Shown here piece by piece: positions 1 through 42,920 of a stretch of DNA of 42,920 nucleotides. The stretch is from IMG/VR virus record IMGVR_UViG_2541047955_000001, positions 1 through 42,920 of that record; one strand, given 5' to 3'. A program made the position numbers and the translations under genes. The DNA comes from a virus. Taxonomy: Duplodnaviria > Heunggongvirae > Uroviricota > Caudoviricetes. The notes beneath the pieces are model-generated. The model had not been told where the DNA came from and did no database searches. It saw only the letters and a program-made list of their open reading frames with translations. Positions within the stretch are counted from its first letter, which is position 1; every line of letters begins with the position of its first letter.

Positions 1-1254
1 ATGCTGGAACAAATGGGCATTGCCGCGAAGCAAGCCTCGTATAAATTAGCGCAACTCTCCAGCCGCGAAAAAAATCGTGTGCTGGAAAAAATCGCCGATG
101 AACTGGAAGCACAAAGCGAAAGTATCCTCAACGCTAACGCGCAGGATGTTGCAGACGCGCGTGCCAATGGCCTTAGCGAAGCGATGCTTGACCGTCTGGC
201 ACTGACGCCCGCACGGCTGAAAGGCATTGCCGACGATGTGCGCCAGGTGTGCAATCTCGCCGATCCGGTGGGGCAGGTAATCGATGGCGGCGTACTGGAC
301 AGCGGCCTGCGTCTGGAGCGCCGTCGCGTGCCGCTGGGGGTGATTGGCGTGATTTATGAAGCGCGCCCGAACGTGACGGTTGATGTTGCTTCCCTGTGCC
401 TGAAAACCGGTAACGCGGTGATCCTGCGCGGCGGCAAAGAAACCTGTCGCACTAACGCTGCAACGGTAGCGGTGATTCAGGACGCCCTGAAATCCTGCGG
501 CTTACCGGCGGGTGCCGTGCAGGCAATTGATAATCCTGACCGTGCGCTGGTCAGTGAAATGCTGCGTATGGATAAATACATCGACATGCTGATCCCGCGC
601 GGTGGGGCTGGTTTGCATAAACTGTGCCGCGAGCAGTCGACAATCCCGGTGATCACAGGCGGTATAGGCGTATGCCATATTTACGTTGATGAAAGCGCAG
701 AGATCGCTGAAGTATTAAAAGTGATCGTCAACGCGAAAACTCAGCGACCAAGCACATGTAATACGGTAGAAACCTTGCTGGTAAATAAAAACATCGCCGA
801 TAGCTTCCTGCCCGCATTAAGCAAGCAAATGGCGGAAAGCGGCGTGACGTTACACGCAGATGCTGCTGCGCTGGCGCAGTTGCAGACAGGCCCCGCGAAG
901 GTGGTGGCGGTTAAAGCCGAAGAGTATGACGATGAGTTTCTGTCATTAGATTTGAACGTCAAAATCGTTAGCGATCTTGACGATGCCATCGCCCATATTC
1001 GTGAACACGGCACGCAACACTCCGATGCGATCCTGACCCGCGATATGCGCAACGCCCAGCGTTTTGTTAACGAAGTGGATTCCTCCGCTGTTTACGTTAA
1101 CGCCTCTACGCGTTTTACCGACGGCGGCCAGTTTGGACTGGGGGCGGAAGTTGCGGTAAGCACACAAAAACTCCACGCGCGCGGCCCAATGGGGCTGGAA
1201 GCACTGACCACTTATAAGTGGATCGGCATTGGTGATTACACCATTCGTGCGTAA
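1..1254 (+). CDS. proA: gamma-glutamyl phosphate reductase
   Basis: 417-aa ORF; sequence matches E. coli ProA as recalled ([30 protein letters not shown]... YTIRA); host chromosomal gene. Confidence 0.97.
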
Positions 1255-1368
1255 ATAAAACCGGGTGATGCAAAAGTAGCCATTTGATTCACAAGGCCAT
1301 TGACGCATCGCCCGGTTAGTTTTAACCTTGTCCACCGTGATTCACGTTCGTGAACATGTCCTTTCAGG

Positions 1369-1444
1369 GCCGATATAGCTCAGTTGGTAGAGCAGCGCAT
1401 TCGTAATGCGAAGGTCGTAGGTTCGACTCCTATTATCGGCACCA
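1369..1444 (+). tRNA. thrW: tRNA-Thr (anticodon CGU)
   Basis: 76-nt cloverleaf GCCGATATAGCTCAGTTGGTAGAGCAGCGCATTCGTAATGCG...ATCGGCACCA; anticodon loop TTCGTAA; classic P22 attB tRNA. Confidence 0.93.
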
Positions 1445-1446
1445 TT
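1399..1446. other. attL core (3' part of thrW)
   Basis: attcgtaatgcgaaggtcgtaggttcgactcctattatcggcaccatt repeated at 41423-41470. Confidence 0.85.
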
Positions 1447-1458
1447 TAAATCAATAAG

Positions 1459-2619
1459 TTACCGCACATTTAAGTAAACCACGTTCTCCTCTTGTGCCGT
1501 ATTTGTGCCATTGCGACTTATAATCGCATCGATTTTGCTCGCGTGCTCGGTGAGATGCCCGGCTGAAAGGTGAGCGTATCTTTGAACCATTTCGAGAGTT
1601 TCCCATCCCCCCATCTCTTTAAGTGCAAGAAGAGAGACTCCGGACTGAACCAGCCAGCTTGCCCAGGTGTGTCTCAGGTCATGGAATCGGAAGTTGCTAA
1701 TGCCTGCCCGCTTTAACGCTCCCTTCCATGCTTTGTTGCTATCGGTTCTCATCTTCCTTACCGCAGCTGTTTTTGTTCCGTCGCTTCGGTAGGCAGGTTT
1801 GGTGTGGACAAATACCCATCTCTTATGGAGCCCCTGCTGTTTTCTTAATATCTGGCATGCGGTTTCGTTAAGAGGAACTCCGATCGCATTGCCAGCTTTT
1901 GTTTCATCAGGGTGCATCCATGCCATTTTCTTATCCAGATCGACCTGTGACCACTCAAGGTCTGTAACGTTGGAACGGCGAAGGCCTGTCGTGATTGCAA
2001 ACATGACCACAGGGAAGAAATGAGGAGCAATTTCTGCAAACAGGCGCTTCGATTCCTCCTCTGTAAGCCATCTGATTCGTCCATTCTTAACGCGTGGTGT
2101 TGATATTTTGGGTGCCCTGTCAAGCCATCCCCATTCAACAGCCATATTGAGAATAGCACGAAGTATTGCCAGATGCCGCGTCTTCGTTCCTTTGCTTGCC
2201 AGCTTTGGTTTATACTCCGGCACTGGCTTGCCAAGCCGCAAACACCTGTCCCGGCTCATTTCCCAGTTCAGGCGATGGCGGCGGTTTTCCATCCCGTCTA
2301 CCGCCTCCATTATTTTTTCTGTTGTTATGTCAGAGAGAATGGTTTCTCTGAAGTGCAACATCCAGAACGATATAATGCTCTTGTCATCATCAATGGACTT
2401 CTTATCCGCTTTCTCACGCAGCCACCGTATGCAGGCTTCCTTGAATAGCTTTTTCGGTGATTCCCCGAGATTTTTTACTCTCCACGCTTCTGCTTTCAGA
2501 CGATCGTGAAGTTCTTGCGCTTGCCTTTTGTCCGATGTTTCAAGAGAGCGTCTAACTCTTGATCCATCTGGCGCGACGAAATCGCAGTGCCACGTGCCAC
2601 CGCGTAGTTTGATTGACAT
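1459..2619 (-). CDS. int: tyrosine integrase, P22 Int type
   Basis: 386 aa; C-terminal HDLRHTWASWLVQSGV...YAHL catalytic region; N-terminus resembles P22 Int; adjacent to tRNA 3' end. Confidence 0.95.
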   Translation of the reverse strand: MSIKLRGGTWHCDFVAPDGSRVRRSLETSDKRQAQELHDRLKAEAWRVKNLGESPKKLFKEACIRWLREKADKKSIDDDKSIISFWMLHFRETILSDITTEKIMEAVDGMENRRHRLNWEMSRDRCLRLGKPVPEYKPKLASKGTKTRHLAILRAILNMAVEWGWLDRAPKISTPRVKNGRIRWLTEEESKRLFAEIAPHFFPVVMFAITTGLRRSNVTDLEWSQVDLDKKMAWMHPDETKAGNAIGVPLNETACQILRKQQGLHKRWVFVHTKPAYRSDGTKTAAVRKMRTDSNKAWKGALKRAGISNFRFHDLRHTWASWLVQSGVSLLALKEMGGWETLEMVQRYAHLSAGHLTEHASKIDAIISRNGTNTAQEENVVYLNVR

Positions 2620-2843
2620 GCTTTAACCTCCTGCACATCAACCGCATTCACCGCGCTATTGTGTCTCACAGACTTAAGCGCCGCAATGCAGTCTGACTTG
2701 CAAATGCGATATGGGCTTTTAGGTTTATCTGGATTTATCTTTGCGGCCTGAAGTCGTCCACTTCGTATCCACTGCGTGATAGTTCCTTTGTCTACCTTCA
2801 GATACGACGCTGCCTCTTCACGAGTGAAGATTTCTTCTTCCAC
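2496..2843 (-). CDS. xis: excisionase
   Basis: 115 aa, immediately upstream of and overlapping int; HTH-like N-terminus; size matches P22 Xis. Confidence 0.7.
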   Translation of the reverse strand: MEEEIFTREEAASYLKVDKGTITQWIRSGRLQAAKINPDKPKSPYRICKSDCIAALKSVRHNSAVNAVDVQEVKACQSNYAVARGTAISSRQMDQELDALLKHRTKGKRKNFTIV

Positions 2844-2932
2844 CTGGAGTCTCCATTTATTGAGTTGGTATTATTGCGGTAGGTCTGGATATCTTGAGAA
2901 ATGAACAGTCCTCATCGAGTGTGAGACTGTGG

Positions 2933-3277
2933 TTAGTCCTTGCGTAGTTCGCTAATTCTTCTGTAAGTCTCTGGTGCTTTGTTTCCGTGTATCTTCATTT
3001 CAGACTTCAACAGAGCAACAAGGGAATTCCATTCGTTGAGGATTCCTTTGAATGCCGGAACGCGCTTTGCAACCTTGTCGAATGAATCTCTGATTTCTGG
3101 AATCTGCTCAACAAGTGCAACGCATCGTCGGAAATCGGCTGCGTCATGTGGAGCGCCGAAGTGATGACCATAGATATTCTTTTTCAGTCCACATGCGATT
3201 GAGGCAAGAGTTGCGCTACTGATGCCGACATCGCCAGTCGATTGCCATTTCAAAACCTTCATAGCCAAATCTGACAT
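2933..3277 (-). CDS. hypothetical early-left protein
   Basis: 114-aa ORF in the leftward operon; no recognised motif. Confidence 0.5.
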   Translation of the reverse strand: MSDLAMKVLKWQSTGDVGISSATLASIACGLKKNIYGHHFGAPHDAADFRRCVALVEQIPEIRDSFDKVAKRVPAFKGILNEWNSLVALLKSEMKIHGNKAPETYRRISELRKD

Positions 3278-3289
3278 TTCTTGTCTCCA

Positions 3290-3316
3290 ATAAAAAAACC
3301 GCCATCAGGCGGCTTG
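3290..3316 (-). terminator. intrinsic terminator (minus strand)
   Basis: Minus-strand hairpin GCCGCC-TGAT-GGCGG followed by T6. Confidence 0.6.
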
Positions 3317-3472
3317 GTGTTCTTTCAGTTCTTCAATTCGAATATTGGTTACGTCTGCATGTGCTATCTGCGCCCATATCATCCAGTGGTCATAGCAGTC
3401 GTTGATGTTCTCTGCTTCGATAACTCTGTTAAATGGCTCTCCATTCCATTCACCTGTGACTCGGAAGTGCAT
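3305..3472 (-). CDS. small hypothetical protein (55 aa)
   Basis: Not in ORF track (<60 aa); MHFRVTGEWNGEPF...; GGAGA-type RBS 5 nt upstream; flanked by terminators. Confidence 0.4.
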   Translation of the reverse strand: MHFRVTGEWNGEPFNRVIEAENINDCYDHWMIWAQIAHADVTNIRIEELKEHQAA

Positions 3473-3489
3473 TTATCATCTCCATAAAA

Positions 3490-3545
3490 CAAAACTCGCC
3501 GTAGCGAGTTCAGATAAAAGAAAACCCGCACTCGGCGGGTTCGCA
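3490..3545 (-). terminator. two tandem intrinsic terminators (minus strand)
   Basis: Minus-strand hairpins CCCGC-CGAGT-GCGGG+TTTTCTTTT and CTCGC-TAC-GGCGAG+TTTTGTTTT. Confidence 0.55.
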
Positions 3546-3820
3546 TTCGTTCAAATTGCGTTTACTTCTTGGCGTTCTGCTCATCCATATCGATATACCA
3601 TGGGTTGCTTCCCTTGGGCATGTTTAACGACTGCTCGCGATAGTATCTGATGCGCTCCATGAAATATTCGCGTGAGTGCTCAGGTTGCTATCATGATACC
3701 TGCTCAGTGATAACAGGTATGTTAAGGCGCTCTCTGTACTCCATGCCTGATGCTGCAAGGTCAACGTTTACCTTGTTCTGTTTTTCTTTCGATTTCTCGG
3801 CGATGTTATGCCTGACATTG

Positions 3821-4063
3821 TCAACCCGCCTCCTTCTGAACATAACGGTTATAAATCAGTCCCTGAGGGCCATAAGGAAGCGGGATGTGCAACTCCTCTG
3901 GTTCAGAAACTATCCATTCCCCGGCCATCTCGGCTGGAGAGGTAATGATAAGTTGTTTGCTAATAAAAGGACCACTCCTCTCAACAACAAGCTTACCATC
4001 TTCATTAATAAAAGCTTGGATGTCAGGTGTGCTTCCACACTTGGTGATGCAGCGTTTGAACAT
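3821..4063 (-). CDS. hypothetical protein
   Basis: Track ORF 3821-4105; start placed at internal Met with GGGGGA-type RBS; the overlapping plus-strand ORF looks antisense-like. Confidence 0.4.
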   Translation of the reverse strand: MFKRCITKCGSTPDIQAFINEDGKLVVERSGPFISKQLIITSPAEMAGEWIVSEPEELHIPLPYGPQGLIYNRYVQKEAG

Positions 4064-4189
4064 TTTGTGTCCCCCCATTTTATGTACGGGGTAATTATAA
4101 CACATTGAAATATAGTAATATTTGACGTAGATTTCTTTTGATCTATAAGCGATTTTTTAATGCTTTTAAGTTATAAATACTTGTTTTCA

Positions 4190-4951
4190 TCACCCATCTT
4201 GCTGCGGTGCTACTATTGAAAAGTACTCACACCCTTTAGCCCAAATAGTTTTGATAGTTGTCCAACTGACTGGAACCTTGATTTCGATTCTCCCGCTGCC
4301 GTCACAAGTTTCGCAATCATCATCACCAAAGCATTCCGGGCAGCTTATAAACGTAGTTTCTGAAAATTCACCGGATAGCACACCCTTAGCGCCGTTCTCA
4401 GCGGTTAGTTTCTTCGGCACTATAACCCAACCATCCGGAGTTACCGGAGAGTTGCCATTTATATCGAAGTTTGGCTCTGCGTCCTGAACCAGGAGGATGT
4501 AACCATTCTTGGCAGTATCAAGTTCTAACGCCTCGGTGACGGTGCCGAAATAGCGATTACCTAAATCAGCATCACAAGTGCTTACATCAATGGAAACTTC
4601 CATGCCTTCGATTAATTCTGCCAAGTTGTAAGCTTGGCTTACAGGTTCGGCTTCCAGTTCTGCTATGCGCTTATTTGCTGCTTCCAGCTCATCCAGCAGC
4701 GCCAAGACGGTAGCAGGATTGGCTGCGGCGATGAATTCAGCATTGGCCTGCTGTTCCATTTGGAAATCTTCATCGAAACCGCTTTCAGGATGCGCTCCTT
4801 CAATTCTGCAAATGGGAATATATCCAACAACGTCACGATGAATTAGCGCATCATCACAATCAGATCGGCTCTCTCCATATTCGAGCGACCACACACCACA
4901 CGTTGCTTTCTCTGCCTTTTCACGCAGTGCCTGATAGTCAATCTTGCTCAC
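4190..4951 (-). CDS. Ead/Ea22-like protein
   Basis: 253 aa; central coiled coil LLDELEAANKRIAELEAE typical of Ea22-like proteins; C-terminal CPECFGDDDCETCDGSG Cys motif. Confidence 0.6.
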   Translation of the reverse strand: MSKIDYQALREKAEKATCGVWSLEYGESRSDCDDALIHRDVVGYIPICRIEGAHPESGFDEDFQMEQQANAEFIAAANPATVLALLDELEAANKRIAELEAEPVSQAYNLAELIEGMEVSIDVSTCDADLGNRYFGTVTEALELDTAKNGYILLVQDAEPNFDINGNSPVTPDGWVIVPKKLTAENGAKGVLSGEFSETTFISCPECFGDDDCETCDGSGRIEIKVPVSWTTIKTIWAKGCEYFSIVAPQQDG

Positions 4952-5192
4952 TGGTTGCCTCCTGCTTTTCTGCCTTCAACACCATGCGAGAACCATCATC
5001 CAGCTCCCACGCGATCTCACCACCTTCAGCCATGACCAGTCGCCACACCAATTGAGCAGCCTCATTGGTAACATCACGACCTGGATCATTGCCAACGCGC
5101 ATACGTCCACCTTCAACATCGCGCATTTTTGCCAGCATGATAGTTTTTGATAGCGGTGAAAAACCAAGCTGTAGTCGTGCTGAATTACTCAC
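4938..5192 (-). CDS. hypothetical protein
   Basis: 84-aa track ORF with GTG start overlapping the upstream stop. Confidence 0.4.
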
Positions 5193-5356
5193 TGGTTGCC
5201 TCCTTTACGCCACATCGCATTCAGATATTTGTTTTGATTCACTGATGGAAAAGAATTTCTCTTAAGCAATTCCTCTCTCGATGGCATTGGCTTTACGCGT
5301 TGGCGAATAATCATTTCTGCCGGAAGAATGCCTGGATTGTATGCAAGTCCTCTCAT
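5189..5356 (-). CDS. small hypothetical protein (55 aa)
   Basis: Not in track; [15 protein letters not shown]...; start overlaps the stop of the upstream gene (ATGA). Confidence 0.4.
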
Positions 5357-5643
5357 GATTTACTCTCCACTAACTGGTCAATAGCCATGCTAAGTGACAT
5401 ACCTAAAGTTTCGATATGCTGCTGAATATCCTGTAGCGTCTGCGCCTGAGATAACAGGATTTCACGGTTGCATAACTCTTTAACCAGATGCTCAAACTTG
5501 CTGTAATAACCGATACGGCTTAGTGTTTCTTTCCCTGCATTCTCGCCTTCTTTGATAATTCCTCTTTCGCTAAGAATCAGATCGTGTTTTGTTCCGGTAA
5601 TAACGTATTTTCCGAGGTCGATGTTTAGCTTCATTGTTTTCAT
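5353..5643 (-). CDS. hypothetical protein
   Basis: Track ORF 5353-5796; start placed at [10 protein letters not shown] with GAGGA RBS. Confidence 0.5.
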
Positions 5644-5653
5644 TGTTAATTCC

Positions 5654-5950
5654 TCAGTCATTACTGATAGCGCCATAGCGTGAGCGGTAATTACGCAGGC
5701 GCGGGTCGATATATTCAGGGAAGTGGGTATATGTGGCTTTGCGGAATGGTCGGATTGATGTCTGGTAAATTCGCTCGCGTTCTTCTTTCTCTGCAAGCCA
5801 TATACAGTGGCGAAATTCCTTTTCCTCTTTCGTTTCCTGCGGTAGAGACATTATCCGGTCGTAGTTTTTTCTGAATTTATCCAGCACCTCCGATACGGAA
5901 TTGCCGGAACATCGGCGTGGGTCATCCTCACCATACAGAGGCGCTGGCAT
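5654..5950 (-). CDS. hypothetical protein
   Basis: 98-aa ORF left of the ssb/erf pair, the position occupied by abc genes in P22. Confidence 0.5.
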   Translation of the reverse strand: MPAPLYGEDDPRRCSGNSVSEVLDKFRKNYDRIMSLPQETKEEKEFRHCIWLAEKEERERIYQTSIRPFRKATYTHFPEYIDPRLRNYRSRYGAISND

Positions 5951-5973
5951 AATGGAATCCTTATTTTTCTATA

Positions 5974-6357
5974 TCAGAATGGGATGGAATCGTCGTATAC
6001 AGGAGTGTTCTGCTGGTTACTACTTTGCTGCTGCGGGCCATTTCCTGAAGCTGTAAATCCAATCTTTGCATTCAGTAATTCAAGAGTAATTGATTGACCA
6101 TTTTGCCCCTGATAAACATCAACCCTGATGTTTTCTCCGGTAATTTCCACAATGCCACCTTCAACAAGAACGCTACGGTGGTAATCCGCTTGCGCTCCTG
6201 GCTTGGCAAATACAACGGCGCTGTAGTTTGTCCATTCTTTCTTTTTTGTCTGGCGATCGTAATACTGAACGCCAGCACGGATGTTGAATCCGATATTTTC
6301 CCCGGCCTGAAACTCTCTTGCGGGCTTGTTTAGTCTTACAGTAATCGAATGTGCCAT
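5974..6357 (-). CDS. phage single-stranded DNA-binding protein-like
   Basis: 127 aa from internal Met; C-terminal acidic tail ...PVYDDSIPF resembles the SSB DDDIPF tail; start overlaps the erf stop (TAATG). Confidence 0.65.
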   Translation of the reverse strand: MAHSITVRLNKPAREFQAGENIGFNIRAGVQYYDRQTKKKEWTNYSAVVFAKPGAQADYHRSVLVEGGIVEITGENIRVDVYQGQNGQSITLELLNAKIGFTASGNGPQQQSSNQQNTPVYDDSIPF

Positions 6358-6962
6358 TAAGCAGCAGCTCCTTCTAATTCGTCTCGTCTGATGTTGTAAA
6401 CGTCCTGCGCTTTGTGCTGCTCCGGTGTGCCTTCGAGCATCTTCCACGCTTTGGCGAACGCCTGTTTAAGCTCTTCCACGGTGTTTTTCTGCAATGCTGC
6501 GTCAGTGAATGCTTTTAGAACCTGTTCAGGTGTAGGTGATAGTTTTGATTGCTTTGCTGCTGCGTTCTGCTGATGTTTATGCTCGTCGGTATCTGCATCT
6601 TTCGCATCATCAATGCCGAACAAACCATTGAGGCAATACTTGCGTGCATAAGAGCTTGTAGCTCCCGTAACTTGTGCAGAATCCATTCCTTTCTTGCTTT
6701 CTTCCTCTCGTGCAAGGGCGGTTGCCGTATGACTGTTTTCGCCATCGGTAATAGTTGCCGTGGCTTTCACGTAATACCGATCACCAATCAACACAACTTC
6801 ATCGCTGATTGATAAAAACAGGCCATTCAGTAACGGCTTAACGCCTTCAAGAATGTCTTCGCAGCTTCTGTATTTATATTTACCGAATGAGTTGTACTGA
6901 TTCTTTGGCGCGTTCAGATTCTCCTGAATAGCTGCCAGTCTTGCGTAAAATTCTTTGCTCAT
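6357..6962 (-). CDS. erf: Erf recombination protein
   Basis: MSKEFYARLAAIQENLNAPKNQYNSFGKYKYRSCEDILEGVKPLL... matches P22 Erf as recalled. Confidence 0.88.
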   Translation of the reverse strand: MSKEFYARLAAIQENLNAPKNQYNSFGKYKYRSCEDILEGVKPLLNGLFLSISDEVVLIGDRYYVKATATITDGENSHTATALAREEESKKGMDSAQVTGATSSYARKYCLNGLFGIDDAKDADTDEHKHQQNAAAKQSKLSPTPEQVLKAFTDAALQKNTVEELKQAFAKAWKMLEGTPEQHKAQDVYNIRRDELEGAAA

Positions 6963-7511
6963 ATGATTGTTCTCAGAATGGACACGGCCCAAGGAAATAA
7001 CGCTGATTTAATACTTCGACTCGGGACAAGTTAAGGCATACCCGCATTCCTTCGCGGTCGCCATTATGTCGATACCAGAGAGCTTTCTGCGTGTACATGC
7101 GCCTCTGTAACTTGCTCTCCTTCACTGTGGTTGCAAGTGACATGAATATCTCCTTCGTTACCGATTAATTCTTTCATCTGACGAATGAATTCTTCGTCTG
7201 ACCAGTTATCTGTAAAACTCATTTCCTGCGATACCATGGAAGGTTGATAGCTAATTTCATCTCTTTATTTGCTTCAAGCCACATTTTGGAATCACCAATA
7301 AATCTGGCTATTACTGCTTTGTTTTGTGCAGCACGAAGTATCTGGTGATTGATGGCTATTTCATTGCGCATAATAAGACCTCAACTCTTTTCCATCCGTC
7401 ACGTAATTTACGGGTGATTCGTTCAAGTAAAGATTCATTTAGTTGGAAGGCACCCATGCGAGCGCCTCCCGCGATTGCGTAAATCATGGGTGGTTCCTTA
7501 TGTTGGTTTTA

Positions 7512-8480
7512 TTAGTAGGTTATTTTTGTTGCGAATACTTCGCCTTTTACGATGGCTGTTATGATATTTTTAGCAACATCTTCTGATGCACCAACCTTGA
7601 TAAGGTCAGCAAGTATTTTGTTATTTACTTCTTTCCGGTGAGCTTTATCCTTTGCTCTACGCTCTTCTTCTTCCTTGATTCTTTTTTCTTCTGCTATTCT
7701 GGCTTGCTCTTTTGCTTCAGCCTCGCGACGGATTCGTTCAGCCTCCTCCTGTGCTTTTCTGCGTTCTGCTTCAATTGCTGCCTGCTTTTCTCTTTCAGCT
7801 CGTTCTGCTGCCTCTTTTGCTTCGCGCTGTGCTCGTTGCTCGGCTTCAATGCGTTCACGCTCTGCACGTTCCGCTGCGGCCTTAGCTTCTGCTTCTCGCC
7901 TTGCTGCTGCTTCAATTTCGGCTTTTGCCTTTGCTTCGGCTTCAGCTCTGGCTTTCTCTTCAGCTTCTCTTTTTAAGCGTTCTTCATGCTCTCGCTTTTC
8001 CTGCTCCGCTTTGAGTCTTGCCTCTTCTCTTTGGCGGTCAAATTCGCGATCCATCAAAATCGCTATTTCATGGTCAGACTCAATTTGCTTTGCGAGAGCT
8101 TCAGCTGCTGCCTTAGCTTCTTCTTCGGCTTTAATCCGCGCCTGTTCTTCCTCATAATCAGTAAGAGGCTGGCGTGCCTTGGCTTTCAGTTCATCAAGGC
8201 GATCGCGCACTGTCTTGCGGTTGGCATCAATTAGCTTTGGAATTTCCTTCAGTTCAGCAACAAGGTCTTTTCCAAGACCATCGAGATATGTTTTCGTCTG
8301 CGCAACTTTATACGCCAGAGAAGCGATCTCCTTTCTGCCCTTTGCCGTTGTGATATCAGGCACAAAGGACATAACTTCACGTTCAACCTTTTGAAGGATT
8401 TCTTCAATCTGGTCGGCAGACTGAAATACAGTCATTGCATTTGCTTTTTCAATAACAACTAAATCTGTTACTTCACTCAT
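7512..8480 (-). CDS. hypothetical coiled-coil protein with Glu/Arg/Ala/Lys-rich low-complexity region
   Basis: Track ORF 7512-8534; start at MSEVTDL with GGAGGA RBS; ~170-aa tract of AEAKAKAEIEAAARREAEAKAAAERAER-type repeats. Confidence 0.6.
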   Translation of the reverse strand: MSEVTDLVVIEKANAMTVFQSADQIEEILQKVEREVMSFVPDITTAKGRKEIASLAYKVAQTKTYLDGLGKDLVAELKEIPKLIDANRKTVRDRLDELKAKARQPLTDYEEEQARIKAEEEAKAAAEALAKQIESDHEIAILMDREFDRQREEARLKAEQEKREHEERLKREAEEKARAEAEAKAKAEIEAAARREAEAKAAAERAERERIEAEQRAQREAKEAAERAEREKQAAIEAERRKAQEEAERIRREAEAKEQARIAEEKRIKEEEERRAKDKAHRKEVNNKILADLIKVGASEDVAKNIITAIVKGEVFATKITY

Positions 8481-8614
8481 ATATCCTCCATCAAAAAAAT
8501 TGCCCTCACATCGGAGGGCAAAGAAGATTTCCAATAATCAGAACAAGTCGGCTCCTGTTTAGTTAAGAGCGACATTGCTCCGTGTATTCACTCGTTGGAA
8601 TGAATACACAGTGC

Positions 8615-8803
8615 TTATTCGTCATGCATTTCAGGTAATTCTTCGTATTCGACTCCCCATACGTTTTTACACCAACTAACTCGCTCATATCTTTTACAAA
8701 AATCAGACCACATAACTTGTGTTCCATCATGGTTTGTTATTATTTCTGTAATATCACCAACACTAACAAAACTGGTATTAGAAGCAGTTATTTTTACTTT
8801 CAT
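8615..8803 (-). CDS. hypothetical protein
   Basis: 62-aa ORF in the leftward early operon. Confidence 0.4.
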   Translation of the reverse strand: MKVKITASNTSFVSVGDITEIITNHDGTQVMWSDFCKRYERVSWCKNVWGVEYEELPEMHDE

Positions 8804-9123
8804 TACTTATCTCCAAGAGCTTTTCTGATTGCTGCAAGACCTTTATTAACAGCTCCATACCATTCTGGATATGTTGTCGTTGTTCTATTTTTGGTTTGCT
8901 TAAGTAGTAACTGAAGTGCTTCGAGAAGGTCAGGCGCTGCCGCTATTAGATTGGCATCTTCAATGCATTGAACTTCCTCACAGATTGCAATATACGAACG
9001 CCAGCCTGTGCCATTTTCAAGAGAGTCTGCCTGGATGATTTTAATCTCATCGCCATCCATCATTATTTCCCACTTACCTTCAGTACCTTTAAATTCCATG
9101 TTAGCCTCTGTTGTTTGTGCCAA
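8803..9123 (-). CDS. hypothetical protein
   Basis: 106-aa ORF, protein-like composition. Confidence 0.5.
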   Translation of the reverse strand: MAQTTEANMEFKGTEGKWEIMMDGDEIKIIQADSLENGTGWRSYIAICEEVQCIEDANLIAAAPDLLEALQLLLKQTKNRTTTTYPEWYGAVNKGLAAIRKALGDK

Positions 9124-9138
9124 AAATAAAGGCCACCA

Positions 9139-9390
9139 TCAGGCAGCCTTGTTGTAAATGTTGCAGGTATCAAGTAAGTAATTAGATGGAGCGCCATAAA
9201 TTATGAATTCATCGTTTGTCGGGTCCATCTCCATCTCTTGGCCTATTGCCATTCTTGCGTCAGTGTCATCAGAGGCGAAGCATAAAACAGCCCACGCACC
9301 CATTGTTTTAAAAAGAACTGCAATTGGCTGTGGTTTTACTGAATTTGCGTTAGCGCGAAAATCACAAATCGCACTTTCATGAAACTCCAT
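9139..9390 (-). CDS. hypothetical protein
   Basis: 83-aa ORF. Confidence 0.45.
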   Translation of the reverse strand: MEFHESAICDFRANANSVKPQPIAVLFKTMGAWAVLCFASDDTDARMAIGQEMEMDPTNDEFIIYGAPSNYLLDTCNIYNKAA

Positions 9391-9444
9391 ATATCACCTC
9401 AAATAAGTGGTTTGCTGCGAAAGTAAATACGCTTAAGTTACCTG

Positions 9445-9582
9445 TTATTTATCCCACCAAGTTCCGTATCTATCTATCCAGTTACACCAATCATCGACAC
9501 TCCATTTTGTTGTGTCGCATTTTGGCAACTGGCATGAATATCTACCTTCTTTGTAAAGTCGGCGTTTGACTTTCTTGAGCAT
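9445..9582 (-). CDS. small Cys-containing hypothetical protein (45 aa)
   Basis: Not in track; MLKKVKRRLYKEGRYSCQLPKCDTTKWSVDDWCNW...; GAGGTGAG RBS. Confidence 0.35.
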   Translation of the reverse strand: MLKKVKRRLYKEGRYSCQLPKCDTTKWSVDDWCNWIDRYGTWWDK

Positions 9583-9698
9583 GGCTCACCTCAATCGTAA
9601 TAAGTTGGAATTGATTTTCCGCGTTGCTTCTGGCGGCCTGAGCAAGTCACACCCATTTCACTGCGTGGCTTGCGGTAGTAAATTAGATTTGTTCAGAC

Positions 9699-9721
9699 AA
9701 TAAAAAACCCACCGAAGTGGG
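9699..9721 (-). terminator. intrinsic terminator (minus strand)
   Basis: Minus-strand hairpin CCCAC-TTCG-GTGGG followed by T6, directly after the 9722 stop. Confidence 0.55.
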
Positions 9722-10066
9722 CTATGACCATTTTTTATTTGGATTTCGTTGGTGAGCGTGATTAACAACTCTGTGCATTACATCCTCATATTTTTCATCT
9801 TCAATTTTTTCGACATCGCGAGGAAATGGTGTTGCTAATGCTTTGTCAACTTTATCCATTGGGTCTTCATTAATCTTATATTCAGGACCGTCATCTATAG
9901 CATTAAATCCAGGTGTTACACCGTTTTTTAATGCATATGCTATCCTCTTTTCCCATCTCGCTATTCTCCTCCTGTCTCGAGATGTAAGACCTCTATCAGA
10001 TACTTTTCTGTTTTGTCCGCGGTCAGGATTAACATAAATAGTCTTTTTCACCATAAGCATACTCAA
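9722..10066 (-). CDS. hypothetical basic protein
   Basis: 114-aa ORF, highly charged, immediately downstream of the N-like gene. Confidence 0.5.
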   Translation of the reverse strand: MSMLMVKKTIYVNPDRGQNRKVSDRGLTSRDRRRIARWEKRIAYALKNGVTPGFNAIDDGPEYKINEDPMDKVDKALATPFPRDVEKIEDEKYEDVMHRVVNHAHQRNPNKKWS

Positions 10067-10368
10067 TAAGCACCGTACGGTAGTTTACTGTACAATTTTA
10101 TTTTTTGGACTGCATGTATTTTGTTTCCTAATGGGTTTGAATCTTTGTAATAAATACTTCTATTTTTTCGAACGACTTCTTCTTTCTTCTTGCAGCAAAG
10201 GATTCCTAGTGATGCTGCTTTGTCTGCTTTGACGCAACCAGAGAGCTTTAGCGCAATTTTTCGCGCCAGTGCTTCATTACTGCGTCGCTCGGCAATAAGT
10301 TCTGCTCTGCGAGCTTTGTAGCGGCTTTTTGCCGTACCTTTGGATTCTTTCCAGACAATGGTTACCAT
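10063..10368 (-). CDS. N-like transcription antiterminator (P22 gene 24 position)
   Basis: Start at MVTIVW with AAAGGAGA RBS; N-terminal arginine-rich motif GTAKSRYKARRAELIAERR; first gene of the leftward operon next to c2. Confidence 0.55.
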   Translation of the reverse strand: MVTIVWKESKGTAKSRYKARRAELIAERRSNEALARKIALKLSGCVKADKAASLGILCCKKKEEVVRKNRSIYYKDSNPLGNKIHAVQKIKLYSKLPYGAY

Positions 10369-10660
10369 GATGGTCTCCTTTAAGTGGCTTTGGCGCATGA
10401 CGCGTCGAGGTGCTTATCTTCTCGATCGCTGTCTTGCAGCTGCAATTCGCGCCATCCCCAAAACCACTCAAGTTCTGGTCTCAACGGTTAGGTTGAGAGT
10501 CCGTCGATGTTAAAGAGCCTGCCAATCTGTTCCGTTTGGCTTCCAGCGTCCTGCTGATGGCTTAAATTTAAGACTTCTTAATTTATTGGTCAAGTGCATT
10601 TTTGAAGAAAACTTAATTCTATGGGCGTGAATTTAGTTTGTCTTTGATTTTTAACGGGAA

Positions 10661-10682
10661 ATAAAAAAGGGGCGAAAGCCCC
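10661..10682 (-). terminator. intrinsic terminator after c2 (minus strand)
   Basis: Hairpin GGGGC-TTTC-GCCCC followed by T-run on the minus strand, immediately 3' of the c2 stop. Confidence 0.6.
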
Positions 10683-11333
10683 TTAAGGAAGGTTTGCTAG
10701 CTTGGCATCAACGACAACGCCAATGATTTTACAGTTCCCATTGATTTCAATCATTGGGTATTGTGGATTGAGTGGTTTCAGGAATTTTCTACCGGCATCA
10801 ATAACTAACTTTTTGAATGTCGCCTCGTTTTCTCCTTCAAGTTTGGCGACTACCAGCTTTCCATTACGTGGTTCGACTTCTGGGTCGACGAGAATAATCA
10901 TCCCCTCAGGAATACTCAGTCCTGCCGGGGCAGTCATTGAATCGCCTTTAACGTCGAGCCAAAAAGAGTCTTCAGAACAATCTACCGTTGTGTCGTACCA
11001 GTTATCTATTGCACGCCTATGATATGGCTCTACAGCTTCCATCCAACATCCTGCGCTTACCCAACTAATTAGAGGATACGAACCTCTTGGATCATGCCTG
11101 CTGTGATAGGCAATGTTTGAAAGACTATCCTCTCCTTTCAACAGGTAATCAGGGGAGCACTGCAAAGCCTTGGCTAAGGCCAATAGGTTTTCGCCATTGG
11201 GCTCAGTTTCAGATCGCTCCCATTGGGAAATAGCAACATTAGACACGCCAACCATCTTGCCAAGGGCAGCCTGCCTAATCTTGAGTTCTTTTCTGCGAGC
11301 GCGAATACGCTCACCCATCAGTTGTGTATTCAT
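10683..11333 (-). CDS. c2: C2 repressor (CI analogue, LexA/S24-like C-terminus)
   Basis: 216 aa, near-identical to P22 C2 as recalled (MNTQLMGERIRARRK...IIGVVVDAKLANLP). Confidence 0.95.
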   Translation of the reverse strand: MNTQLMGERIRARRKELKIRQAALGKMVGVSNVAISQWERSETEPNGENLLALAKALQCSPDYLLKGEDSLSNIAYHSRHDPRGSYPLISWVSAGCWMEAVEPYHRRAIDNWYDTTVDCSEDSFWLDVKGDSMTAPAGLSIPEGMIILVDPEVEPRNGKLVVAKLEGENEATFKKLVIDAGRKFLKPLNPQYPMIEINGNCKIIGVVVDAKLANLP

Positions 11334-11413
11334 AGTTAAGACATCTTAAATAAACTTGACTTAAGATTCCTTTGGTGGATAATTTAAGTGTTCTTTAATT
11401 TCGGAGCGAGTCT
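11334..11413. promoter_or_regulatory. OR operator region with divergent PRM and PR
   Basis: Between divergent c2 and cro; P22-type operator half-sites (ATTTAAGTGTTCTTTAAT) and TTGACT-16 nt-GATAAT promoter toward cro. Confidence 0.6.
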
Positions 11414-11599
11414 ATGTACAAAAAAGATGTTATTGACCACTTCGGAACCCAGCGTGCTGTTGCTAAAGCACTAGGCATTAGCGATGCAGCAGTCTCTCAG
11501 TGGAAAGAAGTTATCCCAGAGAAAGACGCCTATCGATTGGAAATCGTTACAGCTGGCGCCCTGAAGTATCAAGAAAGTGCTTACCGCCAAGCGGCATAA
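11414..11599 (+). CDS. cro: Cro repressor
   Basis: 61 aa; HTH QRAVAKALGISDAAVSQW; divergent from c2. Confidence 0.9.
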   Translation: MYKKDVIDHFGTQRAVAKALGISDAAVSQWKEVIPEKDAYRLEIVTAGALKYQESAYRQAA

Positions 11600-11714
11600 G
11601 CAAATTGCTCTTTAACAGTTCTGGCCTTTCACCTCTAACCGGGTGAGCAAACATCAGCGGCAAATCCATTGGGTGTGCCGCTATAACTCAATATCAATAT
11701 AGGAAAATTAACAA

Positions 11715-12011
11715 ATGGCACAAGCAAGCTACAGCAAGCCAACCCAGCGAGAAATTGATCGCGCTGAAACTGATTTACTCATCAACCTGTCAACGCTTAC
11801 CCAGCGCGGTCTGGCAAAGATGATTGGCTGTCATGAATCGAAGATAAGCAGAACGGACTGGAGATTTATTGCTTCGGTCTTGTGTGCTTTCGGAATGGCA
11901 TCAGACATCAGTCCGATTAGCAGGGCTTTTAAGTATGCGCTTGATGAAATCACAAAGAAAAAATCCCCGGCCGCCACCGAGGATTTTAAGCAAATTGATA
12001 TGCAATTCTGA
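11715..12011 (+). CDS. CII-like transcriptional activator (P22 c1 position)
   Basis: 98 aa; resembles lambda CII in HTH and C-terminus (KKKSPAATE...QIDMQF). Confidence 0.7.
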   Translation: MAQASYSKPTQREIDRAETDLLINLSTLTQRGLAKMIGCHESKISRTDWRFIASVLCAFGMASDISPISRAFKYALDEITKKKSPAATEDFKQIDMQF

Positions 12012-12043
12012 GGGAATTACTGGATCAATCCACAGGAGTAATT

Positions 12044-12205
12044 ATGACAAAACGTCGTAAGAAATACCAGGAAAAAGAAGAGATTCGACACCCTGATTCA
12101 CCTGAGGGATTAGTGGTAGCCGCAGCAAATAACAGGGCGTTCGCAGAGCGCCTTGTTGGTGTTTACAGACTAGCCAAAGCAGGAGTGAAACATGGGCGTC
12201 GTTAA
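12044..12205 (+). CDS. small hypothetical protein (53 aa)
   Basis: Not in track; MTKRRKKYQEKEEIRH...; AGGAG RBS 6 nt upstream; overlaps the O-like start. Confidence 0.4.
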   Translation: MTKRRKKYQEKEEIRHPDSPEGLVVAAANNRAFAERLVGVYRLAKAGVKHGRR

Positions 12206-13022
12206 GTTAGCTGATTACAGGCCTCAACTGGAGGTCGTGGAGCATCGCGTGGCAGAACTCGAAGATGGCTACACTCGGACTGCAAACACACTGTTAGAAG
12301 CCGCCATGCTTTCTGGACTTACTCTACATCAGTTACTGATTGTTATGGCTGTGTGGCGCAAGACATACGGTTACAACAAAAAAATAGATTGGATCGGAAA
12401 CGAACAGTTCGCTGAACTCACTGGCATGGCACCAACCAAATGCTCTACCGCCAAAAACGAGCTTATCAGAATGGGAGTTCTCATTCAGGTGGGGCGTCAA
12501 GTTGGTATGAATACAAACATTTCCGAGTGGAAAACGAAAGTTAACGGATTCGGTAAAACATTTACCAATTCGGTAAAACAAACCTTCACCAAATCGGTAA
12601 AAAGCAATTTACCGAATCAGTCAAACACAAAAGACAATATACAAAAGACAATAAATACAAATACCCCCTTACCCCCTAACGGGGGCGGCGATGGGCAGGT
12701 TAAACCTGAACGTCGCAAGGCAGAACGAATCGACTACGAATCCTTCCTGAACGCCTACAACACCGAAGTCGGTGACAGACTTCCACACGCTGTTGCGGTC
12801 AACGAGAAACGAAAACGCCGCCTGAAGAAAATCATCCCGCAACTGAAAACGCCAAACGTGGACGGTTTCAGAGCGTATGTCAGGGCGTTTGTGCATCAGG
12901 CCAAGCCGTTTTACTTCGGAGACAACGACACGGGCTGGACGGCTGATTTTGATTACCTGCTGAGAGAAGACTCGTTAACGGGAGTTCGGGAAGGGAAGTT
13001 TGCAGACAGGGGGATTGCATGA
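12192..13022 (+). CDS. replication initiator, lambda O-like (P22 gene 18)
   Basis: 276 aa; contains the origin iterons internally; followed by an overlapping helicase gene. Confidence 0.85.
12546..12665 (+). repeat. replication origin: iterons plus AT-rich tract
   Basis: Three direct TTCGGTAAAACA-type repeats and an inverted TTTACCGAAT copy, then AT-rich aaagacaatatacaaaagacaataaatacaaata. Confidence 0.6.
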
Positions 13023-14395
13023 GACAGGATATCGAAGCGAGCGTTATCGGTGGCCTGCTGATTGGTGGATTAACTCCAACCGCCAGTGACGTTCTGGCAA
13101 CGCTGGAGCCGGAAGCGTTTTCAATTCCGCTCTACCGGAAAGCCTTCGAGGTTATTCGCAAGCAGGCGAGAAACAGAAACCTAATCGATGCGCTGATGGT
13201 TGCCGAGGCGTGCGGAGAGGAGCATTTCACGTCAATCCTGATGACCAGCAAAAACTGCCCGAGTGCCGCAAACCTGAAGGGATATGCCGGAATGGTCGCG
13301 GATAACTATCACCGCCGTCTGGTGCTGGAAATCATGGATGAAATGCGTGAACCAATCCAAAGCGGAACCATCGACGCATCGAGTCAGGCGATGGATGAAC
13401 TTGTAAAGCGTCTTTCAGCCATCAGAAAGCCCCGTGACGAGGTTAAACCTGTACGGTTAGGGGAAATCATCACTGACTACACTGACACGCTTGACAGGCG
13501 TCTGAGGAACGGAGAAGAGTCAGATACCCTGAAGACCGGAATCGACGAACTTGACGCCATCACCGGAGGGATGAACGCGGAAGACCTTGTGATAATCGCC
13601 GCTCGTCCTGGTATGGGGAAAACCGAACTGGCGCTGAAGATTGCCGAAGGCGTTGCAAGCCGCGTTATTCCTGGTTCTGACGTCCGGCGCGGGGTATTGA
13701 TTTTCTCAATGGAAATGAGCGCATTGCAGATTGCAGAGCGAAGCATTGCCAACGCCGGGAGGATGTCGGTTAGCGTACTGCGAAATCCTGCATCGATGGA
13801 TGACGAAGGCTGGGCGCGTGTTGCTAACGGCATGAGTCAGCTTGCAGATTTGGATGTATGGGTAGTCGATGCCTCGCGGTTATCGGTCGAAGAAATTCGC
13901 TCAATCGCAGAGCGGCACAAACAGGAAAATCCAAACCTGTCACTCATCATGGCGGATTATCTTGGCCTGATTGAGAAGCCGAAAGCAGACCGCAACGACC
14001 TCGCAATTGCTCACATCTCCGGAAGCCTGAAGGCGATGGCGAAAGACCTGAAAACACCGGTTATCTCCCTGAGTCAGCTTTCGCGCGATGTTGAGAAGCG
14101 ACCAAACAAACGCCCGACAAACGCAGATTTGCGTGATTCAGGAAGCATTGAGCAGGACGCAGACTCAATCATCATGCTCTATCGGGAAGCGGTATATGAC
14201 GAGAACAGTAGCGCCGCGCCATTTGCTGAAATCATCGTGACGAAAAACCGTTTTGGCTCGCTTGGTACGGTTTACCAGCGGTTCTGCAACGGACACTTTG
14301 TTGCATGTGACCAGGATGAAGCCAGACAGATTTGCACAGCATCAAATGCGCCTGCTGCGCGTGGCAGACGATATGCACAAGGGGCGGACGTATGA
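13019..14395 (+). CDS. DnaB-type replicative helicase (P22 gene 12)
   Basis: 458 aa; Walker [15 protein letters not shown] and DnaB-type C-terminal domain. Confidence 0.9.
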
Positions 14396-14421
14396 CCATC
14401 TACATCACTGAGCTAATAACA

Positions 14422-14448
14422 GGGGCTATTTACACAGTAGCCCTTTTT
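14422..14448 (+). terminator. intrinsic terminator (tR2-like) before the nin region
   Basis: Hairpin GGGCTA-tttacacag-TAGCCC followed by TTTTTTATT. Confidence 0.55.
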
Positions 14449-14476
14449 TATTGGATTAAGAACGAGGGGGATCCTG

Positions 14477-14689
14477 ATGGACACCGTTAACGGAATGTGT
14501 TCAGACGCACCGCGTGCCAAAAAATGTAAATGCGGAAAATCACCGACAATATTCGACATGGAGAACGGGTGCCAAATCTACTGCGCTAACCACGCTGCTG
14601 TGGCGGCCGCGAATTATCGCAGTGCGGTAACGGAGTGGAATAACCTGAAATCTGTTAGAGAGGGAAGTCATGAAAAAACTAACCTTTGA
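14477..14689 (+). CDS. hypothetical Cys-rich protein
   Basis: 70 aa; CKCGK...CQIYCANH suggests a zinc-binding fold. Confidence 0.45.
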   Translation: MDTVNGMCSDAPRAKKCKCGKSPTIFDMENGCQIYCANHAAVAAANYRSAVTEWNNLKSVREGSHEKTNL

Positions 14690-15110
14690 AATTCGATCTC
14701 CAGCACATCAGCAAAACGCTATTCACGCAGTACAGCAAATTCTTCCAGACCCAACCAAACCAATCGTAGTAACCATTCAGGAACGCAACCGCAGCTTAGA
14801 CCAGAATCGAAAGCTTTGGGCTTGCCTTGGTGACGTCTCTCGTCAGGTTGAATGGCATGGTCGCTGGCTGGATGCAGAAAGCTGGAAGTGTGTGTTTACC
14901 GCAGCATTAAAGCAGCAGGATGTTGTTCCTAACCTTGCCGGGAATGGCTTTGTGGTAATAGGTCAGTCAACCAGCAGGATGCGTGTAAGCGAATTTGCGG
15001 AGCTATTAGAGCTTATACAGGCATTCGGTACAGAGCGTGGCGTTAAGTGGTCAGACGAAGCGCGACTGGCTCTCGAATGGAAAGCGCGATGGGGAGATCG
15101 GGCTGCATGA
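14670..15110 (+). CDS. ninB: NinB (Orf-family recombination protein)
   Basis: 146 aa; matches NinB of lambdoid phages as recalled. Confidence 0.85.
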   Translation: MKKLTFEIRSPAHQQNAIHAVQQILPDPTKPIVVTIQERNRSLDQNRKLWACLGDVSRQVEWHGRWLDAESWKCVFTAALKQQDVVPNLAGNGFVVIGQSTSRMRVSEFAELLELIQAFGTERGVKWSDEARLALEWKARWGDRAA

Positions 15111-15634
15111 CTATCAAATCAAATACGCCAGCACACGACAAGGACTGCTGGCAAACGCCGCTTTGGCTTTTTGATGCACTGGATATTGAGTTTGGATTCT
15201 GGCTGGATTCGGCAGCGAGCGACAAAAATGCTCTGTGCGCTCACTGGTTAACTGAGGCCGACGACGCGCTCAATTCTGAGTGGGTAAGCCACGGTGCAAT
15301 CTGGAATAACCCACCGTACAGCAATATCAGGCCGTTGGTAGAAAAAGCCGCTGAGCAGTGCATACAACAGCGACAGACGGTAGTGATGCTTGTGCCAGAG
15401 GATATGTCAGTCGGATGGTTCAGCAAGGCTCTGGAGAGCGTTGACGAAGTTCGCATTATCACTGATGGACGGATTAATTTTATCGAACCATCGACGGGGC
15501 TGGAGAAGAAGGGAAACAGCAAAGGCTCAATGCTGCTGATTTGGCGACCGTTCATCAGTCCTCGACGGATGTTTACTACCGTATCCAAAGCGGCATTGAT
15601 GGCGATCGGGCAGGGCGTCAGGAGGGCGGCATGA
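15107..15634 (+). CDS. DNA N6-adenine methyltransferase (phage Dam family)
   Basis: Start placed at ATG overlapping the ninB stop (ATGA); NPPY catalytic motif (WNNPPYS). Confidence 0.8.
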
Positions 15635-15813
15635 GACGACAGCGACGAAGTATCACCGACATAATCTGCGAAAACTGCAAATACCTTCCAACGAAACGCT
15701 CCAGAAATAAACGCAAGCCAATCCCAAAAGAATCTGACGTAAAAACCTTCAACTACACGGCTCACCTGTGGGATATCCGGTGGCTTAGAGAACGTGCGAG
15801 GAAAACAAGGTGA
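15631..15813 (+). CDS. ninE: NinE
   Basis: 60 aa [38 protein letters not shown]... matches lambdoid NinE as recalled. Confidence 0.8.
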
Positions 15814-15980
15814 TTGACCAAAATCGAAGTTACGAACAAGGAAGTGTCGAGCGAGCTTTAACGTGCGCTAACTGCGGTCAGAAGCTGCATGTGCTGGAAG
15901 TTCATGTGTGTGAGCACTGCTGCGCAGAACTGATGAGCGATCCGAATAGCTCAATGTACGAGGAAGAAGACGATGAATGA
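15810..15980 (+). CDS. ninF: NinF (GTG start)
   Basis: 56 aa, not in track; [38 protein letters not shown]...; Cys4 motif. Confidence 0.6.
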
Positions 15981-16695
15981 GTTAATAAATGGCAATGCCA
16001 TCAAAATGACAAGCATTGAAATCGCTGAGTTGGTGGGAAGTCGTCATGACAAGGTGAAACAATCTATTGAACGACTGGCGGCTCGAGGTGTGATCCGAAA
16101 TCCCCCAATGGTGGTTTTCGAAAAAATCAATAACTTAGGATTACTTCGTGGCGTAGAGGCTTACGTTTTTGAGGGAGAACAAGGTAAGCGAGACAGTATT
16201 GTCGTTGTAGCCCAGTTGTCGCCGGAATTCACCGCTCGTCTTGTTGACCGTTGGCGAGAGCTTGAAGACGCTGCGGTTAATATCCCCAAAACTCTACCAG
16301 AAGCGTTGCGCCTTGCTGCTGATCTTGCTGAGCAGAAAATGCAACTGGAAAACCAGCTCGCAATTGCAGCACCTAAAGTTGAGTTTGCCGATCGCGTTGG
16401 CGAGGCCAGCGGAATTTTGATTGGAAACTTTGCAAAGGTTGTTGGAATTGGTCCAAACAAACTGTTTGCGTGGATGCGCGATCACAAAATCCTTATTGCT
16501 TCAGGTTCCCGGCGCAATGTGCCAATGCAGGAATATATGGATCGCGGCTATTTCACAGTGAAAGAAACAGCGGTCAATACAAATCACGGAATACAGATAT
16601 CGTTCACCACAAAAATCACCGGGCGTGGTCAACAGTGGCTGACCAGAAAGCTTCTCGATAACGGAATGCTGAAAGTAACAGGGGAGGCTGCTTAA
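15973..16695 (+). CDS. Rha-family regulatory protein with KilAC-type C-terminal domain
   Basis: 240 aa; N-terminal MTSIEIAELVGSRHDKVKQSIERL (Rha-like) and C-terminal antirepressor-like DNA-binding region. Confidence 0.7.
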   Translation: MNELINGNAIKMTSIEIAELVGSRHDKVKQSIERLAARGVIRNPPMVVFEKINNLGLLRGVEAYVFEGEQGKRDSIVVVAQLSPEFTARLVDRWRELEDAAVNIPKTLPEALRLAADLAEQKMQLENQLAIAAPKVEFADRVGEASGILIGNFAKVVGIGPNKLFAWMRDHKILIASGSRRNVPMQEYMDRGYFTVKETAVNTNHGIQISFTTKITGRGQQWLTRKLLDNGMLKVTGEAA

Positions 16696-16985
16696 TGGCT
16701 AACCTACGCAAAGAAGCGCGCGGCAGAGAATGTCAGGTACGTATTTACGGCGTATGCAATGGTAATCCTGAAACTACAGTTCTGGCACATTACCGGATGG
16801 CTGGAATTTGCGGAACGGGAATGAAACCTGACGACCTGATTGGCGCATGGGCTTGTAGCGCGTGTCACGATGAAATCGACCGACGCACCCATAATCTCGA
16901 CAACAAAGACGCCAGACTTTACCACCTCGAAGGCGTGATCAGGACGCAGGCGATACTGCTGAAGGAGGGGAAGATTAAGTCATGA
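16695..16985 (+). CDS. NinX-like protein
   Basis: 96 aa; conserved Cys/His residues; position between Rha and rusA. Confidence 0.6.
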   Translation: MANLRKEARGRECQVRIYGVCNGNPETTVLAHYRMAGICGTGMKPDDLIGAWACSACHDEIDRRTHNLDNKDARLYHLEGVIRTQAILLKEGKIKS

Positions 16986-17344
16986 ACGAATATCAGTTTG
17001 TGCTTCCATACCCGCCGTCGGTGAATACCTACTGGCGAAGACGGGGAAGCCAATACTACATCAGCGATAAAGGCCAGAAATACCGAAAAGACGTTCAGCA
17101 AATCATCCGCCAACTTAAGTTAGACATTTTCACCAAATCACGACTCCGCATCAAAGTCATCGCAGACGTTCCAGACTCCCGCCGCCGCGACCTCGACAAC
17201 ATCCTGAAAGGTTTACTCGACTCCCTTATCCACGCCGGATTTGCGGAAGACGACGAGCAATTCGATGACATTCGCGTAATTCGTGGCGTGAAAGTACCAG
17301 GCGGAAGGCTTGGAATAAAAATCACCGAACTGGAGAACGTATGA
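16982..17344 (+). CDS. rusA: RusA Holliday-junction resolvase
   Basis: 120 aa; MNEYQFVLPYPPSVNTYW... with RRRDLDN acidic catalytic region. Confidence 0.85.
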   Translation: MNEYQFVLPYPPSVNTYWRRRGSQYYISDKGQKYRKDVQQIIRQLKLDIFTKSRLRIKVIADVPDSRRRDLDNILKGLLDSLIHAGFAEDDEQFDDIRVIRGVKVPGGRLGIKITELENV

Positions 17345-17529
17345 ACGCCACAATTCAAACGATACCAGAGCTTCTTATCCAGACACGAGGCAATCAGACC
17401 GAAGTGGCGAGGATGCTTTCCTGCGCAAGAGGAACGGTGCTCAAGTACAACCGAGACAGCAAAGGCGAACGTCACGTAATAGTTAACGGCGTCCTGATGG
17501 TCAAACAGGGCAAGAGAGGAAGACGATGA
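17341..17529 (+). CDS. ninH: NinH
   Basis: 62 aa; GNQTEVARMLSCARGTV HTH resembles lambda NinH. Confidence 0.7.
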   Translation: MNATIQTIPELLIQTRGNQTEVARMLSCARGTVLKYNRDSKGERHVIVNGVLMVKQGKRGRR

Positions 17530-18014
17530 GCATAAGAGAACTAAACCTCACCAAAGAACAGCACGAGTGGCTGAATGGCTGGCTTGAACTGTGGGGCGCA
17601 TGGGTTTATTCAGGTCGTCTGGAAAAGCGCATGAGCAGCGTAATAGCGAAGTTCATGGAGAGCGTAGAGCCGGGAAGAGTTATGACAAGGCCAATGTGTA
17701 ATGATGATGATGGAATGTTGATTTCTCAGGTCGTCGATTCCGTCATGTACATTGACAAGAAAGCCTTTGGAATCCTCCTCAGCTACTACGCTCATGGCTC
17801 TTCCAAGCACGCCATTGCATCTTACTATCATCGCGTCGCAAGACCTCGCAAGATGTTATGCCGGGGCGGCGGGCGCATTCAAAAACCATCGCTCGCAACC
17901 TGTCGACGGGAAGTTGACGAAATCCTCAATGCCTCGTTGTTTATGATTTACCCGGTTCTGGATAGTGCGTTTAAAAACCGGAAACGTGTAGAGAAAATTA
18001 AACATGTAGCATAG
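17526..18014 (+). CDS. late-gene antiterminator Q (P22 gene 23 type)
   Basis: 162 aa; last gene of the nin operon, immediately upstream of a promoter/terminator and the lysis cassette. Confidence 0.7.
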   Translation: MSIRELNLTKEQHEWLNGWLELWGAWVYSGRLEKRMSSVIAKFMESVEPGRVMTRPMCNDDDGMLISQVVDSVMYIDKKAFGILLSYYAHGSSKHAIASYYHRVARPRKMLCRGGGRIQKPSLATCRREVDEILNASLFMIYPVLDSAFKNRKRVEKIKHVA

Positions 18015-18060
18015 AACGTGTTGACATCATTGAGCAAATGAGCAACACTATTCGCATAAG
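18015..18060 (+). promoter_or_regulatory. putative late promoter PR' / Q-utilisation region
   Basis: TTGACA at 18020-18025 right after the Q stop; position equivalent to lambda PR'. Confidence 0.35.
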
Positions 18061-18061
18061 C

Positions 18062-18100
18062 TGCCGTTAGTGACTCTTAAGTTGCAACGGTGGCTTTTTT
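18062..18100 (+). terminator. putative tR'-like terminator
   Basis: CCGTT...AACGG stem and GC-rich segment followed by T7 (tggcttttttta). Confidence 0.4.
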
Positions 18101-18105
18101 TATTT

Positions 18106-18180
18106 GGGTCAGTCGTATAAAGGTCATTACGGAAGGCTGTTAACCTTCTTATCGTGGTTCGAGTCCACGCTGTCCCGCCA
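18106..18180 (+). tRNA. tRNA-like, Asn (GUU) anticodon, imperfect stems
   Basis: 75 nt ending CCA; anticodon stem GAAGG/CCTTC, loop CTGTTAA; T-loop TTCGAGT; one T-T mismatch in acceptor and D stems. Confidence 0.45.
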
Positions 18181-18185
18181 AATAT

Positions 18186-18261
18186 GCTGGTTTAGCTCCA
18201 ATGGTAGAGCGGTCGCCTTGTAAGCGAATGGGTAGCGGTTCAAGTCCGTTAACCAGCACCA
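18186..18261 (+). tRNA. tRNA-Thr (UGU)
   Basis: 76 nt; 7-bp acceptor stem GCTGGTT/AACCAGC; D stem GCTC/GAGC; anticodon loop CTTGTAA; T-loop TTCAAGT; 3' CCA. Confidence 0.6.
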
Positions 18262-18503
18262 TAACTGAGCCGTAGCCACTGGCTATCCTGAATTCATCAG
18301 TGATAGTTACGCTGCGGCCTTCTACACATGACCTTCGTGAAAGCGGGTGGCAAGAGGCTGCGCTAACAACCTCCTGCCGTTTTGCCCGTGCATATCGGTC
18401 ACGAACAAATCTGATTACTAAACACAGTAGCCTGGATTTGTTCTATCAGTAATCGACCTTATTCCTAATTAAATAGAGCAAATCCCCTTATTGGGGGTAA
18501 GAC

Positions 18504-18827
18504 ATGAAGATGCCAGAAAAACATGACCTGTTAGCCGCCATTCTCGCGGCAAAGGAACAAGGCATCGGGGCAATCCTTGCGTTTGCAATGGCGTACCTTC
18601 GCGGCAGATATAATGGCGGTGCGTTTACAAAAACAGTAATCGACGCAACGATGTGCGCCATTATCGCCTGGTTCATTCGTGATCTTCTCGACCTCGCCGG
18701 ACTAAGTAGCAATCTCGCTTATATAACGAGCGTGTTCATCGGCTACATCGGTACTGACTCGATTGGTTCGCTTATCAAACGCTTCGCTGCTAAAAAAGCC
18801 GGAGTAGAAGATGGTGGAAATCAATAA
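18504..18827 (+). CDS. S: holin, lambda S type with dual-start motif
   Basis: 107 aa [39 protein letters not shown]... near-identical to lambda S as recalled. Confidence 0.95.
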
Positions 18828-19287
18828 TCAACGTAAGGCGTTCCTCGATATGCTGGCGTGGTCAGAGGGAACTGATAACGGACGACAGAAAACCAGAAAT
18901 CATGGTTATGACGTCATTGTAGGCGGAGAGCTATTCACTGATTACTCCGATCACCCTCGCAAACTTGTCACGCTAAACCCCAAACTCAAATCAACAGCAG
19001 CCGGACGTTACCAGCTTCTTTCCCGTTGGTGGGATGCCTACCGCAAGCAGCTTGGCCTGAAAGACTTCTCTCCGAAAAGTCAGGACGCTGTGGCATTGCA
19101 GCAGATTAAGGAGCGTGGCGCTTTGCCGATGATTGATCGTGGTGATATTCGTCAGGCAATTGACCGTTGCAGCAATATCTGGGCTTCACTGCCGGGCGCT
19201 GGTTATGGTCAGTTCGAGCATAAGGCTGACAGCCTGATTGCAAAATTCAAAGAAGCAGGCGGAACGGTCAGAGAGATTGAGGTATGA
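18811..19287 (+). CDS. R: endolysin, lambda R lytic transglycosylase
   Basis: 158 aa [39 protein letters not shown]... near-identical to lambda R as recalled. Confidence 0.95.
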
Positions 19288-19751
19288 GCAGAGTAACCGC
19301 GATTATCTCCGCTCTGATTATCTGCATCATCGTCTGTCTGTCATGGGCGGTTAATCATTACCGTGATAACGCCATCGCCTACAAAGAACAGCGTGATAAA
19401 AAAGTCAGTGAGCTGAAGCAGGCGACTGTCACCATTACTGACATGCAGCAACGCCAGCGTTCTGCTGATGCACTCGATGCTAAATACACGAAGGAGTTAG
19501 CTGATGCGAAAGCTGAAAATGATGCTCTTCGGCGCAAGCTTGATAATGGTGGTCGGGTGTTCGTCAAAGGAAAATGCCCTGTGCCATCCTCAGACGAAAC
19601 CTCCAGCGCCTCCGGCATGGGCAATGATGCCACCGTCGAACTCTCTCCAGTTGCTGGACGAAACGTTCTCGGTATCCGGGACGGAATCATCAGAGACCAG
19701 ACAGCACTGAGAACGCTTCAGGGATACATCAGGACGCAATGCCTTCGATGA
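19284..19751 (+). CDS. Rz: i-spanin Rz
   Basis: 155 aa; N-terminal [32 protein letters not shown]... like lambda Rz; C-terminus divergent. Confidence 0.9.
19504..19710 (+). CDS. Rz1: o-spanin Rz1 embedded in Rz (+1 frame)
   Basis: 68 aa; lipobox VVGC and proline-rich KPPAPPAW segment; nested inside Rz. Confidence 0.8.
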
Positions 19752-20198
19752 TAGCGATAATTTTACTCATCATCCTTCACATCTGGCTCTGTAGACAGGG
19801 TGGTGATCACTTCTGGAGTGAATCCAGATTAAACATCTCATTGCTGATGCTTGAAGTTGAGCATCTGGCGCGCGGTAAGGGGCTGCGTTGAGATAAGAGC
19901 CAGTTCATTACAAAGCCTATCTACGGGTGGGCTTGATAATGAAACCGGAATTTATTCTGGGAAACCAGTTACGGCAGTACAGCGAAACAACCCAAGCCAG
20001 TAAGTGGGGAAATAACACTGGCAGCCACTGAAAGATGAACCTCCTGCCTTATGGCAAAAAAGATTCTTTGTGGTGGCGGACTGATGGAAAGACATCGGTT
20101 ATTGCAGAGGCCATTCAATGAGTGGTCTCGACAATGGCTTATACCCTACACGGGATAACTTAACTGATATCCCTTTTAACGGATAAACGGAGCCAACA

Positions 20199-20441
20199 AT
20201 GGCAGAGATTATTCCCATGACTGAAGAACAGAAATTCCAGTTAGAGATTTACAAACTGGTCATGAACCAGAACGCAGCCGCAGAAGAGGCATTTCAGTTC
20301 ATTGGCACTGACGAGCTGAAGCTTGAGCTATTCAAAATTCACTTCCAGTCAGGTGGCGCTAATTCAGATATCACGATCCGCACATTTGAAGCTGTGCGTA
20401 AATCGAAGGAAGCGTTAGACCTGTTCACTACCGGAGCATAA
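20199..20441 (+). CDS. hypothetical protein
   Basis: 80-aa ORF between the lysis cassette and the small terminase. Confidence 0.5.
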   Translation: MAEIIPMTEEQKFQLEIYKLVMNQNAAAEEAFQFIGTDELKLELFKIHFQSGGANSDITIRTFEAVRKSKEALDLFTTGA

Positions 20442-20520
20442 ACATGGCAACTCAAGGTTTCGACAACCCATCCAAATTCCGCGATGAATGGGATAAGCAA
20501 GCAGAAGGGAAATAATCAAT

Positions 20521-21009
20521 ATGGCAGCACCAAAGGGCAACCGATTTTGGGAGGCCCGCAGTAGTCATGGGCGAAATCCTAAATTCGAATCGCCTGAGGC
20601 GCTGTGGGCTGCTTGTTGTGAATACTTCGAGTGGGCTGATGATAACCCGCTATGGGAGGGTAAGGTATTTTCATATCAGGGAGAAATAATTAAGGCTAAT
20701 GTCCCTAAGATGCGAGCCATGACTATTTCAGGATTGTGTACCTTCCTTGATATCACCAGGCAAACATGGGGAACCTTCCGGTCAATGGAAGGTTTTTCTG
20801 ACGTCACATCACGAGCGGAAGACATCATCTACGACCAGAAATTCTCTGGCGCAGCCGCTGACCTTCTCAACGCTAACATCATCGCCCGTGATTTGGGCCT
20901 CAAAGAGCAGTCGCAAGTTGAAGACGTGACACCTGATAAGGGAGATCGCGATAAGCGACGCTCTCGTATCAAGGAGCTATTCAACCGTGGAACTGGACGC
21001 GATTCTTGA
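20521..21009 (+). CDS. terminase small subunit (P22 gp3 type)
   Basis: 162 aa; N- and C-termini match P22 gp3 as recalled. Confidence 0.9.
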
Positions 21010-22486
21010 TAACCTGAGCGACGAAGAGCAAATCGAATTGCTCGAGCTACTCGAAGAAGAAGAGAACTACCGTAACACACACCTGCTATATGAATTTACG
21101 CCATACAGCAAACAGCGTGAGTTCATCGACGCCGGGCATGACTATCCAGAGCGCTGTTTTATGGCTGGTAACCAGCTTGGTAAGTCATTTACTGGTGCTG
21201 CTGAAGTCGCGTTTCACCTTACCGGGCGTTATCCGGGCACAAAAGGCTATCCTGCTGATGGTAAATATGGCGGTGAGTGGAAAGGTAAGCGTTTCTATGA
21301 GCCTGTTGTCTTCTGGATTGGTGGAGAGACAAACGAGACTGTAACCAAAACGACTCAACGCATCCTGTGCGGTCGTATCGAAGAGAATGGTGAGCCAGGC
21401 TACGGTTCCATACCGAAAGAGGACATCATTAGCTGGAAGAAGTCTCCTTTCTTTCCGAACCTTGTTGATCATCTTCTGGTTAAGCATCACACGGCTGATG
21501 GCGTTGAAGATGGCATTTCAATCTGCTACTTCAAACCATACTCGCAAGGCCGTGCTCGCTGGCAGGGTGACACAATCCACGGAGTGTGGTTTGACGAAGA
21601 ACCACCATACAGCATTTATGGCGAAGGGCTTACCCGTACCAACAAATACGGGCAATTCTCAATTCTGACGTTTACCCCGCTGATGGGGATGTCTGACGTT
21701 GTTACCAAGTTCCTGAAGAACCCCAGCAAGTCGCAGAAAGTGGTCAACATGACCATCTATGACGCTGAGCACTATACCGACGAGCAGAAAGAGCAAATCA
21801 TCGCATCCTATCCAGAGCATGAGAGAGAGGCGCGTGCTCGCGGTATTCCTACGATGGGTAGCGGTCGAATCTTCCAGATACCGGAAGAGACGATTAAGTG
21901 TCAGCCGTTCGAGTGTCCTGATCACTTCTACGTAATTGGTGGGATGGATTTCGGATGGGATCACCCTCAGGCGCAGGTTCAGCTTTGGTGGGATAAGGAC
22001 GCAGACACAATCTACGTTTCACGCGTGTGGAAGGCGAAAGAAAAGACAGCCGTTCAGGCGTGGGGAGCTGTTAAATCATGGGCGCATAAAGTGCCAACCG
22101 CATGGCCTCATGACGGAAACCAGCATGAGAAGGGCGGCGGTGAGCAGCTTAAAGGGCAGTACGCGGACGCTGGTTTTATGATGTTGCAGGAGCATGCGAC
22201 ATGGCCTGATGGCGGTAATGCTGTTGAGCCTGGCATCACTGAATTGCGAGACATGATGCTCGACGGTCGCTTCAAAGTATTCAACACCTGTGAGCCATTC
22301 TTTGAGGAGTTCCGCCTCTATCACCGTGATGAAAACGGGAAAATCGTCAAGCTTAACGACGACGTGCTATCCGCCGTTCGCTATGCATACATGATGCGCC
22401 GCTTCGCAAAAATGATGCGCGACATCAAAAAACCAAAAGAGAAAAAGATACCAGCCCCAATCAGGCCCATCGCACGGAGAACTTAA
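20987..22486 (+). CDS. terminase large subunit (P22 gp2 type)
   Basis: 499 aa; Walker A GNQLGKS; overlaps terS by 23 nt as in P22. Confidence 0.95.
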
Positions 22487-24652
22487 ATGGCCGACGAAAA
22501 CAGACTCAATTCCATTCTGTGTAAGTTTGACGCAGACTGGATGGCGAGCGATGAAGCCAGAACCGAGGCGACAAATGACCTGTATTTTAGCCGAGTGTCG
22601 CAATGGGATGACTGGCTATCAAACTACACGACTCTGCAATATCGCGGACAATTCGATGTTGTTCGCCCGGTGGTCAGGAAACTGGTCGCAGAGATGCGCC
22701 GGAACCCTATCGACGTTCTCTTCCGACCCAAAGACGGCGCTAATCCTGATGCTGCCGATGTGTTGATGGGGATGTATCGTACTGATATGCGCCATAACAC
22801 GGCAAAGATTGCCGTTAACGTTGGCGTTCGTGAGCAGATAGAGTCCGGCGTTGGTGCATGGCGTCTGGTCACGCAGTACGAAGACAACGATCCAACAAGC
22901 AACAATCAGGTAATCCGACGCCTTCCAATCCATGAAGCCTGCTCACACGTCATATGGGACGCCAATAGCAAGCAGATGGATAAGAGCGACGCTAAGCACT
23001 GCACGATGATTAACGCTTTGTCACGCAATGGCTGGAAAGAGTTCGCAGAGGATTACGGTATTGATCCGGATACCTTGCCATCTTTCCAGAATCCGAACGA
23101 TACATGGCTGTTCCCTTGGGTATCGAATGATGTCGTCTACGTCGCTGAGTATTACGAGGTCGAAGAGAAGAAAGAGAAGGTCTTCATCTACCGCGACCCG
23201 CTGACAGGTGAGCCGGTCAGCTATTACCAGCAGGATATCAAAGACGTCATCGACGACCTGGCTAATCGTGGATTCATTAAGGTAGCAGAGCGCAAGGTGA
23301 AGCGTCGGCGTGTGTATAAGTCGATCATCACCTGCACGCAGATACTGAAAGACCGCGAGAAGATAGCCGGAGAGCATATTCCAATCGTTCCAGTGTATGG
23401 CGAATGGTCATTCGCTGGTGACAAGGAGTGCTACGAAGGAGTGGTAAGGCTGACGAAAGACGGTCAGCGCCTTCGTAACATGATCATGTCATTCAACGCC
23501 GATATTGTTGCTCGTTCACCGAAGAAGAAACCGACCTTCTTCCCTGAGCAAATCGAAGGCTACGAATACATGTACGGTGGAAATGATGACTATCCGTACT
23601 ATCTGCAGAACAGGACCGATGAAAACGGTAACGACCTGCCGATTGGTCCAATCTCCTACATGGAAAACCCTGAAGTGCCGCAAGCCAACGCTTACATGCT
23701 TGAGGCTGCCACCAACGCAGTGAAAGAGGTGGCTAGTCTTGGTGTGGATGCGCAGGCGGCAAATGGTCAGGTCGCTTTCGATACCGTCAATCAACTGAAC
23801 ATGCGGGCAGACCTTGAGACATACGTGTTTCAGGATAACCTGGCTACCGCAATGCGACGTGATGGCGAGATTTATGCCTCAATGGTCAACGATATTTATG
23901 ACGTTCCTCGTCATGTAACGCTGACACTTGAAGATGGAAGCGAGAAAGACGTTCAACTCTACGCGCAAGTTGTAGATTACCAGTCCGGTAATGTGGTCAC
24001 ACTCAACGACATTCGCGGTCGCTATGAGTGCTATACAGACGTTGGGCCATCCTTCCAGAGTATGAAGGAACAGAACCGCGCAGAGATTCAGGAATTGCTC
24101 ACTAAGGTTCCGCAAGGTACTCCAGAGTTCCAGATGCTGATGCTGCAATACTTCACGCTGCTTGACGGTAAAGGCGTCGAGATGATGCGAGAGTACGCTA
24201 ACAAGCAACTGGTGATGATGGGGCTGAAGAAACCAGAAACACCTGAAGAGATGGAGATGGTACAGCAGGCACAACAACAGCCGCAGCAGCCATCAGCAGA
24301 GCAAATTCAGGCGCAGGGTATCCTTCTGCAAGGTCAGGCTGAATTGCTCAAGGCAGAGAACCAACAGGCGCAGATTCAGGTTGAAGCCGCCAAGGTTGAA
24401 GCCCAAAACCAACTCAACGCCGCGAAGATTGCAGAAATCTTTAACAATATGGACCTCGACAAGCAGGCAGAACTGCGTGAGTACCTCAAGCTCGTAGGTC
24501 AATTCCAGCAACAGCGCAGCAAAGATGCTCGTGCTAACGCTGAGCTGCTTCTTAAAGATGCAGACCAGACTCATTCACAACGCATGGATTTCGCGAATCT
24601 TATGCGTCAAGTTCAAATCCCCTCCGGCGGAGTAGCCGAGACACCTCAATAA
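22487..24652 (+). CDS. portal protein (P22 gp1 type)
   Basis: 721 aa; strong similarity to P22 portal along the whole length as recalled, including Gln-rich C-terminal barrel. Confidence 0.95.
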
Positions 24653-24665
24653 GAGAGAGTTAATC

Positions 24666-25577
24666 ATGGACCAAACCACCGACATTCAGGCTTCTGAAGA
24701 ATTAACCCTGCCCGGCAATCATGCAGCGGCATCTGCTGATGGCTTAGTTGTCGATAATGCCAACGACAACGCAGGTCAGGAAGAAGGCTTCGAGATTGTC
24801 CTGAAAGACGATGAGAAACCAAAACAAGACCCGGCAACTAATGCTGAATTTGCCCGTCGCCGCATCGAACGCAAACGCCAGCGTGAGCTTGAGCAGCAGA
24901 TGGAAGCGGTTAAGCGTGGAGAGTTGCCGGAGCACCTGCGGGTGAACCCTGAGTTACCAAAACAACCAGACCCTAACGATTATCTTTCCGAAGATGCACT
25001 GGCTAAGTACGACTATGACCAGAGCCGCGCACTGGCTGCCTTCCAGCAGGCAAACAGTGAATGGCAGATCAAGGCTATGGACGCACGAAGCCAGGCTGTC
25101 GCCGAGCAGGGTCGCAAAACTCAGGAGTTCACCCAGCAATCAGCGCAATACGTCGAGGCTGCTCGTAAGCACTACGATGCAGCGGAAAAGCTCAATATCC
25201 CTGACTATCAGGAGAAAGAGGATGCATTCATGCAACTGGTGCCGCCAGCAGTTGGTGCCGACATCATGCGCCTCTTCCCGGAGAAATCCGCCGCTCTCAT
25301 GTATCACCTTGGTGCTAATCCTGAGAAAACACGCCAGTTGCTGGCGATGGACGGGCAATCCGCGCTGATTGAACTCACTCGACTGTCAGAACGTTTAACT
25401 CTCAAGCCTAGAGCCAAGCCTGTTTCAGAAGCCCCGTTACCTGATGAACCCATTCAGGGACACGCTGTTGCTGCAAATATCTCTGCGATTGAAAAGCAGA
25501 TGGAGGCGGCAGCAAACAAAGGGGATGTAGAGACGTACCGCAAGCTCAAGGCGCAACTGAATAAAGGAATTCGATAA
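24666..25577 (+). CDS. scaffolding protein (P22 gp8 type)
   Basis: 303 aa; matches P22 gp8 as recalled. Confidence 0.9.
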
Positions 25578-26872
25578 TGGCATTAAATGAAGGTCAACTG
25601 GTCACGTATGCTCTGGATGAAATCATCGAAACCGTCCAGAACCTGACGCCAATGGCGTCCAAAGTGACAAAATACACCCCTCCGGCAGAATCCATGCAAC
25701 GTTCAAGCAACACCGTGTGGATGCCTGTTGAGCAGGAAGCGCCAACCCAGACTGGCTGGGATTTAACTGGCAATGCAACCGGGATTCTGGAACTCTCCGT
25801 GAAATGCAACATGGGCGATCCGGATAACGATTTCTTCGAGCTTCGTGCAGATGACCTGCGTGATGAGCGTTCTTACCGTCGCCGCATCCAGGCATCCGCC
25901 AAAAAACTGGCGAATAACATTGAGTCAGCGATTGCCAAACAGGCAACTGAAATGGGCTCGCTTGTTGTTCACGATACCCGCGCAATTGGTCCATCTACTG
26001 GCCTGTCTGGCTGGGATTTTGTGTCTGATGCAGAGCGCCTGATGTTCTCCCGTGAGCTAAACCGCGATATGGGCATCAGTTACTTCCTGAACCCTGACGA
26101 TTACCGCAAAGCAGGCCGCAACCTGGTAGATGGTGACATCTTCGGGCGCGTTCCTGAAGAAGCGTATCGCAACGGTACTATTCAGCGTCAGATTGCTGGC
26201 TTTGATGAAATTCTTCGCTCACCGAAACTTCCGGCAGTTACCAAGTCAACCGCTACTGGTGTAACTGTTTCTGGTGCGCAGAAGTTTAAGCCGCAGGCAT
26301 ACACCCTTGATACCGATGGTAACAAAGAGAACGTCGACAACCGTGTTGCAACGGTGACCGTATCCTCCACCACCGGGTTTAAGCGCGGCGACAAAATCAG
26401 CTTCACTGGTGTGAAATTCCTGTCTCAGATGGCGAAGAACGTGCTGACTGATGATGCGACTTTCTCAATCACCCGTGTGATCGATGGTACTCACATCGAA
26501 ATCACGCCGAAGCCGATTGCGCTTGATGACGCTTCACTGACAAAAGAAGAGAAGGCTTACGCTAACGTAAACACCTCTCTTGCTGATACCACTCCGGTAA
26601 ACGTTCTGAACGTGGCAACAACCACCGCTAACGTGTTCTGGGCTGATGACTCAATCCGTCTGCTGTCTCAGCCGATCCCGGTAACCCATGAACTGTTTGC
26701 TGGCATGAAAACGTCTTCCTTCAGCATTCCTGGTATTGGTGTTAACGGCATCTTCGCAACGCAGGGTGATATCAACACTCTGTCTGGTAAGTGCCGTATT
26801 GCTGTGTGGTATTCAGCATGTGCTGTACGGCCAGAGGCAATTGGTGTTGGTCTGCCTAATCAGACCGCGTGA
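25577..26872 (+). CDS. major coat protein (P22 gp5 type)
   Basis: 431 aa; matches P22 coat protein as recalled. Confidence 0.95.
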
Positions 26873-26880
26873 TAACCAGA

Positions 26881-26903
26881 GGGAGCTTCGGCTCCCTTTT
26901 TAT
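26881..26903 (+). terminator. intrinsic terminator after the coat gene
   Basis: Hairpin GGGAGC-TTCG-GCTCCC followed by TTTTTAT. Confidence 0.6.
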
Positions 26904-26915
26904 CTGGAGACAAGC

Positions 26916-27177
<262 letters not shown>

Positions 27178-27200
<23 letters not shown>

Positions 27201-27678
27201 TTTAGTTCTTGCGGCATTACGTAAGCTCGGTGTGGCATCAAATGCCACGTTAACCGATGTCGAACCGCAGTCTATGGAAGACGGCGTCAACGACCTTGAA
27301 ATGATGATGGCTGAATGGCTTGGCGGTGATGCGTCACCTGGTATCAACGTTGGCTACATTTTCGCTGATGCAGATGTCGCTCCAGATCCTGGCGATGAAC
27401 ACGGTTTATCAAATAACGCTATCAATGCCGTCATTTTCAACCTTGCCTGCCGCATTGCTCCGGATTATGCGCTGGAAGCGTCTGCAAAACTTATAACCAC
27501 TGCCAGATACGGGAAAGAGCGACTCGTCAAACTGTCTGCAATGGACAGAGCAAAAGCCGCTAAATGTAAGTCCGGTTATCCAAACCGTATGCCTGTTGGT
27601 AGCGGTAACAAGTTGGCGAAGTGGAACGGTTGGAATTACTTCCACCGAAAGGAACCTTGCGATAACGGGAGCGAATAA
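27178..27678 (+). CDS. head-completion / tail accessory protein gp4
   Basis: 166 aa from internal ATG; [30 protein letters not shown]... matches P22 gp4 as recalled. Confidence 0.85.
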
Positions 27679-29096
27679 TGCCGATTCAGCAACTTCCGCT
27701 TATGAAAGGTGTCGGCAAAGACTTTAGAAACGCTGACTATATCGACTATATGCCAGTGAATATGCTGGCTACACCCAAAGAAATACTCAACAGCAGCGGA
27801 TATCTTCGCTCATTCCCGGGCATTGCCAAACGTTCTGATGTGAACGGTGTATCTCGCGGCGTCGAGTACAACATGGCGCAGAGTGCTGTTTATCGCGTGT
27901 GTGGTGGCAAGCTGTACAAAGGAGAAAGTGAAGTCGGTGATGTTGCCGGAAGTGGTAGAGTATCAATGGCGCATGGTCGGACATCACAGGCGGTAGGCGT
28001 TAATGGTCAACTGGTCGAGTATCGTTATGATGGCGCGGTCAAAACCGTCTCAAACTGGCCTACAGACAGCGGATTCACGCAGTATGAGTTAGGCTCGGTC
28101 CGCGACATTACGCGCTTACGTGGGCGTTATGCGTGGTCAAAAGACGGAACTGATTCATGGTTTATCACTGACCTTGAAGACGAATCGCATCCTGACCGCT
28201 ACAGCGCACAATATCGCGCAGAATCGCAGCCGGACGGCATCATCGGCATAGGTACATGGCGAGACTTCATCGTCTGCTTTGGTTCATCGACGATTGAGTA
28301 TTTTTCCCTGACTGGTGCAACCACCGTTGGTGCTGCTTTGTATGTCGCCCAGCCATCGCTGATGGTGCAGAAAGGCATTGCCGGAACTTACTGCAAAACG
28401 CCGTTTGCTGATTCGTATGCGTTTATCAGCAATCCGGCAACGGGTGCGCCGTCTGTATACATCATCGGCTCCGGTCAGGTATCACCAATCGCCAGCGCGA
28501 GCATTGAGAAAATTCTTCGCTCCTACACTGCTGATGAACTGGCTGATGGCGTGATGGAATCTCTGCGATTTGATGCGCATGAGTTGCTGATTATCCACCT
28601 TCCGCGCCATGTTCTTGTTTACGACGCATCTTCAAGCGCCAATGGTCCGCAATGGTGTGTGTTGAAAACTGGCCTGTATGACGATGTGTACCGCGCTATC
28701 GACTTCATTTACGAAGGCAATCAGATAACGTGCGGCGATAAGCTGGAGTCCGTGACCGGGAAATTGCAATTCGATATCAGCAGCCAGTACGACAAGCAAC
28801 AGGAACACCTGTTGTTTACTCCGTTGTTCAAAGCAGATAACGCCAGAGTTTTCGACCTTGAGGTTGAGTCGTCAACTGGAGTTGCGCAGTATGCTGACCG
28901 CCTTTTTCTCTCTGCAACCACTGACGGCATCAATTACGGGCGTGAGCAGATGATTGAGCAGAATGAACCGTTCGTTTACGACAAACGCGTTTTGTGGAAG
29001 CGTGTCGGGCGCATCAGGAAAAATGTCGGCTTCAAATTGCGCGTTATCACGAAGTCACCTGTCACTCTGTCTGGTTGCCAGATAAGGATTGAGTAA
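27678..29096 (+). CDS. tail accessory protein gp10
   Basis: 472 aa, same size as P22 gp10; N-terminus [24 protein letters not shown]. Confidence 0.85.
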
Positions 29097-30049
29097 TGGC
29101 TGATTCGAATCTCAATGAGCCGGTAACAATTCAGGCTACACGACTCGATACATCAATCCTTCCACGCAATATCTTCTCACAGTCGTATCTACTTTACGTT
29201 ATCGCACAGGGCACTGATGTTGGTAACGTGGCTAACAAGGCCAACGAAGCAGGGAAGGGGGCTTATGATGCACAGGTGAAGAATGATGAGCAGGATGTCA
29301 CCCTTGCAGACCATGAATCCAGAATTGAAGCTGCTGAAGCAACTCTCATCAATCATGAAAATAGAATTGCAGCAGCGGAAAGCACTCTTGCAGATCATGA
29401 AACAAGGATTACGGCTGCTGAAACAGAGCTGGCTGATCACGAGACGCGAATTGCTGCCAATGAATCTGAGTTAGCAAACCATGATGCGCGCATAACTCAG
29501 AATACAACTGATATCGACGCACTTGATACCAGGCTCACAGCGGCAGAGGGAAGTATTTCGACGCTACAAAGCACAGTTGGTGATCACTCAACAAGAATAT
29601 CTGCGCTTGAGTATGCCACCACGCGCAAGAAATCAGAGGTTGTTTACTCAGGAGTATCAGTAACCATTCCAACAGCGCCGACCAACCTTGTTAGCCTACT
29701 GAAAACGCTCACGCCGTCATCCGGCACGTTGGCACCATTCTTCGACACCGTTAACAACAAGATGGTTGTGTTCAACGAGAACAAAACCTTGTTCTTCAAG
29801 CTGGCGATCGTCGGGACGTGGCCCAGCGGAACAGCCAACAGGTCAATGCAGCTAACCTTTTCCGGCTCTGTTCCTGACACACTGGTAAGCAGCCGCAACT
29901 CGGCGACAACGACCGATAACATCCTGTTAGCTACGTTCTTCAGCGTGGATAAAGACGGCTTTCTTGCCACAAATGGCAGTACGTTAACCATTCAGTCGAA
30001 TGGTGCGGCGTTTACTGCCACAACCATCAAAATCATTGCGGAGCAGTGA
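29096..30049 (+). CDS. tail needle gp26 with extended C-terminal domain
   Basis: 317 aa; conserved needle N-terminus [25 protein letters not shown]; coiled-coil repeats; ~90 extra C-terminal residues vs P22 gp26. Confidence 0.8.
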
Positions 30050-30528
30050 TGGAAATAAAGCTCATCGATAATCCGGTGAAGCTTGCAGAATTCCTCAACA
30101 ACCCGGCAAACACGGGAAATATCGTAGACAGTGGAGATAAATACTACATCAAGCCTGATGCGGTATATCTCGGCATCTACGAAGGATTAGTGCTGGCTGG
30201 GGTTCATGAAGTGCGTAACTTCTGGCATAGCGTTGTTGAATGCCATGCTGTGTACGACCCCGGATTCCGAGGCGAATATGCACTGCAAGGGCATCGATTA
30301 TTCTGCAAATGGCTTCTCGAAAACTCACCATTCCTTAACAGCATCACCATGGTTCCTGACATCACCAAATACGGACGGGCAATTATCCGTTTGCTTGGCG
30401 CTACCCGTGTTGGTCACCTTGATGATGCTTATACCAGCAATGGAAAGCCTGTAGGCATCACGATTTATCAGTTACCGCGCTCAAAATACGAGGAGCTAAA
30501 GAATGTTAATTTTCCAGATTGCCAATAA
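30046..30528 (+). CDS. gp14-position protein
   Basis: 160 aa; assignment by synteny (after gp26, before gp7) only. Confidence 0.45.
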
Positions 30529-31177
30529 GCACCTCAGCAAAGCTGTTTACTGCAAAGGCGGCAGTGATGGCGGTTCAAAAGCCCAGGCACGCGCAACTGA
30601 AAAGGGTATCGAATTGCAGCGTGAAATGTGGCAAACGAACATGCAAAACCTTGCACCGTTCACGCCACTCGCTCAACAGTACGTATCAGAGTTGCAGAAT
30701 CTTTCCTCTCTTCAGGGGCAAGGTCAGGCGCTTAACCAGTATTACAACTCCCAGCAGTACAAAGACCTTGCTGGTCAGGCGCGTTACCAGAGTCTGGCAG
30801 CAGCAGAGGCAACGGGTGGATTAGGCTCTACAGCAACAGGAAACCAGTTAGCATCAATCGCACCTACACTCGGTCAAAACTGGCTGTCAGGTCAGATGAA
30901 CAACTACAACAATCTGGCAAATATCGGCCTTGGTGCTCTTACAGGTCAGGCAAACGCTGGACAAAACTACGCCAACAACGTCAGCCAGTTGTATCAACAG
31001 CAGGCAGCAGCATCTGCGGCTAATGCTAACCGACCATCAGGACTGCAATCAGCCTTGGGAGGTGCCATGAGCGGTGCGGCATCAGGGGCGATGATTGGCT
31101 CTGTGGTGCCTGGAATAGGTACAGCTGTTGGCGCTATTGGTGGCGGTATTATCGGTGGTCTTGGATCATTGTTTTAA
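30503..31177 (+). CDS. ejection protein gp7
   Basis: 224 aa; Gly/Gln/Ala-rich with Gly-rich hydrophobic C-terminus; synteny and size match P22 gp7. Confidence 0.6.
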   Translation: MLIFQIANKHLSKAVYCKGGSDGGSKAQARATEKGIELQREMWQTNMQNLAPFTPLAQQYVSELQNLSSLQGQGQALNQYYNSQQYKDLAGQARYQSLAAAEATGGLGSTATGNQLASIAPTLGQNWLSGQMNNYNNLANIGLGALTGQANAGQNYANNVSQLYQQQAAASAANANRPSGLQSALGGAMSGAASGAMIGSVVPGIGTAVGAIGGGIIGGLGSLF

Positions 31178-31186
31178 GGTGGGAAT

Positions 31187-32599
31187 ATGGCTACTTGGCA
31201 ACAAGGAATCAACTCAGGCGGCTTTCTTGCTGGTATCGGTGGGCAAAACTCAAATGCGCCAAAGGCAAGTGATGTAAGTGAGGCGTTGGCCTATATTCGC
31301 CAGAACAACGAAATGGAGCGTTCAGGTCGCAATAACATCGGCCTTCAGGCGTTGCAGGGACTGGGTAGTGTCGCTCAAACATATCAAGCCGCAAAGCAAC
31401 AGGAAGCGGATGCTGCATTCCAAAAAGAATATGCGGCAGCCATCCAGTCAGGTGATCGGCAGCAGGTTCGAGATCTGATGACCAAATATCCTGGTCAATT
31501 AGAGAAAATTCAGTCTGGTATGAAGTGGGCAGACGAAGACCAGCGCAATTCTATCGGCACCTTAGCGGCTGGCGCTCGCCTTGCGGCCTCGTCTCCAGAA
31601 GCAATGCAATCATGGCTGCAAAACAACGCCAAGGAACTGACTCGCGTCGGTGTTGACCCTAACAGCGTTGCTCAGATGTATCAGCAGAACCCTTCAGGAT
31701 TTGGTGAGTTTGTTGATCACCTTGGGATGGCTGCTCTCGGTCCGATTGACTACTTCAATGTTCAGGACAAGATGGCTGGTCGTGAGATTGACCGAGGCAG
31801 ACTGGCAGAGACAATCCGCAGCAATCAGGCTGGTGAAGCACTTCAGGCGAGAGGGCAAAACCTTTCCTATCAGTCAGCAATGACTGGGCACAATATCGCA
31901 GCACAGCGCTTGGCTCTGGATCAGCAAGAGTTCGGGTTTAAGATGCAGCAAGCGCAGGAAAAGGCACAGCAGTTGATTAGCGAAGCACCTAAGCTGTCAG
32001 TAAACATGGAAAAAGGCATCGAGACAGCTGTAAACAATGCCACAGCATCATCAAACTCAGCCAATTCCATGAGTGCGCTTGCTCAACAGTTCAGAGCAGA
32101 AAAACCAACGACAGGTTTGTTCGGTAACGCACAGAACATGTTCGCAAAACTTACCGGAAGCGATACGACATTGCGTGATTTGCGCATTCGCCAAAATGCC
32201 CTTGTTAACAGTCAGGTTCTTAAATTCCTACCTCCCGGCCCAGCAACGGATAAAGACGTTGAGATCGTTCGACAGGGTGCGCCAACTGACATGGATAACC
32301 CTGAGACGGTCGCAAGATGGCTTGATGCAATGGCAAACCTTGAGCGACGAAACGCGCAGTTTAATGAGTTTAAAGCCGAGTGGATGAGCGCGAATGGCAA
32401 CCCTGGACAATCGCGTAATGGCGGTCAGATATTGGGGTTGGATGTTAAAAAAGGTGAATCATTGGGGAGTGCCGTTAAGCGGTATATGTCATTGAATACT
32501 GACGCAGCGCCAGCACAAGATTCGACAACTTCAGGAGAACCACGGAATCAGGTTGGATCATATACCTCAAAATCAGGCATTCAATTTACGGTGGAATGA
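31187..32599 (+). CDS. ejection protein gp20
   Basis: 470 aa; synteny and size match P22 gp20. Confidence 0.7.
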
Positions 32600-34437
32600 T
32601 GAAAGTAACTGCAAACGGTAAGACATTTACCTTTCCTGATGGTACGAGCACCGAAGATATTGGCACCGCCATTGATGAGTATTTTGCTGGTCAGGCTGTT
32701 CAGCAACAAACAGTTAATCAGGCCAATAATGCACCAACACGGGAAGAACCATCATTGATGCAACAAGCTGGCGATTGGCTCACTGGTGGTCAAAGTGCAG
32801 GGCAAATTGCAGAACAGGCTGGTCGTGGTCTGGTAAACATACCATTTGACGTATTGCAGGGTGGCGCAAGTCTGATTAATGCAATCAGTCAGGGGCTTGG
32901 TGGGCCAAAAGTTTTGGATGATGTTTATCGTCCAGTAGACAGACCGACAGACCCCTACGCTCAAGCTGGAGAAACAATTGGCGGGTATTTAGTTCCAGGA
33001 ATTGGAACGGCAGGAAGCATGGCTATTGGATCACTGGCAGAGGCCGCAAATCAGAAAGGCGATTTCGCACAAAATGCAGCTAAAAATGCCGGAGTTAACC
33101 TTGCCGCTCAGGGTGTTCTTTCCGCAGCAGCAAAGGGAATAGGGCGTGGAATAACGGCTATAAAAGGTGATATTGCGCCAGAAGTGGCGAAGAAAATTGC
33201 CACTTCAGAATCGATGGGCGTGACACCAATGACATCTGATGTTATCCCGCCGAAAAATGCTTTCACTCGCGGCCTTACTCAGGATGCCGAGGGGGCTTTG
33301 CTCGGGACAGGCTCAAAGCGAGCGGAGCAATATGCAACGCGTAGTAAGCTGGTAAGCAATTATTTTGACCGTTTTGGTGAGTACAACCCTGATGATGTGG
33401 TGAAATCTCTGACCACCACGTTAAGGGGGCGGAAGGATGCTGCTGGCGCTGTTATCAATGACGTCACCAATAAAATGGGTAATGCCGCAGTTGATACCAC
33501 AAATACCATGAATGCTCTGAATACAGCGATCGCAAGACAGGAACGGCTTGGGACTTCAGCCAATCAAAGCCTGCTTACATCCTTGCGTAACCTACGTGAA
33601 GAATTAGCAAACCCTGCAACTGATTTGGATGTTACGTTTGATCTCTTGCGTCAGCACAGAACAGCATTTAGATCTAATGTTCAGGGAGATTCTATGGTCT
33701 TCCCCAACCAGGCAAAAGCAGCTACCAATATGGTAGAGAATGCAATGTCAAAAGACCTTCGTAACGCAGTTGCTAAAAACCTCGGTGCATCAGACGCAGC
33801 AAAATACCTTAAAGCAAATTCAGATTATGCAAACGTTTATAATAAGGTGCTTAATAAAAACATTGCTAACAAGCTCAACAAGGCAAGCAGTGAAGCCAGT
33901 CCTGAACTTATAAATACCGTTGTATTAAGCAGAAAACCATCTGACGTGAAACGAATCTGGAGCGCATTGGATGATAAAGGGAAAGATGCTATGCGTGCAG
34001 CTTACGTCAGCAAAATAGCGGAAAAGGCCGGTGATTCTCCAGCCAAGTTCATCACTGAAGTTAATAAGCTGAAATCTCAGTCAGGTGGTGAAATTTACAA
34101 CACTATTTTTTCTGGAAAGCACATGAAAGAGCTTGATTCTCTTCATGAAGTTCTACAGCAAACAGCAAGGTCAGACACCGCAAATGTAGTAACTCAGACG
34201 GGGCAATCGCAAGCCAACCGGATAAGGACGATTGGCGCAACTGCGACTCTTGGCGTATCAATGGGGCTTGAGGCTGGCTTTGGTGCAATGATGCGTTTGT
34301 ATGAGTCTAAAGCAGCAAGGAATGCTCTCTTACGTTTGGCAAACACCAAAGCAGGAACACCAGCCTATGAAAGAGCGCTGAATAACGCCGCAAATGCCAT
34401 CAGACCAATACTTGCCAATGATGCAACTGATCGCTAA
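32596..34437 (+). CDS. ejection protein gp16
   Basis: 613 aa; N-terminus [22 protein letters not shown]; size and synteny match P22 gp16. Confidence 0.75.
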
Positions 34438-34458
34438 GGGTTGATGTCATGGATGTTG

Positions 34459-35097
34459 TTAATTGCGAATGGAATCGCGGAACTCTTTGCTTGATAGAAA
34501 AGGATCTGTTCTCCTTAACTCATCATAGTTTTTATTAAACTTTCTTGCTTCACCCGGGTATCTGTTGAACAAAACATTGCAGAAAAAAGAGAGCAATAAC
34601 TCACATATGAATGCTAATACCCTGAAAAATAAAGGTATAAAAAGAAGGGAAGGTTCATTGAAGTCTCTATTCCAAACAAAATAGACAATCATCCCGACAT
34701 ACCAAATTGATATCCCTATACTGATGATTGTTCCAACAGAGGTAACTACGATCCCGATTAAGTCGGACAGTCTGTTTGCCAGTAACTCATTTGAGTATCT
34801 TGCAATCATATACCGCCAACATTTTGCAATATCATCCTGATCTGTAGAGTCTTCTGGAATAGCTAGGCTTCTACATATTGAAGTAGCTCTTTTTTTCTCA
34901 ACTCTTTTTGAGAGCCATCCATTAAAGAGATACATCAACACCTGCGTTGCTATTCCTGCACCAAGTGATATCAAAGACATCCCCAAAAATCGCCATCCTG
35001 GAGATAGTGACTGGTACTGCCAAACAAAAAAAATTAAAAAACCCAATGAGCCTATGACATAGGCTGATGTATCGCTATATATATCTATTTTTTTCAT
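34459..35097 (-). CDS. integral membrane protein, possible SieA-like superinfection exclusion factor
   Basis: Track ORF 34459-35130 (GTG); start at ATG with AAGGAG RBS; ~4 hydrophobic helices; AT-rich; occupies the P22 sieA position. Confidence 0.55.
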   Translation of the reverse strand: MKKIDIYSDTSAYVIGSLGFLIFFVWQYQSLSPGWRFLGMSLISLGAGIATQVLMYLFNGWLSKRVEKKRATSICRSLAIPEDSTDQDDIAKCWRYMIARYSNELLANRLSDLIGIVVTSVGTIISIGISIWYVGMIVYFVWNRDFNEPSLLFIPLFFRVLAFICELLLSFFCNVLFNRYPGEARKFNKNYDELRRTDPFLSSKEFRDSIRN

Positions 35098-35147
35098 TGA
35101 GTAGCCACTCCTTAGTTTTGAGCAGAACACCGGATGATAATGTTTTG

Positions 35148-35399
35148 TTATGTGTCTTTTGGGATTCTATCCAGTAACTCGTTGGAAATTTTATCAAGTA
35201 AAGATTTTATTTGTTTAAGATCTAATGATTTGTCTACTGATGAGACGTCAGATGATAACGCATCCTCAAGAATTTGAACTATCTCTGAGTTCATAGATCG
35301 ACCGTTTCGTTTAGCCCTTTCCGCAATAGCACTACGCATGCCGTCAGGCATTCTAACCGTAAATCTTTCTATGAAATTTGATTCGTCTTTTTCTGACAT
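35148..35399 (-). CDS. ribbon-helix-helix regulator (Arc/Mnt superfamily)
   Basis: 83 aa from internal Met; FTVRMPDGMRSAIAERAKRNGRSMNSEIVQILEDAL is a typical RHH core. Confidence 0.6.
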   Translation of the reverse strand: MSEKDESNFIERFTVRMPDGMRSAIAERAKRNGRSMNSEIVQILEDALSSDVSSVDKSLDLKQIKSLLDKISNELLDRIPKDT

Positions 35400-35439
35400 T
35401 TTCTTATTCGCAAGGCATATGAGCAATAAAAAACACAGT

Positions 35440-35505
35440 AGCATCATATTGACATTATGAGCAATGGCATCATAATGGTGTCATGACATCATGGTGATGT
35501 CATTA
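35440..35505. promoter_or_regulatory. divergent promoter/operator of immI-like region
   Basis: TTGACA-17 nt-ATAATG overlapping the near-palindrome ATGGTGTCATGACATCAT (GTCATGAC core). Confidence 0.4.
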
Positions 35506-35519
35506 TGACGGAGATATTG

Positions 35520-35696
35520 ATGATGAGCGATGTTCTTTACAGTGGTCGTAAAAGTCAGAGTTTCCAGCTTCGTTTGCCAGCGCGAATGAAGGAGGAGATC
35601 AGACGCGTAGCTGAAATGGATGGAATTTCTATCAACTCTGCGATTGTGCAGCGACTGGCTAAAAGCCTGAGAGAGGAAAGAGCTAATGCCCAGTAA
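35520..35696 (+). CDS. Arc-like ribbon-helix-helix repressor
   Basis: Track ORF 35505-35696; start at ATGATG after GGAGA; FQLRLPARMKEEIRRVAEMDGISINSAIVQRL RHH core. Confidence 0.6.
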   Translation: MMSDVLYSGRKSQSFQLRLPARMKEEIRRVAEMDGISINSAIVQRLAKSLREERANAQ

Positions 35697-35769
35697 AAAT
35701 AGTGAAGCCCGGAAGTGCGCGAACACAAACCGGGCCTCTATGTCAGTAACCGTACTCAAGGAAACTAAC

Positions 35770-36408
35770 ATGAATATTGTAGCAAAATCAGATTATAACT
35801 TCCAAGGATTCACTTTTAACCCTGTAACAGAGGGCGGGTCTATCTGGTTTACCTCCACCGAACTAGCTAAGGCTCTCGGCTATAAAAAAACTGATGCCAT
35901 CAGCCAAATTTATGCCCGTAATGCTGACGAATTTTCCGACTCAATGTCATTGACCCTCAATATGAAGGTCAACGGAATAAACAATAGCTTACGTAACAAA
36001 TCGGTCAGAGTTTACTCACTCCGAGGCGCTCACTTGGTGGCGATGTTTGCTTCTACGCCCAAGGCCAAAGAGTTCCGCCGCTGGGTGCTGGATATTTTGG
36101 ATCGGCAGGCAGAATGCTCACCGATTGCAAAACAGTTTACTGACGAAGAACTGGTTAATCTCTGCTACTTACAATTGTGGATGGAGAAGAGTCAACAAAT
36201 GTGCAAACACATCTACCCTGGAATGAAGCAAATTGGTTCTGAGCTTTCAGGAAAGATTTACGATATTGCATATGAGACTCGCTACATGTCAGAAGAAACC
36301 AAGAAATCGCTTCTTCGTGAAATGAAGAATCTTGATCCCAACAATTTTGTCGTAAAGAACGCTCAGCCAATGCTGGCAAAACTTCGCGGCGAGGAATGGA
36401 TTCATTGA
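35770..36408 (+). CDS. Bro-N domain antirepressor-like protein
   Basis: Track ORF 35686-36408; start at MNIVAKS with AAGGA RBS; Bro-N signature FNPVTEGGSIWFTSTELAKALGY...RVYSLRGAHLVAMFASTPKAKEFRRWVLD. Confidence 0.7.
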   Translation: MNIVAKSDYNFQGFTFNPVTEGGSIWFTSTELAKALGYKKTDAISQIYARNADEFSDSMSLTLNMKVNGINNSLRNKSVRVYSLRGAHLVAMFASTPKAKEFRRWVLDILDRQAECSPIAKQFTDEELVNLCYLQLWMEKSQQMCKHIYPGMKQIGSELSGKIYDIAYETRYMSEETKKSLLREMKNLDPNNFVVKNAQPMLAKLRGEEWIH

Positions 36409-36495
36409 TTGGTGCACAGGACGGCGCAAAAGAAAACCGCCAGTGTGCTGCTGGCGGCCTATGTCACACCCTTACTACCACATAAGGAATGCCTA

Positions 36496-37224
36496 ATGAC
36501 TTTTAAGAATGTAGCAAACATCGGATCCGTTGTCACGGATAAAACCATTGATAGCCAGTACCTGTTAGAGATGGTCAATCATGCTCGTAGACAGTGCGGG
36601 GAAAAAGAAGTTCGCAATAACGACTTTATTGCACGCATTAAGGATGAACTTGAAGGTGAGCACTACGAAATTTTCGTAGTTCAAAAATCAAACAAGACAA
36701 CTTCTGAAAAAGTTGTTATGTCAATTAAGCAAGCCCTTCGAGTGGCTGCTCGTGAATCTAAAGCTGTTCGCCGCTCACTTGTAGACCAACTTGAAAGTAT
36801 GCAAGAAGCGCACATTAAAAGCGGTAAATCGTCGAGTGGACTTGTTGAGTATCGCCAGGCGCGAACACTGAAAATGACGGTTGAAGCTGTTACCAATCTG
36901 TTCGATCTGATGCCAAATCTTGCGCCTGAGGCAAAGCAGACAGCGGCAGCAAGTATAATCAACCCGCTCGTTGGTTTTAATGCAATACCTCTTCCGGCAA
37001 TAGAAGAGCATTACTACTCAGCAGGGGAGGTTGCAGAGCAGCTTGGAGTAACGGCCAACAAGATTGGTCGCATTGCTAACGCAAACAACCTCAAAACTGA
37101 GCAGTACGGGAAGTTCTTCCTGGATAAATCTGCGCATTCCAGCAAACAGGTGGAAGCATTCCGCTACAATGCGGAAGGTGTTAAAGCACTACAACACCTG
37201 ATTCATGGGAGTAATGTTGCATAA
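36496..37224 (+). CDS. antirepressor-like protein with KilAC-type C-terminal region
   Basis: Track ORF 36409-37224; start at MTFKNV with AAGGA RBS; C-terminal YSAGEVAEQLGVTANKIGRIANANNLKTEQYGKFF. Confidence 0.5.
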   Translation: MTFKNVANIGSVVTDKTIDSQYLLEMVNHARRQCGEKEVRNNDFIARIKDELEGEHYEIFVVQKSNKTTSEKVVMSIKQALRVAARESKAVRRSLVDQLESMQEAHIKSGKSSSGLVEYRQARTLKMTVEAVTNLFDLMPNLAPEAKQTAAASIINPLVGFNAIPLPAIEEHYYSAGEVAEQLGVTANKIGRIANANNLKTEQYGKFFLDKSAHSSKQVEAFRYNAEGVKALQHLIHGSNVA

Positions 37225-37445
37225 TGGCAAAGAAAAAATATGGCATTATGCCTCCAAGAATCAAAGGAAGAGCCAGGGTAAAAGGCGATGCTGGAAGGTA
37301 TCACATTCTTGGAGTTCTGTGGCATGAGAGAGCTTTAATTTTAAGTAGACCTCATGGGTACATTGAAAAGGTATCTATAGATAGAGTAGAGATTCTTCCC
37401 CTTACACCTGAAGAAGAAGAAACGTACGGACTTTTTGATAACTAA
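37224..37445 (+). CDS. hypothetical protein
   Basis: 73-aa ORF, translationally coupled to the upstream gene (TAATG), followed by a terminator. Confidence 0.45.
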   Translation: MAKKKYGIMPPRIKGRARVKGDAGRYHILGVLWHERALILSRPHGYIEKVSIDRVEILPLTPEEEETYGLFDN

Positions 37446-37452
37446 CCAACTA

Positions 37453-37480
37453 AACCCGCTTAATCGCGGGTTTTTTCTTT
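37453..37480 (+). terminator. intrinsic terminator ending the arc–ant-like operon
   Basis: Hairpin CCCGC-ttaatc-GCGGG followed by TTTTTTCTTTT. Confidence 0.5.
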
Positions 37481-37717
37481 TCTAAGGATATCAGCCGCAA
37501 CTTCTTTTACTCGTTCCGAGATTAATGAGGCCAGCCTCTCTTCTTCATCACGATACCCGCTTACAGGTGATGGTTTGGAGAGTGATTCTTCCATCGTAGC
37601 CACAATTTCGGAATTGATAGACCTGTTATTCATTTTTGCACGCTGTTTAATCTTGGCGTGCAACTCGTGCGTAAGCCTCAAGTGGAACTGCGCCTCATCG
37701 TATTTGCTGTACATCAT
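37460..37717 (-). CDS. Mnt-like ribbon-helix-helix repressor
   Basis: Track ORF 37460-37798; start at ATGATG after GGTGAGG; NRSINSEIVATMEESLSKPSPVSGYRDEEERLA resembles P22 Mnt as recalled. Confidence 0.65.
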   Translation of the reverse strand: MMYSKYDEAQFHLRLTHELHAKIKQRAKMNNRSINSEIVATMEESLSKPSPVSGYRDEEERLASLISERVKEVAADILRKEKTRD

Positions 37718-37859
37718 CAATGCCTCACCAAATGGGTGGAATGGCATCGTAAAACCTACTGTACAAATCAACAATCGTACCATTTCGGTATGTAACAAAT
37801 ACCAACCGTAGCCATGCTGCGGCGATTCCTTGTATCTGGAGCAAATTAAATGACAGACA

Positions 37860-38360
37860 TTACCTACTCAACAGATGGTCAGCAACCATGTTTGCTGCCT
37901 TATAAGCTATAGCCGCTTCATCAATGGTGTTGAATCTCCCAAGGGTTATGTTTTTACCTGAGACATTTATCTGAGCTTGCCATTGATTTCTGGCTTGACA
38001 GAAAGTTACCCCCTTGATTCCAGCATTGCTATTTCGAGGTCCGACATTTAATGCATTTACGACTCTGCTGACATCCCTAAGGTTTGAGATTGCGTTATTT
38101 CTTCTGTTTCTATCAATGTGGTCAATCTCTTGTTTGGGCCATTCGCCATATACATACAGCCAGGCAAGTCTATGTGCAAAATATCTTACGCCATCAATAT
38201 TAATTGCGTTATATCCATAAGAAATTGTGCCAGCAACTTTCCCAACAGCACCTCTGGCGCTTAATTTCTTTTTCCAAGTGAAAATTCCTGTTTCTTTATT
38301 GTAATCGAGAACCTCCATAAGGCGCTCCCGAGTTACTACCTCGTGACGTCTCTTACTCAT
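37860..38360 (-). CDS. HNH endonuclease with AP2-type DNA-binding domain
   Basis: Track ORF 37860-38402; start at MSKRRH after GGAGA; HNH motif [27 protein letters not shown]; C-terminal AP2-like [27 protein letters not shown]. Confidence 0.75.
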
Positions 38361-38373
38361 TATTTTCTCCGGA

Positions 38374-41088
38374 ATGTTTATTATGCCAGAACAATTATAC
38401 AACGTTGTTGTTTCACAACCAAGTCAGTTATTTACTTTAGCTCGCTCGTTTAAAGCAAATGCCAATGGCAAAATTTATATCGGTAAAATTGACACTGACC
38501 CTGTAAATCCTGAAAACCAGATTCAGGTTTATGTGGAGAACGAAGACGGTTCTCACGTTCCTGTTTCGCAACCAATAATCATTAACGCTGCCGGATATCC
38601 GGTATATAACGGACAGATTGCCAAATTCGTAACCGTGCAAGGCCATTCTATGGCTGTTTACGATGCTTATGGCACTCAGCAGTTTTATTTTCCAAATGTA
38701 TTAAAATACGATCCAGATCAGTTTGGCCCAGACTTCAAAGAGCAGTTATCTCAATCAGGAGCATACATTAATGATGATTCAAAAGGTGATGCATTAATTG
38801 GGGTAAGGCAGCCATTTACCGGGGCTGCAACTATAACTCAGCATGAAAACAATGCTCTTTTCTTAAATGTAAAACAATTTGGAGCAATTGGGGATGGGAA
38901 ATATCATCCATTATCTGAGTGGTTTTCTTCAATTTCTGAAGCAAAATCCTTATATCCTTTTGTTGACTCATTATCTCAGTCAATAGACTGGGCCGCGTGG
39001 CAAGCTGCCCTTAACACAGGAAAGGTTATTTATGGTACTGATAATGCGTATGTAATAACGGATACGTTAACACCTGTTTCTGGTGGTGGGATAATTTGTC
39101 TTGGTGTGGGCAAATGGGTCTCAGGATATACTGCAACATTTGCTCCTGATATTACCACAGGGACCACATTCCTGATGTACGGGGTAGGAAATAAAAAATA
39201 TACTGTAGATTGTGTTTCTAATATGGATGTTAGTGGTGGTGTGGTTTCTAACCCATCTTCCGAAGACCCGTATACAACAACGGCACCTGCGTCATCATAT
39301 GATTTATTGGATTTTACTAACGGTGATGCTAATGGGACTACAAGAGCCACGCTTAAACCATTCTCTGCCGCAATATTGATGCCTGAGACAGGATGTGTTC
39401 GCCTTGAGAACTTTCGTGTTGTTCCATATTTCAATGGGCTGGATGGTTATAAAGACATTGCAAATACCGGTCTTGGCGATGAGTGGGATGTAGGTATTTG
39501 GTCACGTGCGTCTTTTGGCAATGAATACCGCAATTTGCAGGTGGTTGGATACTGGCGCAAGACGGCACTTTTAAAAACGAACATTCCTGTATCTGGCACG
39601 CTGGCCGCTCAGGGCGAGGATGAAAACTATTATCACTGTAGATTCCAAGGATTCAAGGGTATTTCGATCCGCGCCCATGATGTATTCCGAATTACAGCGG
39701 TAACGTCCAGCACTATCGAAATACCATGGTCAGCAAGCCACACCTTCGAAACGTCCGGGGTTTTAAGATCTGGAGGCAGGAATTTCACTTATTCAGGATT
39801 ATCCGTATCCGGTGATAAGTTAGTATTTACTGGAGTGTCTAACGCTTCTGAGGCAACAGTAGGTTCTACTATACGGCGAAATGACATAGATAACTTTGGT
39901 ATGGCGGGAACGCAATTTTTCGATTGCTACATTACCAGCCTGTATCACCACACACATCTGCTTGCCACATCGCAATACCTGTCTCAACCATTCAGCCGAC
40001 CATCAGAGTGTATGGAGGTTTCAGGGGAACCAGTTCGCGGTGTACAGGTACATGCAGGAACCATTCAGGGATGGGATGATGTTCTTATTCATCTACATGA
40101 CTGTGGAAATATGAACTTTTACAGTACATATTTCGAAAGCCAGCAAGCATATGTAACTATAAATGGTGGTAATGCTATTGGTTATGGAGCACGTATGATA
40201 GCTTCCCGGCAATCAACAAGCTCATTACCATATGCAGCAGGGAATACTCGAGTGCTTAGAATGGTCGGGTGCTCTGAAGGCAATGGCGTTGACTGGGGTC
40301 CTGTATTTAACAACTATACAGGAGGAAGATATAATTCCGGAGACGGTGTATTTAACCCCCGCGATGCATTTATAGACCATAAATCTCTTCCTGAGCAGTC
40401 AGGAGGTGAGTCAAGACTCGTATCACAAAAAGGAAATGCCAGAGTAGTATGTGGTGTTGGTAAAACTGTACTGCTTGGACCAACGTCAGGAGATTGTAAT
40501 TTACAGAGTAATACTGGAAGTTTAAATATTAGAAGTGGGATAAGAGTAAGAATCGGTCACGCTGATGGAACAGACTGGTGGTTGGCAGATGCTAATAAAA
40601 TAGCTCCTGTTGATGATAATGTTAAAGCCATTGGACAGCCATCAAACAGATGCTCTGTTATTTATGCAGGAACCGGGTCAATCAATACATCAGATGAAAC
40701 TCTTAAAACAAGATATGATATTCTTAATGCAGAGCGTGATGCCGCTATTGAAATAAAGTCAGTCATCTATAAATTTAAATTTAATGACTCAATTAATAAC
40801 AAAGGAATTGAGTCGTCCAGGTATCATTTTGGCGTTGGCGCTCAAACCGTAGGGGATATTCTTAGAAAGCATGGTTTAAACCCTGAGCAATATGCTTTTT
40901 GGTGTTACGATGAATGGCCTGACGTATGGGATGAAGAGGTGATAACTGAAGAGAGCACAGATCCTGATACAGGTGAGAAAATTTATTCTCAATATAAAAC
41001 AGGAGATATGATTCTTGTAAAAAAAGCAGGAGGACGCTACGGAATTCGTTATGACGAATTGGCTATGTTTATATTAATGGCAATGTAG
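38374..41088 (+). CDS. tailspike: P22/Sf6-type head-binding domain, beta-helix depolymerase, C-terminal S74 chaperone domain
   Basis: 904 aa; conserved N-terminal head-binding region; FGAIGDGK beta-helix start motif; C-terminal SDETLK...[10 protein letters not shown]74 signature; true start may be ATG at 38383. Confidence 0.9.
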
Positions 41089-41106
41089 TTGCAATAAATG
41101 CAGTAT

Positions 41107-41137
41107 ATCCCGCATAAAAAATGCGGGATTGTTTTTA
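41107..41137 (+). terminator. intrinsic terminator after the tailspike
   Basis: Hairpin ATCCCGCAT-aaaaa-ATGCGGGAT followed by TGTTTTTAT. Confidence 0.6.
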
Positions 41138-41422
41138 TCTGGTGTATTTATGAATTTTAAGTAAATTTTAGTATTGATTACTGCATCGCAGTTAAAGCCT
41201 CATTACCTATGAGGTAAAACTGAGACACACAAGGCTTTGCACTGGATTGCAAGGCTTTGTGCTCTTCTATGCTGGGTGGCTACATGTTTGAAGATCGTTG
41301 TGCCGTATTTGTGACATACACATGACAACATCATGCATCAACTTTCTGTTTGTGCCATCAACTATTGCTTGGTGAATGCGGTTAATGCTTGCTAAAACAG
41401 ATAGTTATGATTGGTGCTACAG

Positions 41423-41470
41423 ATTCGTAATGCGAAGGTCGTAGGTTCGACTCCTATTATCGGCACCATT
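41423..41470. other. attR core (displaced 3' fragment of thrW)
   Basis: 48-bp exact copy of thrW 3' portion 1399-1446; no 5' tRNA half present. Confidence 0.85.

Positions 41471-42920: not shown

Follow-up and report, generated by a model that had tools for sequence, protein, structure and literature searches.

A free-standing HNH-AP2 endonuclease gene lodged in the tailspike start of P22-like prophages and its likely homing

How does a nuclease gene come to stand head to head with the tailspike gene of a P22-like prophage, and what could it do there? The question is raised by the window, i.e. the whole stretch of 42,920 nucleotides that was analysed (IMG/VR virus record IMGVR_UViG_2541047955_000001, positions 1 to 42,920), in which an HNH endonuclease gene and the tailspike gene diverge from closely spaced start codons. 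The head-binding domain of the tailspike is the textbook junction for host-range module swaps in P22-like phages. A nuclease lineage at the 5′ edge of this junction would be a testable local source of DNA breaks. The analysis covered the anatomy of the locus, its distribution among related prophages and the readings that compete to explain it.

The HNH-AP2 gene and its prophage setting

The window holds a complete P22-like prophage of ~40 kb (Table 1). The att repeats place it in tRNA-Thr(CGT), adjoining an aldehyde-dehydrogenase-family gene (1-1254). Beyond its right end lies an N-terminal integrase fragment of 112 aa with the Arm-DNA-bind_3 domain only (41623-41961), which an earlier island at this tRNA presumably left behind. 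Phage-borne genes for tRNA-Asn(GTT) and tRNA-Thr(TGT) are present inside the prophage at 18106-18261. An immI-like region separates the DNA-injection genes from the tailspike gene; this region (35148-37750) is unusually rich, with three Arc-family genes and two antirepressor-like genes. The tailspike protein opens with a Head_binding domain (Pfam E 4e-64, 38383-38721), continues into the receptor-binding module and ends in a Peptidase_S74 intramolecular chaperone domain (Pfam). No Pfam match was obtained for the central receptor-binding part. At residues ~735-832 (40585-40880) an endosialidase-type stalk fragment is followed by Peptidase_S74, as in K1-specific phages, e.g. CUS-3.

Table 1. Coordinates of the prophage features and of the elements around the tailspike start in the window.
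Feature	Coordinates	Strand	Remarks
Direct repeat, 48 bp	1399-1446 and 41423-41470		Prophage bounds; first copy is the 3′ part of tRNA-Thr(CGT)
Integrase gene	1459-2619	-	
Arc-family gene	35148-35447	-	
Arc-family gene	35505-35696	+	
Antirepressor-like gene	35686-36408		Bro-N/P22_AR_C
Antirepressor-like gene	36409-37224		phrog_1726
Conserved 73-aa ORF	37224-37445		Function unassigned
Arc-family gene	37460-37750	-	
Boundary sequence (left homology arm)	37805-37837	+	Annotated bsq1 in CUS-3; precedes the tailspike gene in HNH-free P22-like phages
Orphaned ancestral tailspike start	37838-37863	+	SD GGAG 37838-37841, ATG 37850-37852, codons 2-5 ACA GAC ATT AC
Orphan 20-codon ORF	37850-37912	+	Opened by the stranded tailspike ATG; antisense to the HNH 3′ end
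HNH-AP2 gene, 166 aa	37860-38360	-	ATG at 38360, TAA stop 37862-37860
Spacer between the divergent start codons, 22 bp	38361-38382		Holds palindrome TCCGGA 38368-38373
Cassette-linked tailspike 5′ end	38383-38460	+	New start and first ~26 codons; tight linkage with HNH
Tailspike gene, 901 aa	38383-41088	+	Pfam; right end of prophage
Predicted sigma-70 promoter of HNH	38394-38422	-	Antisense in tailspike codons 4-14

The HNH-AP2 ORF is a real gene and not a chance ORF. A ribosome-binding site, GGAG (plus-strand CTCC, 38367-38370), is positioned 6 nt upstream of its ATG; the start assigned by PGAP is sometimes an internal ATG, which gives a protein of 152 aa. The protein matches HNH_3 (PF13392) with 59.7 bits against a cutoff of 24.8 (E 2e-16, Pfam) and phrog_99, 'HNH endonuclease', with E 7e-63. 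The AP2 match in Pfam scores 27.6 bits and lies under the gathering score of 33.3; members of the same clade carry precomputed PF00847 (AP2) matches. A defence-system reading was set aside, as PADLOC gave only a weak match, to 'homing endonuclease' ('HEase').

An AlphaFold model of the protein was built on 76 homologues (mean pLDDT 88) and compared with known structures by Foldseek. Residues ~115-160 of the model superpose on the plant AP2 domains of TEM1 (7et4) and AtERF1 (1gcc) with an rmsd of 1.3-1.5 A over 42-51 columns (prob 1.0). At the level of the model, the C-terminal AP2 domain is confirmed by structure despite its sub-threshold Pfam score. The N-terminal sheet and HNH finger find their best PDB match in I-HmuI (1u3e; prob 1.0, 96 aligned columns). 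The model contains a beta-beta-alpha metal finger (strands 78-81 and 94-97, helix 99-105), and the 76-sequence alignment shows no or almost no variation at D80-H81, N93 and N105. A 166-aa HNH nuclease with an AP2 domain on the strand opposite to the tailspike, as proposed in a sequence-only reading of the locus, is thus borne out by Pfam, PHROG and the structure model.

A cassette within the first codons of the tailspike gene

The junction was compared with HNH-free relatives, viz. CUS-3, HK620 (start MTDSINAN) and the E. coli strains Z1323CEC0012 and DLL7555. The boundary sequence of the window aligns with that of all four at 95-98%. In HNH-free phages GGAGCAAATTAAATGACAGACATTACA runs uninterrupted into GCCAATGTG, and the joined string comprises the tailspike SD and the start MTDITANV. 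In the window, in Kapi1 (Escherichia phage vB_EcoP_Kapi1) and in E. coli AR_0058 the shared string stops at ATGACAGACATTAC (37838-37863) and is followed by the 3′ end of HNH. The HNH cassette of ~537 bp (37864-38400) interrupts the ancestral tailspike ORF, of which 4 2/3 codons remain to its left. The gene had earlier been placed upstream of the tailspike. It does adjoin the tailspike start, but it is actually inserted in the ancestral tailspike ORF and re-heads the tailspike.

Both edges of the insertion carry marks of the interrupted gene. An equivalent of the orphaned SD and ATG is retained in every HNH lineage examined. The stranded ATG opens a short ORF, of which the peptide is 8-48 aa in other lineages with conservation limited to the first 3-5 residues; to judge from these sequences the orphan 20-codon ORF is probably a by-product. 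The TAA stop of HNH is built from the stranded tailspike codons ATT-A, and loci with an alternative left flank have ATC-A at this place, so that HNH ends there in TGA. At its right edge the cassette provides the tailspike with a new start, ATG CCA GAA CAA TTA TAC (MPEQLY), and the protein begins MPEQLYN. Since MPEQLY replaces MTDITA residue for residue before the conserved NVVVS, the length of the tailspike is unchanged. For annotation, the insertion explains those Lederbergvirus tailspikes that start with MPEQLYN and not with MTDITAN, and also a seemingly good upstream ribosome-binding site and ATG that lead nowhere.

The two start codons are 22 bp apart, or 13 bp if an upstream in-frame ATG at 38374 is used, and the 'about 15 bp' given in the earlier reading was approximately right. 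The palindrome TCCGGA in this spacer reads GGAG for HNH and GGA, a weak SD, for the new tailspike start. The spacer element TCTCCGGAA is invariant across four aligned lineages. The SD of HNH is GGAG in 8 of 10 lineages (GGAA in L054, GGGG in L141), and the longer form CCGGAG is found in 6 of the 10.

An intron or intein was rejected, as the HNH gene is on the opposite strand to the tailspike gene and the tailspike has its own new start and the same length. A search for Rfam intron families in 37300-38800 found none. The opposite strand, the lack of an Rfam intron and the new tailspike start together indicate that the HNH gene is free-standing. From its domains and the structure model, the protein is of the HNH-AP2 type and belongs to the free-standing homing endonuclease class, and the earlier assignment to this type is supported.

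A sigma-70 promoter of HNH is predicted within the tailspike codons in antisense orientation. Its -10 element, TATAAT at 38399-38394 (antisense of tailspike codons 4-6, CAA TTA TAC), is separated by a 17-nt spacer from the -35 element TTGGTT at 38422-38417, and transcription is predicted to start ~27 nt before the HNH ATG. A generic sigma-70 scan returned no minus-strand promoter, because the -35 matches only 3/6; the conserved -10 was read by hand and then compared between lineages. Nine of 10 lineages have TATAAT or TATGAT and the remaining one has GATATT; A2 and T6 are present in 10/10. In every lineage the element lies upstream of the tailspike start codon (CAT on the minus strand) by a few nt, often with a TGn extension, and the overlapping tailspike residues vary (QLY, QSY, SII, TII, NII, NIT). 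HNH-free alleles have TGTAAT or TATTGA at the same position. The antisense TATAAT element is a probable promoter of HNH. Its presence inside the tailspike codons would explain part of why the first of these codons travel with HNH. Late transcription into the tailspike would run head-on to this promoter, which suggests that HNH is expressed mainly in lysogens or in early infection.

A different insert is seen at the same point in E. coli EC0026B (locus L005, 3464-3734). This AT-rich insert of ~270 bp follows ATGACAGATATTATA of the tailspike start, leaves an orphaned start and supplies the new start MPDITPNV; it is without an annotated gene, and a like pattern is found in phage JEP4. The longest in-frame upstream extension of the L005 tailspike begins MNRRLFFK, resembling a twin-arginine signal. 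The tailspike-start site may be a general insertion hot spot.

Presence, spread and the linked tailspike 5′ end

The 523-bp HNH segment was found in 15 of 5426 complete E. coli genomes, in one copy each and with at least 99.2% identity. The flanks, i.e. the boundary sequence and the head-binding domain, are present in 1142 of the 5426 genomes. HNH is carried by ~1.3% of the matching E. coli prophages and ~99% are without it. In AR_0058 the left arm is as in the window (99% over 35108-38724) and the site is filled; in Z1323CEC0012 the left arm is again as in the window (92.9%) and the site is empty. DLL7555 has the tailspike and right flank of the window (98.7% over 38431-42299), likewise with an empty site. 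Presence and absence are polymorphic at one exact site in collinear prophages, with empty sites for both flanks. The polymorphism which the sequence-only reading had proposed as a check was found (15/5426 genomes against 1142 with the flanks, and the empty sites of Z1323CEC0012 and DLL7555), and the gene is not universally present at this site.

HNH at a nucleotide identity of at least 99.0% occurs in 28 loci (RefSeq loci and IMG/VR contigs). The receptor-binding modules next to these loci fall into 18 clusters, and the left flanks are of at least five types. The fifth left flank, GF66.2, has only ~26 nt in common with the others (SD, ATG and first codons). The attachment sites of HNH-positive loci also differ (argW, the ybhB-bioA region, thrW). 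Identity of at least 99% over so many backgrounds points to recent spread, as far as sequence comparison can date it. In E. coli 30COLEC (L145, 1159-1611) HNH is shortened by ~16 codons at its 3′ end and joined to early-left genes (an ASCH-domain gene and integrase) in a deleted prophage; by its sequence this copy is an example of element decay. Clusters P0015 and P0004 hold further truncated copies.

Genes for relatives of the protein at 67-84% aa identity are likewise divergent from a Head_binding tailspike gene, at a distance of 21-34 bp, and each has an orphaned SD and ATG on the far side. They were found in prophages of E. coli, Salmonella, Citrobacter, Mixta calida and Serratia marcescens. 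Between lineages dN is 0.13-0.20. As dS is saturated in 5 of 6 pairs, a dN/dS value could be computed for a single pair (0.074). These substitution rates indicate strong purifying selection on the HNH protein. Outside Kapi1, no relative in the phage database exceeds 47% identity, and relatives at about 50% identity occupy unrelated sites in other phages. Relatives are encoded in 3209 phage records; many are annotated as homing endonucleases, often with several copies per genome. A scan of GTDB species representatives gave one clade member (Escherichia sp. ESNIH1) and two distant matches. The comparisons indicate that the enzyme has long been kept functional at one site while it is rare in any one host species.

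To follow the linkage of HNH into the tailspike, mean pairwise divergence was profiled for 20 unique HNH-positive and 60 unique HNH-free alleles of the head-binding domain. At tailspike nt 19-48 divergence is 1.3% among HNH-positive alleles, 14% among HNH-free alleles and 52% between the two classes. At nt 49-78 the values are 0%, 6.3% and 30%, respectively. From nt 79 onward they are about 3-23%, about 4-13% and about 4-18%, and the two classes are no longer differentiated; taken over all comparisons, the level is about 4-10%. The linkage tract extends on the right over tailspike nt 1-78 and on the left only to the orphaned start, and decays with distance. As linkage ends at ~nt 78, the travelling unit is ~600 bp (37864 to ~38460).

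The full 5′ allele is present in exactly the 15 HNH-positive complete genomes. From codon 7 on, it was also found without HNH in 2 of 67 HNH-free IMG/VR loci (L072 and L138) and in E. coli GF43. Since the allele exists without HNH, its divergence pre-exists or outlives the homing endonuclease gene (HEG), as an ancestor or a remnant. The claim that the diverged 5′ allele proves target-site immunity is weakened by these cases. The tract must also carry the predicted promoter, which again weakens an immunity reading of its divergence.

The first ~48 nt of the tailspike (38383-38430 in the window) vary more than any other part of the head-binding domain, in HNH-free phages too, where mean pairwise divergence is 14-32% in this stretch against 4-7% further in. 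Some HNH-free loci, namely L006 (HK620, from 2547), L013 (GF43, from 1481) and L072, have a second class of start, MTDSINAN, with one codon more than MTDITAN. Its nucleotides resemble the new starts of the Citrobacter and Salmonella HNH-positive lineages (MTDSIIAN, MSDSIIPN) with the antisense TATAAT destroyed. From this resemblance, the MTDSINAN starts could be scars of past HNH gene loss.

Homing, its rivals and comparison with known systems

From these population patterns we infer homing. The gene is likely to be a free-standing HNH-AP2 HEG of a lineage specialised for the first tailspike codons of P22-like (Lederbergvirus) phages. HNH-positive and HNH-free P22-like genomes would meet in one cell by co-infection, by superinfection of a lysogen or as co-resident prophages. 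The enzyme would nick or cut the uninterrupted tailspike-start sequence of the HNH-free genome, and repair from the HNH-positive genome would copy the cassette in with a short co-conversion tract, reaching on the left only to the orphaned start and on the right ~78 nt into the tailspike. The HNH-positive genome would be immune to its own enzyme, because the cassette splits the site and the adjoining 60-80 nt are deeply diverged. HNH would be transcribed from the promoter with its -10 antisense in tailspike codons 4-6, opposed by late transcription, with expression in the lysogen or in early infection. Several observations count against this proposal. The cassette could also be moved with no nuclease at work, by general homologous recombination through the flanking boundary sequence and head-binding domain, and the HNH-linked 5′ allele is rarely also seen without HNH. 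The strict scan gave no minus-strand promoter and the -35 is weak in the window. With ~1.3% of matching E. coli prophages occupied, the element is not sweeping.

If recombination between the flanks were sufficient, the gene would be a passive passenger that no longer homes, or never did so here, and owes its spread to lying between two highly recombinogenic conserved sequences, on the left the boundary sequence with the tailspike start and on the right the head-binding domain. HNH-free prophages are indeed equally mosaic on both sides and divergence past nt 79 is equal in all classes; the gene is rare (15/1142) and some copies are truncated (30COLEC, clusters P0015 and P0004). However, a dN/dS of ~0.07 with saturated dS indicates long-term selection on the protein, and the catalytic residues are invariant. 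Left homology down to ~26 nt is a poor substrate for unassisted homologous recombination. Moreover, identity of at least 99% over 18 receptor-binding backgrounds, against 5-20% divergence in the adjacent head-binding domain, suggests recent active spread. Passive spread is therefore unlikely as an account of the locus. The main role of the enzyme could instead lie in competition, the nuclease of a lysogen cutting the tailspike start of incoming HNH-free P22-like phages with homing as a side effect. The immI region of P22-like phages keeps lysogen-expressed genes such as mnt and sieA, and the HNH gene is in this neighbourhood. Its predicted promoter looks constitutive and is opposed to late transcription, and the weak PADLOC match is to 'HEase'. 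Nuclease-mediated marker exclusion is known for the HEGs of T4 and provides a precedent. The rarity of the gene speaks against a strong benefit of this sort, and the Kapi1 paper reports no such phenotype. Exclusion as the main role is improbable, though it is compatible with homing and the two are not mutually exclusive.

A domesticated regulator, in which AP2 would bind near the tailspike start and regulate the tailspike or immI with the nuclease irrelevant, would suit the presence of an AP2 fold and the position of the gene immediately beside the translation start of the tailspike. The strict conservation of the HNH catalytic residues and the absence of the gene from ~99% of related prophages make this very improbable; we know of no regulator of this kind in P22-like phages. 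An extension of the homing proposal, which we consider speculative and doubtful, would regard HNH and the first ~26 tailspike codons as a co-adapted unit in an arms race, in which the prophage nuclease cuts the common 5′ allele of relatives, with both exclusion and conversion as results. It would explain why the head-binding domain, otherwise conserved, has two 5′ alleles ~40% apart over its first ~80 nt, why the 5′ 48 nt are the most variable even in HNH-free phages, and why MTDSINAN starts resemble scars of HEG loss. If it holds and the promoter is antisense as predicted, expression of the HEG and late transcription of the tailspike would be mutually antagonistic.

It is plausible that HNH promoted module exchange here, as the sequence-only reading suggested, but the receptor-module junction (~38721) is ~340 bp away and linkage decays by ~nt 79. 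The stronger statement that HNH drives receptor-module swapping was rejected, since the divergence profile gives it no support and HNH-positive and HNH-free alleles are equally mosaic past nt 79. By analogy, the module-exchange idea agrees with what is generally described for nuclease genes at exchange boundaries (PMC10448857).

The locus offers a simple natural system for the measurement of homing and co-conversion in temperate phages. To our knowledge, what is currently known of homing comes almost entirely from lytic T4-like phages. Kapi1 can be cultivated, and empty sites are available in HK620, CUS-3 and Sf6.

The closest known counterpart is Kapi1 itself. The protein encoded by Kapi1_066 is 100% identical, with the same junctions and the same tailspike 5′ allele; Kapi1 differs in an antirepressor gene on the left and in its receptor-binding module. 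Kapi1_066 is annotated just as 'HNH endonuclease' and is not mentioned in the Kapi1 paper. The HNH of the epsilon34 paper is a different one, in the early-left operon. In the literature searched, no description was found of this site-specific lineage or of an insertion into the tailspike start.

I-HmuI of Bacillus phage SPO1 (1u3e) is a nicking enzyme. It has a like N-terminal and HNH fold, the DH...N...N catalytic pattern is common to both proteins, and a weak sequence match extends over the HNH motif. I-HmuI differs in being intron-encoded and in ending in helical/HTH DNA-binding modules, whereas the window protein is free-standing, on the opposite strand, and ends in AP2. HNH-AP2 homing endonucleases are an established family in phages, cyanobacteria and ciliates (Magnani et al. 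2004, as cited in PMC10448857). Members of this family, including the 'IPA-HNH' genes of ICP1, have the same domain order (N-terminal HNH, C-terminal AP2) and are likewise phage-borne and free-standing. The family is described mostly in lytic phages (T4-like, T5-like, Felix O1, ICP1), whereas the lineage of the window keeps to one site in temperate P22-like prophages.

Nuclease genes have been noted at boundaries of genetic exchange (Barth et al. 2023, PMC10448857). Such genes and the seg and mob HEGs of T-even phages resemble the present one in standing at an essential structural gene, in presence polymorphism, in a short linked tract and in a mosaic boundary. The seg and mob genes of T4 are located between intact genes and their products cut a neighbour, whereas the cassette of the window splits the start of its host gene and supplies a new one. 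Unlike at T4 seg and mob, the predicted promoter of the HEG in the window overlaps the first codons of the host gene. The general concepts are unchanged, as free-standing HNH-AP2 homing endonucleases and the association of nuclease genes with exchange boundaries were already described; the kind is known, and what is new here is an HNH-AP2 lineage lodged in the tailspike start.

Follow-up and report, generated by a model that had tools for sequence, protein, structure and literature searches.

The gene that closes the prophage described here raises the question of how a tailspike is put together from separate parts, how it matures and which polysaccharide of the host surface it is directed against. 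The window, by which we mean the whole 42,920-nucleotide stretch of viral DNA that was analyzed (IMG/VR record IMGVR_UViG_2541047955_000001), holds a 40-kb P22-like prophage of E. coli at thrW, with the tailspike as its final gene, the last before attR (Table 1). The gene product is best explained as the receptor-binding tailspike of a temperate P22-like podovirus that has integrated at thrW and looks intact. A three-module architecture and a self-cleaving mechanism are proposed for it with good confidence, and the one new point of the analysis concerns the target of the cutting module, which is probably the K13/K20/K23 capsule rather than LPS.

Table 1. Features of the prophage ends and of the tailspike gene (window coordinates).
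Feature	Position	Strand	Basis or remark
tRNA-Thr(CGT)	1369-1444		thrW
attL	1399-1446	.	other copy of the 48-bp thrW repeat
Integrase	1459-2619	-	
HNH_3+AP2 gene within the HNH cassette	37860-38360	-	Pfam
HNH endonuclease cassette	37864..38430	-	also contributes the 5'-most 57 nt of the tailspike ORF
Tailspike ORF	38374..41088	+	904 aa; ORF list, RefSeq homologues, phrog_1171
Module 1, P22/Sf6-type head-binding (virion-anchoring) domain, aa 4-116	38383..38721	+	PF09008, PDB matches
Neck/linker and N-terminal cap, aa 117-165	38722..38868	+	holds the 5' recombination breakpoints (blastn, windowed identity)
Module 2, right-handed parallel beta-helix, putative polysaccharide depolymerase/receptor-binding domain, aa ~166-667	38869..40374	+	
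Stalk, presumably a trimer-intertwined triple beta-helix, aa 668-772	40375..40689	+	PF12219, 3gw6 alignment
Arg759	40648-40650	+	in the stalk; counterpart of endoNF R897
Module 3, Peptidase S74 intramolecular chaperone, aa 773-904 and stop codon	40690..41088	+	
Ser773	40690-40692	+	predicted self-cleavage immediately before it
Lys778	40705-40707	+	counterpart of endoNF K916
Terminator-like hairpin and T-run	41107..41129	+	consensus scan, pattern match only; 19 nt past the stop codon
attR	41423..41470	.	48-bp exact direct repeat of the thrW 3' end (exact repeat search)

The ORF list confirms the tailspike ORF as real. Its probable start is the second ATG, at 38383, which would give a protein of 901 aa: RefSeq homologues begin at the equivalent position, and this start aligns with the MTDI... 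start of the P22, Sf6 and CUS-3 tailspikes. The family phrog_1171 (“tail spike protein”) spans aa 9-904, and NCBIfam has no family for the 904-aa protein or for the 991-aa form found in the E. coli strain YDC107. The neighbors of the gene encode a P22AR antirepressor and Arc (Pfam), and in the near-identical prophage of strain AHB29, genes for ejection proteins of the P22-gp16 family, Ant and Arc lie upstream of the tailspike. The segment with the HNH cassette is present at 97.8% identity in the Combat2C1 prophage, and 34 bp stand in its place in AHB29. A promoter scan found fewer sigma-70-like sites around the tailspike gene than expected from shuffles (8 vs 11.9), and an Rfam scan returned three tRNAs and nothing else.

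The first-pass annotation of this DNA, made from the letters alone, had described the first ~115 residues as a conserved P22/Sf6-type head-binding domain. The Head_binding profile (PF09008) bears this out, matching aa 4-116 over its full length (214.5 bits, cut-off 24; E = 3.7e-64). Sequence matches in the PDB are to Sf6 gp14 (7sg7, 2.6e-82) and P22 (1lkt, 2vky). The similarity to Sf6 gp14 runs beyond the domain, to aa ~178, with ~50% identity to the Sf6 neck. Residues 4-116 would be expected to attach the presumed trimer to the tail hub, the role that this domain has in P22, Sf6 and CUS-3.

At the other end of the protein, the last ~130 residues had been read as carrying an S74 signature, in which SDETLK corresponds to aa 773-778, GVGAQ to 820-824 and [17 protein letters not shown] to 834-850. 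A profile search for S74 similarity did find it: Peptidase_S74 (PF13884) matches aa 773-835 with 24.2 bits, narrowly above the curated cut-off of 22. At the sequence level, the matches to solved chaperones are far beyond chance. When the C-terminal 181 aa are compared with the PDB (phmmer), they match Kp7 gp51 (7y5s, 3.4e-23), endoNF (3gw6, 1.9e-14) and T5 pb1 (4uw8, 5.7e-12), with further matches to 9vvr, 6eu4 and 3gud and a range among solved members of 3.4e-23 to 2.6e-9. The chaperone part of the AlphaFold model (pLDDT ~90) agrees, since Foldseek aligns it with 3gw6 (E = 9e-10, probability 1.0), 4uw8 (6e-9) and 3gud (target TM-score 0.76). The preceding stalk matches the C-terminal part of End_tail_spike (PF12219) at aa 738-772 with 22.8 bits, under the cut-off of 25, and is modeled with a pLDDT of 55-76, low as expected of a monomer model.

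The prediction of autoproteolysis, also made in the first pass, is well founded because the Ser-Lys dyad of endoNF and its stalk arginine are conserved in the tailspike at the same spacing. S773, K778 and R759 align ungapped with endoNF S911(A), K916 and R897 (3gw6), and S773 also aligns with the mutated serine of 4uw8. The lysine follows the serine at +5, and R759 sits 14 residues before S773, inside a conserved PSNR motif (PSNR...S....K). The roles of the catalytic dyad in S74 chaperones have been described (PMC3742443, PMC8326128), and in endoNF, the stalk arginine R897 completes the active site only once the trimer has folded (PMC8326128). By analogy, the chaperone (aa 773-904) would nucleate trimerization and folding of the stalk that precedes it, and with the three residues correctly positioned, it would cut itself off before Ser773. 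A 98.5-kDa precursor would thereby yield a mature spike of 83.2 kDa and a discarded fragment of 15.3 kDa.

Between the two ends lies module 2, which starts with the motif FGAIGDGK at aa 169-176, singled out by the first-pass annotation as typical of right-handed beta-helix depolymerases. Structure prediction, which had been proposed as a check, recovers this fold: the AlphaFold monomer model (pLDDT 89.4) and its Foldseek structural matches both give a right-handed parallel beta-helix for the center. Homologues retrieved with the central domain were all E. coli proteins of ~99% identity, too alike for an alignment, and the diversity of the family alignment (55 members) was drawn from a representative search; the beta-helix family, phrog_33794, has 154 representatives at E<=1e-30. 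PF12708 does not match the tailspike itself at E<1, and it does match homologues, namely KMB14 (36 bits vs 27) and 21 of the 55 family members. The assignment to the pectate-lyase-like superfamily follows from these homologues and the predicted fold, not from a direct PF12708 match. Run against PDB sequences, the family profile hit solved structures in two regions only, the first ~100 residues of the helix and the C-terminus. Past aa ~124, the center has no sequence in common with the P22 endorhamnosidase, and the receptor specificity is therefore expected to differ from that of P22, as had been claimed.

The modular origin of the gene is directly shown by comparative breakpoints. Nucleotides 1-348 and 2266-2715 are common to the Combat2C1-type tailspike, the former at 94% identity, with an unrelated middle between them (blastn). 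The 5' breakpoint therefore falls at nt 348 in comparison with the Combat2C1 type, and it falls at nt 408 in comparison with the YDC107 type (blastn, windowed identity); the 3' breakpoint lies in the stalk, at nt 2266 (aa 756). Over nt 408-2714, the gene is 98.7% identical to that of the YDC107-type 991-aa “tail fiber domain-containing protein”, so that aa 136-904, including the S74 end, are ~99% alike, while the N-terminus of the latter is that of a phrog_1640-type tail protein, the anchor of another prophage. In the T7-like Kayfunavirus YZ1 (AUX83623.1), the counterpart of aa 134-904, again including the S74 end, is 72% identical and is joined to a T7 tail-fiber N-terminus and Tail_spike_N. 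Vectrevirus KMB14 (WPK27916.1) has ~40% identity, including the S74 end, and another N-terminal anchor. All three relatives fall in phrog_1171 and phrog_33794. The database label “putative endo-N-acetylneuraminidase” found among the relatives mirrors just the common stalk and chaperone.

Residues ~117-755 thus act as a cassette, swapped by recombination in conserved flanks, and the exchange spans P22-like prophages as well as unrelated virion platforms. That P22-like and T7-like phages trade tailspike cassettes is textbook knowledge (PMC5380687), and the present tailspike offers a clean and well-delimited case, with breakpoints at aa ~116-136 and ~756 and three virion platforms. The first-pass annotation had argued for swapping from base composition, with a receptor-binding part more AT-rich than the N-terminal module. 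The swapping stands on the breakpoints, but the composition argument had to be dropped, since the center (aa 206-729) has a GC content of 0.441 and the head-binding module 0.385, the opposite of what was claimed. The S74 end (0.364) is the only module below the N-terminus in GC, and every module lies under the prophage mean of 0.47.

Several other readings of the gene and its product have to be weighed. It could be a degenerating gene of a defective prophage, without a functional spike product, and in strain 702/18, an IS3 element does split the P22-type copy of the gene. In the window, however, the ORF of 904 codons is unbroken, with 98-99.7% conservation over eight genomes. The prophage also keeps both att sites, its integrase and a full-length late region, and the lytic phage YZ1 bears the 72%-identical module, which together make decay highly improbable. 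The S74-like domain might, on the other hand, stay in the mature spike and act as a distal receptor-binding or trimerization knob, without self-cleavage. The Pfam score is marginal, some authors ascribe receptor recognition to C-terminal domains (review PMC5380687), and the serine column holds a serine in just 35 of the 55 family members, so that cleavage is impossible for some relatives. Nevertheless, the tailspike retains all three residues that endoNF needs (S, K at +5 and R at -14), ungapped against two solved chaperones, and its predicted chaperone fold matches 3gw6, 4uw8 and 3gud; retention of the domain is therefore considered quite unlikely, and the self-cleaving spike is preferred. 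The central domain, finally, could be a glycan-binding adhesin without depolymerase activity. D372, R433 and E588 are invariant in the family alignment, D436, E548 and H525 are conserved at 95% or more, and these residues are retained in relatives at 26-45% identity, as an active site would predict. The top structural matches of the center are mostly enzymes, and podovirus tailspikes of the beta-helix fold are generally depolymerases (PMC5380687). There is accordingly only a slim prospect of a pure adhesin, and the beta-helix (aa ~166-667) most likely binds and cleaves a host surface polysaccharide, through which the virion would gain the outer membrane. Trimer formation, cleavage and enzymatic activity are all predicted here from homology.

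Which polysaccharide this might be is suggested by the distribution of the cassette. Of 5426 complete E. coli genomes, 15 contain the beta-helix DNA. The kps region 2 of YDC107, which is of the K13/K20/K23 type and encodes KrkA, the K13 capsule polymerase (PMC12887879), is present in 11 of these 15 carriers and in 65 of the 5426 genomes overall (Fisher p = 4e-19, or 2e-17 with one same-patient pair collapsed, in a test that ignores the shared ancestry of the genomes). The enrichment is seen on both platforms, in six of the eight carriers of the P22 type and in five of the seven with the YDC107 type only, and four genomes bear the same beta-helix on two different prophages. Region 2 was inspected directly in three of the four capsule exceptions (XH992, LS45 and AHB29; the fourth is 23CRST013), and the loci of these three are clearly different: glf-type in XH992 and LS45 and wecB/wecC-type in AHB29, which is the genome closest to the window. 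In LS45, the kps background resembles that of YDC107, and regions 2-3 seem to have undergone a capsule switch. Divergent krkA homologues were also considered for the four exceptions, but sensitive blastn found none at E<=1e-20, and region 2 of XH992, LS45 and AHB29 is unrelated.

The 11-of-15 association, together with the differing O-antigens of the carriers, makes a K13/K20/K23-type capsule the probable target. The rival view is that the beta-helix cleaves O-antigen (LPS) as an endoglycosidase, in the manner of the P22, Sf6 and HK620 spikes, and that the capsule association reflects shared host ancestry. The head-binding domain and the prophage type are indeed those of O-antigen-specific phages, P22-like tailspikes mostly act on O-antigens, and where the helix begins, the solved relatives nearest in sequence are two O-antigen tailspikes, phi297 gp27 and LKA1 gp49. 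Moreover, four of the 15 carriers are without a K13-type locus, and the association was computed without phylogenetic correction. However, the 99%-identical module occurs in carriers with at least three different O-antigen clusters. YDC107 is O102:H6 (PMC6035167), but the O102 O-antigen was rejected as the receptor, since its wzy is present in only one of the 15 carriers and is not enriched (p = 0.26); the O1 wzy is found in only two (the EC21Z pair), and the remaining carriers have neither. Shared ancestry also fits poorly with an enrichment seen on two unrelated prophage platforms. An O-antigen substrate is consequently judged rather unlikely. For a K13/K20/K23-type group 2 capsule as the substrate, in place of O-antigen or LPS, the co-occurrence gives about an even chance, and the candidate repeat would be ->3)-beta-D-Ribf-(1->7)-beta-D-Kdop-(2->.

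It may further be suggested, tentatively and with somewhat less than even confidence, that phrog_33794 is the first sequence-defined phage depolymerase family for the ribofuranose-Kdo capsule of E. coli K13/K20/K23. Phage-borne “KDO-glycanases” acting on such capsules were known from biochemistry in the 1980s, without gene sequences, and our literature searches found no sequenced coliphage enzyme specific for K13/K20/K23. If the suggestion is true, the enzyme would act on a beta-Kdo or beta-ribofuranosyl linkage and would have no solved or curated relative past the first helix coil. [quoted passage not shown] The cassette could then serve as an off-the-shelf reagent for detection and decapsulation of an invasive-disease-associated K type, and a self-maturing, trimeric K13/K20/K23-specific spike would be of use for typing and decapsulation and would open a new family of glycan-cleaving enzymes to study.

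The architecture itself is not new and matters little, as a head-binding domain, an enzyme and an S74 chaperone are the design of CUS-3. Proteins 98.6% identical to the tailspike have already been deposited, annotated as “phage tailspike protein”; the closest one examined differs at 13 of 901 residues, eight of them within the first 29. The endosialidase tailspike of CUS-3 (siaK1; Stummeyer et al. 2006, as cited in PMC5380687) has, as here, Head_binding PF09008 (aa 1-113), an enzyme, an End_tail_spike-type stalk and Peptidase_S74, and it occupies the same genome position. The N-terminal modules of the two proteins are 83% identical and their stalk and chaperone parts 36%, with a PxNR...TSD..LKT motif common to both. 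The catalytic part of CUS-3, in contrast, is a beta-propeller sialidase (PF12217, PF12195, PF12218) directed against the K1 capsule, whereas here it is an unrelated right-handed beta-helix, probably with another capsule as its target. The mark of a GH58 endosialidase is a beta-propeller catalytic domain (PF12217) with a beta-barrel insert, and this profile gives 775 bits with CUS-3 and no match in the present tailspike. In K1F, the enzyme and chaperone of CUS-3 recur behind an N-terminus of the T7 type (PMC5380687), and the present cassette does likewise in YZ1.

Among the S74 proteins (MEROPS/Pfam Peptidase S74), endoNF of K1F (3gw6), the L-shaped tail fiber pb1 of T5 (4uw8), the GA-1 neck appendage (3gud) and gp51 of Klebsiella phage Kp7 (7y5s) have a similar chaperone on a different passenger domain, and endoNF shares with this tailspike the +5 spacing of the dyad and the stalk arginine at -14, cleavage here being predicted. 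The tailspikes of P22, Sf6 and HK620 have in common with it the head-binding domain, the general beta-helix fold, the prophage type and the thrW attachment site. Their helices, however, have no detectable sequence in common with this one past the first coil, and their substrates are O-antigens. Unlike the present spike with its S74 chaperone, they end in a beta-sandwich or beta-prism trimerization domain.

The tailspike gene of this P22-like Escherichia coli prophage is an uninterrupted frame of 904 codons, in which all of the motifs quoted by the first-pass annotation were located: FGAIGDGK (aa 169–176), SDETLK (aa 773–778), GVGAQ (aa 820–824) and [17 protein letters not shown] (aa 834–850). 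In near-identical RefSeq genes, the annotated start is the second ATG, at 38383, giving 901 aa; in an alignment with Sf6, P22 and CUS-3, this start falls in register with their MTDI... N-termini. The proposed P22/Sf6-type head-binding N-terminus and C-terminal S74 signature were both recovered in a profile search (table). Marginal by Pfam, the S74 assignment is solid when the sequence is compared with solved members, which include Kp7 gp51 (7y5s, 3.4e-23), the endoNF chaperone (3gw6, 1.9e-14), T5 pb1 (4uw8, 5.7e-12) and GA-1 (3gud, 2.6e-9).

Features of the tailspike and its prophage (window coordinates unless given as aa)
Feature	Position	Strand	Basis or remark
tRNA-Thr(CGT), thrW	1369–1444		
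Tyrosine integrase	after thrW	−	
ORFs without a Pfam family	3650–4108, 36409–37224, 37224–37445	+	immI region or near integrase
ORF without a Pfam family	34459–35130	−	immI region or near integrase
tRNA-Asn(GTT) and tRNA-Thr(TGT)	18106–18261		prophage-borne, mid-genome
Free-standing HNH_3+AP2 endonuclease cassette	37864–38430		at tailspike 5' end
HNH gene of the cassette	37860–38360	−	
Tailspike ORF	38374–41088	+	ORF listing
Head_binding (PF09008)	aa 4–116		profile search, E=3.7e-64
Peptidase_S74 (PF13884)	aa 773–835		profile search, 24.2 bits, cut-off 22
Candidate terminator-like hairpin	41107–41129		pattern scan; 3' of tailspike stop codon
48-bp exact repeat of tRNA 3' end, second copy	41423–41470		repeat search
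P4-type integrase, truncated to its Arm DNA-binding domain, and low-GC MarR-family gene	41623–41961, 42396–42920		directly past attR

The central part (aa 206–729) falls by sequence profile in phrog_33794, a PHROG of unknown function, and its family comprises 154 representatives (50% identity) at E<=1e-30, or 1132 when the threshold is relaxed to E<=1e-3. Sequence matches to solved proteins (phi297 gp27, LKA1 gp49, GH55 glucanases, Sf6 and AlgE4) are restricted to its first ~100 residues. The tailspike itself gave no PF12708 match in a profile search, while a Vectrevirus KMB14 relative (40% identical) and 21 of 55 family members score above the cut-off. An AlphaFold2 model of aa 118–904, built from an alignment of 83 sequences, has a mean pLDDT of 89.4, and Foldseek agrees with the right-handed beta-helix centre that had been predicted, with the C-terminus matching 3gw6, 4uw8 and 3gud separately. 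D372, R433 and E588 are invariant in relatives of 26–45% identity, and D436, E548, H525, R348 and R555 nearly so, a pattern that would be expected of an active site and may be compatible with either a hydrolase or a lyase. Codon 242 (39097–39099) encodes Cys here and in the closest relative (P0001); Gly occupies this position in 50 of 55 family members and also in some 99%-identical alleles (P0015 and P0028).

The endoNF chaperone excises itself through an S911/K916 dyad and also needs R897 for cleavage; since this arginine sits in the triple-beta-helix stalk, cleavage signals a properly folded trimer (PMC3742443, PMC8326128). In an ungapped alignment spanning the conserved PSNR and TSD..LK motifs, S773, K778 (+5) and R759 (−14) share columns with S911, K916 and R897, so that a cut is predicted before Ser773. 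By homology, this cleavage would turn a 98.5-kDa precursor into a spike of 83.2 kDa and a fragment of 15.3 kDa.

The earlier structural interpretation is supported, except for its compositional argument. Contrary to that argument, GC is higher in the central part (0.441 for aa 206–729) than in the N-terminal module (0.385 for aa 1–117); the S74 end is at 0.364, and every measured part lies below the prophage mean of 0.47. Module exchange among tailspikes is instead demonstrated directly, by shared ends around an unrelated middle and by the same cassette on other anchors. At the DNA level, the 824-aa Combat2C1-type tailspike, found in ~20 complete genomes, is 94% identical to this gene over nt 1–348 and 88% over nt 2266–2715, with an unrelated middle. 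The 991-aa YDC107-type protein is 98.7% identical from nt 408 to the end behind another N-terminal anchor, and Kayfunavirus YZ1 carries aa 134–904 at 72% identity behind a T7 tail-fibre N-terminus. These breakpoints delimit a cassette of aa ~117–755, for which the head-binding and S74 modules act as conserved flanks.

The Combat2C1-type protein is a second P22-type tailspike (3010–5484 of its locus, L004). Its middle, between the same head-binding and S74 modules, is a different PF12708-type beta-helix, and its prophage is integrated beside a tRNA-Arg gene and yfdC. Strains AHB29, SBF22, DLL7555 and 702/18 carry the ~99%-identical receptor-binding cassette at two sites per genome, one in the P22-like prophage and the other apparently in a YDC107-type prophage (second copy tabulated for 702/18). 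In 702/18 (NZ_CP074701.1, 4845265–4849267), an IS3-family transposase cuts the P22-type copy into head-binding and tail-fibre fragments.

The 48-bp repeat at both ends bounds a prophage of ~40 kb with the tailspike as its last gene. Upstream lie a P22-type antirepressor, an Arc-like repressor and the HNH endonuclease, and in E. coli AHB29, whose prophage is near-identical, P22-gp16-family ejection proteins are seen as well. The HNH cassette provides the first 19 codons of the tailspike, which consequently starts M(FIM)[11 protein letters not shown]... rather than MTDITANVV.... AHB29 has 34 bp in place of this 567-bp segment, which the Combat2C1-type prophage carries at 97.8% identity; the arrangement resembles insertion of a homing endonuclease together with co-conversion of its flank. 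The Pfam-less ORFs might be superinfection-exclusion or defence genes. The P4-type integrase fragment and MarR region past attR, which in AHB29 continue into a vat toxin (autotransporter) island, indicate two mobile elements in tandem at thrW.

What the spike binds was approached through its carriers: a search of 5426 complete E. coli genomes with the beta-helix DNA (39000–40600) found 15. The main rival substrate is an O-antigen. YDC107 has serotype O102:H6 (PMC6035167) and EC21Z-151 is O1. O102 wzy occurs in only one of the 15 carriers, YDC107 itself (107 + 15 − 121 = 1), and O1 wzy is confined to the EC21Z pair, which makes an O-antigen unlikely. A capsule fits the carriers much better. Besides an IS fragment and a hexapeptide acetyltransferase, region 2 of the YDC107 group 2 capsule locus contains a 1114-aa protein, whose residues 1–357 are essentially identical to KrkA (PDB 9yfx, E=1.8e-236) and whose middle resembles the Bcs3 ribofuranosyltransferase. 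KrkA is the K13 capsule polymerase, the published K13 region 2 has the same three genes, and K13, K20 and K23 are built on one backbone, ->3)-beta-D-Ribf-(1->7)-beta-D-Kdop-(2->, differing only in O-acetylation (PMC12887879). Scored by a chimeric query of module and krkA segments, 11 of the 15 carriers have krkA, compared with 65 of 5426 genomes overall (Fisher p=4e-19; 2e-17 with a same-patient pair collapsed; both ignoring phylogeny), and the gene is enriched on both platforms (6/8 P22-type and 5/7 YDC107-type-only carriers).

The capsule loci of three of the four krkA-less carriers (all but 23CRST013) were inspected: region 2 is glf-type in XH992 and LS45 and wecB/wecC-type in AHB29. LS45 and YDC107 (loci L018 and L011) share RefSeq WP accessions for region 1 kpsF/E/D/C and flanking island proteins, with an unrelated region 2 and different kpsT/M, suggesting a capsule switch after prophage acquisition; in LS45, this looks like a recent replacement of regions 2–3. 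A K13/K20/K23-type capsule is accordingly the most likely substrate, a reading to which we give about an even chance. The sole point of wider interest is this testable assignment of an uncharacterised depolymerase family to a clinically relevant capsule type, for which the searchable literature yielded neither a sequenced phage enzyme nor a tailspike reagent.

The tailspike itself is real but ordinary in kind. Databases already contain proteins at 98.6% identity under the name “phage tailspike protein”; the nearest of them differs at 13 of 901 residues, mostly within the first 29. An endosialidase identity for the central domain is ruled out, because a profile search gave no beta-propeller match. 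The CUS-3 endosialidase tailspike combines Head_binding (aa 1–113), endosialidase domains, an End_tail_spike stalk and Peptidase_S74 (aa 818–878), and its enzyme is also found on a T7-type anchor, in K1F (PMC5380687). With 83% identity to CUS-3 in module 1 and 36% in stalk plus chaperone, the present tailspike is one more representative of an established design, with a different passenger enzyme.
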